Shown: positions 1-64,000 of the stretch, in pieces
Layout: each line of letters begins with the position of its first letter
Position numbering within the stretch: position 1 is the stretch's first letter
The notes under the pieces: model-generated
Seen by the model: only the letters and a program-made list of their open reading frames with translations
The model's database searches: none
What the model was told of the DNA's origin: nothing
Assembly (NCBI GenBank): GCA_965228875.1
Contig: OZ245843.1
Location: 1,966,616-2,030,615, forward strand
DNA length: 64,000 bases
Direction of reading: 5' to 3'
Source: Thalassobaculaceae bacterium
GTDB taxonomy: Bacteria > Pseudomonadota > Alphaproteobacteria > Thalassobaculales > Thalassobaculaceae
Translations under genes and position numbers: made by a program

Positions 1-460
1 GAAGGTCGTCGACTGCGGCATCACCGGGACGATGCCCGCCTATCAGGCCAAGTGGTGGCAGGTGGCGACCCATGCCTACCTGATGAAGGTCGGCTACACC
101 GCGACCTTCGCGGCGATGAACCTGAACACCTGGAACCGGATGAACGACGAGACCAAGGCCTTCGTCGAGAAGCAGTTCGCCGAGTTCGAGGCGTCGTCCT
201 GGGCCAACACCATGGCCGAGGATGAGATGGGGATCATCTGCAACACCGGCGTCGGCGGCACCTGCACCGAAGGCGATGCCGGCGGCATGAAGAAGGTCGA
301 GCCGAACGCCGATGACGACGCCAAGCGCAAGGAAGTGCTGGAGACCGTCGTGCTGAAGCGGTGGGCCGAGCGCTGCGCCGAGAAGTTCGGCGAGCAGTGC
401 ATCGACGACTGGAACGCGACGATCGGCAAGATCGCCGGCGTCACGGCTCCGAAGCCGTAA
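1..460 (+). CDS. dctP: TRAP transporter substrate-binding protein DctP (5' truncated by window edge)
   Basis: Frame is open from position 2 (KVVDCGITGTMPAY...) with a MNLNTWNRM motif typical of DctP; lies directly upstream of dctQ/dctM. Confidence 0.85.
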   Translation, partial: KVVDCGITGTMPAYQAKWWQVATHAYLMKVGYTATFAAMNLNTWNRMNDETKAFVEKQFAEFEASSWANTMAEDEMGIICNTGVGGTCTEGDAGGMKKVEPNADDDAKRKEVLETVVLKRWAERCAEKFGEQCIDDWNATIGKIAGVTAPKP

Positions 461-520
461 CATCCGCGTCCCTCGGGAGGCGGCTCCAGCATCGGACGGT
501 GCCGGGGCCGCCTCCTCCCA

Positions 521-1123
521 ATGGCTGATCGCCGAAGGACCGGAGCGGTGCTCGACAGTCTCTTGAAAGCGAATTTCCGCATCTCGCAACTGCTGGTGTG
601 GATCGGCGGCGTCGCCCTCATTGGGGCGGCCATCATGGTCACCGTGGACGTGATCCTGCGCGACCTGTTCCTGGTCACGCTCGGCGGCGCGGACGAGATA
701 TCGGGGTACGTCTTCGCGGTCTCGACGGCCTTCGCCCTGCCGTACGCGCTGCTGCAACGGGCCAACGTGCGGATCGACGCGCTCTATATTCCCCTGCCCG
801 TTCGCCTGCGCTCGGTGCTCGACCTGGTCGCCCTGCTGGCCCTGGCGGTGTTCTTCTTTCCGCTGACCTGGCGGGTCTGGCTGATGCTGGTCGACAGCTA
901 CACTTTCTGGACCAAGTCCATCACGCCGCTGCAGACCCCGGTCGCCGTTCCCCAGACCCTGTGGTTCGGCGGATTGCTGCTGTTCTGCATCACCATCGTC
1001 CTGGTCTTTCTCGTCGCCCTGACCCGGCTGCTGCGCCGCGACTATGCCGGCGTGCACGACGTCGCAGGCGTGCCGACCCTCGACGAGGAGATGGAGAGCA
1101 GCGGCGGCCCCCATGCCGGTTGA
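521..1123 (+). CDS. dctQ: TRAP small permease DctQ
   Basis: 4 TM segments, GADEISGY and NVRIDAL motifs; start may be the GTG at 548. Confidence 0.88.
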   Translation: MADRRRTGAVLDSLLKANFRISQLLVWIGGVALIGAAIMVTVDVILRDLFLVTLGGADEISGYVFAVSTAFALPYALLQRANVRIDALYIPLPVRLRSVLDLVALLALAVFFFPLTWRVWLMLVDSYTFWTKSITPLQTPVAVPQTLWFGGLLLFCITIVLVFLVALTRLLRRDYAGVHDVAGVPTLDEEMESSGGPHAG

Positions 1124-1150
1124 GCGGCGCCCCCTAGGAGACTGACCGAC

Positions 1151-2434
1151 ATGCTCGGCACCACGCTGATCATACTTCTCGTGCTGATCGCCTTGAGCGT
1201 GCCCATCGCGGCGGCCCTCGGCACCCTCGGCCTGGCGCTCGATCAGCTCTATTCCGGCGGCTTTCTGTGGCGGGGGCTGGCCGACAACGCCTGGCAGACC
1301 TCCATCGAATTCCTGCTGGTCGCCATCCCGATGTTCGTCCTGCTCGGCGAGATCCTGCTGCGGGCCGGCATCGCCCAGCGGATGTACGCCGCCCTGGTGC
1401 AGTGGCTGTCCTGGTTGCCGGGCGGACTGATGCATTCCAATGTCGGCGCCTGCGCGATGTTCGCGGCGACCTCCGGCTCGAGCGTTGCGACGGCGGCGAC
1501 GATCGGGACCGTCGCCCTGCCGGAGGTCGAGAAACGCGGCTACAACGAGCGGCTATTCCTCGGCACCCTGGCCGCCGGCGGCACCCTGGGCATCCTCATC
1601 CCGCCGTCGATCAACCTGATCGTCTACGGCCTCCTGACCGACACGTCGGTGCCGGAGCTCTATCTCGCCGGGTTCATTCCGGGACTGATCCTGGCCGGCC
1701 TGTTCATGCTCACCGTCGTGCTCTTCTGTATCTTCCGACCGAGCCTGGACGGCGACCATGTCGAGACCTCGTGGGCGAACCGCATCCGCGTTCTGCCCGA
1801 CCTGCTGCCGCCGCTCGGCATCTTCCTGGTCGTCGTCGGCTCGATCTATGCCGGCCTCGCCACACCGACCGAGGCCGCGTCCCTCGGCGTCGTCGCCGCG
1901 CTGATCCTCGCCGCCTGCTACCGCAGCCTTTCGATCTCGATGCTCCGCGAGGCGATCGAGGGAACCATGCGCACCACCGCGATGGTGATGCTTATCATCA
2001 TGGCGGCGATCTTCCTGAACTTCGTGCTCGGCATGATCGGCCTGACCCAGGCGCTGGCCGGCTTCATCACCTCACTCGGCCTGACCCCGTTCCAGACCCT
2101 GCTGGCGGTGATCGTCTTCTACCTGGTGCTCGGCTGCTTCATGGAGACGCTGTCGATGCTGATCACCACCGCGCCGATCATCACCCCGATCATCGTCGGA
2201 CTCGGCTACGACCCGGTGTGGTTCGGCATTCTGCTGATGGTGATGCTGGAGACGGCGCTCATCACGCCACCGATCGGGGTCAACCTGTACGTCGTCCAGG
2301 GTGTGCGCGGCAGTGGGCCGATGGCCGACGTGATGATCGGCATCGTCCCGTTCCTGCTGGCGATGTTCGCGATGATCGCCATTCTGGTCGGCTTCCCCGA
2401 CCTGGCGCTCTGGCTGCCGTCGCTGTTCTACTGA
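1151..2434 (+). CDS. dctM: TRAP large permease DctM
   Basis: AIPMFVLLGE, SGSSVATAATIG, GTLGILIPPS, TPTEAA and ITPPIGVNL motifs; AGGAG RBS. Confidence 0.95.
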   Translation: MLGTTLIILLVLIALSVPIAAALGTLGLALDQLYSGGFLWRGLADNAWQTSIEFLLVAIPMFVLLGEILLRAGIAQRMYAALVQWLSWLPGGLMHSNVGACAMFAATSGSSVATAATIGTVALPEVEKRGYNERLFLGTLAAGGTLGILIPPSINLIVYGLLTDTSVPELYLAGFIPGLILAGLFMLTVVLFCIFRPSLDGDHVETSWANRIRVLPDLLPPLGIFLVVVGSIYAGLATPTEAASLGVVAALILAACYRSLSISMLREAIEGTMRTTAMVMLIIMAAIFLNFVLGMIGLTQALAGFITSLGLTPFQTLLAVIVFYLVLGCFMETLSMLITTAPIITPIIVGLGYDPVWFGILLMVMLETALITPPIGVNLYVVQGVRGSGPMADVMIGIVPFLLAMFAMIAILVGFPDLALWLPSLFY

Positions 2435-2460
2435 GGGGCGGGGTAAGTAGGCCCCGCCCG
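2435..2460. terminator. GC hairpin between convergent genes
   Basis: GGCGGGG...CCCCGCC inverted repeat right after the dctM stop; no U-tract. Confidence 0.4.
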
Positions 2461-2478
2461 CCTTCCCGAGCGGCGGAG

Positions 2479-3291
2479 TTAGGTCCCGCCGGCCTCGTAG
2501 CCCGGGATGTCGGTCACCAGCATGTGGCCCGGCGTGTGGGTGATGACCAGCGGCAGCCTGGCCTCCAGCACCGTACGCTGCGGGGTCACGCCGCAGGCCC
2601 AGAACACCGGCACCTCACCCTCCTCGATCCGGGTCGGATCGCCGAAGTCGGGCTTGTCGATATCGGCGATCCCGATCGCCGACGGGTCGCCGATATGCAC
2701 CGGCGCGCCGTGGGCATGGGGGAACCGGGCGGTGATCGCGGCAGCTCGGATGGCGTTGGCCATGGTCATCGGCCGCATCGACACCACCATCTCACCGCGG
2801 AACGGGCCGGCCGGCGTGGTCTGGATGCTGGTGCGGTACATGGACACGGTCGTGTCCTCGTCCCAGTGGCGCAGCCGGATCCCGTCGGTGACCAGCGCCT
2901 GCTCGAAGGTGAAGGAGCACCCGATGACGAAGGCGACCGAGTCGTCGCCCCAGAGATCGGCGATGTCCGGCACCGCCCCGGTCAGCACGCCGTCGCGGAA
3001 GATGTTGTAGGACGGAACGTCCGTGCGGATGTCGACGTCGGTACCCAACGTGAACAAGTCCGGATTACCGGTGTCCGACACGCCGACCAGAGGACAGGGC
3101 TTCGGATTGCGCTGGCAGAAGCGGAAGAAATCGAGCGCATGCGCCGCCGGCAGGATCACCAGGTTGCCCTGGAGGTAGCCCGGCGCCAGGCCGGCGGTGT
3201 GGCCGGTATGCGCCCCCTCGCGGATCAGCCGGCGCGCCTCGCGCGGATCGGCGGCACGTTCGGCGACGGGCAGCGGAGACTGGACGTTCAT
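2479..3291 (-). CDS. DUF1445/UPF0317 putative hydro-lyase (D-glutamate cyclase-like)
   Basis: [37 protein letters not shown] and THTPGHM motifs; AGGAGG RBS before the ATG at 3291. Confidence 0.9.
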
Positions 3292-3381
3292 CGCGACACC
3301 TCCTGGACGTTTCCGAGAGCATACGCCCTCAAGGGCGCGCTTTGAACCGACGGTTCCCCGCAACCGGCCATGCTCCCTCCC

Positions 3382-4272
3382 CTATCGCCCCAGTGCGATG
3401 ACCGCCACGCTCGGCACCACGATCAGGGTCGCCACGACCACCTTGAGGGTCAGCCGCTCGCGCCGGAACACCAGGGCGGAAAGCAGCATGGTGAAGATCG
3501 GCGAGGTCGCGACGATCGGCGCGATCACGACCAGATCGCCGTGCAGCAGGCCGGTGTTCAGGCAGCAGATGGCGACGGACATGGTGGCACCGCCGAGCGC
3601 GAACCATTTCACGCCCGGCGCCCGCCAGTTCACGGTCACCGGCTCGCGGCGCACCCCCTTCAGCGACCAGGTCAGGACGGTCGACACGGTGAAGCCGACA
3701 AGGGCGGCGAAGTACGGGTCCGGGATGCCACCCTCCATGCCGATCTTCGACAGCACATGGCCGAGCGCGCGCAGGAAGGCCGCGGCGATCGGCAGCAGCA
3801 GCGCCCAGAACGGCCAGTCGGCCTTGACCTTGCCGCGCTTGGTCAGCAGCAGGACGGCGCAGATGATCCCCCCGGTCCCGATCGCCAACGGCCAGGTGAA
3901 CATCTCGCCCAGGATCAAGATTCCCATCGCCGTGCCGAACAGCGGCGAGGTCGAAGCGAGCGTGCTCGACAGGGTGGGCCCGAGATGGCGCATCCCGGCC
4001 ACCGCCAGGTTGGCGGAGAGCGCCGGACGGAACAGGCCGATCGCCACGAAGATCAGAACCGCCGGCTCCAGCCAGTAGGTCCAGTTCATGAAGAACGGGG
4101 CCATCAGCCAGAGCGAAGCCGCCGCCGCGGTGATCGACACCATCGCCCCGGTACGGCCGTCGATGGTGGCGAGACCGATGTTCTGCCATTGGGCGCCGAT
4201 GGCGAACATCAGCGCCGCCGTGGTCGCCAGGATCATCGGCAGGTAGTCGACGGCGGGTCCCGCGGCCTCCAT
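3382..4272 (-). CDS. EamA/DMT family transporter
   Basis: About 10 TM segments in two repeats (SPLF...LGE; SPIF...RERLT). Confidence 0.85.
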   Translation of the reverse strand: MEAAGPAVDYLPMILATTAALMFAIGAQWQNIGLATIDGRTGAMVSITAAAASLWLMAPFFMNWTYWLEPAVLIFVAIGLFRPALSANLAVAGMRHLGPTLSSTLASTSPLFGTAMGILILGEMFTWPLAIGTGGIICAVLLLTKRGKVKADWPFWALLLPIAAAFLRALGHVLSKIGMEGGIPDPYFAALVGFTVSTVLTWSLKGVRREPVTVNWRAPGVKWFALGGATMSVAICCLNTGLLHGDLVVIAPIVATSPIFTMLLSALVFRRERLTLKVVVATLIVVPSVAVIALGR

Positions 4273-4337
4273 CAGGGCCGGTCCGGCCGGCGGACGGTGG
4301 ATCGTGTCACGCGATCGTCCTCAATCCAGTTGGCCGA

Positions 4338-5120
4338 TCAGACGACCGGACACAGTCCGCCATCGATATTGATCGCCGTTCCGGTCACGTAGCCGCCGCG
4401 ATCGGAGGCCAGCAGGGTCGCCATGGCGGCGAACTCGTCCGCCGTTCCGACACGGCCCATGGGGATCGCCTCGCCCATCTCGGCGTAGTAATCGTCGAGC
4501 GAGCGGCTGCCGTCTTCGGCGGCGTGGCGCTTGACCCACTGGTCGCTCTCGATGCGGCCGACCAGCAGGGCGTTAACCAGCACGTTGTGCGGCGCATACT
4601 CGCCGGCGAGCGCCTTGGTCAGCGCCATGCCCGCGGCCCGGGTCACCGCGGTCGGCGCGCCCCCGGCCGGCGGCGCCTTGGCGCCGGTGTTGAGGATGTT
4701 GATCACCCGTCCCCACTTGCGTTGCTGCATCTCCGGCATCAGCCGACGGCAGAGGCGGATGGCGGCGAACAGCTTCAGATCCAGGTCGGCCTGCCATACG
4801 GCGTCGTCGTGGCTCGCGAACGGGCCGCGCTTCGACGAGCCGGCGTTGTTGACCAGAATGTCGACGCTGCCGAGGGCGGCGACGGCTTCATCGCAGACGG
4901 TGGCGCAGCCCTCGGCGGTGGAGACGTCGCCCGCGATGGCCACCGCCTCGACGCCGGTCGCCTCTCGAATCGCCGCGGCCGCCTCCTCCAGAACCTCCGG
5001 ACGCCGGGCGACGATGGCGACCCGTCCGCCGGCGCCCGCGAAATGGGTGGCGATTGCCCGGCCGATGCCGAGACTCCCGCCCGTAATCAGCGCCGTGCGC
5101 CCGTCGAGCCTAACGTCCAT
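4338..5120 (-). CDS. SDR family oxidoreductase
   Basis: TGGSLGIG and NNAG motifs; the canonical YxxxK is replaced by TAVTR. Confidence 0.9.
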   Translation of the reverse strand: MDVRLDGRTALITGGSLGIGRAIATHFAGAGGRVAIVARRPEVLEEAAAAIREATGVEAVAIAGDVSTAEGCATVCDEAVAALGSVDILVNNAGSSKRGPFASHDDAVWQADLDLKLFAAIRLCRRLMPEMQQRKWGRVINILNTGAKAPPAGGAPTAVTRAAGMALTKALAGEYAPHNVLVNALLVGRIESDQWVKRHAAEDGSRSLDDYYAEMGEAIPMGRVGTADEFAAMATLLASDRGGYVTGTAINIDGGLCPVV

Positions 5121-5267
5121 GTCCTCACCTCACGCGGTCTTGTCGGGGTCTTGTCGGGATTGTATCCGGCGCCGAGCATGGCACGACGGGCGGCATCGAG
5201 GAGAGTGCCATTTCTGCGCACGCAGACGTTCCCCGACGGCACCGGCGACGGTGTCCCCCTCCGTCCC

Positions 5268-6149
5268 TCACTCCTCCACCGCGTAGCGCTTTTCCATGGC
5301 GTCGTAGGTGTCCTTGTGAACGAAGCGCTGGCGCTCGGCGAAATCCGCCAGGCGGTCGCGCACCGCGTCGAGGTCGCCGTCGCGCTTCAGGGCGCCGAGG
5401 ACCTCGCTCATCGCGCGCATGGCGGCCTGAAGCGGCGTGTTGGCGTACAGGACGAGCGCGAACCCCAGTCTCGCCAGTTCCGCCTGCGGCAGCAGCGGGG
5501 TCCGGCCGCCGACGACCAGGTTGGCCACCTGCGGCACCGGCAGTTCGGCGCAGATCCGCGCCATCTCCTCGACCGACACCGGCGCCTCGACGAACGTCAC
5601 GTCGGCCCCCGCCTCGATGTAGAGCCGCGCCCGGTCCAGGGCGCCGTCCAGCCCTTCGACCGCACGGGCATCGGTGCGGGCGATGATGAGGAAGTTCGCG
5701 TCCTCCCGCGCCTCGGCGGCGGCCCGCACCTTGGCAGCCATCTCTCGCGCCGGAATCACGCCCTTGCCGTCGAAATGGCCGCAGCGCTTGGGAAACACCT
5801 GATCCTCGATCTGTACCGCGCAGGCACCGGCCCGCTCCAGCACGCGCACCGTGCGATGGGTGTTGATGGCGTTGCCGAAGCCGGTGTCGATGTCGACCAC
5901 CAGGGGCAGGCCGCTGATCTCGGCGATCGCCTCGGTCGTGGCCTGGATCTCGCTCATGGTGACAAGGCCGATATCGGGCACGCCGAGCAGGGTGTTGGCG
6001 ATGCCCGCGCCCGTCACGTAGATCGCTTCGAAGCCGGCGTCCTCGATCACCCGCGCGGTCAGCGCGTTGGCCGCCCCCGGCACCAGCAGGGCGCGACGCC
6101 CGTCCAATGTGGCGCGGAAGGCGCGGCGGCGCTCGGCGGTCGTGGTCAT
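5268..6149 (-). CDS. Isocitrate lyase/PEP mutase superfamily C-C lyase (PrpB/oxaloacetate decarboxylase-like)
   Basis: DIDTGFG, IEDQVFPKRCGH and ARTDA motifs. Confidence 0.9.
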   Translation of the reverse strand: MTTTAERRRAFRATLDGRRALLVPGAANALTARVIEDAGFEAIYVTGAGIANTLLGVPDIGLVTMSEIQATTEAIAEISGLPLVVDIDTGFGNAINTHRTVRVLERAGACAVQIEDQVFPKRCGHFDGKGVIPAREMAAKVRAAAEAREDANFLIIARTDARAVEGLDGALDRARLYIEAGADVTFVEAPVSVEEMARICAELPVPQVANLVVGGRTPLLPQAELARLGFALVLYANTPLQAAMRAMSEVLGALKRDGDLDAVRDRLADFAERQRFVHKDTYDAMEKRYAVEE

Positions 6150-6254
6150 GGCGATTCCTTCCCGGTCCTCAGGTCTTTGGTCGGCCAGGATACCGCTCCC
6201 GGCAAGCGATCTTCATCCCTTGTTTCCCGCCGCGAAGGTCGCCAGCATGCCGGC

Positions 6255-7154
6255 ATGGAACTGCGCGCGCACAACCGCTACGGCTATTCGCCCCTCGACG
6301 CCCGGCCGGTCTACGACTGGCCCGGCGGCAAGCGGCTCGCCGTCTGCTTCTGCAACAACATCGAGGTGTTCTCCTTCCTCGATGGCCTGGGATCGGACAG
6401 TGCCACGCTCGGCGCGCCGCAGAGCACGCGGAACTTCGCCTGGCGCGACTACGGCAATCGTGTGGGTCAGTGGTACCTGTTCGACCTGTTCGACGAGTTG
6501 GGCGTTCCGGCGTCGCACAACCTGAACTCGCTGCTGGTGGAACACTGCCCTGAAATCGGACATCGGATCCGGGCGCGCGGCGACGAGGTGGTGGCCCACG
6601 GCCGGACCAACGCGGAGCGCCAGGACGTCCTGGACGAGGCCGAAGAGGCGACACTGATCCGCGAGACGACGGAGACCCTGACGACCTTCTTCGGCGACCG
6701 GCCGACCGGTTGGCTCGGCCCCTACCTGGCCCAATCCCGGGTGACCCTCGACCTTCTGCAGGAGGCCGGCTACCGCTACGTCATGGACTGGCCCGCGGAC
6801 GACCAGCCGTTCTGGATGCGGACACGTCAGGGCCACATCCTGTCGGTCCCCTACTCCATCGAAGTGAACGACTCGCCGGCGATGGTGTTCCGTCAGCATT
6901 CCGGCGAGGAGTTCGAGCGGATGATGATCGATCAGTTCGACGAGTTGCTGCACCAGTCGAAGAAGCGGCCGTTGGTCTACACCGCCGTGCTGCATCCCTT
7001 TATCGTCGGGCAGCCCTACCGGCTGCGGGCGCTGCGCCGGGCGATGCGGCATATCCTGAAGCATCGCGACGACATCTGGCTGACCACGCCAGGTCAGATC
7101 GCGAGTTTCTGCGCGCGTCTGCCGGGCGGCACCGTTCCCGGTTCCGGCAAATAA
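6255..7154 (+). CDS. Polysaccharide deacetylase family (PuuE/allantoinase-like CE4) amidohydrolase
   Basis: WPGGKRLAV, WRDYGNRVG, AHGRTN, GWLGP, DDQPFW and LHPFIVGQPYR motifs; true start is the ATG at 6255 inside the long track ORF. Confidence 0.85.
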   Translation: MELRAHNRYGYSPLDARPVYDWPGGKRLAVCFCNNIEVFSFLDGLGSDSATLGAPQSTRNFAWRDYGNRVGQWYLFDLFDELGVPASHNLNSLLVEHCPEIGHRIRARGDEVVAHGRTNAERQDVLDEAEEATLIRETTETLTTFFGDRPTGWLGPYLAQSRVTLDLLQEAGYRYVMDWPADDQPFWMRTRQGHILSVPYSIEVNDSPAMVFRQHSGEEFERMMIDQFDELLHQSKKRPLVYTAVLHPFIVGQPYRLRALRRAMRHILKHRDDIWLTTPGQIASFCARLPGGTVPGSGK

Positions 7155-7172
7155 GACAATCGGGCGCGGCGG

Positions 7173-7325
7173 TCAGACGTCGCGGGTTCCACGCATGTAG
7201 CGCTTCTCGGGATGGTAGGCACGCCTGCCCCACCAGCTGAAGAAGTCGTGGCGCAGTTTGGAAATAAGGGTGAGAACGGTCATCGCTGCCGGGCCGAAGG
7301 CTGGGGTTGCGGATGTCTGAGTCAT
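7173..7325 (-). CDS. Small protein, 50 aa (MTQTSATPAFGPAAMTVLTLISKLRHDFFSWWGRRAYHPEKRYMRGTRDV)
   Basis: Hand-translated and below the ORF-track cutoff; YHPEKRYMRG resembles the YxPExHYMRG motif of small alphaproteobacterial hypothetical proteins; alternative start at 7283. Confidence 0.6.
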   Translation of the reverse strand: MTQTSATPAFGPAAMTVLTLISKLRHDFFSWWGRRAYHPEKRYMRGTRDV

Positions 7326-7541
7326 TTTGAGAACCTGACGAATGGTACCTGTTCCAAATTAACAAGCAATAAACAGGCCAAGTTGATTTTGCACCGCACC
7401 GTTGCCTGTTCGGAAACGATCAATGCAACGCAATATTCTTTCTTGGCCCTAATCAAGCAACTGGGCAAAGGCTCCACAGGGGGGCCGGCAAAGCCGTATG
7501 GAGACGGCAAACCCATTCTCCGCAGGGACGCACGGGCGATT

Positions 7542-7556
7542 TGCTGCACTGCAGCA
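7542..7556. promoter_or_regulatory. Perfect palindrome TGCTGCACTGCAGCA, PhaR/AniA-like operator
   Basis: Matches the TGCRNYGCASMA and CTGC-N3-GCAG PhaR consensus forms; related boxes at 7390-7401 and 7424-7435. Confidence 0.5.
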
Positions 7557-7579
7557 TAAGTTTTCCGCCGCAGTTTCGT

Positions 7580-9954
7580 CTAGCGAGCGGCCTGGATCGC
7601 CTCCCAGACCCGCTGCGGTGTCGCCGGCATGTCGATATGTGTGATCCCGTAAACGCTCAGCGCGTCGACAACGGCATTCATCACCGACGGCAGCGAGCCC
7701 GCGCAACCGGCCTCGCCGCAGCCCTTGGCGCCAAGCAGGTTGGTGGTCGCCGGTACCGCGTGGAAATCGATGGCGAAGTCCGGTGCGCTGTCGGCCCGCG
7801 GTACGGCGTAGTCCATGTAGGACCCGGCCAGCACCTGCCCGTCCCCATCGTATACGCAGTGTTCCATCAGCGCCTGACCGATGCCCTGGACGACCCCGCC
7901 ATGGGCCTGACCGGCGACCAGCATCGGGTTCACCACCGTACCGAAATCGTTGACCATCGAATAGCGCACGACCTCGACCACGCCGGTCTGCGGGTCGACC
8001 TCGACCTCGGCCACGTGACAGCCGTTGGGGAAGGCCGACGGCGCCGACGCGTGCACATGGCTGACGTCGAGGCTGGTCGGCACGCCCTCGGGCAGTTCCA
8101 GCCCGCCGCGCAGGCGGTCGGCGATCTCCATGATACCGATCGACCGGTCGGTGCCGGCGATCGAGAACGTTCCCTCGGCGAATTCGATATCCGCCGCTGC
8201 CGCCTCCAGCAGGTGCCCGGCGATCTCTCTGCCCTTCTCGATCACGAGATCACCCGCCTCGATGATCGCCGCGCCGCTTGCCATGAGCGATTTCGAGCCG
8301 CCGGTTCCGCCGCCGGCGATCAGTTCGTCGCTGTCGCCCTGAAGCAGGCGGATCCGGTCGAACGGCACCCCGAGCTTCGAGTGCAGCACCTGGGCGAAGG
8401 CGGACCAGTGGCCCTGGCCGTAGTCCAGCGTGCCGGTGAGGATTGTCACCTCCCCACTGGCCTCGAAGCGCAGTCCGCCCATCTCGTTCTGCGGCGGCGC
8501 GGTCACCTCGAGATAGTCGCCTATTCCGATCCCGCGCAGCCTGCCCCGCGCCTCGCTCTCGGCACGGCGGTCGGCGAAGCCCGCCCAGTCGGCGAAGGCG
8601 ACGGCCCTGTCCAGCACGGCCGTGAAGTCGCCGCTGTCGTAGACCATGCCGGCACACGACTCGTAGGGGATCTCGTCCGGCCGCACATGGTTGCGGCGTC
8701 GCAGTTCGACCCGATCGATGCCCAGTTCGCGCGCCGCCGTCTCGATCAGCCGTTCCATGTAGTAATTGCCTTCCGGCCGCCCCGCCCCCCGATAGGCGCC
8801 GACCGGGCTGGTGTTCGTGAACACGCACCGGGTCGACACGCTCATCGCCGGGATGCGGTAGACGCTCGGCATGTTCTTGGCGATGTTCAGGGTCGCCATC
8901 ATCGGACTGACCATGCCGATATAGGCGCCCATGTTGCCGTAGCCGGTGACCCGGATCGCCAGAAACCGGCCGTCGGCGTCCAGCGCCAGTTCCGCCGTCA
9001 CCGCATGGTCGCGCCCGGCCTGGTCGGCGAGGAAGCTCTCCGAGCGGTCCGAGGTCCACTTGACGGGCCGGCCGAGGGTCCGGGCGGCGAGGAACAGGGG
9101 CCCGTACTCCGGATAGGTGAAGGCCTTCATCCCGAAGGAGCCGCCGACATCCCGAAGGAGCCGCCGACGTTGCCGGTCAGCACCCGCACCTTTTCCGGCG
9201 CGACGTTGAGAATCTCCTTCGCCAGCAGCCCCTTCAGGCCATGGACTCCCTGGGAGCCGACCTGCAGCGTCCACCGGTCGTCTTCATCATCGTAGGAGGC
9301 GATTGCGGCACGCGGCTCCATCGCCGAGACGACGATGCGGTTGTTGACGATGTCGAGCGACGTCACATGCGCGGCCGAGGCGAAGATGCCGGCCACCGCC
9401 TCCGCGTCGCCGAACTGGTAGTCGAGCACGGTGTTGTTCGCCACCGTGTCGTATAGCTGCGGCGCCCCGTCGGCGGCGGCAGCGGCGGCGTCGGTCACCG
9501 CCGGCAGCGGATCGATATCGGCGATCACCGCCTCGGCGGCGTCGCGGGCCTGGGACGGGGTCTCGGCGACGACCAGGGCGATCGGATCGCCGACGAAGCG
9601 GACCTTGTCCCCGGCCAGACACGGCCGCGTCGGGTTCGGCATGTCCGACCCGTCCCGGTTCTTCAGCGGCACCCCGCAGGTGATGTTGCCGAATCCCGCC
9701 TCTTCGAGGTCCGCGGCGGTGTAGATCCCGAGCACACCCGGCATGCCTGTCGCCTCGTCGACGTCGACCCCGGTCAGAACGCCGTGGGCGATCTGGCTGC
9801 GGACGAACACGCCGTAGGCCTGGCCTGCGACGTTGACGTCGTCGGTGTAGCGCCCGTGGCCGGTCAGCAGCGTCGGATCCTCGTTGCGCGGCACCGGCTG
9901 GCCGATCCCGAACTTCATCGTGGCGAGCGCGGTGTCCTGCTTCACGTCGTTCAT
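7580..9954 (-). pseudogene. Xanthine dehydrogenase/CoxL-like molybdopterin large subunit, frameshifted
   Basis: N-part 9127..9954 and C-part 7580..~9150 are in different frames; motifs GGSFG, AYRGAGRPE, GQGH and KGCGE; removing one 20-bp repeat unit gives a 784-aa ORF. Confidence 0.9.
9128..9167. repeat. Perfect 20-bp tandem duplication (CATCCCGAAGGAGCCGCCGA x2)
   Basis: Read directly at 9128-9147 and 9148-9167. Confidence 0.97.
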
Positions 9955-10162
9955 GGCCTGTCTCCGGTTCGCGCGGCGGTGTGGACGGGCCCCGACCGCG
10001 TCCGAGCCGACGTGGTGCCGCCTTCAGCAGGGATCACATCATCCGCAGGGTACCGAGATCAACCGCGTGCGCGGCGTCCGGAACCGGGGGTTGCCTTCGC
10101 CAGCGCGAGCAGTCAATTCTCCTGCACACGATTTCCAAGCCCCGCACCAACGGAGAGCCCCC

Positions 10163-10609
10163 ATGCAATACCTCCACACCATGGTTCGCATCAAAGACGT
10201 GGACGAAAGCCTGAACTTCTACTGCGGTCTGCTCGGTATGGAGGAGATCCGGCGCTACGACAGCGAGAAGGGCCGGTTCACCAACATCTTCCTGGCGGCT
10301 CCCGAGGACAAGGAGAGCGCCGCCTCCGACAAGAAGGCGCCGATGCTGGAGCTGACCTACAACTGGGACCCGGAGGACTACAAGGTCGAGGGCCGCGCCT
10401 GGGGCCACCTCGCCTTCCGCGTCGACGACGTCTACGCCACCTGCCAGAAGCTGATGGACAACGGCGTGACCATCAACCGCCCGCCCCGCGACGGCTACAT
10501 GGCGTTCGTCAAGTCGCCGGACGGCATCTCCATCGAACTGCTGAACGCCGACGGCCCGAAGGACCCGGCCGAGCCCTGGGCCTCGATGGGCAACACCGGC
10601 AGCTGGTAG
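10163..10609 (+). CDS. gloA: Lactoylglutathione lyase (glyoxalase I, VOC family)
   Basis: YLHTMVR, LELTYNWD, GHLAFRV and RPPRDGYMAF...SPDGISIEL motifs. Confidence 0.9.
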   Translation: MQYLHTMVRIKDVDESLNFYCGLLGMEEIRRYDSEKGRFTNIFLAAPEDKESAASDKKAPMLELTYNWDPEDYKVEGRAWGHLAFRVDDVYATCQKLMDNGVTINRPPRDGYMAFVKSPDGISIELLNADGPKDPAEPWASMGNTGSW

Positions 10610-10703
10610 GACCCGCGGGAACGATAACCGCCCGCAGCCCCGGCCCGTATCGGGACGGCGGGCGGCGACGGACGCGGGAGCGATGGGACGCCTGCGGTGA
10701 GCG

Positions 10704-11873
10704 TTACCCCTCGATCCCCAGTTCGCGCAGCACCTCGTCGGTATGCTCCCCGAGCCCCGGGGGCGGGCGGTCGATGGTCGGACCGTCCGCGGCACTCCGG
10801 TAGGGCGCCGCCGGAAGCCGCACCGGGTGGTCGAAGCCCAAGGGCGCCGGCACCTCCACCAGAGTGCCGCGATGGGCGAGTTGAGGCTCCTCGACGGCAT
10901 CGGGTATCGCGTTCACACGGCTGATCGGCACGCCCCGCGCACCGAGCCGCTTCGCCCAGGACGTGGCGGTGTCCTTCAGGAACGCCTCGCGCAGGGTGCT
11001 GTCCACCAGTTCCCGGTTGGCGATCCGGGCCTTGCTGTCGGCGAAGCGCGGATCCTCCAGCAGGTGGCCCAACCCCATCTCGTCAAGCACAGCCTCCACG
11101 TGGGTCTGCATGGTCGCCGCCATCAGCACCGTGCCCTGCGAGCACTCGAAGCTGTTGGCGGTCGGCAGGTGCGTCGCCGAACTGTTGCCGATCAGCCCCC
11201 CCGGATTGCCGTCCACCGTCCACTGCGCGATCGACGGCGCCTGGATGTTGAGCGCAGCGTCCAGCATCGCGACGTCGAGGTACTGCCCTTCGCCGGTGCG
11301 CTCGCGGCGGAACAGGGCGGCGGCGACCGCATAGGCGGCCGAGGCGCCGGTGAAAAGGTCGACGGGAAAGTAGCCGGTCCGCATCGGACCGGTCTGCGGC
11401 GATCCATTGGTCGACATCATGCCCGACGCCGCCTGGATCGCGCCGTCATAGGCCCCTTCCCGGGACCGCGGTCCGCTGGCGCCATAGCCGGTGATCTGAC
11501 AGTAGACCACGTCCGGCCGGATCGCCCGCACATCCTCCCAACCGAGGCCAAGGCGCTCGGCCACGCCGCCGCGAAAATTCTGCGCGACCACGTCGGCGGT
11601 CTCGATCAGGCGGTGGGCTATGCGACGGCCCTCGTCCGATTTCAGGTCGATGGCGACGCTGCGCTTGCCGTGGTTCAGGGCCAGAAACGCCGAGCCCATG
11701 TCGATCTCGGTATACGGGCTCGGGATCATGCGGTTGCGCATCTGATCGCCGGCGCCGGGCGCCTCGATCTTGATGACGTCCGCCCCCTCCATCGCCAGGA
11801 GCGCCGTCAGATACGGCCCCGACAGGACCTGTGTGAAATCGACGACGCGGATGCCCTCGAACGCTCTCGCCAC
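10704..11873 (-). CDS. CaiB/BaiF class III CoA-transferase
   Basis: GIRVVDFTQVLSGP, GADVIKIE, NHGKRS, YDGAIQAASG and PPGLGEHT motifs; GTG start after GGAGG. Confidence 0.92.
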   Translation of the reverse strand: MARAFEGIRVVDFTQVLSGPYLTALLAMEGADVIKIEAPGAGDQMRNRMIPSPYTEIDMGSAFLALNHGKRSVAIDLKSDEGRRIAHRLIETADVVAQNFRGGVAERLGLGWEDVRAIRPDVVYCQITGYGASGPRSREGAYDGAIQAASGMMSTNGSPQTGPMRTGYFPVDLFTGASAAYAVAAALFRRERTGEGQYLDVAMLDAALNIQAPSIAQWTVDGNPGGLIGNSSATHLPTANSFECSQGTVLMAATMQTHVEAVLDEMGLGHLLEDPRFADSKARIANRELVDSTLREAFLKDTATSWAKRLGARGVPISRVNAIPDAVEEPQLAHRGTLVEVPAPLGFDHPVRLPAAPYRSAADGPTIDRPPPGLGEHTDEVLRELGIEG

Positions 11874-11997
11874 GCATGCCTCCCTGATCTCCGGGTCTTG
11901 CCGCCCGCCCATGCTCCCCGCACGCTAGCGCGGATCGGGCCGGCAGGGGAGCATCCGCCCGCACGCCCCAGACAAAAAGACCACACGGGAGAACGCC

Positions 11998-12798
11998 ATG
12001 ACCGACGCAACGACTACCGGCGAGACGATTACCGGCGAGACCATCAGAGGGGCGGCCTCCGACCTCTCCGACCTGCTGAAGCTGCGGACCTACCCCTTTG
12101 GGATGAAACTGTTCGAGGAGGTGGAGGAGATGAAGGCCGTACCGGGTATCCGCACGCCCATGGACGGCATTCCCTTCACCACCTGCCAGCTCGTCACCCA
12201 GGTCCGCACCGCCGGGTTCACGCTGGGGATCGTGCGCGACAACCTGCGTCCGAACGCAAGCTGCGGCGCCAATATCGGCCTGGAGGAGGTACCGGAACGT
12301 CTTGCCTCCGGCGAGCAGATGGATGGCGTCTGGTTCGACAACCGGGAAGCGGCGCGCAAACACCAGGCGGAGATGCCACGGGTGGCGCCCGGCCGGTACT
12401 CCGGTCTCTGCGCCTCGCCGTTGCGCACCGGGCGGCTCGATCCGCCGGATGTCTGTCTGTTCTACGCCTCTCCGGGACAGATGATCCTGTTCATCAACGG
12501 ACTGCAGTTCAAAGACTACCGCCGGTACGATTTCACCATCACCGGAGAGAGCGCCTGCGCCGACAGTTGGGGGCGGGCGCTGAGCACCCGCCAGACCAGC
12601 CTCTCGATCCCGTGCTATGCGGAGCGGCGCTATGGCGGCGTTGCCGACGACGAACTGCTGATGGCGTGCCCGCCGGACGAGTTCCTGCGCGGGGTCGAGG
12701 GGCTGAAAGGCCTCGGCAAGAACGGCCTGCGCTACCCCTACCCGCCGTTCGGCGCCTTCGCCGACCCGGCGATCGGGATGTCGAAGAGCTACGGCTGA
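11998..12798 (+). CDS. DUF169 family protein
   Basis: TTCQ, ESACADSW and SIPCYAERRYGG motifs. Confidence 0.75.
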   Translation: MTDATTTGETITGETIRGAASDLSDLLKLRTYPFGMKLFEEVEEMKAVPGIRTPMDGIPFTTCQLVTQVRTAGFTLGIVRDNLRPNASCGANIGLEEVPERLASGEQMDGVWFDNREAARKHQAEMPRVAPGRYSGLCASPLRTGRLDPPDVCLFYASPGQMILFINGLQFKDYRRYDFTITGESACADSWGRALSTRQTSLSIPCYAERRYGGVADDELLMACPPDEFLRGVEGLKGLGKNGLRYPYPPFGAFADPAIGMSKSYG

Positions 12799-12864
12799 TC
12801 ACCCTTGCCGATTTCCTCCCCGGCTTGTTCCGGGGCGGAAGCCGGGCGATCTCCCTGGGGGCGC

Positions 12865-14094
12865 TCAGCGCTGCAGCGCCCTCAGCCGCACCGTTCCCGC
12901 CAGCAGGAAACCCGCGACTCCGGCCAGGATCCACAGCGACAGATCGAAGCTGTGGGTCGCATCGTAGACCAGGCCGAGCAGGATCGGACCGCCGGCGCCG
13001 CCGACCTCGGCGGCGGAGAAGAACAGGCCGCTGGCCGTTCCCGCCCGCTCCTCGCCCACGCCTTCGGTCTCGACGAGGGTGAGGATCGCCACCGTCATCA
13101 GCGACGACCTGGCGATACCCTGGAGCGCGAGGCCGATGGTCAGTGCCGGCTGCCCCGAGGCCCAGAGCAGGACGCAGGCGATGAGCGCGGCCGCCGCCAG
13201 CAGGCCGAGCACCAGATGCCGGTGCTCCGGCGTGGCCAGGCGCGGGATGGTGAGCGAGGCGGCAATGCCGATCACCGTCGGCACGGTGGCCCAGTAGCCC
13301 GCCTCGACCGCCGTCATGCCGCCGACCCGAAGAATCTCCGGCAGCCAGTTCGCGAGACCGTGGTTGAGGGTGAAGATCGCCACGCTCATCGCCAGCAGGA
13401 GCCGAACCGCCGGCAGGCGCAGAAGCTCGCCGATCACCTCGCGCTGGGGGCGGGGCTTCGCGGCGCTCTTCGGCGGGTCGTGACGCCGCGCGGCCGGAAG
13501 GCTGGCGATGGCGAACCAGGTGCAGGCGCCGAACGCCGCCACCGCCGACCACAGCAGCAGCACCGCCCGCCAGTCGCCGCCGAAGGCCGGCATCAGCACC
13601 GAGTTGGTCAGCGACAGCGCGGCGATGGAGCCGAGCGCCGGGCCGGTTATGTAGATCCCCATCGCGAGGCCGCGGTCGCTGCCCTTGAACCAGCGGGCGA
13701 TCTCCTTCGGTGCACCGGCCGATACGATCGGGCCGCCGATCCCGAAGATGGCGACGGCGACGAACATCATCGCGGCACTGTCGGCGAGACCGCGCAGCAG
13801 GCCCGACAGCGCGACGATCAGCGCCCCCAGGAAGATCGCCCGGCGCGCGCCCACACGGTCGAGGAAGCTGCCGCACGGGACCGCCGCCACGATGTAGGTG
13901 AGCTGCCAGATGCCGAGCACCGCCCCCATGGCGGTATGGCTGATCTCCAGGTCGCGGGTGACCGGGCCGACGATCGGGGCCAGGCCGGCGATGGTCAGGC
14001 CGAAGCAGAAATACGCGGTCCACACGCCAAACAGGATCGCCCAGCGGATCGGCGGCGCCGGGGGTACGGCGCTCGCCGCCGCGTCATCGCTCAT
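12865..14094 (-). CDS. MFS transporter (CynX/NimT-like)
   Basis: 12 TM segments, GSFLDRVGARR motif A, NWLPEIL. Confidence 0.88.
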   Translation of the reverse strand: MSDDAAASAVPPAPPIRWAILFGVWTAYFCFGLTIAGLAPIVGPVTRDLEISHTAMGAVLGIWQLTYIVAAVPCGSFLDRVGARRAIFLGALIVALSGLLRGLADSAAMMFVAVAIFGIGGPIVSAGAPKEIARWFKGSDRGLAMGIYITGPALGSIAALSLTNSVLMPAFGGDWRAVLLLWSAVAAFGACTWFAIASLPAARRHDPPKSAAKPRPQREVIGELLRLPAVRLLLAMSVAIFTLNHGLANWLPEILRVGGMTAVEAGYWATVPTVIGIAASLTIPRLATPEHRHLVLGLLAAAALIACVLLWASGQPALTIGLALQGIARSSLMTVAILTLVETEGVGEERAGTASGLFFSAAEVGGAGGPILLGLVYDATHSFDLSLWILAGVAGFLLAGTVRLRALQR

Positions 14095-14133
14095 GTGTCG
14101 GTCCCATGCGGTCTTCCGGGATGCCGGGGCCGC

Positions 14134-15768
<1,635 letters not shown>

Positions 15769-15815
15769 TTCCCGGTCCTCCCGTTTGTCTTTTCTTGGTT
15801 GTGCTTGCCCGCTAC

Positions 15816-16502
15816 CTACGCCACCCCCTCGACGCTGTCGAGATCGCTCCCTGAGGAACGACGAACAGCCATGGCGTGCAGGGCATAGTCGATGGCGTTG
15901 CGTGCCCGGAACCGGTCGACGACATCATTGGGCAGATCGAACTGCGGTCTCGGCGTCGCATTGACCCGGGCGGGTATCCCGGGACCGGCGCCCACGCGGC
16001 CGAGCAGCGCCGCGATGTCGCGATCCAATGTCTCGACCGTCCCCACATGCCAGTATCCCGCCAGCGCCTGCGGCGCGTCGGCCGGGTCCGGCGCCAGGTA
16101 CCGGGCCACCGGATCGGCTGTCGCCTCCAGATGGGCGTCGAGCGTCTCTCCGCGCAGATCCATCACGCCGGTCTTCCTCGCGAAGAAATACTCGGAGACC
16201 GCCCGATCCAGCGGGTCGCGCAGGAAGGCGATGCGACGGACCTCGCGGCCAGCGGCTTCCGGATACCGTTCCCACAGCCGGCAGCCGGGCACGTCGAAAT
16301 GGCCACAGAGCAGATCCCGCCCCCCGATCGTATCGAGGTCGAACCGGCGCGCGCGGAAGCTTTCCGGATCCTCCCACTGCGCCCGATTTCGCGAGCTGCG
16401 AAGCCGATAGTCGCCGACGATGCGAAACGCTGTGGCCAGCATGACTCGGACGCTGTTACCCGCACATTTCGGGATGTGGTGAAAGATATGAAGCGGATCC
16501 AT
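15816..16502 (-). CDS. Sulfotransferase family 2 domain protein
   Basis: FHHIPKCAGNS (5'-PSB) and FLRDPLDRAVSEY (3'-PB) motifs; N-x-x-D-Y-x-L near the C-terminus. Confidence 0.8.
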   Translation of the reverse strand: MDPLHIFHHIPKCAGNSVRVMLATAFRIVGDYRLRSSRNRAQWEDPESFRARRFDLDTIGGRDLLCGHFDVPGCRLWERYPEAAGREVRRIAFLRDPLDRAVSEYFFARKTGVMDLRGETLDAHLEATADPVARYLAPDPADAPQALAGYWHVGTVETLDRDIAALLGRVGAGPGIPARVNATPRPQFDLPNDVVDRFRARNAIDYALHAMAVRRSSGSDLDSVEGVA

Positions 16503-16700
16503 GCGTCCACGATAACCGCCCGAATGGCGCGGCCACCAGCCCGGCCGCGACGTCGCCACCAGGGGGCGGCCAGGGGAATGAATGGTCGACCGGGTTTTGC
16601 CAGTCGCCCCCGTCGACTATGGTCCGACGGCTCGCAGACGCCGCACCTCGCCCTCGATAGGCGGCGGAACGCGGGAAGGTTCATCAGCCGGATGTCGGGA

Positions 16701-17876
16701 ATGACGGTTAGCGAGAAACTTCTGTCCCTGAGAAAGCGACTGGAGGACAGAACGGCGACGATCGGCGAGTGCCTCGAACTCGTTGGCGCATGCCGACAGT
16801 CCGGGCTGCGGTTCGACGCCCTCTACGTCCTGGATGCGGCGATCGTGCTGTACCCGACCGACGAGAACCTACGTCAGGCGATGGCCGATCTCCTGTCGGA
16901 CCTGGACGGCGGCGCCATACTGGACCAGCTGATCGACGGCCTGCCCGATCGTGGCGAACGCCTGCGGGCATTGCGCGACCGGATCGACGAGGCCCTTGCC
17001 CCGCATCACGGCACAGACGCGCCGCGGCCGGCGTCGCGGCATTTCCGCCAGTGCGTCCTGATCAAGAACATCTGCCAGCGAATTCCGATCGCTCAGCCGG
17101 TCTGGAGACTGCTGGTGCGGATCTGCGACCATCACGGACGGCGCGCGGCAGAAGAGGCGTTCGGCGTACCCGTCGACCTGATCCGCATTTCGTCGGACCG
17201 GACGGTCGCGCTGCCGATCGGCGGCACCGACGTTCGCTTCCACATCTCGAGCGCCAGTGTCGGGTTCGAGCTCATGTACTTCTTCGCGTTCGAGCCCGGC
17301 ATGGTTCGCTGGATCGCCGGGTTCGACCCTGGGGACACCTGTCTCGATATCGGCGCCAACATCGGCAAGTATTCGATCCTGTCCGCGGCGACCCGACGGT
17401 GCCGTACCTATGCCGTCGAGCCGTTCACTCCCAACGTCGTCGCCTTGCAGAACAACATTGCGCTCAACACGATCGGCGATCGGGTCTCCCTCCACCAGTG
17501 GGCAATCACGGATCGCACGGGTCCGGGCGAACTGTCCTATGAGAGCGAGGTGTCCGGCTCCGCGGCACAGGCCTTCGACGAGTCCGGCCGAGCCGGGCAG
17601 TCGACCGAGACGATCGAAGGCTACCGTCTCGACGACCTGGTCGCCGAGGGCAGGATCGAGACACCCAATCACATCAAGATCGACGTGGACGGCACCGAAC
17701 ACCGGATCATCGCCGGCATGAGGCGGACGCTCGCCGATCCGAACCTCAAGTCGATCCGCCTCGAGATCAGGCTCGACGACCCGCGCAATGCCGCCGCTCT
17801 CGACACCATCCGTCGACACGGCTTCGAGTGCGCGGTCGACGACGACAGCAAGAACCTTCTCTGCCTGAGACGATAG
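16701..17876 (+). CDS. FkbM family methyltransferase with N-terminal helical/TPR-like extension
   Basis: DIGANIGKYS, VEP and HIKIDVDGTE motifs; start approximate (16692 or 16701). Confidence 0.85.
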   Translation: MTVSEKLLSLRKRLEDRTATIGECLELVGACRQSGLRFDALYVLDAAIVLYPTDENLRQAMADLLSDLDGGAILDQLIDGLPDRGERLRALRDRIDEALAPHHGTDAPRPASRHFRQCVLIKNICQRIPIAQPVWRLLVRICDHHGRRAAEEAFGVPVDLIRISSDRTVALPIGGTDVRFHISSASVGFELMYFFAFEPGMVRWIAGFDPGDTCLDIGANIGKYSILSAATRRCRTYAVEPFTPNVVALQNNIALNTIGDRVSLHQWAITDRTGPGELSYESEVSGSAAQAFDESGRAGQSTETIEGYRLDDLVAEGRIETPNHIKIDVDGTEHRIIAGMRRTLADPNLKSIRLEIRLDDPRNAAALDTIRRHGFECAVDDDSKNLLCLRR

Positions 17877-17988
17877 AGCGCGGTCGGTTCCGGTCGGCGC
17901 GATCCGAACCGTGAATCGCCCTGTAAGCTCCTAAAGAAAGAGCAAATTCACACGATCAGTGGTTTCCCGCTGATCGTGACTTGCTCCA
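17874..17988 (+). repeat. Palindromic interspersed repeat, copy 1 (module A + spacer + module B)
   Basis: AGAGCAAATTCACACGATCAG...CTGATCGTGACTTGCTC; begins at the FkbM TAG. Confidence 0.85.
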
Positions 17989-18016
17989 GCCGGCCGGCGA
18001 CCTTGGAGTCGGGGTC

Positions 18017-18418
18017 CTACTCCTCGGACTCGCGACGCGCGGTCGGCGCACCGCGAAACGGCACGACGGTTCCCCCGCGTTCGGCCGGTTCCGGTGGCGG
18101 GGACAGCGCCAGGGAAATCTCTTCCAGCGCTTCCTCAAGGTGGACCGGGAGAGCCAGGCCGACACCGCGCAGGTTGCGGGCCAGTCGCTCCGCCCCTTCC
18201 GCCAGTCCGTCATCGAGCGGAACCCCGGCCTCCTGAGCGAGAGTGGCCAGCTGCGCGATGGTCTGCACCATCAGGACGGCCCGGCGGTCGGCCGGCACCT
18301 CGACCCCCATGGTCAGGCGCGATGGCAGATCCTCCGGCGCATCAGACCGGGTGCCGGACGCCTGCGGCGAGGCAACGGTGTTTCCGGGGCGCAATGTAAC
18401 AACGCGGTCATCCGTCAC
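18017..18418 (-). CDS. Hypothetical protein
   Basis: ORF fills the gap with host-like codon usage; GTG start after a G-rich RBS. Confidence 0.6.
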   Translation of the reverse strand: MTDDRVVTLRPGNTVASPQASGTRSDAPEDLPSRLTMGVEVPADRRAVLMVQTIAQLATLAQEAGVPLDDGLAEGAERLARNLRGVGLALPVHLEEALEEISLALSPPPEPAERGGTVVPFRGAPTARRESEE

Positions 18419-18675
18419 GTTCGCCCCCTCGCCCTTGTCGTAGCCGTCCCACCCGAATCGCCCCGATTCTAGGGAATCGGGCATGATCTGTCGATATCGG
18501 GGCATCGCAGGGGCGAAATCCAGCCCCATCGGGCCGCTGCCACCGGTTTCACATTGCGGTGAGGCCCCCTCGGATCGCGTGGTCGCCGCCCTGTCGGACC
18601 TCTCATCGACACCGGATCCGCGTTACCTTCGACGGGCCGGCGCCATGATCCGGCCGACTAGAGGAAAGCAATGCA

Positions 18676-19113
18676 ATGAAAACTCTGATCAAGCTTACTG
18701 CTGCCAGCGTCCTCGGCCTCTCGATCGTCGGCGGCGCGGTCGCAGCCGACGTCATCGACGAGCGCAAGAAGGGCTTCAAGGGGCATGTCGAGAACATGAA
18801 GGCGGTCAAGGCCGCCGTTGAGTCGGGCGACGCCTCCACGGCGGTCGACCCGGCCCAAGCGATGCTCGCCTACGCCAAGCGCATCGAAAGCCTGTTCCCC
18901 GAAGGTTCCGGCGAAGGAGACACGCGCGCGCTCCCTGCCATCTGGTCCGACTGGGACGGCTTCCAGAAGGCCGCCGCCGACCATGTGGCCGCCGTCGAAC
19001 AGCTTGTCGCCGCGGCGACGTCCGGCGACGCCTCCGCCGTCGGCGCGCAGCTTAAGGCGACCGGTGGCACCTGTGGCGCCTGTCACAAGGAGTACCGGGC
19101 GGAAAAGAAGTAA
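18676..19113 (+). CDS. Cytochrome c' / c556 (class II cytochrome c)
   Basis: Signal peptide, LFPEGS, AIWSDWDGF and C-terminal CGACH. Confidence 0.93.
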   Translation: MKTLIKLTAASVLGLSIVGGAVAADVIDERKKGFKGHVENMKAVKAAVESGDASTAVDPAQAMLAYAKRIESLFPEGSGEGDTRALPAIWSDWDGFQKAAADHVAAVEQLVAAATSGDASAVGAQLKATGGTCGACHKEYRAEKK

Positions 19114-19134
19114 CCTTACGTCTCGGATCAGCAG

Positions 19135-19160
19135 AGCGGCCGGCCTTCGGGCCGGCCGTT
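19135..19160. terminator. Bidirectional hairpin (GCGGCCGGCC-TTCG-GGCCGGCCGT)
   Basis: Strong stem with a UUCG tetraloop between convergent cytochrome genes. Confidence 0.7.
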
Positions 19161-19165
19161 GCGTC

Positions 19166-19852
19166 TCAGCCGAGCAGGGTCAGGCCATAGGCCCCGGCGC
19201 CGCAGACCGCCAGAATGACCAGTGCGACCCACCAGGGAGTGCGTCGTACCCGCTGCGGCACCGCCGCCGGCGTCATGCGCTTCACCCCGGTGATCATCGG
19301 CAGGATCAGATCCTCGCGCAGAAACAGCAGATAGCCGATCACCGCCGCGACATGGATCCCCACCACGATCAGCAGAACATCGAACACCCGATGATGCCAG
19401 CCGGTCAGCGTGCCGGAGAGATCGTAGCCGACCAGGTGATAGAGCGGCCCCTCGTAGAGAATGTCGTCATTTGCGAACAGACCGAGCCCCGCCTGAGCGG
19501 CGATAAGCAGCAGCAGCGCCAGCACGGCCAGCGCGCCGAGCGGGTTGTGGCCGGCATGCTCGGGGTGGCGACCGGCCATCGTCTCCTTGAGATAGCCGGC
19601 GATCGCGCCCGGTCCGCGCACGAAGCTCGAGAACCGCGCGAACTCGCCTCCGATGATGCCCCAGACGATCCGGAAACCGACCAGTGCGAGCACCGTCAGA
19701 CCGAGGCGTTCATGCCACTCGGTCATCCCCTCCTCTGCGGTGAACCACGAACCGGCGATGCAGAGCACGAGAGCCCAGTGGAAGATCCGGGTCGGCCGGT
19801 CCCAGACCCGAACCGGGACCGCGTCCGCCGGCGTGTCGTCATGCTCACCCAT
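19166..19852 (-). CDS. Cytochrome b (CybH/Ni-hydrogenase cyt b-like)
   Basis: VWDRPTRIFHW, GHNPLG and PMITG motifs; four His ligands. Confidence 0.9.
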   Translation of the reverse strand: MGEHDDTPADAVPVRVWDRPTRIFHWALVLCIAGSWFTAEEGMTEWHERLGLTVLALVGFRIVWGIIGGEFARFSSFVRGPGAIAGYLKETMAGRHPEHAGHNPLGALAVLALLLLIAAQAGLGLFANDDILYEGPLYHLVGYDLSGTLTGWHHRVFDVLLIVVGIHVAAVIGYLLFLREDLILPMITGVKRMTPAAVPQRVRRTPWWVALVILAVCGAGAYGLTLLG

Positions 19853-19865
19853 CGACCGCTCCTGC

Positions 19866-20612
19866 TCAGGTCTCCGCCATGAACGCGCGGTAGTCCTCCA
19901 CGACTCCCGCAGCACTCGCCGCAACAAGTCTGGCGCCCGCCTCGGGAGACGCAAGGAAACTGTCGGCGGCGATCCGCCCGTCGGGATGAATCAGGCGATA
20001 GTCCTCGGCATCGTAGAACGGCCGCGGGCGCGGCGGTGCCGGATCCATCTCGACGGTCTTGATGTGATCGGGATAGGCGTACTGCGTGACCGACACTTCC
20101 GAAGGCGTGGCATGGTTGCCATCGCGGTCGCCATAGAGCTCCCCGCTGATCTCCTTGACGGCCGGGAAGGCGAACCAGTTCGCCAGCTTGCAACGCACAT
20201 GCGGCTGATTGGGTCCGACCGCGAGGCTCTTCTCGGCATAGATTTCGCTGAAGGCGGCTCCGATCGTCGCGATGTTCCCGCCGTGGCCGTTCAGGAAATA
20301 GAACCGCTCGAACCCGCTGCGCGCGAGCGACAGCACGGTATCTCGGATCACCGCCATCAGCGTCGAGGGCCTGAGGGCGACCGACCCCGGAAACGCGAGG
20401 TGATGCTGCGCCATTCCGATGGAGATGGTCGGCCCGACCACGCAGTTCAGTGTCTCGGCGGCCCGGTCCGCGATCACCTCCGGACAGATCGCGTCGGTGC
20501 CGATCAGGCCGTTCGGGCCGTGCTGTTCGGTCGACCCGATGGGAAAGATGATGCCCCTGTTGTCGTTCAGGTAGGCTTCGACTTCCATCCAGGTCATCAG
20601 TTGCAGTCGCAT
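19866..20612 (-). CDS. Creatininase family amidohydrolase
   Basis: PIGSTEQHG...GTD, NGHGGN and HATPSE motifs. Confidence 0.9.
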   Translation of the reverse strand: MRLQLMTWMEVEAYLNDNRGIIFPIGSTEQHGPNGLIGTDAICPEVIADRAAETLNCVVGPTISIGMAQHHLAFPGSVALRPSTLMAVIRDTVLSLARSGFERFYFLNGHGGNIATIGAAFSEIYAEKSLAVGPNQPHVRCKLANWFAFPAVKEISGELYGDRDGNHATPSEVSVTQYAYPDHIKTVEMDPAPPRPRPFYDAEDYRLIHPDGRIAADSFLASPEAGARLVAASAAGVVEDYRAFMAET

Positions 20613-20686
20613 TCCGATCTCCTCTCCAGTCCCCGGCCGATTGTTGCCCCGGCCGCTCATTGCCTCGCCGCCTGTCGCCCCGGCTC

Positions 20687-21967
20687 CTACTGCCCGGCGG
20701 CCAGCGCGCGTTCGATCCAGTCGGCGACGGCCAGAGCCTTGGCGTCCTCGCCGTAGCCGGTGACGATCTGCACGCCCAGCGGCAGCCCCTGATCGCCCTG
20801 TCCGGCCGGAACGGTCACGCAGGGCCAGCGCAGCAGCGTCCAGATCTTGTTGAACAGCGGGTCGCCGGTGCTTTCCAGCCCGACCGGCGCCTCGCCCGGG
20901 GCGGGTACGGTCAGGATCGCATCGATGCCATCGAGCCGGGCCGCAGCGTCGTTGCGAAAGCTGTCGGCATCCGCCTGAGCCTGATACAGCGCGACATCGT
21001 CCACCCCGCTGCCGGCGGCGATGGATTCACGATAGAACTCAGTGAGCTTGTCTGCGTGGTTCTCGTACTCCCAGGCCAGCGCCCGCGCCGCCTCCGCCGT
21101 CATGATCCGGGCATGGACGTCGTCCATCGCCTCGAACGCCGTCCAATCGACCAGGCCGACCACCGAGGCGCCGGCGGTCTGGGCGGCGATCCGCACCCGC
21201 TCAAGGGCCTCGCCGGCGTCCTCCTCGATGCGGTCGGCGAACGGGACGTGAATGGCCAGACGGGGTGCCGAACCGTCGAAACCGTCGAGGCGCGGCGCCG
21301 GTTCGCCGCGGAGCGCATAGTCGAAATGGGCGATGTCGGCCACCGAACGGGCGAAGACGCCGACCGTATCGAGGTAGCGAGAGAGCTCCTTCACCCCGCG
21401 CCGGTCGTGGGTCGCGAAGGTCGGCTTGAACCCGACCACGCCGCAATAGGCCGCCGGGCGGATCACCGATCCGGCGGTCTGCGTGCCAAAGGCCAGCGGA
21501 ACCATGAAGTCGGCAACCGCCGCGGCGGAGCCGCTGGAGGAACCGCCGGGCGTGTGCTCGAGCCCGTTGGGATTGCGGGTCTTGCCCGGATTGCGCCAGG
21601 CGAACTCGGTCGTGACCGTCTTGCCCATGACCACGCCGCCCGCAGCCCGGGTCCGGGCAACCACCGCCGCATCGTCGGCCGGCTGATGGCCGACATAGAT
21701 CGACGAGCCGTAGCCGGTCGGCATGTCGGCGGTGTCGATGATGTCCTTGACCGCCACCGGCAACCCGCCCAGCGGTCCCGAGGCGGCGGCCGCCCTCGCC
21801 GCGTCGCGGGCCTGCTCCGGATCCAGATGGATGAAGGCGCCGACCTTGGCCTCGCGCTCCGCGACCCGGTTCAGGCAGGCGTCCATGAGCGCCTCCGGGG
21901 TCAGGGTTCCGGCCTCCATCGCGCGCAGAGCCTCAAGGGCACCGAGACGGTTCGGGGCATCGGTCAT
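20687..21967 (-). CDS. Amidase signature family protein
   Basis: VKD, GKTVTTEF, PGGSSSGSAAA and GTQTAGSVIRPAAYCG motifs. Confidence 0.92.
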   Translation of the reverse strand: MTDAPNRLGALEALRAMEAGTLTPEALMDACLNRVAEREAKVGAFIHLDPEQARDAARAAAASGPLGGLPVAVKDIIDTADMPTGYGSSIYVGHQPADDAAVVARTRAAGGVVMGKTVTTEFAWRNPGKTRNPNGLEHTPGGSSSGSAAAVADFMVPLAFGTQTAGSVIRPAAYCGVVGFKPTFATHDRRGVKELSRYLDTVGVFARSVADIAHFDYALRGEPAPRLDGFDGSAPRLAIHVPFADRIEEDAGEALERVRIAAQTAGASVVGLVDWTAFEAMDDVHARIMTAEAARALAWEYENHADKLTEFYRESIAAGSGVDDVALYQAQADADSFRNDAAARLDGIDAILTVPAPGEAPVGLESTGDPLFNKIWTLLRWPCVTVPAGQGDQGLPLGVQIVTGYGEDAKALAVADWIERALAAGQ

Positions 21968-21972
21968 GGCGG

Positions 21973-22395
21973 TCAGGCTCCGATCAGGTGAAGGACAATG
22001 TGGCGACGGTGCGGGCTGGCCCGATGCTCGTACAGGAAGATGCCCTGCCAGGTGCCGAGGGTCGGCCGCCCGCCGGCGACGGGGATGGCGAGGCTGGTCT
22101 GGGTCAGGGCGCTGCGGATATGGGCCGGCATGTCGTCCGGTCCCTCGGCCGCGTGACGGTAGAGCGTGGCATCCCAAGGGGCGATGCGCGCGAGGAAGCG
22201 GTCGAGATCCGCCAGCACGTCCGGATCCGCATTCTCCTGGATCAGAAGCGACGCCGACGTGTGCCGCACGAACACCGTCAGCAACCCGTCGCCGATCCCG
22301 GAATCCGAGACGAAGGCCCGCACCCGGTCTGTGATCTCGACCAGTCCCGGCCCCCGGGTGCGGATTTCGATCTCGCTCAGCGTCTGGCGGGTCAC
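21973..22395 (-). CDS. yjbQ: YjbQ/UPF0047 family protein
   Basis: HTSASL.IQENADPDV, EGPDDMPAH and LGTWQG motifs. Confidence 0.9.
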   Translation of the reverse strand: MTRQTLSEIEIRTRGPGLVEITDRVRAFVSDSGIGDGLLTVFVRHTSASLLIQENADPDVLADLDRFLARIAPWDATLYRHAAEGPDDMPAHIRSALTQTSLAIPVAGGRPTLGTWQGIFLYEHRASPHRRHIVLHLIGA

Positions 22396-22507
22396 GTCGC
22401 AGGTGGAAATTGCGCGTTCGCTCAACACGATTGCCGAATCCGATCCGTCTTGCCGGTGGTCGCGAGGCTCTCTAGCCTGATTTCACCGTATCCCGCCGGA
22501 GCACCGG

Positions 22508-23353
22508 ATGCCACGTCACATCGTATGCCTGACCTACGATTTCGATGCCCTGTCGCTGCCGATCGCCAAAGGAACCGTGACTCCGACCCCGCTGTCGCGC
22601 GGCGCGTACGGCCTGGTCGGGGTCGAACGCATCCGCCGGCTCCTGAAAACGCACCGCGTCCGCGCCACCTTCTTCGTCCCGGGGCACACGATCGAGAGTT
22701 TTCCCGATGCGGTCCGGTCCCTGGTCGATGACGGGCACGAGATCGCCTGCCACGGCTGGACCCACCGGCGGCCGTCCGACCTGTCGCGCAACGAGGAGCA
22801 GACGGAGCTCACGCGCGCCATCGGTGCCATCGAGCGTGCAACGGGCCGGACGCCGCGCGGCTACCGCTCGCCGTCCTGGGACCTGTCGGAGCATACGCTC
22901 GACCTGCTGCTCGATCTCGGGTTCGCCTATGACTCGAGCCTGATGGGCCACGATCACCTGCCCTACCGGCCGCGGCGCGGCGACACCGTGCCCCTGCTCG
23001 AGCCGGCGACGTTCGGCACGCCGGTGGATCTGATCGAGATCCCGGTCAGTTGGAGCCTCGACGACTACCCCCATTTCGAATGGAGCGTGACGTCCGGCGG
23101 TGCCTTGAATCCGGGCCTGATGTCGTGGCGCGCGGTTCTCGACAACTGGTGCGCCGATTTCGACTTCATGGCCCGAACGCATGACTGGGGCGTCATCACC
23201 TACACCTTCCATCCGTTCGTCTCCGGGCGCGGCCACCGCATGACCGCCATGGAGGCGCTGATTCGCCACGCCCGCGACGGCGGCGCCACCTTCGCGACCA
23301 TGGAGGAGGTGGCCGCCGAGGCGGCCGATCGGATCGGACCGGCGATGTCATGA
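22508..23353 (+). CDS. Polysaccharide deacetylase family protein (HpPgdA-like CE4)
   Basis: TYDFDA, TFFVPG, HGWTH, GYRSPSW, YDSSLM and HPFVSGR motifs. Confidence 0.88.
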   Translation: MPRHIVCLTYDFDALSLPIAKGTVTPTPLSRGAYGLVGVERIRRLLKTHRVRATFFVPGHTIESFPDAVRSLVDDGHEIACHGWTHRRPSDLSRNEEQTELTRAIGAIERATGRTPRGYRSPSWDLSEHTLDLLLDLGFAYDSSLMGHDHLPYRPRRGDTVPLLEPATFGTPVDLIEIPVSWSLDDYPHFEWSVTSGGALNPGLMSWRAVLDNWCADFDFMARTHDWGVITYTFHPFVSGRGHRMTAMEALIRHARDGGATFATMEEVAAEAADRIGPAMS

Positions 23354-23363
23354 CGGCTCTCTC

Positions 23364-23999
23364 GTGAGTCGGCAGGACGCCCTCGACGCCGGGCTGCGTG
23401 CGCTCGCCGAGAGCGACCCGGACATCGCCGCGGCACTGCGGGAGGCCGGCACCCCCGAACCGCGCATCCTCGAGCCGGGATTTCCGGCGCTGATCCGCAT
23501 CATCGTCGGCCAGCAGGTTTCGACCGCGTCGGCGGCCGCCATCCTCGGGCGGCTGACGGACGCCGGCGGCCTGGATCCCGCCCGCTTCGCCGGACTGGAC
23601 GACGCCATCCTCGGATCGATCGGCTTCTCGCGGGCGAAGATGCGCTACGGGCGGGCGCTGGCCGCGCGGGTCCTCGACGGGTCGCTGCCGCTCGACCGGA
23701 TGTCGGCGGCTGATCCCGAAGGCGCCGACGCGGCCCTGAGATCGGTTCCGGGGATCGGACGCTGGACCGCCGAGGTCTATCGCATGTTCGCCCTCGGCGA
23801 CCCGGATGTGTTTCCGTCCGGAGACGTCGCCCTGCGCGAGGCGGTGCGGATGCTGCGAGACCTCGCGGACCGTCCGGACGTCGCGGCCTGCGATGCTGTC
23901 GCCCTGGACTGGGCACCGAACCGCAGTGCCGCCGCGCATCTTCTCTGGCGGCTCTATCGGATCCGCCGCGGCGTCGCCGTGCTCGGCGCCGACCGGTGA
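23364..23999 (+). CDS. alkA: DNA-3-methyladenine glycosylase II (AlkA family)
   Basis: IVGQQVS, HhH motif VPGIGRWTA, catalytic GD and WAPNRS. Confidence 0.88.
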   Translation: MSRQDALDAGLRALAESDPDIAAALREAGTPEPRILEPGFPALIRIIVGQQVSTASAAAILGRLTDAGGLDPARFAGLDDAILGSIGFSRAKMRYGRALAARVLDGSLPLDRMSAADPEGADAALRSVPGIGRWTAEVYRMFALGDPDVFPSGDVALREAVRMLRDLADRPDVAACDAVALDWAPNRSAAAHLLWRLYRIRRGVAVLGADR

Positions 24000-24207
24000 G
24001 ATATGCCACGGTTTCGGCTGATCGCTGGCGGTCGGCGGAACCGTCTGATATCCTTAAATTTAGACAATTCGTGTTAAGAATACACTCGGGTACCTGGGAC
24101 GTGGGCAGGATTGGGGTCATGCCGGAAGGAGCCGCGCGGGATCGCGTCGGAAGCGGCGAGGTGCATTCTCGGTGTACGGCGGCCGCCTCTGCAGTGCACG
24201 GTCGACG

Positions 24208-26691
24208 ATGATGCCAGCAGACATTAGGGTCTCTGTGTCGAACGCCGCTCTGCCGCCCGCGCTCGACCTGATCGACGACGCGTTCCTGCTGCTCGACGCG
24301 GACGATCGCGTCGTCTGCTTCACGGCGCCGGTCCTGACCTTCTTCCCCTACCTGCGGGATCACCTTCGCCCGGGGGTCCCGTTCGCCGACCTGGTCGAGC
24401 TGGACGTGGACGCGAAACGCGACTCCCGCTTTCCCCGCGAGGCCGACACGTGGCGGGATCGGCGGATGAACGCCCACCGTGAACGCCGAGGCCGGCTCGA
24501 CGAGCGCCTGAGCTCCGGGCGCTGGGTTCGGGTCATCGACCACGAGACCGCCGACGGCGGGCGCATCGTCCACTACCGCGACGTCACCGACGACCGGCGA
24601 AACGTCGAGGACTCCGCCCGCTTCACGGCGCTGCTGCGCAGTACGTTGGAGAACATCACTCAGGGGATCTGCGCCTACGACGCAAATTTCCGCCTCCTGA
24701 CCTGGAACAGCCGGTTCTTCGAGCTGCTGGACCTGCCGGCCACCTTCTCCTCCACCGGCACGCCACTGGCGGACATCGTCAGGCACCTTGCCGCAGCGGG
24801 CGAGTTCGGCGAGGGCGAGCCGGAGGAACTGGCCACCGGCGTCATCGAGATGATCAGGACAACGCCGGGCACGACCTACCAGCGCCGAAGCCGCAGCGGC
24901 CGGCTTCTCGAGGTGCGCATCACGCCCAGCCCCGAGAGCGGCGTCGTCATCGTCTTCGATGACATCACCGTCCGTGACGAGGCCCAGCGCGCCTTGCGCG
25001 AGAGCGAGGAGCGCTATGCCCTGTCCGCGGCCGGCGCAAATGACGGCCTCTGGGACTGGGACCTGGCCAACAACACCATATTTCTGTCGCCCCGCTGGAA
25101 GGAGATGCTCGGCTACACACCGGAGGATGTCGGCGACGGCGCGGAAGAGTGGTTCAGCCGAATTCATCCCGAGGACGTCCAGCGCGTGACCGCCCAGCTC
25201 GATGCGCATCTGAGCGGCGCGGTCGCCAATTTCGAGAGCGAGCACCGGGTCCGCCACCGCGACGGCACCTACCGTTGGATGCTGGTTCGCGGCCTCGCGG
25301 TGCGCGACGAGACCGGTCACGCCTACCGCATCGCCGGCTCGATGACCGACATTACCGATCGCAAGCGCGTCGAGGAGCAGTCGATCCACGACGCCCTGCA
25401 CGACAACCTGACCGGACTGCCGAACCGGACCCTGTTCCTGGAGCGCGTCCGGCAGGCGCTGGCCCGCCACAGGCGCAATGCCGCCGCCAGCTTCGGCGTG
25501 GTCTATCTCGACCTGGACCGCTTCAAGGTGGTCAACGAGAGCCTCGGGCATATCCACGGCGACGACCTCATCATCGCCGCCGCCCGTCGCCTGGAGCACA
25601 ATCTCAAGTTCGGCGACACCGTGGCCCGGCTCGGCGGTGACGAGTTCGCCGTGCTGCTGGAGGACGTGAACGACAAGAACGAGGCGCTCGGGGTCTGCGA
25701 CCTGCTGCAGAAGGCGCTGTCCTCCCCGTTCACCCTCAGCGGCAAGGAGATCTTCGCCACCGCATCGATGGGCGCGGCCCACTCCTCCCAGGATTACGGC
25801 CGCCCCGAGGACATCCTGCGCGATGCCGAACTGGCCATGTACCGCGCCAAGGAACTTGGCAAGGCCCAGGCGGTCGCCTTCGACGCCGCCATGCGCGGCA
25901 ACACGGTGACGCCGCTGGACATGGAGACGGATCTGCGCCGGGCCATCGAGCGCGGCGAGATCACCCTGCGCTACCAGCCTATCGTGTCGCTGGCGAGCGG
26001 CCGCATTCAGGGCTTCGAGGCGCTGTCCCGATGGACACACAAGGAGCGCGGCGAGGTGCCGCCGGCCGATTTCATCCCGCTCGCCGAGGAAACCGGGATG
26101 ATCGTCGAGCTCGGCCAGTGGGTACTGCGCCGGGCCTGCGAGCAGATGATGTCCTGGCAGGAACGCTTCGTCGGGCCGGGACCACTGGAGATGAGCGTCA
26201 ATCTGTCCAGCCGGCAGTTCAACCAGTACGATCTGGTCCGCATGGTGACCAACAGCCTGGAAGGGACGGGCATGGACCCGAGCCTGCTCAAGCTGGAGAT
26301 CACCGAGAGCGCGCTGATGGAGAACGCGCACCTCTCGGCTCAGATGCTGCAGCACCTCAAGGAGTTGAACATCCAGGTCTGCGTCGACGATTTCGGGACC
26401 GGCTACAGCTCGCTGTCCTACCTGCACACCTTCCCGATCGACACGCTCAAGATCGACAAGTCCTTCGTCCAGGACATGGGGCGCAACCGGCACAATCTTG
26501 AGATCGTGCGCACCATCTCCCTGCTCGCCCAGAACCTCAGACTGGACGTGATCGCCGAAGGCGTCGAGACTCCCGAACAACTCGCGCAGTTGCGGGCCAT
26601 CGGCTGCGGCTACGCCCAGGGCTATCTGTTCGCCCCTCCCCTGGACGTCGACGGAGTCGAGAGGCTGCTGCGCGAGAACCGAAGCTGGTAG
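24208..26691 (+). CDS. PAS/PAS/PAS-GGDEF-EAL diguanylate cyclase/phosphodiesterase
   Basis: PAS_7 and PAS_3-like repeats (DGLWDWD, RIHPED); intact GGDEF, EAL, DDFGTGYSS and EGVE; start approximate. Confidence 0.93.
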   Translation: MMPADIRVSVSNAALPPALDLIDDAFLLLDADDRVVCFTAPVLTFFPYLRDHLRPGVPFADLVELDVDAKRDSRFPREADTWRDRRMNAHRERRGRLDERLSSGRWVRVIDHETADGGRIVHYRDVTDDRRNVEDSARFTALLRSTLENITQGICAYDANFRLLTWNSRFFELLDLPATFSSTGTPLADIVRHLAAAGEFGEGEPEELATGVIEMIRTTPGTTYQRRSRSGRLLEVRITPSPESGVVIVFDDITVRDEAQRALRESEERYALSAAGANDGLWDWDLANNTIFLSPRWKEMLGYTPEDVGDGAEEWFSRIHPEDVQRVTAQLDAHLSGAVANFESEHRVRHRDGTYRWMLVRGLAVRDETGHAYRIAGSMTDITDRKRVEEQSIHDALHDNLTGLPNRTLFLERVRQALARHRRNAAASFGVVYLDLDRFKVVNESLGHIHGDDLIIAAARRLEHNLKFGDTVARLGGDEFAVLLEDVNDKNEALGVCDLLQKALSSPFTLSGKEIFATASMGAAHSSQDYGRPEDILRDAELAMYRAKELGKAQAVAFDAAMRGNTVTPLDMETDLRRAIERGEITLRYQPIVSLASGRIQGFEALSRWTHKERGEVPPADFIPLAEETGMIVELGQWVLRRACEQMMSWQERFVGPGPLEMSVNLSSRQFNQYDLVRMVTNSLEGTGMDPSLLKLEITESALMENAHLSAQMLQHLKELNIQVCVDDFGTGYSSLSYLHTFPIDTLKIDKSFVQDMGRNRHNLEIVRTISLLAQNLRLDVIAEGVETPEQLAQLRAIGCGYAQGYLFAPPLDVDGVERLLRENRSW

Positions 26692-26703
26692 AGGCTCGAC
26701 GCG

Positions 26704-27849
26704 ATGCGCCGGTTCGACGTGTATTTTCTGCAGAAGCGTGCCGCCTCCGGGTGGGAGACGCTGGAACGTGCCCAGAGCGCGTCGGTGCTGGTGTCTTCCG
26801 TGGTCCAGGCGTTCGACGGCGAGGAGGACGCCGAACTGAGAGTCGTCGGCGGCGACTGGAACGCGACCATCGGCGAGTGGGAATTCAGTCAGATCTTCTT
26901 CGTGGACCGCGCGTCGATCGACCTGGCCCTGGCCGAGCCGTCGGAGGCGACACGCGGTGAAGATGGGACGAGCGCGGACGACCGCGCGCTCTGGGCCGCT
27001 CCCGCCGCCGCCCCCACCGAGGCGGCGGCGGACGAGCGGATTGCCGACGAGGAGCCGGCGGCGCAGTCGGGCGGCGGCTTCGCTGACGCCATCCACGCCG
27101 CCCGCGAAGTGGCCGACCGGGCCGACGGGGAGCAGGGCGAGGATCAGCTCGAGGCCCGCCTGCGCGCCAATGCCGAACCCGAGACGCGGCACGACGAGGC
27201 CGGCCGTCAGCATTTGACGCCGGACGATGACGAGACCACCAACGAGGACCTGCGGTCTCTTGGTTTCACGCGAACCCCTCTCGGACTTGAGGAGCCGGTC
27301 GGCCCGCCGCCCGACTTCCGTCCGGAGCCCCGCCGCCGGGGCCGCGCGTTCTTCATGATCGGCACGGTACTGATCTCGCTGATCCTGATCGTCGGCGCGG
27401 CGATCGCCTTGATGATCGCCTTCAAGGTTGACCCCGCCCCCCGCTACATCGGCATGTTCAAGGAGTGGCGGGCGGCGGCCATGGACGGCGAACAGGCCGG
27501 GGCGCCGACCGCCGACATGGTCATGCCGCAGACCGTCGGCGACAGCCAGGCCCACAAGGGGGTCGCATCGGCCCTTCGGGGACGCTGGTCCTACGGCGAT
27601 TGCCGCGAGGAGTTCATCGAGTTCGGGTCGGACGGTTTCGTGGTGAAGGCGAAGGGCCGCGATCCCTCCATCGAGGTGCCGGTCTCCGAGACCCTGGAGG
27701 ACGAGTACACCTGGTACATCCGCCGTTCGACGGATCTCGTCGAGCATTTTCAGAAGCTTGGCCCTGACGACATCCAGATGATCGGCGATACCACGCCCGT
27801 CGGTTTCACCCAGCGCACCTCCGAGGTCTTCACCCGCTGTCGGCAGTGA
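26704..27849 (+). CDS. Hypothetical single-pass membrane protein (N-terminal domain, acidic linker, TM, C-terminal beta domain)
   Basis: Starts 12 bp after the EAL stop; hydrophobic AFFMIGTVLISLILIVGAAIALMIAF; C-domain LRGRWSYGDC...TRC. Confidence 0.75.
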   Translation: MRRFDVYFLQKRAASGWETLERAQSASVLVSSVVQAFDGEEDAELRVVGGDWNATIGEWEFSQIFFVDRASIDLALAEPSEATRGEDGTSADDRALWAAPAAAPTEAAADERIADEEPAAQSGGGFADAIHAAREVADRADGEQGEDQLEARLRANAEPETRHDEAGRQHLTPDDDETTNEDLRSLGFTRTPLGLEEPVGPPPDFRPEPRRRGRAFFMIGTVLISLILIVGAAIALMIAFKVDPAPRYIGMFKEWRAAAMDGEQAGAPTADMVMPQTVGDSQAHKGVASALRGRWSYGDCREEFIEFGSDGFVVKAKGRDPSIEVPVSETLEDEYTWYIRRSTDLVEHFQKLGPDDIQMIGDTTPVGFTQRTSEVFTRCRQ

Positions 27850-27883
27850 CCGCGCGGAGCAGAGCACGAGCGGAGCTCCGACC

Positions 27884-29140
27884 ATGGCCGTTCTCGACTG
27901 GCATGCCGATCGCGGGACGCACCCCGATCTCGCCCTGCTCGACCGCGCGCCGGAGAGTGCCGGCATAGACCTGCGGGCGGTCCGGCTGTACCGCCTGGGA
28001 CGGGTCCGCGCCGAAATGGCGAAACGCGGGATCGCCGCCCTGATCCTGAGCGACGCGATCAACATCCGCTACGCGACCGGCACCCGCAACATGCAGGTCT
28101 TCACCAGCCGCAACCAGCCGTCGCGCTATCTGCTGCTGACGGAGAGCCGGTCGATCCTCTACGAGTTCACCGGTGCCATGCATCTCGGCGAGGGTTACGA
28201 GACCGTCGACGAGGTGCGGCCGAGCGCCACCGCCAGCTTCGTCGCCGCCGGTCCCGCAGTCGCGGACCGCGAGCGGGACTGGGCGCGCGACATGGCGTCG
28301 ACGCTGCGCGAGCTTTGCGGGACCCGTCCTGTGGTCGGTGTCGAGCGTCTGAACGCCGGCGTGGCGGTTGCACTGGCCGACCAGGGTATTCGCCTTGTCG
28401 ATGCCCAGGAGCCGGTCGAGATGGCGCGCTGCATCAAGTCGCCCGAGGAGATCAAGTGCGTGCGCTCCTCGCTGCGCGCGACCGAGGCCGGCGTCGCCGA
28501 CATGCGCGCCGCCATCCGCCCGGGCCTGACCGAAGCGGAGCTGTGGTCGGTGCTGCACCGCTCGGTGATCGCCGCCAACGCCGATTACTGCGAGACGCGG
28601 CTGCTGAACTCCGGTGCGCGGACCAACCCGTGGTTCCAGGAAACGTCGTCGAAGGTCATCGCCGCCAACGAACTGATCGCGTTGGACACCGACGTTGTCG
28701 GCTGTCACGGCTACTACAGCGACTTCTCCCGCACCTTCCACGCCGGCCCTGACACGCCCACGGAACACCAGCGCACGCTGTACAGGACCGCGCATGAGCA
28801 GGTGCACCACAACATGGACGTCATCCGGCCCGGCATGACCTTCCGGGAGTATTCGGAACTGGCGTGGGACATCCCCGAGGACTACGCCGACCACCGCTAT
28901 TATCTCTCCGCCCATGGCTGCGGCATGTCGGGGGAATACCCCTACCTCTATCATCGCGCCGATTTCCCCGATGCCGGTTATGACGGGGTGATCGAGCCCG
29001 GCATGACCCTCTGCGTCGAGAGCTTCATCGGTCACAACGCCGGCGGCGAGGGGGTCAAGCTGGAACAGCAGATCCTGGTGACGGACACCGGAATCGAGTT
29101 GCTCAGCGACTTCCCGTTCGAAGAGGCGCTGCTGCGGTAG
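27884..29140 (+). CDS. M24 Xaa-Pro peptidase family, DddP (DMSP lyase)-like
   Basis: NIRYATG..NMQ, ETRLLNSGARTNPWFQE, DTD, SDFSR, HG, CVE and KLE metal-ligand pattern. Confidence 0.8.
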   Translation: MAVLDWHADRGTHPDLALLDRAPESAGIDLRAVRLYRLGRVRAEMAKRGIAALILSDAINIRYATGTRNMQVFTSRNQPSRYLLLTESRSILYEFTGAMHLGEGYETVDEVRPSATASFVAAGPAVADRERDWARDMASTLRELCGTRPVVGVERLNAGVAVALADQGIRLVDAQEPVEMARCIKSPEEIKCVRSSLRATEAGVADMRAAIRPGLTEAELWSVLHRSVIAANADYCETRLLNSGARTNPWFQETSSKVIAANELIALDTDVVGCHGYYSDFSRTFHAGPDTPTEHQRTLYRTAHEQVHHNMDVIRPGMTFREYSELAWDIPEDYADHRYYLSAHGCGMSGEYPYLYHRADFPDAGYDGVIEPGMTLCVESFIGHNAGGEGVKLEQQILVTDTGIELLSDFPFEEALLR

Positions 29141-29178
29141 CGCGCGTCGGGCCCGACCGCCTGGAAGGACAGCCCTCC

Positions 29179-29439
29179 ATGCTGCAGATCTTCGACCTCG
29201 CGGCGATCGCCGCCGCCCTGCTCGCCGCCTGGTTCTGGTATCGCGCCGGCGGCGATCCGCCGCGTCGGGTGACGCGGGACGAGGAACTGGATGCGGCCGA
29301 CATCAACCGCATCGTCGTCGCTCTGCATCGGGCCGCCATTCTCAACCGGCGCGCGGCGATCGCCTCCGCCGCCTCGGCGACGATGATCGCGCTGCGTCTC
29401 GTGGCCTCCTGGATCGTGCTTGGGGCCTCAAAGGGATAG
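29179..29439 (+). CDS. Small membrane hypothetical protein
   Basis: Two hydrophobic segments; AAGGA RBS. Confidence 0.6.
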   Translation: MLQIFDLAAIAAALLAAWFWYRAGGDPPRRVTRDEELDAADINRIVVALHRAAILNRRAAIASAASATMIALRLVASWIVLGASKG

Positions 29440-29453
29440 GAACGATCGCACGC

Positions 29454-30179
29454 TTAGAACAACGACCCCTGCGCCGGCCTCGGCGTCTCGACCGGAGTCG
29501 GAGGATCCACAGGGTCGGCGAGTCCCGGATCGTCGTTCCGCACGTTCCCGACGCGCCGGTCGACCGGGAAGGCCTCGATCGCGTCCGGGTCGCAGGGCCG
29601 CATCAGCTGTCCGGCCTCCCTCGCCTCTGCCCCCATCCAGGTCGCGAAGGCGTCCTTCTCGAACAGCATCACCGGCATGCGGTGATGAATGTGAGCGATG
29701 GCCGCGTTCGCTTCGGTGGTCAGGATGGTGAAGGTCTCCAACGCGCTGCCTTCGCCGGTGCCTTCCCACAGCTCCCACAGCCCGGCAAAGGCGAAGGGCG
29801 CGCGGTCGCGGCGCACCACCCGATAGGGCTGCTTGATCCCCGCTTCGGTGCGCCACTCGTAGAACCCGTCCGCCGGGATGACGCAGCGCCGGTAGCGGTA
29901 GGCCGCGCGGAACGCCGGCTTTTCCGTCACGGTCTCGGAGCGGGCGTTGATCATCTTCGCGCCGATGTCGATGTCCTTGGCCCAGGCCGGCACCAGACCC
30001 CAGCGCATCATCGCCAGCACCCGGTGCTGTCGCCGCCCGGTGTCGTCATCCAGCTTTATCACCGGCGCTGCCTGGGTCGGCGCCATGTTCCAGCGCGGCT
30101 CCAGGTTCAGGGCCGTGTCGACATCGAACAGCCGGCGCATGGCCTCCGGCGCGGTGGTGATGCTGTATCGTCCGCACAT
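29454..30179 (-). CDS. yedK: SOS response-associated peptidase (SRAP/YedK/HMCES)
   Basis: MCGRY N-terminus, WGLVP, NARSE, GFYEW and HHRMPV motifs. Confidence 0.95.
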   Translation of the reverse strand: MCGRYSITTAPEAMRRLFDVDTALNLEPRWNMAPTQAAPVIKLDDDTGRRQHRVLAMMRWGLVPAWAKDIDIGAKMINARSETVTEKPAFRAAYRYRRCVIPADGFYEWRTEAGIKQPYRVVRRDRAPFAFAGLWELWEGTGEGSALETFTILTTEANAAIAHIHHRMPVMLFEKDAFATWMGAEAREAGQLMRPCDPDAIEAFPVDRRVGNVRNDDPGLADPVDPPTPVETPRPAQGSLF

Positions 30180-30277
30180 GATTGAACGTTCCGGCCCCGC
30201 GCATGATGGCGTCGCTTGGCGCCGTCGGACGCCGCGTCTACGATCTCCAAAACAACCGCGAAGTCATGAGGCAGGCA

Positions 30278-32608
30278 ATGGCGAAGTTTGGAATCGGACA
30301 GGGAATGAAGCGCTCCGAAGACCAGCGGTTCCTCACCGGCACCGGACAGTACACCGACGACCTTGTCTTCGACGGCGCCCTGCAGGCCTACATCCTGCGC
30401 AGCCCGATCGCCCATGGCGACATCACCGCGCTCGACGTCGGCGCCGCCCGGACCGCCGCCGGCGTGCACGCGGTCTACACTGCCGCCGACATCGCCGCCG
30501 ACGGTCTCAATCCGTTGCCCTGCGAGGCGCTGCTGAAAGGCCGCGACGGCAAGCGCGCCGTCGGCCCCGACTATCCGTTGCTGGTAAGGGACCGGGTGCG
30601 CCATGTCGGCGATGCGGTGGCGATGATCGTCGCCGAGAGCCTGGATCAGGCGCGTGACGCGGCCGAACTGATCGCGGTCGACTACAGAGAACTGCCGGCC
30701 GTGCCCGGGCTCGCCGCCGTCGAGACGGGCGCCACGGTCTGGGAGCAGGCACCGGGCAACCTCTGCCTCGACTGGGAGACCGGCGACGCCGCGGCGGTCG
30801 AGGCGGGTTTCGCCAGGGCGGCAAAGGTGGCCGAACTGACCCTGGTCAACAACCGCATCGTCGTGAACTCGCTCGAGCCGCGCGGCGCGGTCGGCGTGGT
30901 CGACGAGGCGACCGGCGCGCGCACGCTCTACGTCTCGACTCAGGGCCCGCACGGTGTGCGCGACGTCATCGCCAAGGTCCTCAACATCGATGCGGGCGGT
31001 TTCCGCTGCGTCTCGCCGGATGTCGGCGGCGGCTTCGGCATGAAGATCTTCCCCTACCGCGAGCACGCGCTGGTGCTGTGGGCTGCGGGCAAACTCGGCC
31101 GGCCGGTCAAGTGGATCGCGGAACGCGGCGAATCCTTCATCTCCGACACCCAGGGTCGCGACCACATCTCCCATGCCCGGCTGGCGATGGACGCCGAGGG
31201 ACGGTTCCTGGCGTTGTCCGTCGATACGAAAGCCGATCTCGGCGCCTACCTGTCGCTCTACGGGCCGGCCATCCCGACCGTGGCCGGCTCCGGCATGCTC
31301 GCCGGACTCTACGCGACGCCGGCGATCCACGTCCGGGTGCGGAGCTATTTCACCAATACCCTGCCGGTCGACGCCTATCGCGGCGCCGGGAGGCCGGAGG
31401 CGGCCTACCTGGTCGAACGCCTGGTCGACGTCGCGGCCCGGGTCGCCGGCCTGCCGCGCGACGAGATCCGCCGGCGGAACTTCATTCCCGCCGCGTCCAT
31501 GCCCTTCACCACGGCACTCGGCGAGACCTACGACAGCGGCGACTTCACCGCCCACCTGGACAAGGCCCTGGCTGCGGCCGACTGGGCGGGGATAGAGGCG
31601 CGCCGGGCCGAGAGCGCCAGGGCCGGTCGGCTGCGCGGCATCGGCATCTCCACCTATGTGGAGGCCTGCGGCGGCGGTGGGCCCGAATGGTCCGATATCC
31701 GGATCGAGCCGGACGGCACCATCGTCGTGCCGATCGGCACCCGCTCCACCGGCCAGGGCCACGAGACCGCCTATTCCCAGTTGGTCAGCGAGGCGTTCGG
31801 TGTCGACAACGAGCAGGTGAAGGTGATCCAGGGCGACACCGCGGCGATCGAGAAAGGCTCGGGCACCGATGGCTCGCGCTCCCTGCCGGCCGGCGGATCG
31901 GCACTGCACATGGCGATCCAGACGGTTTCGGCCAAGGCGAGGATGCTGGCCGGCTACCTGCTGGAGGCGGCCGACGCCGACCTGGAGCTGGCCGACGGCC
32001 GCTTCACCGTGGTCGGCACGGACAGGTCGATCACGCTGGCCGACCTCGCCAAGGCGGCCAACGATCCTGATCGGCTTCCGGAAGGCATCGATCCGGGGCT
32101 GGAGGCCAAGGAGATGTATACGCCGGCCGCCTCGACCTACCCCAACGGCACCCATGTCTGCGAAGTCGAGATCGATCCGGATACCGGCGTGGTCGACCTT
32201 GTCCAGTTCACCGTGGTCGACGATTTCGGCGAGGTGGTGAACCCGGTGCTTCTGGAGGGCCAGGTGCATGGCGGCGTCGCCCAGGGCGTCGGACAGGCTC
32301 TGTACGAGCACACGGTCTACGACGAGAGCGCGCAGCTTGTGACCGGCTCGCTGATGGACTATTGCCTCCCCCGGGCCGACACGGTTCCGCCGGTGCGTTT
32401 CTCCATGAGTCCGACGCGCTGCGCCACCAACCCGCTCGGGGTGAAGGGCTGCGGCGAGGCCGGCGCCATCGGCGCGCCGCCGGCGGTGATCAACGCGGTC
32501 CTCGATGCCCTGGCTCCGGTCGGGGTGACCGATATCGACATGCCGGCGACCCCCGACCGCATCTGGGCGGCGATCCAGGCGGCCCGACCGGCAGCAGCAG
32601 CGGAGTAG
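30278..32608 (+). CDS. Xanthine dehydrogenase/CoxL-like (form II-type) molybdopterin large subunit, intact
   Basis: VGGGFGMK, AYRGAGRPE, GQGHET and KGCGEAG motifs. Confidence 0.92.
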   Translation: MAKFGIGQGMKRSEDQRFLTGTGQYTDDLVFDGALQAYILRSPIAHGDITALDVGAARTAAGVHAVYTAADIAADGLNPLPCEALLKGRDGKRAVGPDYPLLVRDRVRHVGDAVAMIVAESLDQARDAAELIAVDYRELPAVPGLAAVETGATVWEQAPGNLCLDWETGDAAAVEAGFARAAKVAELTLVNNRIVVNSLEPRGAVGVVDEATGARTLYVSTQGPHGVRDVIAKVLNIDAGGFRCVSPDVGGGFGMKIFPYREHALVLWAAGKLGRPVKWIAERGESFISDTQGRDHISHARLAMDAEGRFLALSVDTKADLGAYLSLYGPAIPTVAGSGMLAGLYATPAIHVRVRSYFTNTLPVDAYRGAGRPEAAYLVERLVDVAARVAGLPRDEIRRRNFIPAASMPFTTALGETYDSGDFTAHLDKALAAADWAGIEARRAESARAGRLRGIGISTYVEACGGGGPEWSDIRIEPDGTIVVPIGTRSTGQGHETAYSQLVSEAFGVDNEQVKVIQGDTAAIEKGSGTDGSRSLPAGGSALHMAIQTVSAKARMLAGYLLEAADADLELADGRFTVVGTDRSITLADLAKAANDPDRLPEGIDPGLEAKEMYTPAASTYPNGTHVCEVEIDPDTGVVDLVQFTVVDDFGEVVNPVLLEGQVHGGVAQGVGQALYEHTVYDESAQLVTGSLMDYCLPRADTVPPVRFSMSPTRCATNPLGVKGCGEAGAIGAPPAVINAVLDALAPVGVTDIDMPATPDRIWAAIQAARPAAAAE

Positions 32609-32613
32609 ACCTG

Positions 32614-33414
32614 ATGCCAGAACGCAGCGCGATCGACCCGGCCGACCGGGGCGCTCTGCTCGACGCCGTCGCCGCCCTGACGCGCGAAGCGGGGGAAATC
32701 ATCCTCCCCTACTACCGCGCCGAGATCGACGTGATCGACAAGATGGACGGCAGCCCGGTGACCGCCGCCGACCGCGCCGCCGACGCCCATATCGTTCCCG
32801 CGCTGAAGCATCTGACGCCCGGCATCCCCGTGGTCGCCGAGGAGAGCGTGGAGGCAGGCGACATCCCCGATGTCTCAGGCGGGCGGTTCTGGCTCGTCGA
32901 CCCTCTCGACGGCACCAAGGAATTCATCAACAAACGCAACGATTTCACCGTCAACATCGGCCTGATCTGGGACGGCGAACCGGTGCTCGGTGCGGTGCAT
33001 ACCCCGGTCGACGGCATGGTCTGGGCCGGCGCGGTCGGTCACGGCGCCTGGGAGGAGACGGCCGAAGGCACCCGCACGCCGATCGCGGTGCGCGCGCCTG
33101 GCACCGACGGGCTGGTCATCGTCGCCAGCCGCAGCCACCGCAATCCCGAGCTCGAAGCCTATATCGACACCCTGCATGTCAAGGAGAGCGTCTCGCGCGG
33201 GTCCGCACTGAAGTTCTGCATCGTCGCTCGCGGCGAGGCGGACCTGTATCCGCGCACCGGTCCGACCATGGAATGGGACACCGCCGCCGGTCACGCGGTC
33301 CTGCTGGCCGCCGGCGGATCGATGACCAAGTTCGACGGCACGCCGTTCGACTATTCCAAGGCGGAGTTCCGCAACGGGCATTTCATCGCGCGCGGTCTGC
33401 CCGGAGGCGGGTGA
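32614..33414 (+). CDS. cysQ: 3'(2'),5'-bisphosphate nucleotidase CysQ
   Basis: SPVTAAD, DPLDGTKEF, SRSH, GSALKFC and EWDTAAG motifs. Confidence 0.95.
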   Translation: MPERSAIDPADRGALLDAVAALTREAGEIILPYYRAEIDVIDKMDGSPVTAADRAADAHIVPALKHLTPGIPVVAEESVEAGDIPDVSGGRFWLVDPLDGTKEFINKRNDFTVNIGLIWDGEPVLGAVHTPVDGMVWAGAVGHGAWEETAEGTRTPIAVRAPGTDGLVIVASRSHRNPELEAYIDTLHVKESVSRGSALKFCIVARGEADLYPRTGPTMEWDTAAGHAVLLAAGGSMTKFDGTPFDYSKAEFRNGHFIARGLPGGG

Positions 33415-33417
33415 GCG

Positions 33418-33804
33418 ATGCGGCCGCACGCCGTCCGCCTGTTCCTGCAGGCGTTCCTGTTGGCGGTGCCGGCGTGGCTGACGACCGCCGCACATGCCAC
33501 GGAGCCGCGTCACCCGATCTCCGAGAGCCTGACGATCGACCAGGTGCTGCCACCGAAACCGTCGGTCGGCGGCACCGCACCGCAAGCGGGCGCGCCCCCG
33601 TCGCCGAAGGAGCCGGTCGAGAGCCGGTCGCGCCAGCCGACCCAGCCGCCGCGGATCGAGGCCAACCCGAAGCCGACCCCGCCTCCGCCGATTGAACCGA
33701 TGACCACGCCGACCCCGCCATCGCGACCGAACGCTCCCATCGGCACCATCGACCCCCGCCCCGGCACCACCCGCAAGCATCCGGGAACCATCCAGGCGAA
33801 GTGA
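33418..33804 (+). CDS. Secreted proline-rich hypothetical protein
   Basis: Signal peptide ending AHA, then Pro/Thr-rich low complexity; starts 3 bp after cysQ. Confidence 0.6.
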   Translation: MRPHAVRLFLQAFLLAVPAWLTTAAHATEPRHPISESLTIDQVLPPKPSVGGTAPQAGAPPSPKEPVESRSRQPTQPPRIEANPKPTPPPPIEPMTTPTPPSRPNAPIGTIDPRPGTTRKHPGTIQAK

Positions 33805-33910
33805 GGGTGACGACAGCAGCCGCCGATCTCCCCTGTCCTGCTCCCGGCCATGAGACGGAGCCCAGATCGCCGGCTGCTACGGCACTGGCCGATAGCATGA
33901 CGGTTTCCGG

Positions 33911-34025
33911 CTAGGTGCGATCGCTTCAGATCGAAACGATCTGAAGCGTGAATCGCCACCTAAATCATTATAAACAGAGCAAATTCACACGATCAGATGT
34001 TTCCCTCTGATCGTGATTTGCTCTA
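33911..34025 (+). repeat. Palindromic interspersed repeat, copy 2 (best conserved)
   Basis: CTAGGTGCGAT...TGAATCGCCACCTAAATCATTATAAACAGAGCAAATTCACACGATCAGATGTTTCCCTCTGATCGTGATTTGCTCTA. Confidence 0.9.
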
Positions 34026-34089
34026 TCGGCACCCTGGGTCCCGTGTCAGGCCCGGGAAGTCGACAAAGAGTACCTCAGTTCTTCTCCTC

Positions 34090-35154
34090 TCATGCCTCCA
34101 TCGCCACCTGGCGGATGGCGGCGATGGCGGTCTCGATGTCGCGGTCGTCGATGTCGAGATAGGTCACCGCCCGCAACACGGTCGGCTGCACCGCGCTGAT
34201 CTTCACCTCGTGCTCGGCCATCAGGCGGCGCGAGAATTCCGGCGCGTCGATCCCGGTGCCGGCGACGTCGAAGAAGACCATGTTGGTCTCGACCGAGTCC
34301 GGATCGACCGAGATCCCGTCGGCATCCTCGATCCCCTCGGCGATGCGCCGGGCGCGGGCATGGTCCTCGGCCAGCCGGTCGACATGGTGGTCGAGAGCAT
34401 GGATACCGGCCGCCGCGACGATGCCCGACTGGCGCAGGGCGCCGCCGAACTGGTGCTTGAAGCGCCAGCACTCCTCGATGAAGTCCTTCTCGCCGGCCAG
34501 CACCGCGCCGATCGGGCAACCGAGCCCCTTGGACAGGTCGATCCACACGCTGTCGCAGTCGGCGGCGAAATCGGCGAAGGAGATGCCCGCGGCCACGACC
34601 GCGTTGGGCAGCCGCGCACCGTCCATATGCACCCGCATCCCACGCGCGTGCGCGGTCGCCGCGACCTCCGTGAGGGTCTCCAGCGGCCAGATCGTGCCGC
34701 CCGCCATGTTCGCCGTGTTCTCCACCGAGACCAGCTTCTGACGCGGCATGTGGCGCGACTTCGGGCGGATCACCGCCTCGACCTGGGCGCCGGTGAACCA
34801 GCCCTTGGTGCCCTGGATCGTGCGGGTCATCACGCCGGCGAGCGCGCCGGGGCCGCCGACCTCGTAGTGCAGGGCGTGGCTATGCTCCTCCAGGATGATC
34901 TCGTCGCCGTGGTCGCACCACACGCGGTAGGCGATCTCGTTGCACATGGTGCCGCTGGGCAGGAAGACGGCCGCCTCCTTGCCCAGAAGTTCCGCCACCT
35001 TGTCCTGCAGGCGGATCGCCGTCGGGTCCTCGCCGGCCTGCTCGTCGCCCACCTCGGCCTCGGCGATCGCCTTGCGCATCGCGGGCGTCGGCCGGGTGGC
35101 GGTATCGCTGTGCAGGTTGACGCGCGGCTGGGCTGTGGGATGCGACGAGACCAT
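34090..35154 (-). CDS. ltaE: Low-specificity L-threonine aldolase
   Basis: SDTATRP, PSGTMCN, ENTAN, HMDGARL and SKGLGCPIG (PLP Lys) motifs. Confidence 0.9.
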   Translation of the reverse strand: MVSSHPTAQPRVNLHSDTATRPTPAMRKAIAEAEVGDEQAGEDPTAIRLQDKVAELLGKEAAVFLPSGTMCNEIAYRVWCDHGDEIILEEHSHALHYEVGGPGALAGVMTRTIQGTKGWFTGAQVEAVIRPKSRHMPRQKLVSVENTANMAGGTIWPLETLTEVAATAHARGMRVHMDGARLPNAVVAAGISFADFAADCDSVWIDLSKGLGCPIGAVLAGEKDFIEECWRFKHQFGGALRQSGIVAAAGIHALDHHVDRLAEDHARARRIAEGIEDADGISVDPDSVETNMVFFDVAGTGIDAPEFSRRLMAEHEVKISAVQPTVLRAVTYLDIDDRDIETAIAAIRQVAMEA

Positions 35155-35242
35155 GGGATGGCTCCGAAGTTGATGGTGACGGTTGCGGAACGCGAGGCGC
35201 GTCCACACCTTAGTGCGGCGATCGATCGAGGAGAAAGACCGG

Positions 35243-35629
35243 ATGTCCGACAGCCGCGCGATGACGCGCCGCCCCCTTCCCTTCAAGCTCTCGGCGCCGG
35301 AGAACGACCGGCTGGCGGTGCATGTCGTCTATGCGCTCTACGCGGCCAGCCTGATCTTTCAGATTCCCTCGATGTTCGGGGTCATCCTGGCCTATCTGAA
35401 GCGCGACGACGTGCGCGACACCTACCTGGAGACCCATGTCCGCTGGCAGATCCGAACCTTCTGGATCTGGCTGCTGATGACGGTCGTCGGCAGTCTGACC
35501 TGGTGGGTTCTCGGACTGGGCTTCCTGGTGCTCGGCTTCGCCTATCTCTGGCTCATCTACCGCATCGTGAAGGGCTGGCTGAAACTCTCGAACGGGGAAC
35601 CGATCCTGCGCCCGGGGGACTTCTTCTAG
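35243..35629 (+). CDS. DUF4870-like membrane protein
   Basis: VYALY, AYLKR, H.RWQIRTFW and YRIVKGW motifs. Confidence 0.8.
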   Translation: MSDSRAMTRRPLPFKLSAPENDRLAVHVVYALYAASLIFQIPSMFGVILAYLKRDDVRDTYLETHVRWQIRTFWIWLLMTVVGSLTWWVLGLGFLVLGFAYLWLIYRIVKGWLKLSNGEPILRPGDFF

Positions 35630-35675
35630 AGCGCGAATCACACGGCCGGATGTTTCCATCTGGCCGTGATTTTCT
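35627..35675 (+). repeat. Palindromic interspersed repeat, copy 3 (module B only)
   Basis: TAGAGCGCGAATCACACGGCCGGATGTTTCCATCTGGCCGTGATTTTCT, starting at the stop codon. Confidence 0.8.
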
Positions 35676-35699
35676 GACCTTGGTTTTCTCCAGCGGGCT

Positions 35700-37304
35700 C
35701 TACACGTTGCTGTCCGGGAAGCTGTCCTTCTTGCGGGCCATGTAGTCGATCAGCGCCTCGTCCACCGCCGGGTCGAGTGCCGGCGGCTCGTACTCGGCCA
35801 GGGTCTTGGCGACGAGGCCGGCGGCGCGTCGATAGGCGTCGTTCCCGCCCTCCGAGCTCCACTGCTCATAGGTCGCGTTGTCGGCGATGGAGGAGCGGTA
35901 GAACGCCTTCTCGAAATTCGCCTGGGTGTGGCCGCAGCCGAGAAAATGGGCGCCGGGGCCGACATCGCGGATGGCGTCCATCGCCTGCCCGTTCTCGCTG
36001 AGGTCCACGCCTTCCAGCATGGTGCGCATCATGGCGCACTGGTCAGCGTCCATCATGAACTTCTCGTAGGAACTGACCAGCCCACCTTCGAGCCATCCGG
36101 CCGCGTGCAGGACGAAATTCACCCCGCCGAGCACCGTCGGCAGGAGGGTGTTGGCGCTTTCGTAGGCGGCCTGGGCGTCCGGAACCTTCGAGCCGCAGAG
36201 CGAGCCGCCGGAGCGGAACGGCACGTTCAGGCGGCGGGCGAGCTGGGCGCAACCATAGAGCACCAGCGCGGGTTCCGGCGTGCCGAAGGTCGGCGCGCCG
36301 GACTGCATCGAGATCGACGAGGCGAAGCTGCCGAAGATCACCGGCGCGCCGGGGCGGCAGAGCTGGGCGAAGGCCATGCCGGCCATCGCCTCGGCAAGGG
36401 TCTGGGCCAGCGTGCCCGCCACCGTCACCGGCGACATGGCCCCGGCCAGGATGAACGGCGTGGTGATCACCGCCTGGTTGCTGCGCGCGTAGTTCTTCAG
36501 CGCGCCGAGCATGGTGGCGTCCCAGGTCATCGGCGAGTTGGCGTTGATCAGGGAGACCAGCACCGTGTTGTTGTCCACGAACTCGGCGCCGAAGACGATC
36601 TTCGCCATCTCCAGCGTATCCAGCGCCCGCTCCGGATGGGTGACGGAGCCCATGAAGGGTTTGTCCGAGTACTTCAGGTGAGCGTACACCATGTCGAAAT
36701 GGCGCTTGTTCACCGGCAGGTCGACCGGCTCGCACACGGTACCGCCGGAATGGTGCAGGCCCGGATGGCTGTAGGCCAGCTTCACGAAGTTGCGGAAATC
36801 CTCGATCGTCGCGTAGCGTCGGCCGCCGTCGATGTCGCTGACGAAGGGCGGACCATAGACCGGGGCGAACACGGTGTTGCCGGCACCGATCTCGACCGAC
36901 CGCTCCGGATTGCGGGCATGCTGGGTGAAAGTCGCCGGCGCCGTTCTGATCAGCGCGCGGGCCAGGCCGCGCGGCATGCGGACCCGCTCGCCGTCGATGT
37001 CGGCGCCGGCGTCGCGCCACATGTCCAGCGCCTCCGGATCGTCGCGGAACTCAATGCCGATCTCCTCCAGGATGGTTTCGGCATTGTTCTCGATGATCTC
37101 CAGCCCCTCCTCCGACAAAACCTCGAAGGTGGAGACCCGGCGGCTGATGAAGGGGGTGTAGACGGTCGAGGGACGCCCCCGGGCAGCCCGCCGCGCGTCG
37201 CGGCCGCCGCCGCGGACCCGCCGCTCGCGCCCACCGGTTGCCCCGTCGGTGGCGCCGTCCGTGGCCAGTTCCACATCCGCTACCGCGGCCAGATCGTCGC
37301 TCAT
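35700..37304 (-). CDS. MttB-superfamily (non-pyrrolysine) trimethylamine/glycine betaine:corrinoid methyltransferase
   Basis: ARNPERS, GTVCEPVD, MSPVT, PTFGTPE, RSGGSL..SK.PDAQA and HAAGWLEGGL motifs. Confidence 0.9.
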   Translation of the reverse strand: MSDDLAAVADVELATDGATDGATGGRERRVRGGGRDARRAARGRPSTVYTPFISRRVSTFEVLSEEGLEIIENNAETILEEIGIEFRDDPEALDMWRDAGADIDGERVRMPRGLARALIRTAPATFTQHARNPERSVEIGAGNTVFAPVYGPPFVSDIDGGRRYATIEDFRNFVKLAYSHPGLHHSGGTVCEPVDLPVNKRHFDMVYAHLKYSDKPFMGSVTHPERALDTLEMAKIVFGAEFVDNNTVLVSLINANSPMTWDATMLGALKNYARSNQAVITTPFILAGAMSPVTVAGTLAQTLAEAMAGMAFAQLCRPGAPVIFGSFASSISMQSGAPTFGTPEPALVLYGCAQLARRLNVPFRSGGSLCGSKVPDAQAAYESANTLLPTVLGGVNFVLHAAGWLEGGLVSSYEKFMMDADQCAMMRTMLEGVDLSENGQAMDAIRDVGPGAHFLGCGHTQANFEKAFYRSSIADNATYEQWSSEGGNDAYRRAAGLVAKTLAEYEPPALDPAVDEALIDYMARKKDSFPDSNV

Positions 37305-37534
37305 GATCCGTCTCCAACGCCCAAGCTGTTCAAGCATGATGCGCCGTCCACCGAGGCTTTCTTCGCCGCGCGCGACAGGAATCCGTCGCCCTCGGACCAC
37401 GTGCGCCCGGCGAGCCCATCGGCACCTCCGGGCATCGTGACTTGCCGGCCGGTGGGCGCGGTGCGAGACTTTCGCCCTAACCGAGAACAATGGGCGGCCC
37501 CGCGTCCGGTCGGTCCCGCCCGAGGGAGGTTCCC

Positions 37535-38386
37535 ATGGGCTTGCATCCCCCGCTGATTCCCGCTGCGGTCGTGGCCGCGCTGCTGGCGCTCGCGTCCCCG
37601 GCCACGGCAGACAGGGCCGATACCGGCGCCCTGCCGCCGCAGGTGCTCGGGCTCGTCGCCCACGCGACGCCGATCCCGCTCAGCTGCGACGGCACGGCCT
37701 GCCAGGCTCTCGTCTCGTCCTTCTGCCTGCAGGAAGACCGGCCGCCGCCGGCCGACGGTCAGGCGTACGAGACGGCCGGTGCCGGCGACGTGACGCTCGT
37801 CGTGCGCGGGACCGATGGCCGGGAGCGCGAGTTCTCCGGCGCCGGTCTGCTGCGTTATGTCAGCGACGGCGGCTTCACCCGCACGCGCATCTCGCTGCCG
37901 GCGACCCGCCTCGCCTCACTCGACGCGACCGAGGTCGCCGTGCGGATCGCACCGATGGTGTCGCTGGTGCCGGTGACCGCGACGCCGGTGCCCGCGGCGA
38001 TCGCCGAACGCGACGCGGAGACGGCCTTCGGCCCACGGCGCTTCACCGCGGAGGGCTTCTTCAATCCCGGCACGACGCGGCCGGATGCGGCGGTGACGCT
38101 CACCCGTATGATCGACGCCCTGCCGGCGGCGGTCTCCGGCGGCGTGGACCCGAATGCCGTCGACCCGTTCAAGCGCGCCGCGCTGTGGGACCGGGTCGCC
38201 GGCTCCGGCACCCTTAAGGGCCTGTCCGCCGACGGCCTCGACCGGGCCAGGAGCGAACTCGACCGTTGCGGCCAGTTCGCCGAGATGGGCTTCAAGCTGA
38301 CCCTGCGCGGCTGCCTGGAAGGCGCCCACGACCGCACCATGCGCGAGTTGAACGAGGAATTGTGGGACGCCGAGGTCGGCTTCTGA
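37535..38386 (+). CDS. Secreted hypothetical protein with 5 Cys
   Basis: GGAGG RBS, signal peptide (…SPATA), SFCLQEDRPPP motif. Confidence 0.75.
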   Translation: MGLHPPLIPAAVVAALLALASPATADRADTGALPPQVLGLVAHATPIPLSCDGTACQALVSSFCLQEDRPPPADGQAYETAGAGDVTLVVRGTDGREREFSGAGLLRYVSDGGFTRTRISLPATRLASLDATEVAVRIAPMVSLVPVTATPVPAAIAERDAETAFGPRRFTAEGFFNPGTTRPDAAVTLTRMIDALPAAVSGGVDPNAVDPFKRAALWDRVAGSGTLKGLSADGLDRARSELDRCGQFAEMGFKLTLRGCLEGAHDRTMRELNEELWDAEVGF

Positions 38387-38483
38387 CCGGCAACATGCCG
38401 GTGGAATGAAATATTCCTGGAAGCGATTCCAGCCACCGCTACCCTGCGGGTCGACGATCTAGCGACCACCCGCAGGGGCTCCC

Positions 38484-39464
38484 ATGCGCATTCTCGTAAC
38501 CGGCAGCAGCGGCCACCTCGGCGAAGGCGTGATGCGCACGCTCGCCGCCGGACCGCACCGGAGCATGGGCCTCGACATCAAGGCGGGCGCGTATACCGAC
38601 ATCGTCGGCTCGATCGCCGATGGCGGTCTGGTCGCCGAGGCGATGACCGGCGTCGATGCGGTGATCCATACTGCCACCCTGCACAAGCCGCACGTCGCCA
38701 CCCACGGCAAACGCGACTTCGTGGACACCAACGTCACCGGCACCCTGGTCCTGCTGGAGGCCGCGCTCGCGGCCGGCGTGTCGACCTTCCTGTTCACCAG
38801 CACGACCAGCGCCTTCGGCGCCGCCCTCACCCCGGCGCCGGGCGCGCCGGCCGCCTGGATCGACGAGGGCATCGCCGGTGTGCCTAAGAACATCTACGGC
38901 GTGACCAAGACGGCGGCGGAAGACCTGTGCGAGCTGTTCCACCGACGCCACGGACTGCCCGTCCTGGTCCTGCGCACCTCCCGGTTCTTCCCGGAGGAGG
39001 ATGACGACCGCGAGCGGCGCCGCCGATACGGCGACACCAACGCCAAGGCGAACGAGTTCCTGTTCCGCCGGGTCGACCTGCAGGATGCCGTCTCGGCCCA
39101 TCTGGCAGCGCTGGAGCGCGCGGGCGAGATCGGTTTCGCGCGCTACATCGTCAGCGCGACGACCCCGTTCACCCCCGACGACCTGCCGGCGCTGCGCAGC
39201 GAACCGGTTGCCGTCGTCGCGCGTCACGTCCCGGAGTTCGCCGCCGTCTACGACCGGCTCGGCTTCCGCATGTTCGACGAGGTCGACCGGGTCTACGACA
39301 ACGCCAGGGCGCGCAGAGAGCTCGGATGGCGGCCGGAGTACGATTTCCGCCGGGTGCTGGGGCAGCTCGATGCCGGTCAGCCGATCGGCAGCGACCTCGC
39401 CCGCGCGGTCGGCAGCAAGGGATACCACGACCAGGTCTTCGCCGACGGCCCCTACCCGGTTTGA
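38484..39464 (+). CDS. NAD-dependent epimerase/dehydratase (extended SDR)
   Basis: TGSSGHLG and YGVTK motifs. Confidence 0.9.
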   Translation: MRILVTGSSGHLGEGVMRTLAAGPHRSMGLDIKAGAYTDIVGSIADGGLVAEAMTGVDAVIHTATLHKPHVATHGKRDFVDTNVTGTLVLLEAALAAGVSTFLFTSTTSAFGAALTPAPGAPAAWIDEGIAGVPKNIYGVTKTAAEDLCELFHRRHGLPVLVLRTSRFFPEEDDDRERRRRYGDTNAKANEFLFRRVDLQDAVSAHLAALERAGEIGFARYIVSATTPFTPDDLPALRSEPVAVVARHVPEFAAVYDRLGFRMFDEVDRVYDNARARRELGWRPEYDFRRVLGQLDAGQPIGSDLARAVGSKGYHDQVFADGPYPV

Positions 39465-39587
39465 ACGTCACGGTCGCCGGGCGCATCGCGACCGGAACCG
39501 GCCGCGCCAGAGCAGTTCACGGTCAGATGGCAACCTCCGATCGTGTGAATTTGCGCTGTGTTTAATGGCTTAGCGGGCGATCGCTAG
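39462..39587 (-). repeat. Palindromic interspersed repeat, copy 4 (inverted orientation, composite)
   Basis: Reverse complement reads CTAGCGATCGCCCGCTAAGCCATTAAACACAGCGCAAATTCACACGATCGGA...TCTGACCGTGAACTGCTCT followed by a module A-like segment. Confidence 0.8.
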
Positions 39588-40771
39588 AAACTCCGCGGCA
39601 GACCGAGTACGTGCTCCGCGACGTAGCTGAGGATCAGATTGGTTGAGATCGGAGCGATTTGGTACAGGCGGGCTTCGCGGAACTTGCGCTCGACGTCGTA
39701 CTCCTCGGCGAAGGCGAAACCGCCATGGGTCTGCATGCAGATCTCGGCGGCATGCCAGGCCGCCTCGGCCGCCAGCATCTTCGACATGTTGGCCTCCGGC
39801 GCGCAGTTCTCGCCGGCCTCGAACTTGCGCGCGCCGGAATCCGCCATCAGCGCCGCCGCCTCGGTCTCGGCATAGGCTTTGGCGATCGGGAACTGGATCG
39901 CCTGGTTCTGGCCGATCGGCCGGCCGAATACCTGGCGCTCCTTGGCGTAGGCCGTCGCCTTGTCGATGAACCAGCGGGCGTCGCCAAGGCTCTCATGGGC
40001 GATCAGCAGCCTCTCGGCGTTCATGCCGTCGAGAATGTAGCGGAACCCCTTGCCCTCGACTCCGATCAGGCTGTCGGCCGGGATCCTCATGTCGTCGAAG
40101 AAAACCTCGGTCGTGTTGTGGTTCACCATGGTGCGGATCGGACGGATGGTGAGCCCGTTGTCCCTGACCTCGCGCATGTCGACCAGGAAGACCGACAGGC
40201 CGTCCGTGCGCTTCTCGACCTGGTCGCGCGGCGTTGTACGGGCCAGCAGCAGCATCAGGTCGGACTGCTCGGCGCGGGAGGTCCAGATCTTCTGGCCGTT
40301 CACCACGTAGTGACTGTTGCCGTCTTTGCGGGCGGTGGTGCGCAGCGACAGCGTGTCGGTGCCGCTTGTCGGCTCGGTCACACCGAAGGCCTGCAGCCGC
40401 AGTTCGCCCGATGCGATCTTCGGCAGATAGGCCTGCTTCTGCTCCTGCGAGCCGTGCCGCAACAGCGTTCCCATGGTGTACATCTGCGCGTGGCAGGCCG
40501 CGCCGTTGCAACCGCAGGAATGGATCGTCTCCAGGATCGCCGCCGCCGCCCGCAGGCCGAGACCGCTGCCGCCGTACTCCTCCGGGATCAGCACCGCCAG
40601 ATAGCCGGCCTCGGTGAGGGCCTGGACGAATTCGCTCGGATAGGCCCGATCGCGATCCTTCTCGCGCCAGTATTCGCCCGGGAACCGCGCGCAGAGGTCG
40701 GCCACCGCGGCCTTGATGTCGGCGATGACGTCTTCGGGCGTGGTCGTGGCGACAGCGGGAGACGCGGACAT
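39584..40771 (-). CDS. Acyl-CoA dehydrogenase
   Basis: PEEYGGSG, FGVTEPTSGTD, NGQKIWTS, RQVFGRPIGQNQ and QTHGGF motifs. Confidence 0.93.
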   Translation of the reverse strand: MSASPAVATTTPEDVIADIKAAVADLCARFPGEYWREKDRDRAYPSEFVQALTEAGYLAVLIPEEYGGSGLGLRAAAAILETIHSCGCNGAACHAQMYTMGTLLRHGSQEQKQAYLPKIASGELRLQAFGVTEPTSGTDTLSLRTTARKDGNSHYVVNGQKIWTSRAEQSDLMLLLARTTPRDQVEKRTDGLSVFLVDMREVRDNGLTIRPIRTMVNHNTTEVFFDDMRIPADSLIGVEGKGFRYILDGMNAERLLIAHESLGDARWFIDKATAYAKERQVFGRPIGQNQAIQFPIAKAYAETEAAALMADSGARKFEAGENCAPEANMSKMLAAEAAWHAAEICMQTHGGFAFAEEYDVERKFREARLYQIAPISTNLILSYVAEHVLGLPRSF

Positions 40772-40825
40772 GCGGGGGGTCCTCCGGGGTTCCTTGTATG
40801 CAATGTGTCTAATGCGTCCCCCGCC

Positions 40826-41746
40826 TCAGGTCGAGCCCTCCGCCGCTGCGCCCCGGCCGCCGTCCCGTTCAGCCGTTTCCACCAGCCAGTCCCGGAACGC
40901 GATCGCCGCGGGATGGACGATCGGATCGGCCGGCACCAGGACACGGAACGGCTCCAGGATCAGGCGCGGGCCGGCGATCGGCGCGACCAGCCGTCCGGCC
41001 GCCAGGTCGTCGGCGACCAGCGCCGCCGGGCCGATCGCCACGCCGAGCCCATTCGCCGCCGCCTCAATCGTGAGCATCAGTCCGTCGAAATGCATCTCCG
41101 CGACCGGTCGGACATGACGCCCCTCGGCCAACGCCAGCCAGTCCGGCCAGAGGCGGGGTATCGAGTTGGCATGCAGCAGCGTGTGGCGCGCCAGATCGGC
41201 GACGGCGCGCAACGGCTCCCGGTCGTGGAGGGACGGGCCGATCACCGGGACACAGGCCTCGGTCAGGAACGGCGTGGACTTGTAACCGGACAGCGCCAGC
41301 GGGAGCCGACGGATCGCCACGTCGAAACCGCCGGGCAACGTCTCCACCGGATCGATCGACCCGTTCAACGCCAGATCGACGCCCGGATGCGCCTCCTGAA
41401 ACGCCGCCGCGCGGGGCATCAGCCAGCGCATCATGAAGGTGTGCGGCGCACTCACCCTCAGGACCGAGCGCCGCCTGCGGTCCAGGTGCCGGGCCGTCGC
41501 CAGGGTAAGCGTCGTGAACGCCTGTCCCACATCGGCAAGGAAGGAGCGGCCATCCTCGGTGAGCGCGATCCGGCTTGCCGATCGGGTGAAGAGCGGCCGG
41601 CCGAGCCACTCCTCCAGGAGCCGCACCTGACGGCTGACCGCGCCGTGGGTCACGCCCAACTCGTCGGCGGCGGCGGCGAGACTGCCGAGCCGGCCGGTGG
41701 CCTCGAACGCCTTCAGAGCGTTCAATGGCGGAAGTGGACGTCGCAT
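40826..41746 (-). CDS. LysR family regulator (GcvA/AmpR-like)
   Basis: LPPLNALKAFE...AAADELGVTHGAVSRQVRLLE. Confidence 0.93.
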   Translation of the reverse strand: MRRPLPPLNALKAFEATGRLGSLAAAADELGVTHGAVSRQVRLLEEWLGRPLFTRSASRIALTEDGRSFLADVGQAFTTLTLATARHLDRRRRSVLRVSAPHTFMMRWLMPRAAAFQEAHPGVDLALNGSIDPVETLPGGFDVAIRRLPLALSGYKSTPFLTEACVPVIGPSLHDREPLRAVADLARHTLLHANSIPRLWPDWLALAEGRHVRPVAEMHFDGLMLTIEAAANGLGVAIGPAALVADDLAAGRLVAPIAGPRLILEPFRVLVPADPIVHPAAIAFRDWLVETAERDGGRGAAAEGST

Positions 41747-41749
41747 AGC

Positions 41750-41764
41750 GTCAGTTTATCTCAT
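41750..41764. promoter_or_regulatory. LysR T-N11-A box (GTCAGTTTATCTCAT) in the divergent promoter
   Basis: Imperfect dyad next to the LysR start codon, typical of GcvA-type divergent promoters. Confidence 0.5.
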
Positions 41765-41840
41765 AGTTCCGCGACGATTACTCGCTTGGATCGCGCGGAC
41801 CGCACGGCCATGGTTGCCCCAGAGACCTTGAGGAAAAGCC

Positions 41841-42371
41841 ATGTCGATAGCAGACCCGTTGACCGACTCTCTGGTGATCCGGCCGATCGAGCCTCAGGAT
41901 TCCTACGAGCGTATGACCGAGATCCTGCATGCGGCCTATGCCCGCCTGGCGGCCATGAACCTGCGCTACAAGGCGGTCGACCAGCCGGTTTCGGTCACGC
42001 GGGAGCGGGCCGAGGCGGGCGAATGCTATGTGGCCGACCTGGACGGTCGGATGATCGGAACCATCACCCTATACCCGCCTGAGGTCCTGGACGTACCGTC
42101 GCCCTGGTACCGGCGTAAGGACGTTGCCGTTCTCAGTCAGTTCGGCGTCGACCCTACCCATCAGGCCCACGGTATCGGTCGCCGCATGGTCGCCGCACTC
42201 GAAGACCGGGCGCGGGCACTGGGAGCCTCGGAGATCGCGCTCGATACAGCGGAACCGGCCACGCATCTGGTCGAATGGTACACCAGGCTCGGATATCGCT
42301 TCGTCGAGCATGCCCAATGGGGACATACCAACTATCGCACGCTGATCTTGAGCAAACGGCTCGGCGGATAG
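41841..42371 (+). CDS. GNAT family N-acetyltransferase
   Basis: FGVDPTHQAHGIG acetyl-CoA motif A; YTRLGY. Confidence 0.9.
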   Translation: MSIADPLTDSLVIRPIEPQDSYERMTEILHAAYARLAAMNLRYKAVDQPVSVTRERAEAGECYVADLDGRMIGTITLYPPEVLDVPSPWYRRKDVAVLSQFGVDPTHQAHGIGRRMVAALEDRARALGASEIALDTAEPATHLVEWYTRLGYRFVEHAQWGHTNYRTLILSKRLGG

Positions 42372-42449
42372 GGCTTCACGCCAGCACAGAAACACGCGAT
42401 GCGAGTATCCATTGACAAATCGCACGACCATCGCGCAACATAGCTGAAC

Positions 42450-42533
42450 GACTGAGGTCCACCCTGGGCTTCCTCCGTCCCTTTGCGGACATGTCGGAAG
42501 AGCCGCGGCCCCCCTACCGCGGCTCTTTTTTTT
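42450..42533 (+). ncRNA. Candidate small RNA, MmgR/suhB (alpha-r8)-like
   Basis: Upstream TTGACA at 42412; CCCTGGGCTTCCTCC anti-SD-like core; internal hairpin; rho-independent terminator with T8; no ORF; 5' end approximate. Confidence 0.5.
42498..42533 (+). terminator. Rho-independent terminator
   Basis: AAGAGCCGCGG-loop-CCGCGGCTCTTTTTTTT. Confidence 0.9.
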
Positions 42534-42660
42534 CGTCCGGTCGGGCGAAGACGGCGCTCTTTTCTCAGATTTCCCGAATACTGAATTCCAATCCAGGCCA
42601 TTTATGCCGTTTTTTCGAACCATATCTTTGCGGGCACGTCCATCGAAGGAGGAGAGCCCG

Positions 42661-43650
42661 ATGAAAGCGATGATTCTCGAGAGCTATGGCGACGCGGCGC
42701 CCTTCAGGCTGGGGAACCTGCCCAGGCCGGAAGCGTCGCCCGGACACGTCGTCGTCCGCGTGGCCGCGACAAGCGTCAACACCGTCGACACCATGATCCG
42801 CCGCATGGGCGCCGATCTGCCGCTCTCCCCCGCCCTGCCGGCGGTGCTCGGAATGGATTTCGCCGGAACCGTCGATGCGGTCGGAGACGGCGTCACAGGC
42901 TTCGCCCCTGGAGACGAGGTCTATGGATGCGCCGGCGGTCTCGCCGACCTGCAGGGGGCGCTTGCGGAATACATGGCGGCCGACGCGCGCTTGATCGCCC
43001 ACAAACCGAAATCCTTGTCGATGCGAGAGGCTGCCGCCCTGCCTTTGGTCGGCATCACCGCCTATGAAGGCCTGCAGCGGGCGGGCGCCAGGACCGGACA
43101 GAAGATTCTGGTTCATGGTGGAGCCGGCGGCGTCGGCCACGTCGCGGATCAACTCGCCCGCCATCTCGGCGCCGAGGTCTACGCGACGGCGAGCGGCGCC
43201 CCCCAGACCAGCCTGGTCGAACGGTTCGGCGCGACAGCGATCGACTACCGCACCGACCCCGTCGCGGATTACGTTGACCGGCACACTGCCGGCGCCGGTT
43301 TCGACGTCGTCTTCGACACGGTGGGCGGCGCCAACATGACGAACTCGTTCGAAGCCGCCGCCCTGAACGGGTCGGTCGCCACAACGGTCGCCCTGGTAGA
43401 CATCGACCTGTCCCCCGCGCATTTCAAGGGACTGTCGCTGCACGTCGTATTCATGCTGATCCCGATGCTGCACGACGTCGGCCGCAGCGCGCATGGGAGC
43501 ATTCTGGCCAGGCTTGCCGAGATCGCGGATGCGGGCGCCCTGAGGCCGCTGCTCGACGCGCCCCGTTTCACCCTGGAAGAGGCCGGCGAGGCACACGACC
43601 GCCTGACCGGCGGCGAGGCCATCGGCAAGGTGGTCATAGAGGTCGGTTGA
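42661..43650 (+). CDS. Zinc-independent MDR / quinone oxidoreductase-like alcohol dehydrogenase family
   Basis: VLGMDFAG, HGGAGGVG and GKVVI motifs; AGGAGGAG RBS. Confidence 0.9.
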   Translation: MKAMILESYGDAAPFRLGNLPRPEASPGHVVVRVAATSVNTVDTMIRRMGADLPLSPALPAVLGMDFAGTVDAVGDGVTGFAPGDEVYGCAGGLADLQGALAEYMAADARLIAHKPKSLSMREAAALPLVGITAYEGLQRAGARTGQKILVHGGAGGVGHVADQLARHLGAEVYATASGAPQTSLVERFGATAIDYRTDPVADYVDRHTAGAGFDVVFDTVGGANMTNSFEAAALNGSVATTVALVDIDLSPAHFKGLSLHVVFMLIPMLHDVGRSAHGSILARLAEIADAGALRPLLDAPRFTLEEAGEAHDRLTGGEAIGKVVIEVG

Positions 43651-43724
43651 GCCGCGCCATCCCGGTCGCGAGACGATCCCCGAGCCAATGGTGGTATAGC
43701 AAGGGACGGTGCCCGGCCACGCGC

Positions 43725-44555
43725 CTACGGCTTCTCGAACACGCCGAGGGCGACGCCCACATGATCGCCGTCGAAATTATGCGCCATGTTGCGCATCTTC
43801 TCGCCGGCGGTCTCACCCATCAGGATGTCGCCCGCCTGCAGCGGTGCCGGGGCTGCGGTCTCGGCCCGCCGACGGGCCTCCTCGCGGCGCTTCAGCGATC
43901 CGGCCCGCGCCGCGTCGGTCAGGTCGCGCAGTTCGACCGTGCGGAAGCCGGCGGCCTCGCACAAGACACGCATCTCGGCCGCCGGGATCAGGTGGCTGAG
44001 TTCCGGGCGCTCCGCCCACGGCGTGGGATAGCGCGGCGACGCACCGGGGCCGAGCACAACGTCATAGAAGCAGAACCGTCCGCCGGACCCGAGCAGGCGG
44101 AACGCCTCGCGGTAGACACCGGCCTTATCCGGAATGTTCATGCAGGCGTGCAGGGTCACCACGATGTCGTACCCGCCCTCGTCCAAGCCGGTCGCCGTGG
44201 CATCCCCCTCGACCACCCGGATCCGGTCGGCCAGCCCGACTCGCGCGTTGATCGCCCGCGCGACCGCGCAAAAGCCCGGCGTCAGGTCGACCGCGGTCAC
44301 CTCCGCGCCTGCCGTGTCGGCGAAGATCCGCGCCGATCCGCCGAGGCCGGCGCCGAGATCGACGACGCGCATGCCCGGCCTCATGCCGGTGGCGGCGATC
44401 ACGTCTTCGGTCCCGTCCTGACCGCGCATGTGCATCTGGTCGATCGTGGAGAAATCCGCACGGGTCGGCGCGTCGATGCCGTGTTCGGCCAGCCGGGCCA
44501 TCAGCCGGTCGAACAGGTCGCGCTGCTCGTAATGGGCGGCGACCGCGTCGCTCAT
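43725..44555 (-). CDS. Class I SAM methyltransferase (sarcosine/dimethylglycine N-methyltransferase-like)
   Basis: DQMHMRG, VDLGAGLGG, HACMNIPDK and YPTPWA motifs. Confidence 0.85.
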   Translation of the reverse strand: MSDAVAAHYEQRDLFDRLMARLAEHGIDAPTRADFSTIDQMHMRGQDGTEDVIAATGMRPGMRVVDLGAGLGGSARIFADTAGAEVTAVDLTPGFCAVARAINARVGLADRIRVVEGDATATGLDEGGYDIVVTLHACMNIPDKAGVYREAFRLLGSGGRFCFYDVVLGPGASPRYPTPWAERPELSHLIPAAEMRVLCEAAGFRTVELRDLTDAARAGSLKRREEARRRAETAAPAPLQAGDILMGETAGEKMRNMAHNFDGDHVGVALGVFEKP

Positions 44556-44568
44556 CTCCGCCTCCCGT

Positions 44569-45558
44569 TCAGCCCCAGAGCGCCGGTTCCGGCGGCATGA
44601 CGGTGCTGCCCTGGTAGACCAGCCCCGGCTGCCGGTCCTCGGCCAGCAGCAGCGGCGCGTCAAGATCGACCACCTCGGCCCCCTGGGCCACGATCACGCC
44701 CGGCGCCATCGCCAGGGAGGTGCCGATCATGCAGCCGATCATCACCCGGAAGCCGCGCCGTTCCGCCTCGGCCTTCAGCCGCAGCGCCTCGGTCAGTCCT
44801 CCGGTCTTGTCGAGCTTAATATTGATCATGTCGTACTTGCCCGCGAGGGCGTCGAGGGTGGCAGTGTCGTGGCAGCTCTCGTCGGCGCACACCACCGTCG
44901 GGCGCGGCGCCCCGACCAGCGCGCCATCGTCGCCGGCGGGCAGCGGTTGCTCGATCATCGACACGCCGAGCGCCGCCAGCTTCGGCGCGATATCGAGATA
45001 GGTCGCGATGTCCCAGGCCTCGTTGGCATCGACGACGAGGTCGACATCGGCTGCGTTCTCGCGGATGCGGGACACCCGGGCGAGGTCCTCGCCGTCGCCG
45101 GTCATCTTCAGTTTCAGGCGCGGCCGGCCGGCATTCTGTTTCGCCGCCTCGCCCATGGCGTCGGGCGTGTCCACCGACAGGGTGTAGACCGTCGTCACCG
45201 GCTGCGGTGCAGCGTCCAGCCCGGCGATCTGCCACGCCGGCAGGCCGCGGGTCTTGGCCTCCAGGTCCCAGAGGGCGCAGTCGACCGCGTTGCGCGCCGC
45301 CCCTGCCGGCAGCAGGTCGAGCAGTCCCTCGCGATCGACGCCGCCGGCCACCGCCGCCGACACGCCCTCGATCTGAGCGATAACGCTGTCGACGGTCTCA
45401 CCGTATCGGGCATAGGGCACGCACTCGCCACGGCCGACGGTCTCCCCTTCTGAAACGGTGACCAGGACGACCTCGGCCTCGGTGCGGGCGCCGCGGGAAA
45501 TGCGGAATACTCCGCGGATCGGCCAGCTCTCGCGGGCCACGGCCAGCATTCGGGACAT
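44569..45558 (-). CDS. Dipeptide epimerase / N-acetyl-D-Glu racemase (DgcA/YcjG-like, enolase superfamily)
   Basis: FRISRG, GECVPY.RYGE, KLK, DANE, EQP, DES, NIKLDKTGG, GCM and DLD motifs. Confidence 0.9.
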   Translation of the reverse strand: MSRMLAVARESWPIRGVFRISRGARTEAEVVLVTVSEGETVGRGECVPYARYGETVDSVIAQIEGVSAAVAGGVDREGLLDLLPAGAARNAVDCALWDLEAKTRGLPAWQIAGLDAAPQPVTTVYTLSVDTPDAMGEAAKQNAGRPRLKLKMTGDGEDLARVSRIRENAADVDLVVDANEAWDIATYLDIAPKLAALGVSMIEQPLPAGDDGALVGAPRPTVVCADESCHDTATLDALAGKYDMINIKLDKTGGLTEALRLKAEAERRGFRVMIGCMIGTSLAMAPGVIVAQGAEVVDLDAPLLLAEDRQPGLVYQGSTVMPPEPALWG

Positions 45559-45579
45559 CGGGTTCTCCAATGGTCGGGG

Positions 45580-46077
45580 TTACTTGACGGTCAGCTTGGC
45601 AATCTGGACGTTCAGGATCAAATCCGGATCGACCAGTTCGCGCAACAGCTTCCAGGCATTGTTGCGGACACGTTGGATGCCGTCATAGCCATTGAGCTGC
45701 TGCGGCGTGAGGCTCGACAGGAAGACGATCATGCCGTCGCGGATCCGCGGCTCCTCCGCCGCGATGGCCTGCACCGCGCCCTCGTTCGGCAACTCGATCG
45801 TGATGCTGAGCAGCAGGAACACCGGATAGCCACGGTTCGACTGCAGGTTCACGACGAACTCGTCGAGGGTGTGGAACACGGAACCCGGCGGGCTCGGCTT
45901 GCTCGGCGGCGGCGCGGTGTTCTCCTTGCGCTCGATCTCCGCCTTCTGTTCGGCCGTCAACTCGGGCTCGGCCTGCTGCAGACCGAAGCCGGGGATCAGT
46001 CCGGCGACGAATGCGCCGGCACCGGCGCCCAGGAGCAGGATCAGCGGCAGCAGGACGAACAGCAGGAGCTTCTTCAT
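45580..46077 (-). CDS. fliL: Flagellar basal body-associated FliL family protein
   Basis: N-terminal TM (KKLLLFVLLPLILLLGAGAG), EFVVNL and PRIRD motifs. Confidence 0.8.
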   Translation of the reverse strand: MKKLLLFVLLPLILLLGAGAGAFVAGLIPGFGLQQAEPELTAEQKAEIERKENTAPPPSKPSPPGSVFHTLDEFVVNLQSNRGYPVFLLLSITIELPNEGAVQAIAAEEPRIRDGMIVFLSSLTPQQLNGYDGIQRVRNNAWKLLRELVDPDLILNVQIAKLTVK

Positions 46078-46192
46078 GGTACCGCGACCCTCGCGCTCGA
46101 CCGGTTCCGCAGGAAATGGGAGTCAAACACTTTCAAATCCTATATAATCACGGATTGCGACGCGACACGAGGACGGATCCGACCCGAACGCC

Positions 46193-46444
46193 ATGGTCAA
46201 GCCTGCCGAAAGCCACTGGAGCAAGTTCGCGCGCGAGCAGCCGGACGTGAGCGAGGCGGACCGGGCACCCGGTGCTGCGGCGAAGGCCGAGTCCTTCATT
46301 ATCGAACTGGCCGACGAGAACCTGCTGCTGAAGATCAAGCGCGACGACGGGCGTGTCGCGGTCGTCGAGCTGACGCCGGAGGTCGCGCTCTATCTGCGGG
46401 AGTACCTGACCAACGCGCTCGCGACCATCGGCATGCCGGACTGA
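46193..46444 (+). CDS. Hypothetical protein
   Basis: ORF with host-like codon bias, GAGGA upstream, TATAAT at 46143. Confidence 0.6.
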   Translation: MVKPAESHWSKFAREQPDVSEADRAPGAAAKAESFIIELADENLLLKIKRDDGRVAVVELTPEVALYLREYLTNALATIGMPD

Positions 46445-46450
46445 CCGCGG

Positions 46451-46837
46451 TCAGCCGAACTCCGGCACCCGTGCGCGACACCAGGCTTCGGCCTCCCGGA
46501 TGCGGGTGAACACTTCGAGCGCGCGGCGATGGTCGGCGTCAAACGCTACGAACAGCCTGACAACCAGTTCCTCAGCCCGAACATTGACCACGACGGCGGA
46601 GGCGCTTCGCGACCCGGCGGGGACGATGGAGTCCCGGACGACCTTGACCTCGCGCATCGTCGCGAGCGTGATCTCCGAATAGTCCACCTCACGCATGTCC
46701 CAGAGCTGAACGGTGGGCGGTACCGCGTCGCGCCAGAGGCGCTCGATCACGCACCCATAATCCTCGACCGAGAACGATCCAGACATCCGGATGCGGACGA
46801 TGCCCGGATCGGGCTCGTAGGCGATGCTGTCGAGCAT
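46451..46837 (-). CDS. Hypothetical protein (SpoIIAA/STAS-like fold possible)
   Basis: G-x-F...LWDMREVD...VF....EAEAW pattern. Confidence 0.6.
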   Translation of the reverse strand: MLDSIAYEPDPGIVRIRMSGSFSVEDYGCVIERLWRDAVPPTVQLWDMREVDYSEITLATMREVKVVRDSIVPAGSRSASAVVVNVRAEELVVRLFVAFDADHRRALEVFTRIREAEAWCRARVPEFG

Positions 46838-46904
46838 TCAGAAACCCATCGGTCGAGCGACGATCGCTGCCGGCCCCGGCCCGCGCGTGCGCCGAGACCG
46901 CCGG

Positions 46905-48695
46905 TCAGCGGCCGACGGCATACCCCTGCATTCCACGGGGATTGGCGCCGGCCTTGAGCATCGGCCCGTCCTTCACCGCGGCGCTGAGCCGGCCCTCCGA
47001 CCAGTCCTCGCCGACCTGTACGTCGTGGCCCCGGCGTTCCAGTTCCCGGACCGTCGCCTCGGAGAACCGTCCCTCGACAACGAGCTTGCCCGGCTTGCGC
47101 CCACGCGGCCAGAACGAGCTCGGGAAATGCTCGCTGTGGAAGGCCGGACAGTCGATCGCTTCCTGGAGGTTCATGCCGTGTTCGACATGGTGCAGGAACA
47201 TGAGGGTCTGCCACTGGTCCTGCTGGTCGCCGCCGGGAGTGCCGAACGCCATGTAGGGCTCGCCGTCGCGCAGGGCGAAGCTCGGCGACAGCGTGGTCCG
47301 GGGACGGCGCTTCGGGCCCAGCGCCGACGGCGAACGCTCGTCCAGCCAGAACATCTGCGCACGGTTGCCCATGCAGAATCCCAGCTCCGGGATCACCGGC
47401 GACGACTGCAGCCAGCCGCCGCTCGGCGTCGCCGAGAACATGTTTCCGTCACGGTCGATCACGTCGATATGGACGGTGTCGCCCTTCATCGCCCCGCTCT
47501 TCGAAACCGTCGGCTCGCCCACCCCCATGCGCTCGAGTTCGCGCGGGTCGAGGGCGACATCGACCCCAAGCGCGGCGTCGATCGAGCCGGCGTAGCCCTC
47601 GATCATCCCCGGTCGCAGATCCATCGACGCCCGGTCGCCGATCAGCGCCCGACGCTCGGCGTTGTAGTCCGGCGAAAGCAGTTGGTCGGTCGGCACGGCG
47701 ACGAAGTCCGGATCGCCGTAGAACGCCTCGCGGTCGGCCATGGCGAGCTTGATCGCCTCGGTGACCGCGTGCACGAAGTCCGGCCCGGTCGGATCCATCT
47801 TCGCCACGCCCATGCCGTCGAGCAGCGCGAGCTGCTGCAGCATGGACGGCCCCTGGCTCCAAGCCCCGCACTTGGCGACGGTGTAGTTACCCCAATCGTA
47901 GGTCAGCGGCTCCTCGTAGTGGGATTCCCATCCCGCCAGATCGTCGGCGGTCAGGAGGCCCAGGTGCCGGCGGCCGGAGACGTCCATCATCGGAGCTGCG
48001 TGGAAATAGGCGTCAATCGCCTCGGCGACCCAGCCGCGGTACCAGATGTCGCGGGCCCGGTCGATCACCGCCTCGCGCGATCCGCCGCCGGCCTCCGCCT
48101 CCCTGACGATGCGGGCATAGGTCTCGCCCATCTTGGGATTCGAGAACAGACTGCCGGGCGCCGGCGGCTCGCCGTTCTTCAGATAGATCGCGGCCGACGT
48201 CGGCCATTCGGTCTCGAACAGCTCCTTCACCGTGTTGATCGTCGCCGCGATCCGCCCCACGGCGGGATACCCGTTGATGGCGTAGTCGATCGCCGGTTCC
48301 AGAACCTCGGCAAGGGTCATGGATCCATGGTCGCGCAACATCCGTAGCCAGCCGTCGAAAGCGCCTGGCACGACGGCGGGAAGGAACCCGCTGCCCGGCA
48401 CCAGGTCGAGGCCGAGGCCACGGATCGTGTCCATGGTCATCGCCGCCGGGCTCGGTCCCTGGGCGCAGAGCGCCTCCAGCTTACCGGTCTTCTTGCTGTA
48501 GAACAGAGCCGGAAGATCGCCGCCCGGACCGTTCAGATGCGGTTCCACAACCTGCAGCGTGAACCCGCAGGTCACGGCGGCGTCGAAGGCGTTCCCGCCA
48601 CGCTCCAGCGCGCGCATGCCGGCGGCCGAGCCGAGCCAGTGGGTGGAGGCGACGACACCGAAGGTGCCACGGATTTCCGGGCGCGTCGTGAACAT
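46905..48695 (-). CDS. Gamma-glutamyltransferase family protein
   Basis: GGNAFDAA, GD-TVH (Thr nucleophile), RPRTTLSP and FGTPGGD motifs. Confidence 0.92.
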   Translation of the reverse strand: MFTTRPEIRGTFGVVASTHWLGSAAGMRALERGGNAFDAAVTCGFTLQVVEPHLNGPGGDLPALFYSKKTGKLEALCAQGPSPAAMTMDTIRGLGLDLVPGSGFLPAVVPGAFDGWLRMLRDHGSMTLAEVLEPAIDYAINGYPAVGRIAATINTVKELFETEWPTSAAIYLKNGEPPAPGSLFSNPKMGETYARIVREAEAGGGSREAVIDRARDIWYRGWVAEAIDAYFHAAPMMDVSGRRHLGLLTADDLAGWESHYEEPLTYDWGNYTVAKCGAWSQGPSMLQQLALLDGMGVAKMDPTGPDFVHAVTEAIKLAMADREAFYGDPDFVAVPTDQLLSPDYNAERRALIGDRASMDLRPGMIEGYAGSIDAALGVDVALDPRELERMGVGEPTVSKSGAMKGDTVHIDVIDRDGNMFSATPSGGWLQSSPVIPELGFCMGNRAQMFWLDERSPSALGPKRRPRTTLSPSFALRDGEPYMAFGTPGGDQQDQWQTLMFLHHVEHGMNLQEAIDCPAFHSEHFPSSFWPRGRKPGKLVVEGRFSEATVRELERRGHDVQVGEDWSEGRLSAAVKDGPMLKAGANPRGMQGYAVGR

Positions 48696-48760
48696 GGCGC
48701 AAACTCTTTGGAACGGTTTTCGCAAGGGATCGGTCGACACTATAGGAGCGCGGGCGATCA

Positions 48761-48897
48761 CCCGGCAAGAACTGCCAGGCAGCCGCCCCCGCTCCGGGCC
48801 GCCGATTAAGAAATGTAAATCTCGTTGCGGAAAAACAATGAGAAGCTTACATTTCACGGTGGTCGAGAACCGACCGGAACCGGCAGCCTTTGCCGGG
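48761..48897. promoter_or_regulatory. Two GGCA-N5-TGCC (ftr/FlbD-like) dyads flanking an AT-rich inverted repeat
   Basis: CCCGGCAAGAACTGCCAG (48761-78); GAAATGTAA...TTACATTTC (48810-55); CCGGCAGCCTTTGCCGGG (48880-97). Confidence 0.5.
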
Positions 48898-48926
48898 TCC
48901 CACGGCACAAACAGGAGTTTTCCGCC

Positions 48927-51446
48927 GTGACCAACTTCGCAGCCGCATCGGCCATTCTGGGTGGCGCCGCCGGGGGTAACGGCGGCCTGTTGGGTTCCGC
49001 CTATGGCGGCGGATCCAGCTTGTCGGCGATTGCAGCCTGGCGCAGCTACGAGCGCGATCAGGTTGCCGCGCGTGCATCTTTTGCCGAACGCGCCGACGTC
49101 AAGTCGATGATCGAGAGCTTCCAGAAGGACTCGAAGAAGCTTGAGTCGGTCGACGACCTGCTCGAGGACCGGGAAACGCTTCAGTTCGTTCTGACCGCGT
49201 TCGGGCTCGATTCCGAGATCAACAACCCGGGCAAGATCAGCAAGGTCATCGAGAGCGATCCGGACGACATCAACTCGTTCGCCAACCGCCTGGCCGACAC
49301 CCGCTTCGGCGAACTCGCGAAGTTCCTCAATACCGTCGAGTTCGGCGTCAAGAACGTCCAGCTTTCCACCAAGCAGTCGACGATCATCGACAAGTGGCTG
49401 ACCACCCAGTTCGAGCGCGATCTGGGAAGCCAGAACTCGGCCGCCCGCGATGCGTTGTTCTTCCTGCGCCGGATCAACTCGGTCAACAGCACCTTCGAGA
49501 TCCTTGGCGACAGCGCCCTGCGGGCCATCGTCACCGACGCGCTGAACCTGCCCGCCGAGATCGCCCGCCAGTCCGTCGACAAACAGGCCTCCCTGATCGA
49601 GAACGGCCTCGACCTGGACGCGCTGAAGCTGAGTTCCTCCTCCACGAGCAGCCTGTCCCGCCTGGAGCAGCTCAATGCGGATCTCAGCGCGGTGAACGCG
49701 GGCTCGGCCGCGATCAAATCGGCGACGGACTCCCTGTCGGCCATCGTCAACAAGTTGGACTCCCTGCGCACGCAGTATGCCGACATCGTCAATATCACCG
49801 ACCCGGCCGGCGTGAATGCCGACGAGATTCCCTACCAGGAAGCGGCCATTCCCGAACTGCTGCGCCAGCGCGGCCTCGTCGCCGTCTCCAACCAGGCGAC
49901 GCAGAACACCCGCATCGTCCTGGACGAACTGGACAGACTCTCCCTGAAGCTCCGCAATGCCGAGGATGAGGAGGCGTTCCAGGAACTGCAGGCGCAGTAT
50001 CTGGACTACGCCGACCGGGTTCTCGGCGACGACGGCTTCATCAACAGCGCCACCTTCTACGACCCGGCGAGCGGCCAGACCCAGAACCTGCTGCGCAATG
50101 GCACGGCCGGTGCGCTGCCGGCCGGAACCGATGCGGTCGCCGACGAGATCAACACGGAAGTCGACTCCGACGGCACCCGGGCGATCACCCGGTCGACCGA
50201 CCTGTCCGATTTTCTGACCGACCTGCAGGCGGCGCGCGACGCAGTCGACGCCGCCACCTACGCCACCCGTTCCGCCGACATCGACACCGCCGAGGCGAGC
50301 TACGACACGGCGGAAACCGCCTTCAAGTCGGCCGAATCCTTGAACGGCATCAACGTGGTCAGCATCACCAACGCGCTGAACAACACCACGTTCGCCGTCG
50401 AACTGGACACGCAGTCGCTGAGCACCGGTCTGCTGTCGATCGACGACAGCCTGGACCGCGCCACGATGATCGAGCGGGTGCTGAACGACATCCGCCAGCT
50501 TGCCAAGGACGCCCAGGAAGACGACGCCGACTTCACCGAGATCAACGCCTACTACACCGCCCGCCTGTCCGAACTGGAGAGCCTGATCGGCACCCCGGGC
50601 GAGGTCAGCGACGGCACCAATACGGTCACGCTCGACAACCTGCTGTCGGACGGCACGTTCAACTACACGGTGTTCGACACCACCGAGGCCCGGGCCGAGG
50701 GGGGCGACCTGACGACCTCGATCCGCAACCTGCTGCCGGCCTCGATCGACGACGCGGCCGCCGGCGCGGCCCTTGAGACACAGGTCGATGACGACCTGAA
50801 ACCGGCCCTGGAAACCGTCACCGATCAGCTTCAGCGCGACCGTACCGTCATTTCCTACGCGCTCGAGACGGTTGATCCGCGCGGCAGCCTCGATGCCCAG
50901 ATCCGCCAGTACCGCGTCGAACTGGACTCCATCATCGAGAACGCCGCGAGCGACGGCGAGAACCTGCTGGGCGAGTTCGCCCAGGACATCAAGGTGGCGC
51001 TCGGATCGCTCGGCAGCTCGCTGACCATCGATGCTCAGACCGCTTTCGAGACGGATTTCGGCACGGCGCTGGAGGCGTTCGACTACGTCGCCGTCAGCGC
51101 CGGCGACGACAATGCCCGCATCAGCGCCCTGAACGACGCCCTGTTCATCGCCCAGGGCGCCCTCGGGCGACTGAAGGCGGAGGACTACGCCCTCGACATC
51201 CAGAAGCAGATCGTCAACGAGGAGAAGCGGAAGATCGAGGGCGACGGCGGATCCGCCGGCGACTTCCTGAAACCGATCGAATTCACCGACGAGGCGCGCA
51301 AGTTCATTGAACGGTATCTGATCCAGAAGGACCTGGAAGCCCAGGGTTTCAGCGTCAGCCAGAACTATAACGCCGACGCCGCGCTGGCCAGTCAGATCGG
51401 TTCGATCCTGCCGCAGTCCAACGGCCTGCTGAACCTCGTGGTTTAG
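48927..51446 (+). CDS. DUF1217-domain flagellar protein with a large flagellin-like insertion (839 aa)
   Basis: DDLL.D...L.FVLTAFGL, SFANRLAD.RF, FE..LG, ALFF.R, EILGD.AL, LNLP and DKQA motifs, plus terminal KFIERYL; AGGAG RBS before the GTG. Confidence 0.8.
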   Translation: MTNFAAASAILGGAAGGNGGLLGSAYGGGSSLSAIAAWRSYERDQVAARASFAERADVKSMIESFQKDSKKLESVDDLLEDRETLQFVLTAFGLDSEINNPGKISKVIESDPDDINSFANRLADTRFGELAKFLNTVEFGVKNVQLSTKQSTIIDKWLTTQFERDLGSQNSAARDALFFLRRINSVNSTFEILGDSALRAIVTDALNLPAEIARQSVDKQASLIENGLDLDALKLSSSSTSSLSRLEQLNADLSAVNAGSAAIKSATDSLSAIVNKLDSLRTQYADIVNITDPAGVNADEIPYQEAAIPELLRQRGLVAVSNQATQNTRIVLDELDRLSLKLRNAEDEEAFQELQAQYLDYADRVLGDDGFINSATFYDPASGQTQNLLRNGTAGALPAGTDAVADEINTEVDSDGTRAITRSTDLSDFLTDLQAARDAVDAATYATRSADIDTAEASYDTAETAFKSAESLNGINVVSITNALNNTTFAVELDTQSLSTGLLSIDDSLDRATMIERVLNDIRQLAKDAQEDDADFTEINAYYTARLSELESLIGTPGEVSDGTNTVTLDNLLSDGTFNYTVFDTTEARAEGGDLTTSIRNLLPASIDDAAAGAALETQVDDDLKPALETVTDQLQRDRTVISYALETVDPRGSLDAQIRQYRVELDSIIENAASDGENLLGEFAQDIKVALGSLGSSLTIDAQTAFETDFGTALEAFDYVAVSAGDDNARISALNDALFIAQGALGRLKAEDYALDIQKQIVNEEKRKIEGDGGSAGDFLKPIEFTDEARKFIERYLIQKDLEAQGFSVSQNYNADAALASQIGSILPQSNGLLNLVV

Positions 51447-51495
51447 GAGGAAATCACGATCGGTTCGAGACGCCTGATCGTGTGAATGCGCCCTA
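51444..51495 (-). repeat. Palindromic interspersed repeat, copy 5 (module B, inverted)
   Basis: Reverse complement reads TAGGGCGCATTCACACGATCAGG...CCGATCGTGATTTCCTCCTA. Confidence 0.75.
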
Positions 51496-51522
51496 CCTTC
51501 GACAGGTCGAACCGCGCCTGTC

Positions 51523-51780
51523 TCATTCGCCGTCGAGATCGACCCGACGGGCGCATTCCTCCAGCACCCAGACCCGGATGGCGCTCGAAAGGTTTGCGGT
51601 CCGGGAACGGTCGATTTCAGTGACCAACTGGTTCACCGACTGACCGCGGGCGTCGGCGAGGACCGCCAGACGCTCCCAGAACGCCTGCTCCATCGACACG
51701 CTCGTGGCGTGGCCGGCGATCATCACCGAGCGCTTTCGCGGCGCGGCCGGGTCGACGGCATTCGGTGGTGACTCGGGCAT
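51523..51780 (-). CDS. Ribbon-helix-helix (RHH_4) DNA-binding protein
   Basis: KRSV.IAGHATSVSME..FW and NLSSAIR motifs. Confidence 0.9.
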   Translation of the reverse strand: MPESPPNAVDPAAPRKRSVMIAGHATSVSMEQAFWERLAVLADARGQSVNQLVTEIDRSRTANLSSAIRVWVLEECARRVDLDGE

Positions 51781-51809
51781 CGTACCGTCCTCTCCCTGAC
51801 GGTCGGCGG

Positions 51810-53168
51810 TTACCGACGGAAGACGGCGGCAAGCTCGATGTGGGGCGACCAGAGGAACTGGTCGATCGGCACCAGCCGCTCGAGACCGTACCCGCCGGCG
51901 ATCAGCGTCGCGGCGTCGCGGGCGAACGTCGCCGGATTGCAGGAGACGGAGACAACGGTCGGGATGGCGCTCGCCGCCAGCGCCGCCGCCTGGGCCTTCG
52001 CACCGGCCCGCGGCGGATCGAAGACCGCCAGATCGAACCCGTCGAGTTCCGCCCCCTCGAGCGGCAGCCGGAACAGGTCGCGCTGATCGGTGACCAGGCG
52101 CGCCCCGATCCCGGAGGCGTTGGCGGCGGTCCGCAGGGCCGCCACCGCCGGCCGGTCGCCGTCGATCGCCATGACGGGCCCGTCCGACACCAGCGGCAGA
52201 GCCAGCGTCCCGACGCCGGCGAACAGGTCGAGCCGTCGACCGGCACCGGTCGCCGCCGCCATCACCACGTCACGGATGGCCGCCTCTCCCGAAGCGGTCG
52301 CCTGCAGGAAGGCTCCGGGTGCGGGAGTGACGTCGGCATCGCCGAGCCGGATCGTCGCCGGGCGACGAACGGCCAGCGGTTCCGCCATCGGATCCGGATC
52401 GCCGGCAACCCGCACCGACAGTCTGGCCAGATCCTGAGCCGCGGCGAAGGCGGCCCAGGCCTCGCGCTCCGCCAAATCGGGGCTGCGCGGCAGAACCACC
52501 AGCGCATCGACCCCGGTGTCGAGCAGATTCAGCACCACATCCGCGCCCTGCCCCGCGGTCAGGGCGACACTCAGCCGGTCGCGAAACGGGTGCAGCAACG
52601 CCTCGAGCGCCGGCGCCAGCACCGGACAGGTCTCGATCGCCTCGATCCTGGTGCCGCCGCGCTCGTGAAAACCGAGCACCGTGCGATCGGCAAGCCGACG
52701 CACCGCCAGATCGGCCCGGCGGCGGGTCCCCGGTATCGCCGTCACGAGAGGCGCCATCGGCGGATCCTCGACCCCAGCGCGGGCGAGGTGCTGACGGATC
52801 TGCGCGACCTTCCAGGCCTGGTAGGATCCGTCCCGCCAGTGCTGCAGGGCGCAACCGCCGCAGGCCATGAAGTGCGGGCACGGAGGATCGACCCGGTCGT
52901 CGGCGGCGGCCAGCAGTTCGATCATGTCGGCCGCCACCCCCTCGCCCCGATCGGCCACCGGCCGCGCCAGTACGCGCTCCCCCGGCAGGGAGAAGGGCAC
53001 GAAGACCAGCCTGGCCCGTTCGTCGTAGCCGATGCGCACGGTGGCACTGCCGACACCGTCTCCACGGCCGCCGACGGTGTCGATCGACAGTTCCACCGGT
53101 GCGGCGTTGGCCGGCACCCGGCCCTTCTTCATCGGCGTCGGCCGGGATCGTTTGCGGCGAGCGGGCAT
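51810..53168 (-). CDS. rlmD: 23S rRNA m5U methyltransferase RlmD/TrmA family
   Basis: CPHFMACGGC (4Fe-4S), FLQ, DLFAGVG, DPPRAG, VSCNP and DQF.WSPHIE motifs. Confidence 0.88.
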   Translation of the reverse strand: MPARRKRSRPTPMKKGRVPANAAPVELSIDTVGGRGDGVGSATVRIGYDERARLVFVPFSLPGERVLARPVADRGEGVAADMIELLAAADDRVDPPCPHFMACGGCALQHWRDGSYQAWKVAQIRQHLARAGVEDPPMAPLVTAIPGTRRRADLAVRRLADRTVLGFHERGGTRIEAIETCPVLAPALEALLHPFRDRLSVALTAGQGADVVLNLLDTGVDALVVLPRSPDLAEREAWAAFAAAQDLARLSVRVAGDPDPMAEPLAVRRPATIRLGDADVTPAPGAFLQATASGEAAIRDVVMAAATGAGRRLDLFAGVGTLALPLVSDGPVMAIDGDRPAVAALRTAANASGIGARLVTDQRDLFRLPLEGAELDGFDLAVFDPPRAGAKAQAAALAASAIPTVVSVSCNPATFARDAATLIAGGYGLERLVPIDQFLWSPHIELAAVFRR

Positions 53169-53174
53169 GTCGGT

Positions 53175-53828
53175 TCAGGTCTTCCTTCCGCCCTTGGGGA
53201 ATCCCCGCCACTGCGGGGCGGCGTGCCGGGTCACATAGTCGGGCAGCATGACGTTGAACGACACGCTGATCCGTTCGCGGTCGGTGCGGTTGGCGCGCAC
53301 GCTGTGGCGCAGCCAGGAGGGGAACAGCAGCATTCGGCCCGGTTTCACCTCGACGCCGATCGCCGACTGGCGCTCCGCCACCGGCCGGGTGAGGATCGGC
53401 TGAATGACATGGGCCTGGGGCCGCGGATCGTGGAACACGATCTCGTCGCCCTCCCCCAGGGTCTGGACGTAGTAGACGCCGGAGATCAGGTTGTTCGGGT
53501 GCGTGTGCGGGCGGTGGTCGCGGTCCCTCGGGCTGACATTGGCCCAGCAGCCGGTGATGATGTACTCGGGATCGTCGATGCCGAACGCCTTCAGGGCGGC
53601 CTGGATCGCCTCGTCGACGAACGGATAGACCTGTGCGAAGGCCTCGTCCTCGTGCAGGTCCTGGGTGGTCTGCCAGTTCTGGCCCGGAGCGAGTTCGGGG
53701 CGGGGCGTCAGCCACGCGTCGATGTGGCGCTTCAGGTCCTCGTTGACCCGATCCGCCTCCTCGGGCGGCAGGTCGAATCCCCAGACCGGGGTGACGAACA
53801 GCGGAATCGTTGCTGATTTGGCAAACAT
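53175..53828 (-). CDS. TIGR02466-like putative 2OG-Fe(II) oxygenase
   Basis: WAN, HTHPNNLISGVYY, DPR, FPSWLRHSV and RISVSFN motifs. Confidence 0.85.
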   Translation of the reverse strand: MFAKSATIPLFVTPVWGFDLPPEEADRVNEDLKRHIDAWLTPRPELAPGQNWQTTQDLHEDEAFAQVYPFVDEAIQAALKAFGIDDPEYIITGCWANVSPRDRDHRPHTHPNNLISGVYYVQTLGEGDEIVFHDPRPQAHVIQPILTRPVAERQSAIGVEVKPGRMLLFPSWLRHSVRANRTDRERISVSFNVMLPDYVTRHAAPQWRGFPKGGRKT

Positions 53829-53897
53829 CGGGCGGTCGCTCCCTCCTGGCCGGAATCGCCAGTGGTGTAGCCGAAGAGCGGGCGGCGGGCCAGCCCG

Positions 53898-54335
53898 TCA
53901 GCGCGGATCGGCAACCCGGCCGGGGCGGGTGACGATCCAGGCGGCCACAACGGCCATCACCGAGATGCCGGCCGCCGGGACCCAGGCGTCGCCGGGAAAG
54001 GTCGCGACCAGCAGCGCGCCGGCCAGGGACATGGCGGCGACCGCGGCGATCTTGGCCCGTGTCGGGATGACCCGGTGGCGGTGCCAGTCGCGCAGCGCGG
54101 CGCCGTAGCGCGGATGGGAGTACAGCCAGACATGCACCCGATGGGACGATCGCGAGAACGCCCAGAGCGCGATCAGCAGGAACACCGTCCCGGGCAGTCC
54201 CGGCAGGACGATTCCGACGACGCCGATCGCCAGACAGACGAACCCGACGGCCTGAAGCGCAAGTCTTGCCGGACCGCAGAGCTCCTTCGGCAGCTCGATC
54301 TCGGTAACGTCGGTGCGGGCGGGTTCCTGGCTCAT
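53898..54335 (-). CDS. ybaN: YbaN/DUF454 inner membrane protein
   Basis: GIVLPGLPGTVFLL.A...FSRSS and IPTRAK motifs; start approximate. Confidence 0.85.
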   Translation of the reverse strand: MSQEPARTDVTEIELPKELCGPARLALQAVGFVCLAIGVVGIVLPGLPGTVFLLIALWAFSRSSHRVHVWLYSHPRYGAALRDWHRHRVIPTRAKIAAVAAMSLAGALLVATFPGDAWVPAAGISVMAVVAAWIVTRPGRVADPR

Positions 54336-54382
54336 GGCGATCAAGTGTCGCATCCAGCCGTGAATACAAGGTTACCGGCAGC

Positions 54383-54721
54383 TTATCCCGCCGCCGCACC
54401 CATGACCATATGACGCAGATCGCCGCAGAGATCCGGCCGACCGCCGCAGCAGTCCTCGACGAGGAAGCGCAGCAGACTGCGGACGCCGTCTATGTCGCAG
54501 GTGTAGATCACGTTGCGGCCGCGCCGCAGGGACCGCACGAGCCCCGCCTGCTCCAGCAGTCCCAGGTGGTGGGACAGCGTCGAGGCGACCACGCCGAGTT
54601 CCTTGGAGATGCTGCCCGCAGGCAGCCCCACCGGGCCGGCACGGACCAGCAGCCTGAAGACACTCAGCCGGGTTTCCTGGGCCAGCGCCGAGAGCGCGGC
54701 CACAACACGAGACGTTTCCAT
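54383..54721 (-). CDS. ArsR/SmtB family regulator with C-terminal CC-x6-C site
   Basis: ALAQETRL.VFRLL, STLSHHL and EDCCGGRPDLC motifs. Confidence 0.9.
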   Translation of the reverse strand: METSRVVAALSALAQETRLSVFRLLVRAGPVGLPAGSISKELGVVASTLSHHLGLLEQAGLVRSLRRGRNVIYTCDIDGVRSLLRFLVEDCCGGRPDLCGDLRHMVMGAAAG

Positions 54722-54835
54722 GGCGCCACACTCCTGAAAAGTCGTGACGCTTGTGATGCAGTTTGATTACGCTTTTATGAAAATCCGAACCCGCGCTGCT
54801 GTCAGCCGTTCGCCCGATTCCACAGCCGCTCGCGA

Positions 54836-55819
54836 TCAGTCCCCGGGGCGGAGCAGCACCTTTCCGGCGCGTCCGTAGCCACCGGCATGGCGCATGGCCG
54901 CCTCGATCTCCTCCAGCGGGTACCGCGCCTCCACCGGCACCGCCAGCGTGCCGTCCTGAATGCGCCCGGCCAGTGACTGATACATCGCGGCGATGTCCTC
55001 GTAGGCCATGCCCGAGGCGACCTTGGCGAGCCAGAATCCGGTCAGGCTGATGCCCTTGAAGACAAGGTGATCGGCGGTTATCTCGCACGGCCGGCCCGAA
55101 AGCAGGCCGTAATTGACGATCACTCCACCCGGCGCCAGGCAGTCGGCCAGCCGGGCGACCAGCGGCCCGGCCACGGCATCGACCGCCAGCTTGATCTCGG
55201 CCCCGCCGGTGGCGTCGCGCACGTGCTGCACCAGGTCGTCGCCGTCGACCACCACCACGTCGGCGCCCTGATCCATCAGCGGCTCGATCAGCTCGGGACG
55301 GCGCACCACGTTGACAGTGCGGATGCCGGCAGCCGCGGCGAGACGGATCAGGTTGATGCCGACACCGGAATTGGCGGCGTCCTGGATCACCCAGTCGCCG
55401 GGCGCCAGGTCGACATAGTCCTCCAGCATTCGGTAGGCGGTGGCGCCGTTGACCTTCAGCATGGCCGCCTGCTCGACGTCGATATCGGCCGGCAACTTGA
55501 CCGCCTGGTTGCCCTTGAGCACCACCCTGTGGGCCCAGTTGGTGCGGCCCAGGCTCAGGACCACGTCACCGGGGGCGAGATGCGCGACCTCGGAGCCGAC
55601 CGCCTCGACCGTGCCCACCCCCTCAATGCCGAGACGCGACGGCACCTCCGGCAGGGCGGCGTACTTGCCCTCGATCAGCAGCAGGTCGGCCGGGTTGATC
55701 GAACAGGCGGCGATCCGCACGACGATCTCGTCGGCGCCGGGCGTCCCCGGCTCGTCGACCTCGACGGCGCGCACCACCTCGTGCGCCGGTCCGATGGCGG
55801 TCAGTTCCGCTGCCAGCAT
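54836..55819 (-). CDS. MDR family trans-2-enoyl-thioester reductase-like protein
   Basis: INPADL..IEGKY, VNGATAY, QDAANSGVG and GFW motifs. Confidence 0.85.
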   Translation of the reverse strand: MLAAELTAIGPAHEVVRAVEVDEPGTPGADEIVVRIAACSINPADLLLIEGKYAALPEVPSRLGIEGVGTVEAVGSEVAHLAPGDVVLSLGRTNWAHRVVLKGNQAVKLPADIDVEQAAMLKVNGATAYRMLEDYVDLAPGDWVIQDAANSGVGINLIRLAAAAGIRTVNVVRRPELIEPLMDQGADVVVVDGDDLVQHVRDATGGAEIKLAVDAVAGPLVARLADCLAPGGVIVNYGLLSGRPCEITADHLVFKGISLTGFWLAKVASGMAYEDIAAMYQSLAGRIQDGTLAVPVEARYPLEEIEAAMRHAGGYGRAGKVLLRPGD

Positions 55820-55848
55820 GTTCGCTGCCCCTCCTCGGTTGCGTCCGC

Positions 55849-56415
55849 TCAGTCCAGTTCCGGTTCGGCGCCGCCGTCCAGCGGTACCTGGAAAGCGTTC
55901 AGGGTCATCGAGATCAGCGTGTAATACCCGAGGACCCCGACCAGATCGACGACTCCCCGTTCGCCCAGGACCTCGACCGCCTCGGCGTAGAGTTCGTCGG
56001 GCACCTTGCGATCGCGGTGCAGGGTGTCGGCGAAGTCGTGCACCACCCGTTCGTCGCGATGCTCGAACGGCGGGGTCCGGCGGGTCCGGATGGCCTCGAC
56101 CACCGCCTCCGACAGGCCGGCCTTCAGCGCGATGGGCTTGTGCACGGTCCACTCGAACTGCGCCGTCCAGACCCGGCCGGTGACCAGGATCGCCAATTCC
56201 GACAGACGCGGCTCCAGGCTGGAGCCGTAGCGGCAGAACGCGCCGAGCTGCTGCGCCTTGTCTGCCAGGTCCGGCGAGGTCAGCCAGATCGCCAGCGGCC
56301 CCTGCACGAGGCCACGCGGCCCCGACGCGATCTCGTCGTAGATCCGGCGCTGTTCCTCCGACAGGTCATCGCGGGGCGGCAGGGTCAGGCGCGGCGGCGG
56401 CAGGGGGGCGGGCAT
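55849..56415 (-). CDS. Carboxymuconolactone decarboxylase family protein
   Basis: GPRG..GP..WL.SP, ELAIL...W....EW..H and GYYT motifs. Confidence 0.85.
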   Translation of the reverse strand: MPAPLPPPRLTLPPRDDLSEEQRRIYDEIASGPRGLVQGPLAIWLTSPDLADKAQQLGAFCRYGSSLEPRLSELAILVTGRVWTAQFEWTVHKPIALKAGLSEAVVEAIRTRRTPPFEHRDERVVHDFADTLHRDRKVPDELYAEAVEVLGERGVVDLVGVLGYYTLISMTLNAFQVPLDGGAEPELD

Positions 56416-56461
56416 GCGGATCCTCCGGATTGGGTCTTGCTCTTGGGCGTCGCCGAACGCG

Positions 56462-57154
56462 TCAGGCGGCGGCCACCGGCTCCTCGCGGGCGATGCCGCC
56501 ATGGGCGTCGAGCAGACGGTCGAACCAAGCATGGATCGGATCGTCGTCCTCGACCAGCCGGAAGCTGGAGGTCAGCCGCGCCCACTGCATCGAGCCGAAC
56601 AGGATGTAGTCGGCATAGGTCGGTGCGGGACCACCGATGAACGGGCTGTCGCGAACCACGATGCGCACCGGCTCCAGCGCCGTGCGGAACCCGGCCACCC
56701 GTTCCTCCCGGTCGGCCTGGACCTCGGCCAGCGGCTTGCCGAACCGCTGCTCGCGCGAGCTGCGGAAATACTCCAGGCAGGTCTCGTCGACGCAGTCGAG
56801 GACGTCGGCGACGATCAGCGGACCGATCAGCGGCTGCACCATGCGGTCGACGAATCCGTTGATCGCTTTGGCCATGCCGCGGCCCTCGGGGGAGCCGAAC
56901 AGCGACGGCCGGTCGCCATAGGCGTCCTCCAGGTACTCGGCGATGGCGAAGCTGTCATGCACCACGGTCTCGCCGTCGCGAATGACCGGCACCAGCTTCT
57001 GGCCGGAGAAGCCGAGTTTGCCTTTCTCGGTGAACTTCACGAGCTCCAGCTCGTAGCCGAGCCCCTTGTGCGCCAGCGCCATCCGCGTGCGCCAGCCATA
57101 GGGGCTGAACCGCGCACCGTTCCTGCCGCAGAGATCGTAGAAGGTGATGGCCAT
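56462..57154 (-). CDS. Glutathione S-transferase, LigE/GSTFuA-like
   Basis: YDL...FSPY.WR.RMALAHKGL, LVPVI.D, DSFAIAEYLE and PTYADY motifs. Confidence 0.88.
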   Translation of the reverse strand: MAITFYDLCGRNGARFSPYGWRTRMALAHKGLGYELELVKFTEKGKLGFSGQKLVPVIRDGETVVHDSFAIAEYLEDAYGDRPSLFGSPEGRGMAKAINGFVDRMVQPLIGPLIVADVLDCVDETCLEYFRSSREQRFGKPLAEVQADREERVAGFRTALEPVRIVVRDSPFIGGPAPTYADYILFGSMQWARLTSSFRLVEDDDPIHAWFDRLLDAHGGIAREEPVAAA

Positions 57155-57227
57155 GGCGCGCTCCTCGCTAAGGGTCGAATAGAGGGAGCGGCGACGCTAG
57201 CACCGGCGCTTCGCCGACGGCAATCCG

Positions 57228-57263
57228 CAGAACCGGTGCCAGAACCGGCGCCAGGACCGGCGC
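57228..57263. repeat. 12-bp tandem repeat x3 (CAGAACCGGYGC-like)
   Basis: CAGAACCGGTGC CAGAACCGGCGC CAGGACCGGCGC. Confidence 0.85.
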
Positions 57264-57285
57264 CGCCGGTTTCCCAGCCGTATAT

Positions 57286-57342
57286 CCCCTGCCTTTCCCC
57301 GCCCCTGCTTTTCCCCGCCGCAACCTTTCCCCACCCAGCCCC
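57286..57342. repeat. C-rich ~16-bp tandem repeat x3 (CCCCTGCYTTTCCCCG); G-tract-rich on the minus strand
   Basis: CCCCTGCCTTTCCCCG CCCCTGCTTTTCCCCG CCGCAACCTTTCCCC. Confidence 0.75.
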
Positions 57343-57362
57343 AACGCGATACAGTGCGGCCC

Positions 57363-57893
57363 ATGATGACGGAGCAGCGCACCTATGCCCGCGACGTGGC
57401 CGGCCTCGACGCCGTGTCCCACCCGGACCACCGCGCCCTGCTCGATTTCTGGCAGGCCGCGCGACCAGGGGACGACCTCCCCTCCCGCGACGGCTTCGAC
57501 CCCGGCGCTTTCCGCGCCATGCTGCCCCGCATCGCGGTGATCGAGCCCTGCGAGACGCCCACCGGCCACAGCTTCCGCTACCGCCTTGCCGGCACCGAGA
57601 TCGTCTCGCGCGCCGGCCGCGACCCGACCGGCCGCACCTTCGACGAGCTGTACGAGGGCGTGTACCTGGAGACGGCGAAGCGGACCTATGAGGATATTCT
57701 CGCCGCCCGCGCCCCGCACTTCTCCCAGCGCGTGTTCCCGATCGGCGACGGCCCCAGCGCTCTGCGTTACGACCGCCTGATCCTGCCCTTCGCCAGCGAC
57801 GGCCGGACGATCGACAGCTTCCTGCTCTGCATCGTCGTCGTCGAGCAGACCGGCACGATGAAGGTCGAGGGGAGCTTCAGGCGGTACACGTGA
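57363..57893 (+). CDS. Stand-alone PAS domain protein (PAS_5-like)
   Basis: LLDFW....LPSR..FDP, FRYRLAGT, DPTGR and RLILPF motifs. Confidence 0.85.
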   Translation: MMTEQRTYARDVAGLDAVSHPDHRALLDFWQAARPGDDLPSRDGFDPGAFRAMLPRIAVIEPCETPTGHSFRYRLAGTEIVSRAGRDPTGRTFDELYEGVYLETAKRTYEDILAARAPHFSQRVFPIGDGPSALRYDRLILPFASDGRTIDSFLLCIVVVEQTGTMKVEGSFRRYT

Positions 57894-57955
57894 GCCGGCG
57901 GTGAGGGAGACCGTCAATTCCGGACAGGCCCCGGTGCCCGGCTCAAGAGGCTCCC

Positions 57956-59203
57956 CTACCCCCGATACGCCATATACCCGCGATGGGTGGCGATGTGGTC
58001 GGCGACGTACATGGCGTCGTGCCACACGCCCCAGATGAAGGACGAGCCGCGGCGCGACAGCCAGGGCAGGCCGAGGAAATACAGGCCGGGCTCGGCCGCG
58101 ACGCCTCGGGAATGGCGCGGCTTGCCGTCGGCGTCGAAGGCGTCGACCTGGAGCCAGCCGAAGTCGTAGCCGTAGCCGGTCGCCCACAGGATGGTGGAGA
58201 TCCTGGCCGCCTCGGGGTCCAGTTCGAGCACCGGGTCGGTGACGCAGTCCGGCGCCGGCGGGATCTCCCAGGCCTCGGGCTCGGCCGGCAGGTCCAGGCC
58301 GTTGCGGGCGACGTAGGCGTCGGCCTGCTCCAGCTCCGACAGGTAGGAGGCGTTGCCGCGCGCCAGGTTGTCCGCCAGGTCCGGGGCGAAGCGCAGCCGG
58401 CCGTCGGCCCAGCCCTCGGCGCGGCCGACCAGGGTGATCCCGTCGGCGGCGAGCCGGTGGAAGTCGACGGTGTAGCCGCCATAGGCGCCGGTGACGGCGA
58501 TGGTGACGTGCTGGGTGTCCGGTTCCGGCGCCTCGATGTCCCAGCGCCCGAGCACGCCGAGCCACCAGCAGTAGTCGCGCTGGCGGTAGCGGCGGGGATA
58601 GCGGCTGTGCGGGCCGACCGAGAGGTAGACCCGGCGCCCGGCGCGGCGCAGTTCCTCGGCGATCTGCGTGCCGGACGCGCCGGAGCCGACCACCAGCACG
58701 GCGCCCTCGGCAAGCTGTTCGGGGTTGCGGTAGGCATTGGAGTGAAGCTGCGCGATCCCCGCGCTCTCCGGCACCAGCGGCGGGACGATCGGGCGCTGGA
58801 ACGGCCCGGTGGCGGCGATCAGATAGCCCGCGTCGATCTCCCCCGCCGAGGTCTCGACCCGGAAGCCCGGCCGGTCGGCGTGGCGGGTGGCGCGGGTCAC
58901 CTCGACGCCGCAGCGCACCGGGGCGGCGACCTTGGCGGCGTAGTCGGCGAAATAGTCGGCCACCCGCTCCTTCGGCACGAAGGCGTCGGGATGAAGGTCG
59001 GGGAAGTCGAGGCCGGGGAAGCGGTCGTGCCAGGCCGGGCCGTTGGCGACCAGGGAGTCCCAGCGCTCCGATCGCCAGCGCTCGGCGATGCGGCCGCGCT
59101 CCAGCACCAGATGCGGGATGCCCCGGCTGCCCAGATGCTCGCTCGCCGCGATGCCAGCCTGTCCGGCCCCGACGACCAGGGCCTCGACCCGTTCGACTGC
59201 CAT
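57956..59203 (-). CDS. Flavin-containing monooxygenase / TrkA-like flavoprotein
   Basis: VVGAGQAG, ERWDSL, HSNAYRNP, VVGSGASG.QIAEEL and WATGY motifs; GGAAGGAG RBS. Confidence 0.9.
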   Translation of the reverse strand: MAVERVEALVVGAGQAGIAASEHLGSRGIPHLVLERGRIAERWRSERWDSLVANGPAWHDRFPGLDFPDLHPDAFVPKERVADYFADYAAKVAAPVRCGVEVTRATRHADRPGFRVETSAGEIDAGYLIAATGPFQRPIVPPLVPESAGIAQLHSNAYRNPEQLAEGAVLVVGSGASGTQIAEELRRAGRRVYLSVGPHSRYPRRYRQRDYCWWLGVLGRWDIEAPEPDTQHVTIAVTGAYGGYTVDFHRLAADGITLVGRAEGWADGRLRFAPDLADNLARGNASYLSELEQADAYVARNGLDLPAEPEAWEIPPAPDCVTDPVLELDPEAARISTILWATGYGYDFGWLQVDAFDADGKPRHSRGVAAEPGLYFLGLPWLSRRGSSFIWGVWHDAMYVADHIATHRGYMAYRG

Positions 59204-59238
59204 TCCCGTCTCCTTCCCCGCGCGCCGCCCCTGCGAAG

Positions 59239-60927
59239 TCACTCGGCGGGGCGCCACTCCTCGATCCACTCGGTGGTGGTGTACTTGTGGCCGGTCGGCC
59301 GGACGCCGTCGAGCCAGTGCGGCAGGATGTAGGCGTCGGCCCGGAAGTACAGCGGCAGCACCGGCAGGTCGGTGGCGTAGAGCCGCTGCAGTTCGGCCCA
59401 GAGCGCGCCCCGCTTCTCCCGGTCGAGCTCGACCTCGATGGCGTCGATCAGCCGGTCCATCTCGGCGCTGACATAGCCGGTGTAATTCTGTCCGCCCCAG
59501 TTGTTCTCCTCGGTCGGGATCGACTCCGAGTGTAGGGTGGTGCGCGGCAGATGCTCCGGCGCCGACAGCCAGGCGAACATGGCCAGCCCCGGAAAGCGGC
59601 GCTTGGAGACGGTCTCGCCGAAGAACACCCGGGCCGGTTCGACGCCGATCACGGTCTCGACGCCGATGCGCTTCCAGAAATCGGCCAGCACCTGCTGCAC
59701 CAGTTCGCGCGACCGGTTGCCGGCGGTGGTCATCAGCGACACCGACAGCCTCTCGCCCGCGGCGTTGACCCTGATGCCGTCCGGCCCCGGCGTCCAGCCG
59801 GCCGCCTCGAGCAGGTCCCGCGCCGCCTCCGGGTCGTAGGGATAGGTCGGCACGCCCTCGGTCGTGTGGGTCCAGTCCAGCGGGTTGACAGAGCCGCTGG
59901 CCGGCGGCTGCTTGCCGGCGAACAGCCGCTCGGAAATCGCCTGCCGGTCGACCGCGTGCAGCAATGCCCGGCGCACCCGCACGTCGCTCAGAATCGGGTT
60001 GGACAGCATGACGTCCAGGTGCTCGTAGATCAGGCCGGGCTGATAGAGGACCCGGTAGTCGTCGCCGTGGCGCTTCTCGAAAGCCAGCGCCTGGTCGATC
60101 GCCAGCCCGCTCTCGCCGGCGATCATGTCGATGGCGCCGGACAGCAGGTTCGCCTCCAGCGCCGAGGTGTTCTCGATGGCGCGGATCACGACGCGATCGA
60201 ACGCGGGGGCCTGCCCCTGCCAGTGGTCGTTGCGCGCCAGGACGATCTGGCTGCCGACCTGGACGTCGGCGACCCGGTACGGGCCGTTCCACAAGCCCGG
60301 ATTGGTCGGATCGGTCTGGTACAGGGTGCGGTTGCGGTAGTCGCGCGGCTCGGCGAAGGCGGGGCGGTCGAGATGCGCCGGCATGACCGAGAAGTCGCCC
60401 ATCGAGGGATAGCGGTAGTCGAGCTTGCGCTGGACGATGGTGAAGCGCTTCGGCCCGTGCACCTCGATGTCGAGCACGTCCTGGTAGGCCTTTAGGATGT
60501 CCACCCCGCTCTCCGGATTGCGGCCGATCTCCCAGGCGAACACCACGTCGTCGGTGGTGACCGGCGTGCCGTCGCCCCAGTACGCGTCGGCGCGCAGCTC
60601 GTAGGTCTTGCGCACGCCGGTGACCGGCGCGCCCTCCTCGGTCTCGCTCGGGAAGGTTTCGGCGGCGCCGTTCTCCAGGGTCGGCAGCGCGACGCAGAGC
60701 TGGCACACCGTCTCCCAGTCGTGGCCGTAGATCGTCAGCTGACGCTGGGTGGCGCCGAGCACGTAGGACTTGGCCAGCATCGAGTCGATCATCGGGTTCA
60801 GGGTCGAGGGGTACTGGCTGACACCGATGGTCAGCGTGTCCCGTGCCAAGGCGGCGGACGCCACGCCCAGGAGGACGCCCAGAAGGATGCCCGGGAGAAC
60901 GCAGAGAACGGTCAGAAGACGGCGCAT
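59239..60927 (-). CDS. Peptide/nickel ABC transporter substrate-binding protein (family 5)
   Basis: Signal peptide, WGDGTPVT.DDV.F, GPY, DVRVRRAL and YDPEAAR.LL..AGW motifs. Confidence 0.92.
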   Translation of the reverse strand: MRRLLTVLCVLPGILLGVLLGVASAALARDTLTIGVSQYPSTLNPMIDSMLAKSYVLGATQRQLTIYGHDWETVCQLCVALPTLENGAAETFPSETEEGAPVTGVRKTYELRADAYWGDGTPVTTDDVVFAWEIGRNPESGVDILKAYQDVLDIEVHGPKRFTIVQRKLDYRYPSMGDFSVMPAHLDRPAFAEPRDYRNRTLYQTDPTNPGLWNGPYRVADVQVGSQIVLARNDHWQGQAPAFDRVVIRAIENTSALEANLLSGAIDMIAGESGLAIDQALAFEKRHGDDYRVLYQPGLIYEHLDVMLSNPILSDVRVRRALLHAVDRQAISERLFAGKQPPASGSVNPLDWTHTTEGVPTYPYDPEAARDLLEAAGWTPGPDGIRVNAAGERLSVSLMTTAGNRSRELVQQVLADFWKRIGVETVIGVEPARVFFGETVSKRRFPGLAMFAWLSAPEHLPRTTLHSESIPTEENNWGGQNYTGYVSAEMDRLIDAIEVELDREKRGALWAELQRLYATDLPVLPLYFRADAYILPHWLDGVRPTGHKYTTTEWIEEWRPAE

Positions 60928-61005
60928 GAACGGACCCTCGTGTTGTCTTGCGTCGAGGATAGGGCCGGGCGCCGCCGGGTCAATTCGCGACAGCGGACGC
61001 GCCCC

Positions 61006-62106
<1,101 letters not shown>

Positions 62107-62209
62107 CGTCCTCTCCTTCGCCAGGGCTCTCCTGCCAGGGCTCTGATGACTTCCGCGGGGCCGGATGATATGACCCTCGCCTGCCAACCGCCACCGGAGT
62201 CCTGCCCGA

Positions 62210-63508
<1,299 letters not shown>

Positions 63509-63513
63509 CGACC

Positions 63514-63549
63514 TGTCGGCCGGCCGTCGACACCGACGCGCCGGCCGAT
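63514..63549. terminator. GC hairpin between purB and the convergent gene
   Basis: TCGGCCGGC...GCCGGCCGA inverted repeat. Confidence 0.45.
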
Positions 63550-63560
63550 CCTCGGCGCCG

Positions 63561-64000
63561 TTATTCGGGATCGATGAGGAACGTCGTGAGGACCCACCGC
63601 TGGCCTTCGGTCACCGGCCGGTCCTCGTGCAGCAGGTCGCAGCCGAAAACCACGCCCGCGCCCGTCGCCGGGGCATAGAGGTGCGGGCCGTACTCCGGAA
63701 AGACGATCTCGCCGCCCCGATAGCCGTCATTCAGGTTGATCGATACCGCGAACCGCCGCCGCCGCTCCGACCGCAGGCCGTCGCGTCGGGCGGCGTAGAA
63801 ATCCTTGCGCGCGGCATCGTACCCGCTGATCGTGAGCATCTCGAAGCGCAGGGGCGTCTGAAACCCGAACGCCTTCTGGATCTCGCCCATGAGCCGCGGG
63901 CCGATCTGCTCCGCCACGGCGCGCTGCAACTCCGGGTCCGTGATCCGGTGTTCGCGGTTGCGCTTCACCGAAGGGTCGACCGCCGTCTGCGTGCCCTCGC
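63561..64000 (-). CDS. 2OG-Fe(II) oxygenase-like protein (5' truncated by window edge)
   Basis: RRFAVSINLN..Y.GG.I.FPEYG and LLHE..PVT.G.R motifs. Confidence 0.8.
   Translation of the reverse strand, partial: EGTQTAVDPSVKRNREHRITDPELQRAVAEQIGPRLMGEIQKAFGFQTPLRFEMLTISGYDAARKDFYAARRDGLRSERRRRFAVSINLNDGYRGGEIVFPEYGPHLYAPATGAGVVFGCDLLHEDRPVTEGQRWVLTTFLIDPE

Follow-up and report, generated by a model that had tools for sequence, protein, structure and literature searches.

Background

The closest described relatives of the protein analysed here are the short proteins of the DUF1217 family (PF06748), which commonly have 229-271 residues, and the 323-residue AGR_C_984p of Agrobacterium tumefaciens, solved as PDB entry 2O8S. 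The genes of the short proteins are also linked to the flagellum, being found in flagellar loci of Brucella and Sneathiella. In Sneathiella such a gene lies directly after flbT-flagellin-flaF and in Brucella a DUF1217 gene is situated between motA and flgF (PMC7410920). These cases agree with the statement of an earlier reading of the DNA, made from its letters (referred to here as the sequence-only reading), that DUF1217 genes occur in alphaproteobacterial flagellar loci. The domain is entered as 'Function unknown' in a 2026 survey (PMC13277936). In the openly searchable literature, subscription journals being outside the scope, none of the papers using the term DUF1217 deals with its function, and no description of the architecture presented here was found.

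Components of the flagellar filament and its junction provide the second point of comparison. Flagellins (FliC/FljK) have a D0 of their own and a D1 in which a long helix is followed by a shorter return helix, then by a β-hairpin with the NLL.G motif and by a long C-terminal helix. FlgL (HAP3), of which the D1 structures 2d4x, 5zj0 and 5ziy were used, is of a type that also has D0 termini. FliD is made up of helical legs and a globular head.

The window considered here is the whole analysed stretch of 64,000 nucleotides of a Thalassobaculum genome. It contains an open reading frame at 48927-51446 of the plus strand that encodes a DUF1217 protein of 839 residues, with the following regions.

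48927..49016, plus strand: Gly/Ala/Ser-rich N-terminus (aa 1-30), predicted to be disordered (pLDDT 27-31)
49017..49631, plus strand: main, N-terminal helical part of the DUF1217 domain (aa 31-235), assigned by PF06748 and by 2O8S in sequence (E 3.7e-25) and in structure; the motif ...DKQASLIENGLDLDALK ends at aa 234
49650..49808, plus strand: first long helix of the outer D1 (ND1a-like, aa 242-294), helix 245-285 with pLDDT above 90, weak in hhalign to flagellin ND1a (3.8%); ends in ITDPAG (aa 290-295)
49809..50396, plus strand: inner D1 module a (aa 295-490), a complete D1 whose hairpin region is larger and has four strands, with QNLLRNG (aa 386-392, 50082-50102), assigned by VIA-align and hhalign
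50397..50876, plus strand: inner D1 module b (aa 491-650), a complete D1 with DNLLSDG (aa 570-576, 50634-50654), assigned by VIA-align and hhalign
50877..51251, plus strand: remainder of the outer D1 (aa 651-775), starting just past TVDPRG (aa 648-653, as located), with an ND1b-like helix, a hairpin with ENLLG (aa 678-682, 50958-50972) and a CD1-like helix (728-771), assigned by hhalign
51252..51344, plus strand: closing helix of DUF1217 (aa 776-806) with FTDEARKFIERYL (aa 786-798, 51282-51320), aligning with the DKFIxRFL helix of the short forms and lying within the 2O8S superposition
51345..51446, plus strand: flexible tail (aa 807-839, pLDDT 31-47) and stop codon, ending in GLLNLVV (aa 833-839), the C-terminal motif of the whole family

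A DUF1217 domain interrupted by a long insertion

The Pfam DUF1217 profile matches residues 91-234 with an E-value of 2.4e-35 (122.4 bits, cut-off 22.9), covering positions 1-144 of its 149. An AlphaFold2 model of the protein, with a mean pLDDT of 83.7 and values above 90 over most of aa 250-770, superposes on 2O8S with Z 22.4 and an rmsd of 2.7 Å over 220 of 230 residues, the aligned range of the model being 31..806. In this predicted structure residues 31-235 and the helix 788-805 form one DUF1217 domain, and the superposition places the KFIERYL helix against the N-terminal part of the domain, as the sequence-only reading had supposed.

The closing-helix motif (D)KFI.R(F/Y)L of an alignment of 18 short forms is present here as ARKFIERYL (aa 790-798), and conservation within the protein peaks at aa 776-806 (mean identity 0.75). 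In the short proteins the equivalent of KFIERYL comes directly after the segment matching ...LIENGLDLD, with nothing between ...LIE..LDL.. and the closing helix, whereas the 839-residue protein has 540 residues there. Since the two segments adjoin in the short forms, the stretch of about 540 residues is an insertion into a loop of DUF1217, and the earlier claims that these proteins are usually much shorter and that an insert displaces the closing helix hold. The likeness extends to the C-terminal tail, which in the short forms ends in GLNLLV or LDLLA (...LNLL[VA]) and carries the same motif.

Comparison of a model of a short DUF1217 protein with 48,161 solved chains retrieved 2O8S alone, the next best chain being at Z 5.8; the fold thus gives no clue to function, because nothing solved resembles the core except 2O8S. 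Sequence searches of the PDB chains with the whole protein and with the family profile also returned 2O8S only and no flagellin, and NCBIfam gave no family for the protein.

All motifs quoted in the sequence-only reading were located, none more than about 20 nt from the position it gave, and its account of the composition is correct, the protein having no Cys, no His and two Trp (38 and 157), both outside the insert. The N-terminal 30 residues, as read from the translation, lack Lys, Arg and any extended hydrophobic segment and are therefore unlike a Sec or Tat signal, in keeping with the earlier description of a Gly/Ala/Ser-rich N-terminus devoid of a Sec signal. Likeness to flagellin D0 was not found at the termini in hhalign comparisons with the flagellin profile (0.3% for aa 1-70 and 1.3% for aa 800-839).

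Three nested D1 domains in the insert

The predicted model and the profile comparisons make it very probable that the 540-residue insert consists of two complete D1 domains (295-490 and 491-650) set inside a third (242-294 together with 651-775). The layout of the flagellin D1 is common to all three units. Module b (model residues 491..649) superposes by VIA-align on Caulobacter FljL with Z 16.8 and an rmsd of 2.2 Å over 150 residues, and on the flagellin of B. cereus and on FljK with Z 16.6 each; over all flagellins this part of the predicted model gives Z 16.8-14 and rmsd 2.1-2.7 Å for about 150 residues. The predicted module a superposes on the FlgL structures with Z 12.4-12.6 over 165-176 residues and rmsd 3.3-3.9 Å (2d4x: Z 12.6, rmsd 3.9, 175 residues; 5zj0: Z 12.6), a level of Z that, as the tool warns, can arise among helical bundles generally. 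Foldseek alone gave weak E-values against flagellins (0.06-0.5) with probabilities up to 1.00, and the clear result comes from VIA-align.

Profile comparison by hhalign with a reference of 20 short flagellins gave 86% for module a (E 5.1e-6, onto flagellin residues 58-211; controls at most 0.6%), 94.5% for module b (E 7.7e-8, onto 66-214) and 95.2% for aa 651-775 (E 2.5e-8, onto 111-229). The controls, reversed or column-shuffled units, reached at most 3.5%, and the two DUF1217 parts gave 0.4% and 0.9% with the same flagellin set. A profile of the insert searched against 1.84 billion proteins reached two proteins at E 3e-4 (P0242 and P0243), both of them flagellins by Pfam, and the matches fall in aa 651-775. 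Structure superposition, hhalign and this search together bear out the three D1 units of the earlier reading, as domains of the flagellin/FlgL type in the insert.

Two of the comparisons proposed in that reading were negative. The match of the insert to Flagellin_N (PF00669) stays below threshold, aa 651-775 alone scoring 13.9 bits with the cut-off at 26.6 (E 0.056, positions 105-135 of the profile); the whole protein gives no match to this profile at E up to 1 and none to Flagellin_C (PF00700). A relative of 777 residues scores 26.0 bits on Flagellin_N against the same cut-off. The three units compared with one another by hhalign have no significant similarity, so that internal repeats are not demonstrable from sequence.

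The integrity of the outer domain was addressed by folding the helix 242-294 and aa 651-775 as two separate chains. The pair scored 0.78, the best control scoring 0.00; of 157 solved complexes 116 attain this mark, as do 2 of 215 mismatched pairs, and it is to be read with the caveat that the alignment was the author's own and that flagellin-like halves may pass by likeness to solved flagellins. At least 98% of the contacts agree among the runs and the pLDDT of the partner is at least 83. Helix 245-288 is predicted to run antiparallel to helix 728-771, closing the outer D1, and the Russian-doll nesting bounded by ITDPAG and TVDPRG that had been read from the sequence is supported.

The units map only onto residues 58-229 of the 275 of flagellin. 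In place of the D0 of flagellin the 839-residue protein has the DUF1217 globule, and it carries three nested D1 domains in one chain; in the model the DUF1217 core occupies the place of D0, the first D1 helix starting from it and the last one leading back into it. Since it has no D0 segments, the protein is not a flagellin. At 229-231 kb the genome encodes its own FlgK and a likely FlgL, the latter a frame of 329 residues that matches Flagellin_N weakly.

Of 56 relatives of near length 55 share the arrangement. It is also found in 98 representative clusters among the 1.84 billion proteins, and is therefore more than a product of chance. In relatives of 1360-1701 residues several β-barrel domains of kinds known from phage fibres are placed at the tips of the modules; those of 1360 and 1446 residues have barrels of the E1_FCCH and End_beta_barrel type, set in loops where each module has its hairpin end. 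This is roughly where flagellins carry their surface domains, which fits an exposed, outward-facing position. Another DUF1217 lineage has a D1 domain of the rod/hook proteins FlgE/F/G inserted. Shorter proteins were searched for forms that are split or have a single module. Of the nine proteins obtained none is single-module; the ones inspected comprise short forms, one form with another insert, and apparently truncated long forms that end abruptly.

Gene start and upstream region

A longer frame with a TTG start at 48825 is an alternative to the GTG start at 48927. The latter is preferred because it matches the equivalent start of the relatives (consensus MxNAxxALxILGG) and has AGGAG 8 nt upstream.

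48796..48926, plus strand: upstream region with a putative sigma-70-like promoter (TTGCGG, 17 nt, TACATT), followed by a conserved leader starting ACGGTGGTCGAGAACCGACCGG and by the AGGAG ribosome-binding site

The elements GTTG, TAnnnT and GGTGGYCGAGAA are conserved in 17 aligned upstream regions of the Thalassobaculum group. The 18-mer ATTTNACGGTGGNCGAGA has exactly two copies in the genome of 4.96 Mb, one in this leader and the other 83 nt upstream of one flagellin gene; at that stringency the element is common to only 2 of 28 flagellin loci in five relatives.

In 13 of 35 related loci the gene is preceded, at a distance of 59-100 nt, by motifs of the sigma-54 type (-24/-12), nine of them with the strict form TGGY-N7-TTGC, whose background in the genome is 0.006 per 200 nt. 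Similar motifs occur upstream of flagellin genes in five relatives. The motif search found none in the upstream region of the window gene itself, where a GGCAG...TTGC stretch has the wrong spacing. A candidate sigma-28 -10 element at GCCGATTAA (48800-48808) was rejected, as it has no matching -35 element and the stretch is unconserved in relatives.

Genomic neighbourhood

Metabolic genes surround the gene, and the main flagellar cluster (218-240 kb) is about 1.8 Mb away. The only flagellar-type neighbour is a FliL paralog.

45580..46077, minus strand: FliL paralog (Pfam FliL, E 1.2e-12)

This is one of three FliL genes of the genome, located at 240.5 kb, 2.012 Mb (the neighbour) and 1.346 Mb, and it is not the FliL of the main cluster. 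A FliL paralog is upstream in 31 of 35 related loci. In the window it is transcribed oppositely to the DUF1217 gene, with a gamma-glutamyltranspeptidase gene between them. One genome (G016) has two tandem long forms and no FliL neighbour among the genes scanned. No secretion-system genes adjoin the gene in the four loci scanned.

Co-occurrence with the flagellum

Among 63 genomes of the bacterial family, 48 have both the insert and flagellin, eight have neither, five have flagellin only and two the insert only. All five flagellin-only genomes are 68-87% complete. One of the two insert-only genomes is 62% complete and the other, G090, has lost flagellin and holds as its only copy a DUF1217 gene broken by several stop codons. 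The 44 genomes of high quality, which do not include G090, show no discordance (both in 37, neither in 7). Within the family, retention of the gene is confined to genomes that retain flagellin. Losses have occurred in at least four genera, besides G090; as the genomes are related, the co-occurrence represents few independent events. In a sample of the class flagellin is present in all seven genomes with DUF1217. Carriers of the gene include Thalassobaculum litoreum, T. salexigens and Nisaea denitrificans, relatives that are cultivable and non-pathogenic. A tie of the gene to the flagellum is quite probable on these observations. The earlier suggestion of a flagellar component or an adhesin is supported only in part: co-occurrence and co-loss tie the gene to the flagellum, and the adhesin alternative finds no support.

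Possible role of the protein

The protein is probably exported and probably an undescribed part of the flagellum. It would be made with the late flagellar genes and exported by way of the flagellar type III channel, a route suggested because no other export signal is recognisable. Outside, it may act on the filament, at the growing tip or on the surface, its D1 modules docking on the exposed D1 lattice of the short flagellins that these bacteria have, composed of D0 and D1 only, and the DUF1217 core would carry out the same task as in the short DUF1217 proteins. Our confidence is evenly divided on this picture as a whole, in which the protein serves the flagellum as a dedicated accessory, is exported by the type III route and works on the extracellular filament by D1 docking.

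A possible though rather doubtful alternative is that the protein stays in the cytoplasm as a mimic of flagellin, its D1 modules imitating the unassembled subunit, binding FlaF and FlbT, by which alphaproteobacteria handle flagellin, or the export gate, and tuning the synthesis or delivery of flagellin. The presence of two FlaF genes in the genome, the Sneathiella gene directly behind flagellin-flaF, the lack of a signal peptide and of D0 segments, and the 18-mer common to this leader and that of one flagellin gene are consistent with such a role; in Caulobacter the post-transcriptional control of flagellin acts at the leader position. The β-barrels of phage-fibre kind at the module tips of the long relatives, however, suit an exposed structure better. 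Chaperones of the FliS type hold flagellin by its C-terminal D0 region, and this is a region that the protein does not have.

An accessory of the basal body or motor, exported only as far as the periplasm in the manner of rod proteins and FlgJ and acting on the rod, rings or stator together with the FliL paralog, appears unlikely. The conserved FliL paralog (31 of 35 loci) and the DUF1217 lineage with a rod/hook D1 domain are in its favour, as is the Brucella gene between motA and flgF (PMC7410920). The inserts considered here are however of the flagellin/FlgL type, that of junction and filament and not of the rod, the FliL paralog is set apart by the gamma-glutamyltranspeptidase gene and the opposite direction, and among the genes scanned around the tandem long forms of G016 there is no FliL. 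A fibre or adhesin of the cell surface with no relation to the flagellum, in which the D1 fold is reused, another secretion route is taken and motility co-occurs as a trait of free-living bacteria, is very improbable: although the gene lies outside the flagellar clusters, long forms carry phage-fibre-like β-barrels and the hydrophobic C-terminal motif after a Gly-rich linker could be a secretion signal, the gene matches flagellin exactly in the 44 high-quality genomes and is a pseudogene in a genome that has lost flagellin, DUF1217 genes lie inside flagellar loci in other orders, and the four scanned loci have no secretion-system genes beside it.

The reading of an exported filament accessory can be carried a step further with respect to FliD. 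FliD_C is found in 1 of the 63 family genomes and in none of the seven class-sample genomes carrying DUF1217; as flagella are built without FliD, something else must serve as the filament cap in the family. The helical legs and globular head of FliD are a likeness to the 839-residue protein, whereas short DUF1217 forms have no D1 legs, and FliD_N and FliD_C are absent from the Pfam matches of the protein at E up to 1. It is conceivable, but we think it improbable, that the FliD-less flagella found in many alphaproteobacteria have DUF1217 proteins as their missing assembly cap or tip complex. The DUF1217 core would then be the head, the nested D1 modules of Thalassobaculaceae and relatives would be legs standing in the D1 lattice at the growing end, and in the lineage with the rod/hook D1 insert a different axial segment would be served in the same way. 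DUF1217 is absent from 18 of 25 flagellated, FliD-less genomes of the class sample. According to two preprints FlaY of Caulobacter is an analog of FliD (10.1101/2024.09.25.614892; PMC13277936); the Caulobacter control genome gave no DUF1217 match, and the 839-residue protein is therefore not FlaY.

DUF1217 is one of the few conserved genes of alphaproteobacterial flagellar loci still without a known role. The nesting of three copies of a domain one in another is an unusual construction for a protein, and the present family offers the first structural hint on DUF1217, namely that the domain can stand at the place of flagellin D0 and carry flagellin cores. The gene is kept and lost with the flagellum in a very clean pattern, in bacteria that do not have the usual filament cap, and the type strains of Thalassobaculum and Nisaea are cultivable.

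A split DUF1217 domain

The open frame at 48927-51446 (+) of the window codes for 839 residues. GTG at 48927 is likely to be the start codon, since its counterpart is the start in the relatives (consensus MxNAxxALxILGG) and an AGGAG lies 8 nt upstream. A DUF1217 domain (PF06748) has been assigned to aa 91-234 (Pfam, E 2.4e-35), and an NCBIfam scan of the protein matched no family. This is the only DUF1217 gene of the complete 4.96-Mb genome. The motifs quoted in the sequence-only reading are all found, at or up to about 20 nt from the positions it gave; its remark on composition also holds, as Cys and His are absent and both Trp residues lie within the DUF1217 part.

The structure of AGR_C_984p from Agrobacterium tumefaciens (PDB 2O8S) matches aa 23-233 by sequence (E 3.7e-25). 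When 18 short DUF1217 proteins of 229-271 aa are aligned, the segment equivalent to ...KQASLIENGLDLD is seen to be directly joined in them to the equivalent of FLKPIEFTDEARKFIERYL, which is followed by a Gly-rich tail with the end LNLL[VA]. The two segments are separated by about 540 residues in the window protein. An AlphaFold2 model made from an alignment of 34 relatives (mean pLDDT 83.7, pTM 0.63) superposes over residues 31 to 806 on 2O8S (VIA-align, Z 22.4, rmsd 2.7 Å, 220 of 230 residues aligned), so that the displaced C-terminal helix is predicted to pack back onto the N-terminal DUF1217 part, as had been proposed. 2O8S is the sole solved likeness of the DUF1217 fold (Z 24.6; next best only Z 5.8).

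Three flagellin-type D1 domains in the insert

The insert, which had been read from the sequence as three units resembling D1, the core domain of flagellin, is the most confident part of the model, with pLDDT >90 for most of aa 250-770. A pattern of long helix, shorter helix, β-hairpin and long helix occurs in it three times. Foldseek finds flagellins for the model at weak E-values (0.06-0.5) though with high probabilities, and these matches were re-examined with VIA-align, which carries its own warning that chance Z reaches about 13 between helical bundles. The region aa 491-649 superposes on Caulobacter FljL (Z 16.8, rmsd 2.2 Å, 150 residues), Bacillus cereus flagellin (Z 16.6), FljK (Z 16.6) and many further flagellins, above this chance level and with the hairpin included. 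The matches of aa 295-490 with the hook-filament junction protein FlgL (2d4x Z 12.6, 5zj0 Z 12.6, 5ziy Z 12.4; rmsd 3.3-3.9 Å) fall below it.

Support independent of structure comes from profile comparison. With 20 short flagellins of Alphaproteobacteria as the profile, hhalign assigns aa 295-490 a probability of 86% (E 5.1e-6), aa 491-650 one of 94.5% (E 7.7e-8) and aa 651-775 one of 95.2% (E 2.5e-8). The two DUF1217 parts give 0.4% and 0.9%, reversed units at most 1.0% and column-shuffled units (ten per unit) at most 3.5%. The superpositions and these profile matches uphold the proposal of three D1-like units.

Pfam recognises Flagellin_N among the separate pieces in aa 651-775 only, below threshold (E 0.056), and in a 777-aa relative at 26.0 bits, slightly below the cut-off. 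An insert-only profile of 18 sequences, searched against 1.84 billion representative proteins, identified 98 proteins at E <=0.001, two of the weakest matches (E 3.1e-4 and 3.7e-4) being true flagellins by Pfam. An internal repeat test of the three units against each other gave no significant sequence similarity.

Nesting of the D1 units

In the hhalign mapping, aa 295-490 and aa 491-650 correspond to flagellin residues 58-211 and 66-214, the whole D1 in each case, while aa 651-775 corresponds to residues 111-229, the second half only, and aa 242-294 weakly to the first D1 helix. Folded as two chains, the last two stretches score 0.78 (best control 0.00), a mark that 116 of the 157 solved complexes and 2 of the 215 mismatched pairs attain; contacts agree at least 98% between runs and the partner pLDDT is at least 83. 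Helix 245-288 is placed antiparallel to helix 728-771, with contacts also to 651-681 and the hairpin. A custom alignment was used, and because two halves of a flagellin-like domain may pass by their resemblance to solved flagellins, the result shows likeness of fold and is not independent proof. Mapping and model together predict D1 domains that are nested and not tandem. Two whole units would lie inside a split third, as the sequence-only reading had it, with the same module boundaries at ITDPAG (aa 290-295) and TVDPRG (aa 648-653).

In topology, the DUF1217 core takes the position that D0, the terminal segments building the inner tube, has in flagellin. No similarity to flagellin was found in aa 1-70 (0.3%) or aa 800-839 (1.3%), so the protein contains flagellin cores yet is not a flagellin.

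Relatives and variant forms

Near-length relatives of aa 236-839 comprise 56 clusters of 808-841 aa, except one 634-aa piece, with PF06748 in 55; those named belong to Thalassobaculum, Nisaea and Thalassobaculaceae. An exhaustive search with the insert finds mainly proteins of 775-830 aa in which it begins near aa 220-240, and all eight long hits scanned have DUF1217.

Longer forms of 1360 aa (L029:9923-14005) and 1446 aa (L032, open frame 9872-14212) are encoded in marine metagenome genomes, and open frames up to 1701 aa occur within the family. They share the same scaffold, with β-barrels (Pfam E1_FCCH, End_beta_barrel) added to loops at each module's hairpin end, roughly the position of the surface domains of flagellins. 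In the 1360- and 1446-aa relatives small β-barrels, of a kind known from phage endosialidase, are repeated and joined by LGSNPFTV-like repeats.

A different family of the class has two genes in tandem, whose products (973 and 928 aa) contain four NLL motifs. A separate lineage (L090:6734-8125 (+), P0065; about 441-463 aa) has the D1 of rod/hook proteins FlgE/F/G (PF22692) in the middle of DUF1217, at a site other than that of the flagellin-type insert. Another locus (L086:5968-8520 (+)) encodes 850 aa with Thr/Gly-rich repeats and several partial DUF1217-like repeats, then a full C-terminal DUF1217; just upstream is a 350-aa frame overlapping a weak, sub-threshold Flagellin_N match.

Genomic neighbourhood and upstream region

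The immediate neighbours of the gene are metabolic, the FliL paralog excepted.

Genes around the window gene and their conservation in 35 related loci
45580-46077 (-), FliL paralog, kept upstream in 31
46193-46444 (+), small open frame of 83 aa with no family, kept upstream in 24
46905-48908 (-), gamma-glutamyltranspeptidase gene, kept upstream in 32
51523-51780 (-), small ribbon-helix-helix gene (RHH_4) convergent on the 3' end, kept in only 6

The genome has three FliL genes, that of the main flagellar cluster being at 240.5 kb; this cluster (218-240 kb) lies about 1.8 Mb from the window gene. A DUF1217 gene is located between motA and flgF in Brucella, according to a table in PMC7410920. 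Sneathiella limimaris, of the class sample, has a 259-aa DUF1217 gene directly after flbT-flagellin-flaF. That locus (L087:3659-11973 (-)) continues with two TPR-sulfotransferases (one per strand), which may be involved in flagellin modification, a flagellin and flaF.

A sigma-54-type -24/-12 motif, e.g. TGGCCCGAGTTTTGCA, is found 59-100 nt upstream of the start in 13 of the 35 loci (L027-L038, L040), which are Nisaea-like, long-form and other distant loci. Nine have the strict form TGGY-N7-TTGC, whose observed frequency in the window's genome is 0.006 per 200 nt. Flagellin genes of five relatives have similar motifs (TGGCCC-N5-TTGCG, CGGCAC-N5-TTGCT), as do fla4 and flgK of the window's genome. 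No such motif was found upstream of the window gene or in its 16 closest loci, the Thalassobaculum group, which have TTGC-N17-TAnnnT and then a leader beginning GGTGGYCGAGAA. These motifs thus suggest a swap of promoter type within the family.

The 18-mer ATTTNACGGTGGNCGAGA has exactly two copies in the 4.96-Mb genome, at window 48851-48868, 76 nt upstream of the gene, and at C1:218338-218355, where a flagellin gene begins 83 nt downstream. With one mismatch allowed, the flagellin version occurs in 2 of 28 flagellin loci of five relatives. This sharing is no more than a hint. Part of a small hairpin in the gene's leader, GGTCG-AGAAC-CGACC, falls within the 18-mer; in relatives (GGCCG-AGAAA-CGGCC) both arms are changed and pairing is kept.

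Co-occurrence with flagellin

The strongest evidence for a flagellar link is the pattern of presence over the 63 Thalassobaculaceae genomes.

Insert and Flagellin_N in 63 genomes of the family
Both present, 48 genomes
Both absent, 8 genomes
Flagellin_N only, 5 genomes, all 68-87% complete
Insert only, 2 genomes (G078, 62% complete; G090, with only a copy that several stop codons interrupt)

Among the 44 high-quality genomes (>=90% complete, <=5% contaminated) both are present in 37 and neither in 7. The losses concern four genera plus G090; kinship among the genomes means that independent events are few. G090 (87% complete) has no flagellin match, and its broken copy (G090:C35:5085-6236 (-)) looks like decay following loss of the flagellum. 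DUF1217 is found in 7 of the 61 class-sample genomes, all seven with flagellin.

FliD, the filament cap, is present in one of the 63 genomes and in none of these seven. The one genome, G075, also encodes another flagellin that differs greatly from the first (147.7 bits, 1000-aa open frame; G075:C80:5563-5973, G075:C120:5397-6299), and this suggests an extra, acquired flagellar system.

Possible function

The analysis establishes the architecture of the protein and its tie to the presence of flagellin, and several roles have been considered. A periplasmic motor accessory partnered with the FliL paralog would agree with the conservation of that gene upstream. Alternatively, the protein could mimic flagellin in the cytoplasm and act on FlaF or FlbT, or it could be an unrelated surface fibre. 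The idea of a cap replacing FliD is weak, since short DUF1217 forms have no D1 and 18 of 25 flagellated, FliD-less class-sample genomes have no DUF1217.

These proteins are named only 'DUF1217 domain-containing protein' in the databases. Literature outside subscription journals yielded nothing relevant on multi-D1 flagellin-like proteins, and its passages on DUF1217 nothing on function or nested architecture. The flagellum-linked DUF1217 domain and the flagellin core are already known; the nested arrangement is undescribed in this literature.

Flagellins of these bacteria are mostly open frames of 276-294 aa, which leave room for no domains beyond D0 and D1; the filaments therefore probably have a bare D1 surface. 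Short flagellins, the extra domains at the hairpin ends of the long forms and a family without FliD all fit an accessory of the filament. The window protein is most likely a flagellum-dedicated accessory, which would probably be exported through the flagellar channel, as no other signal is recognisable, and would probably act on the extracellular filament.
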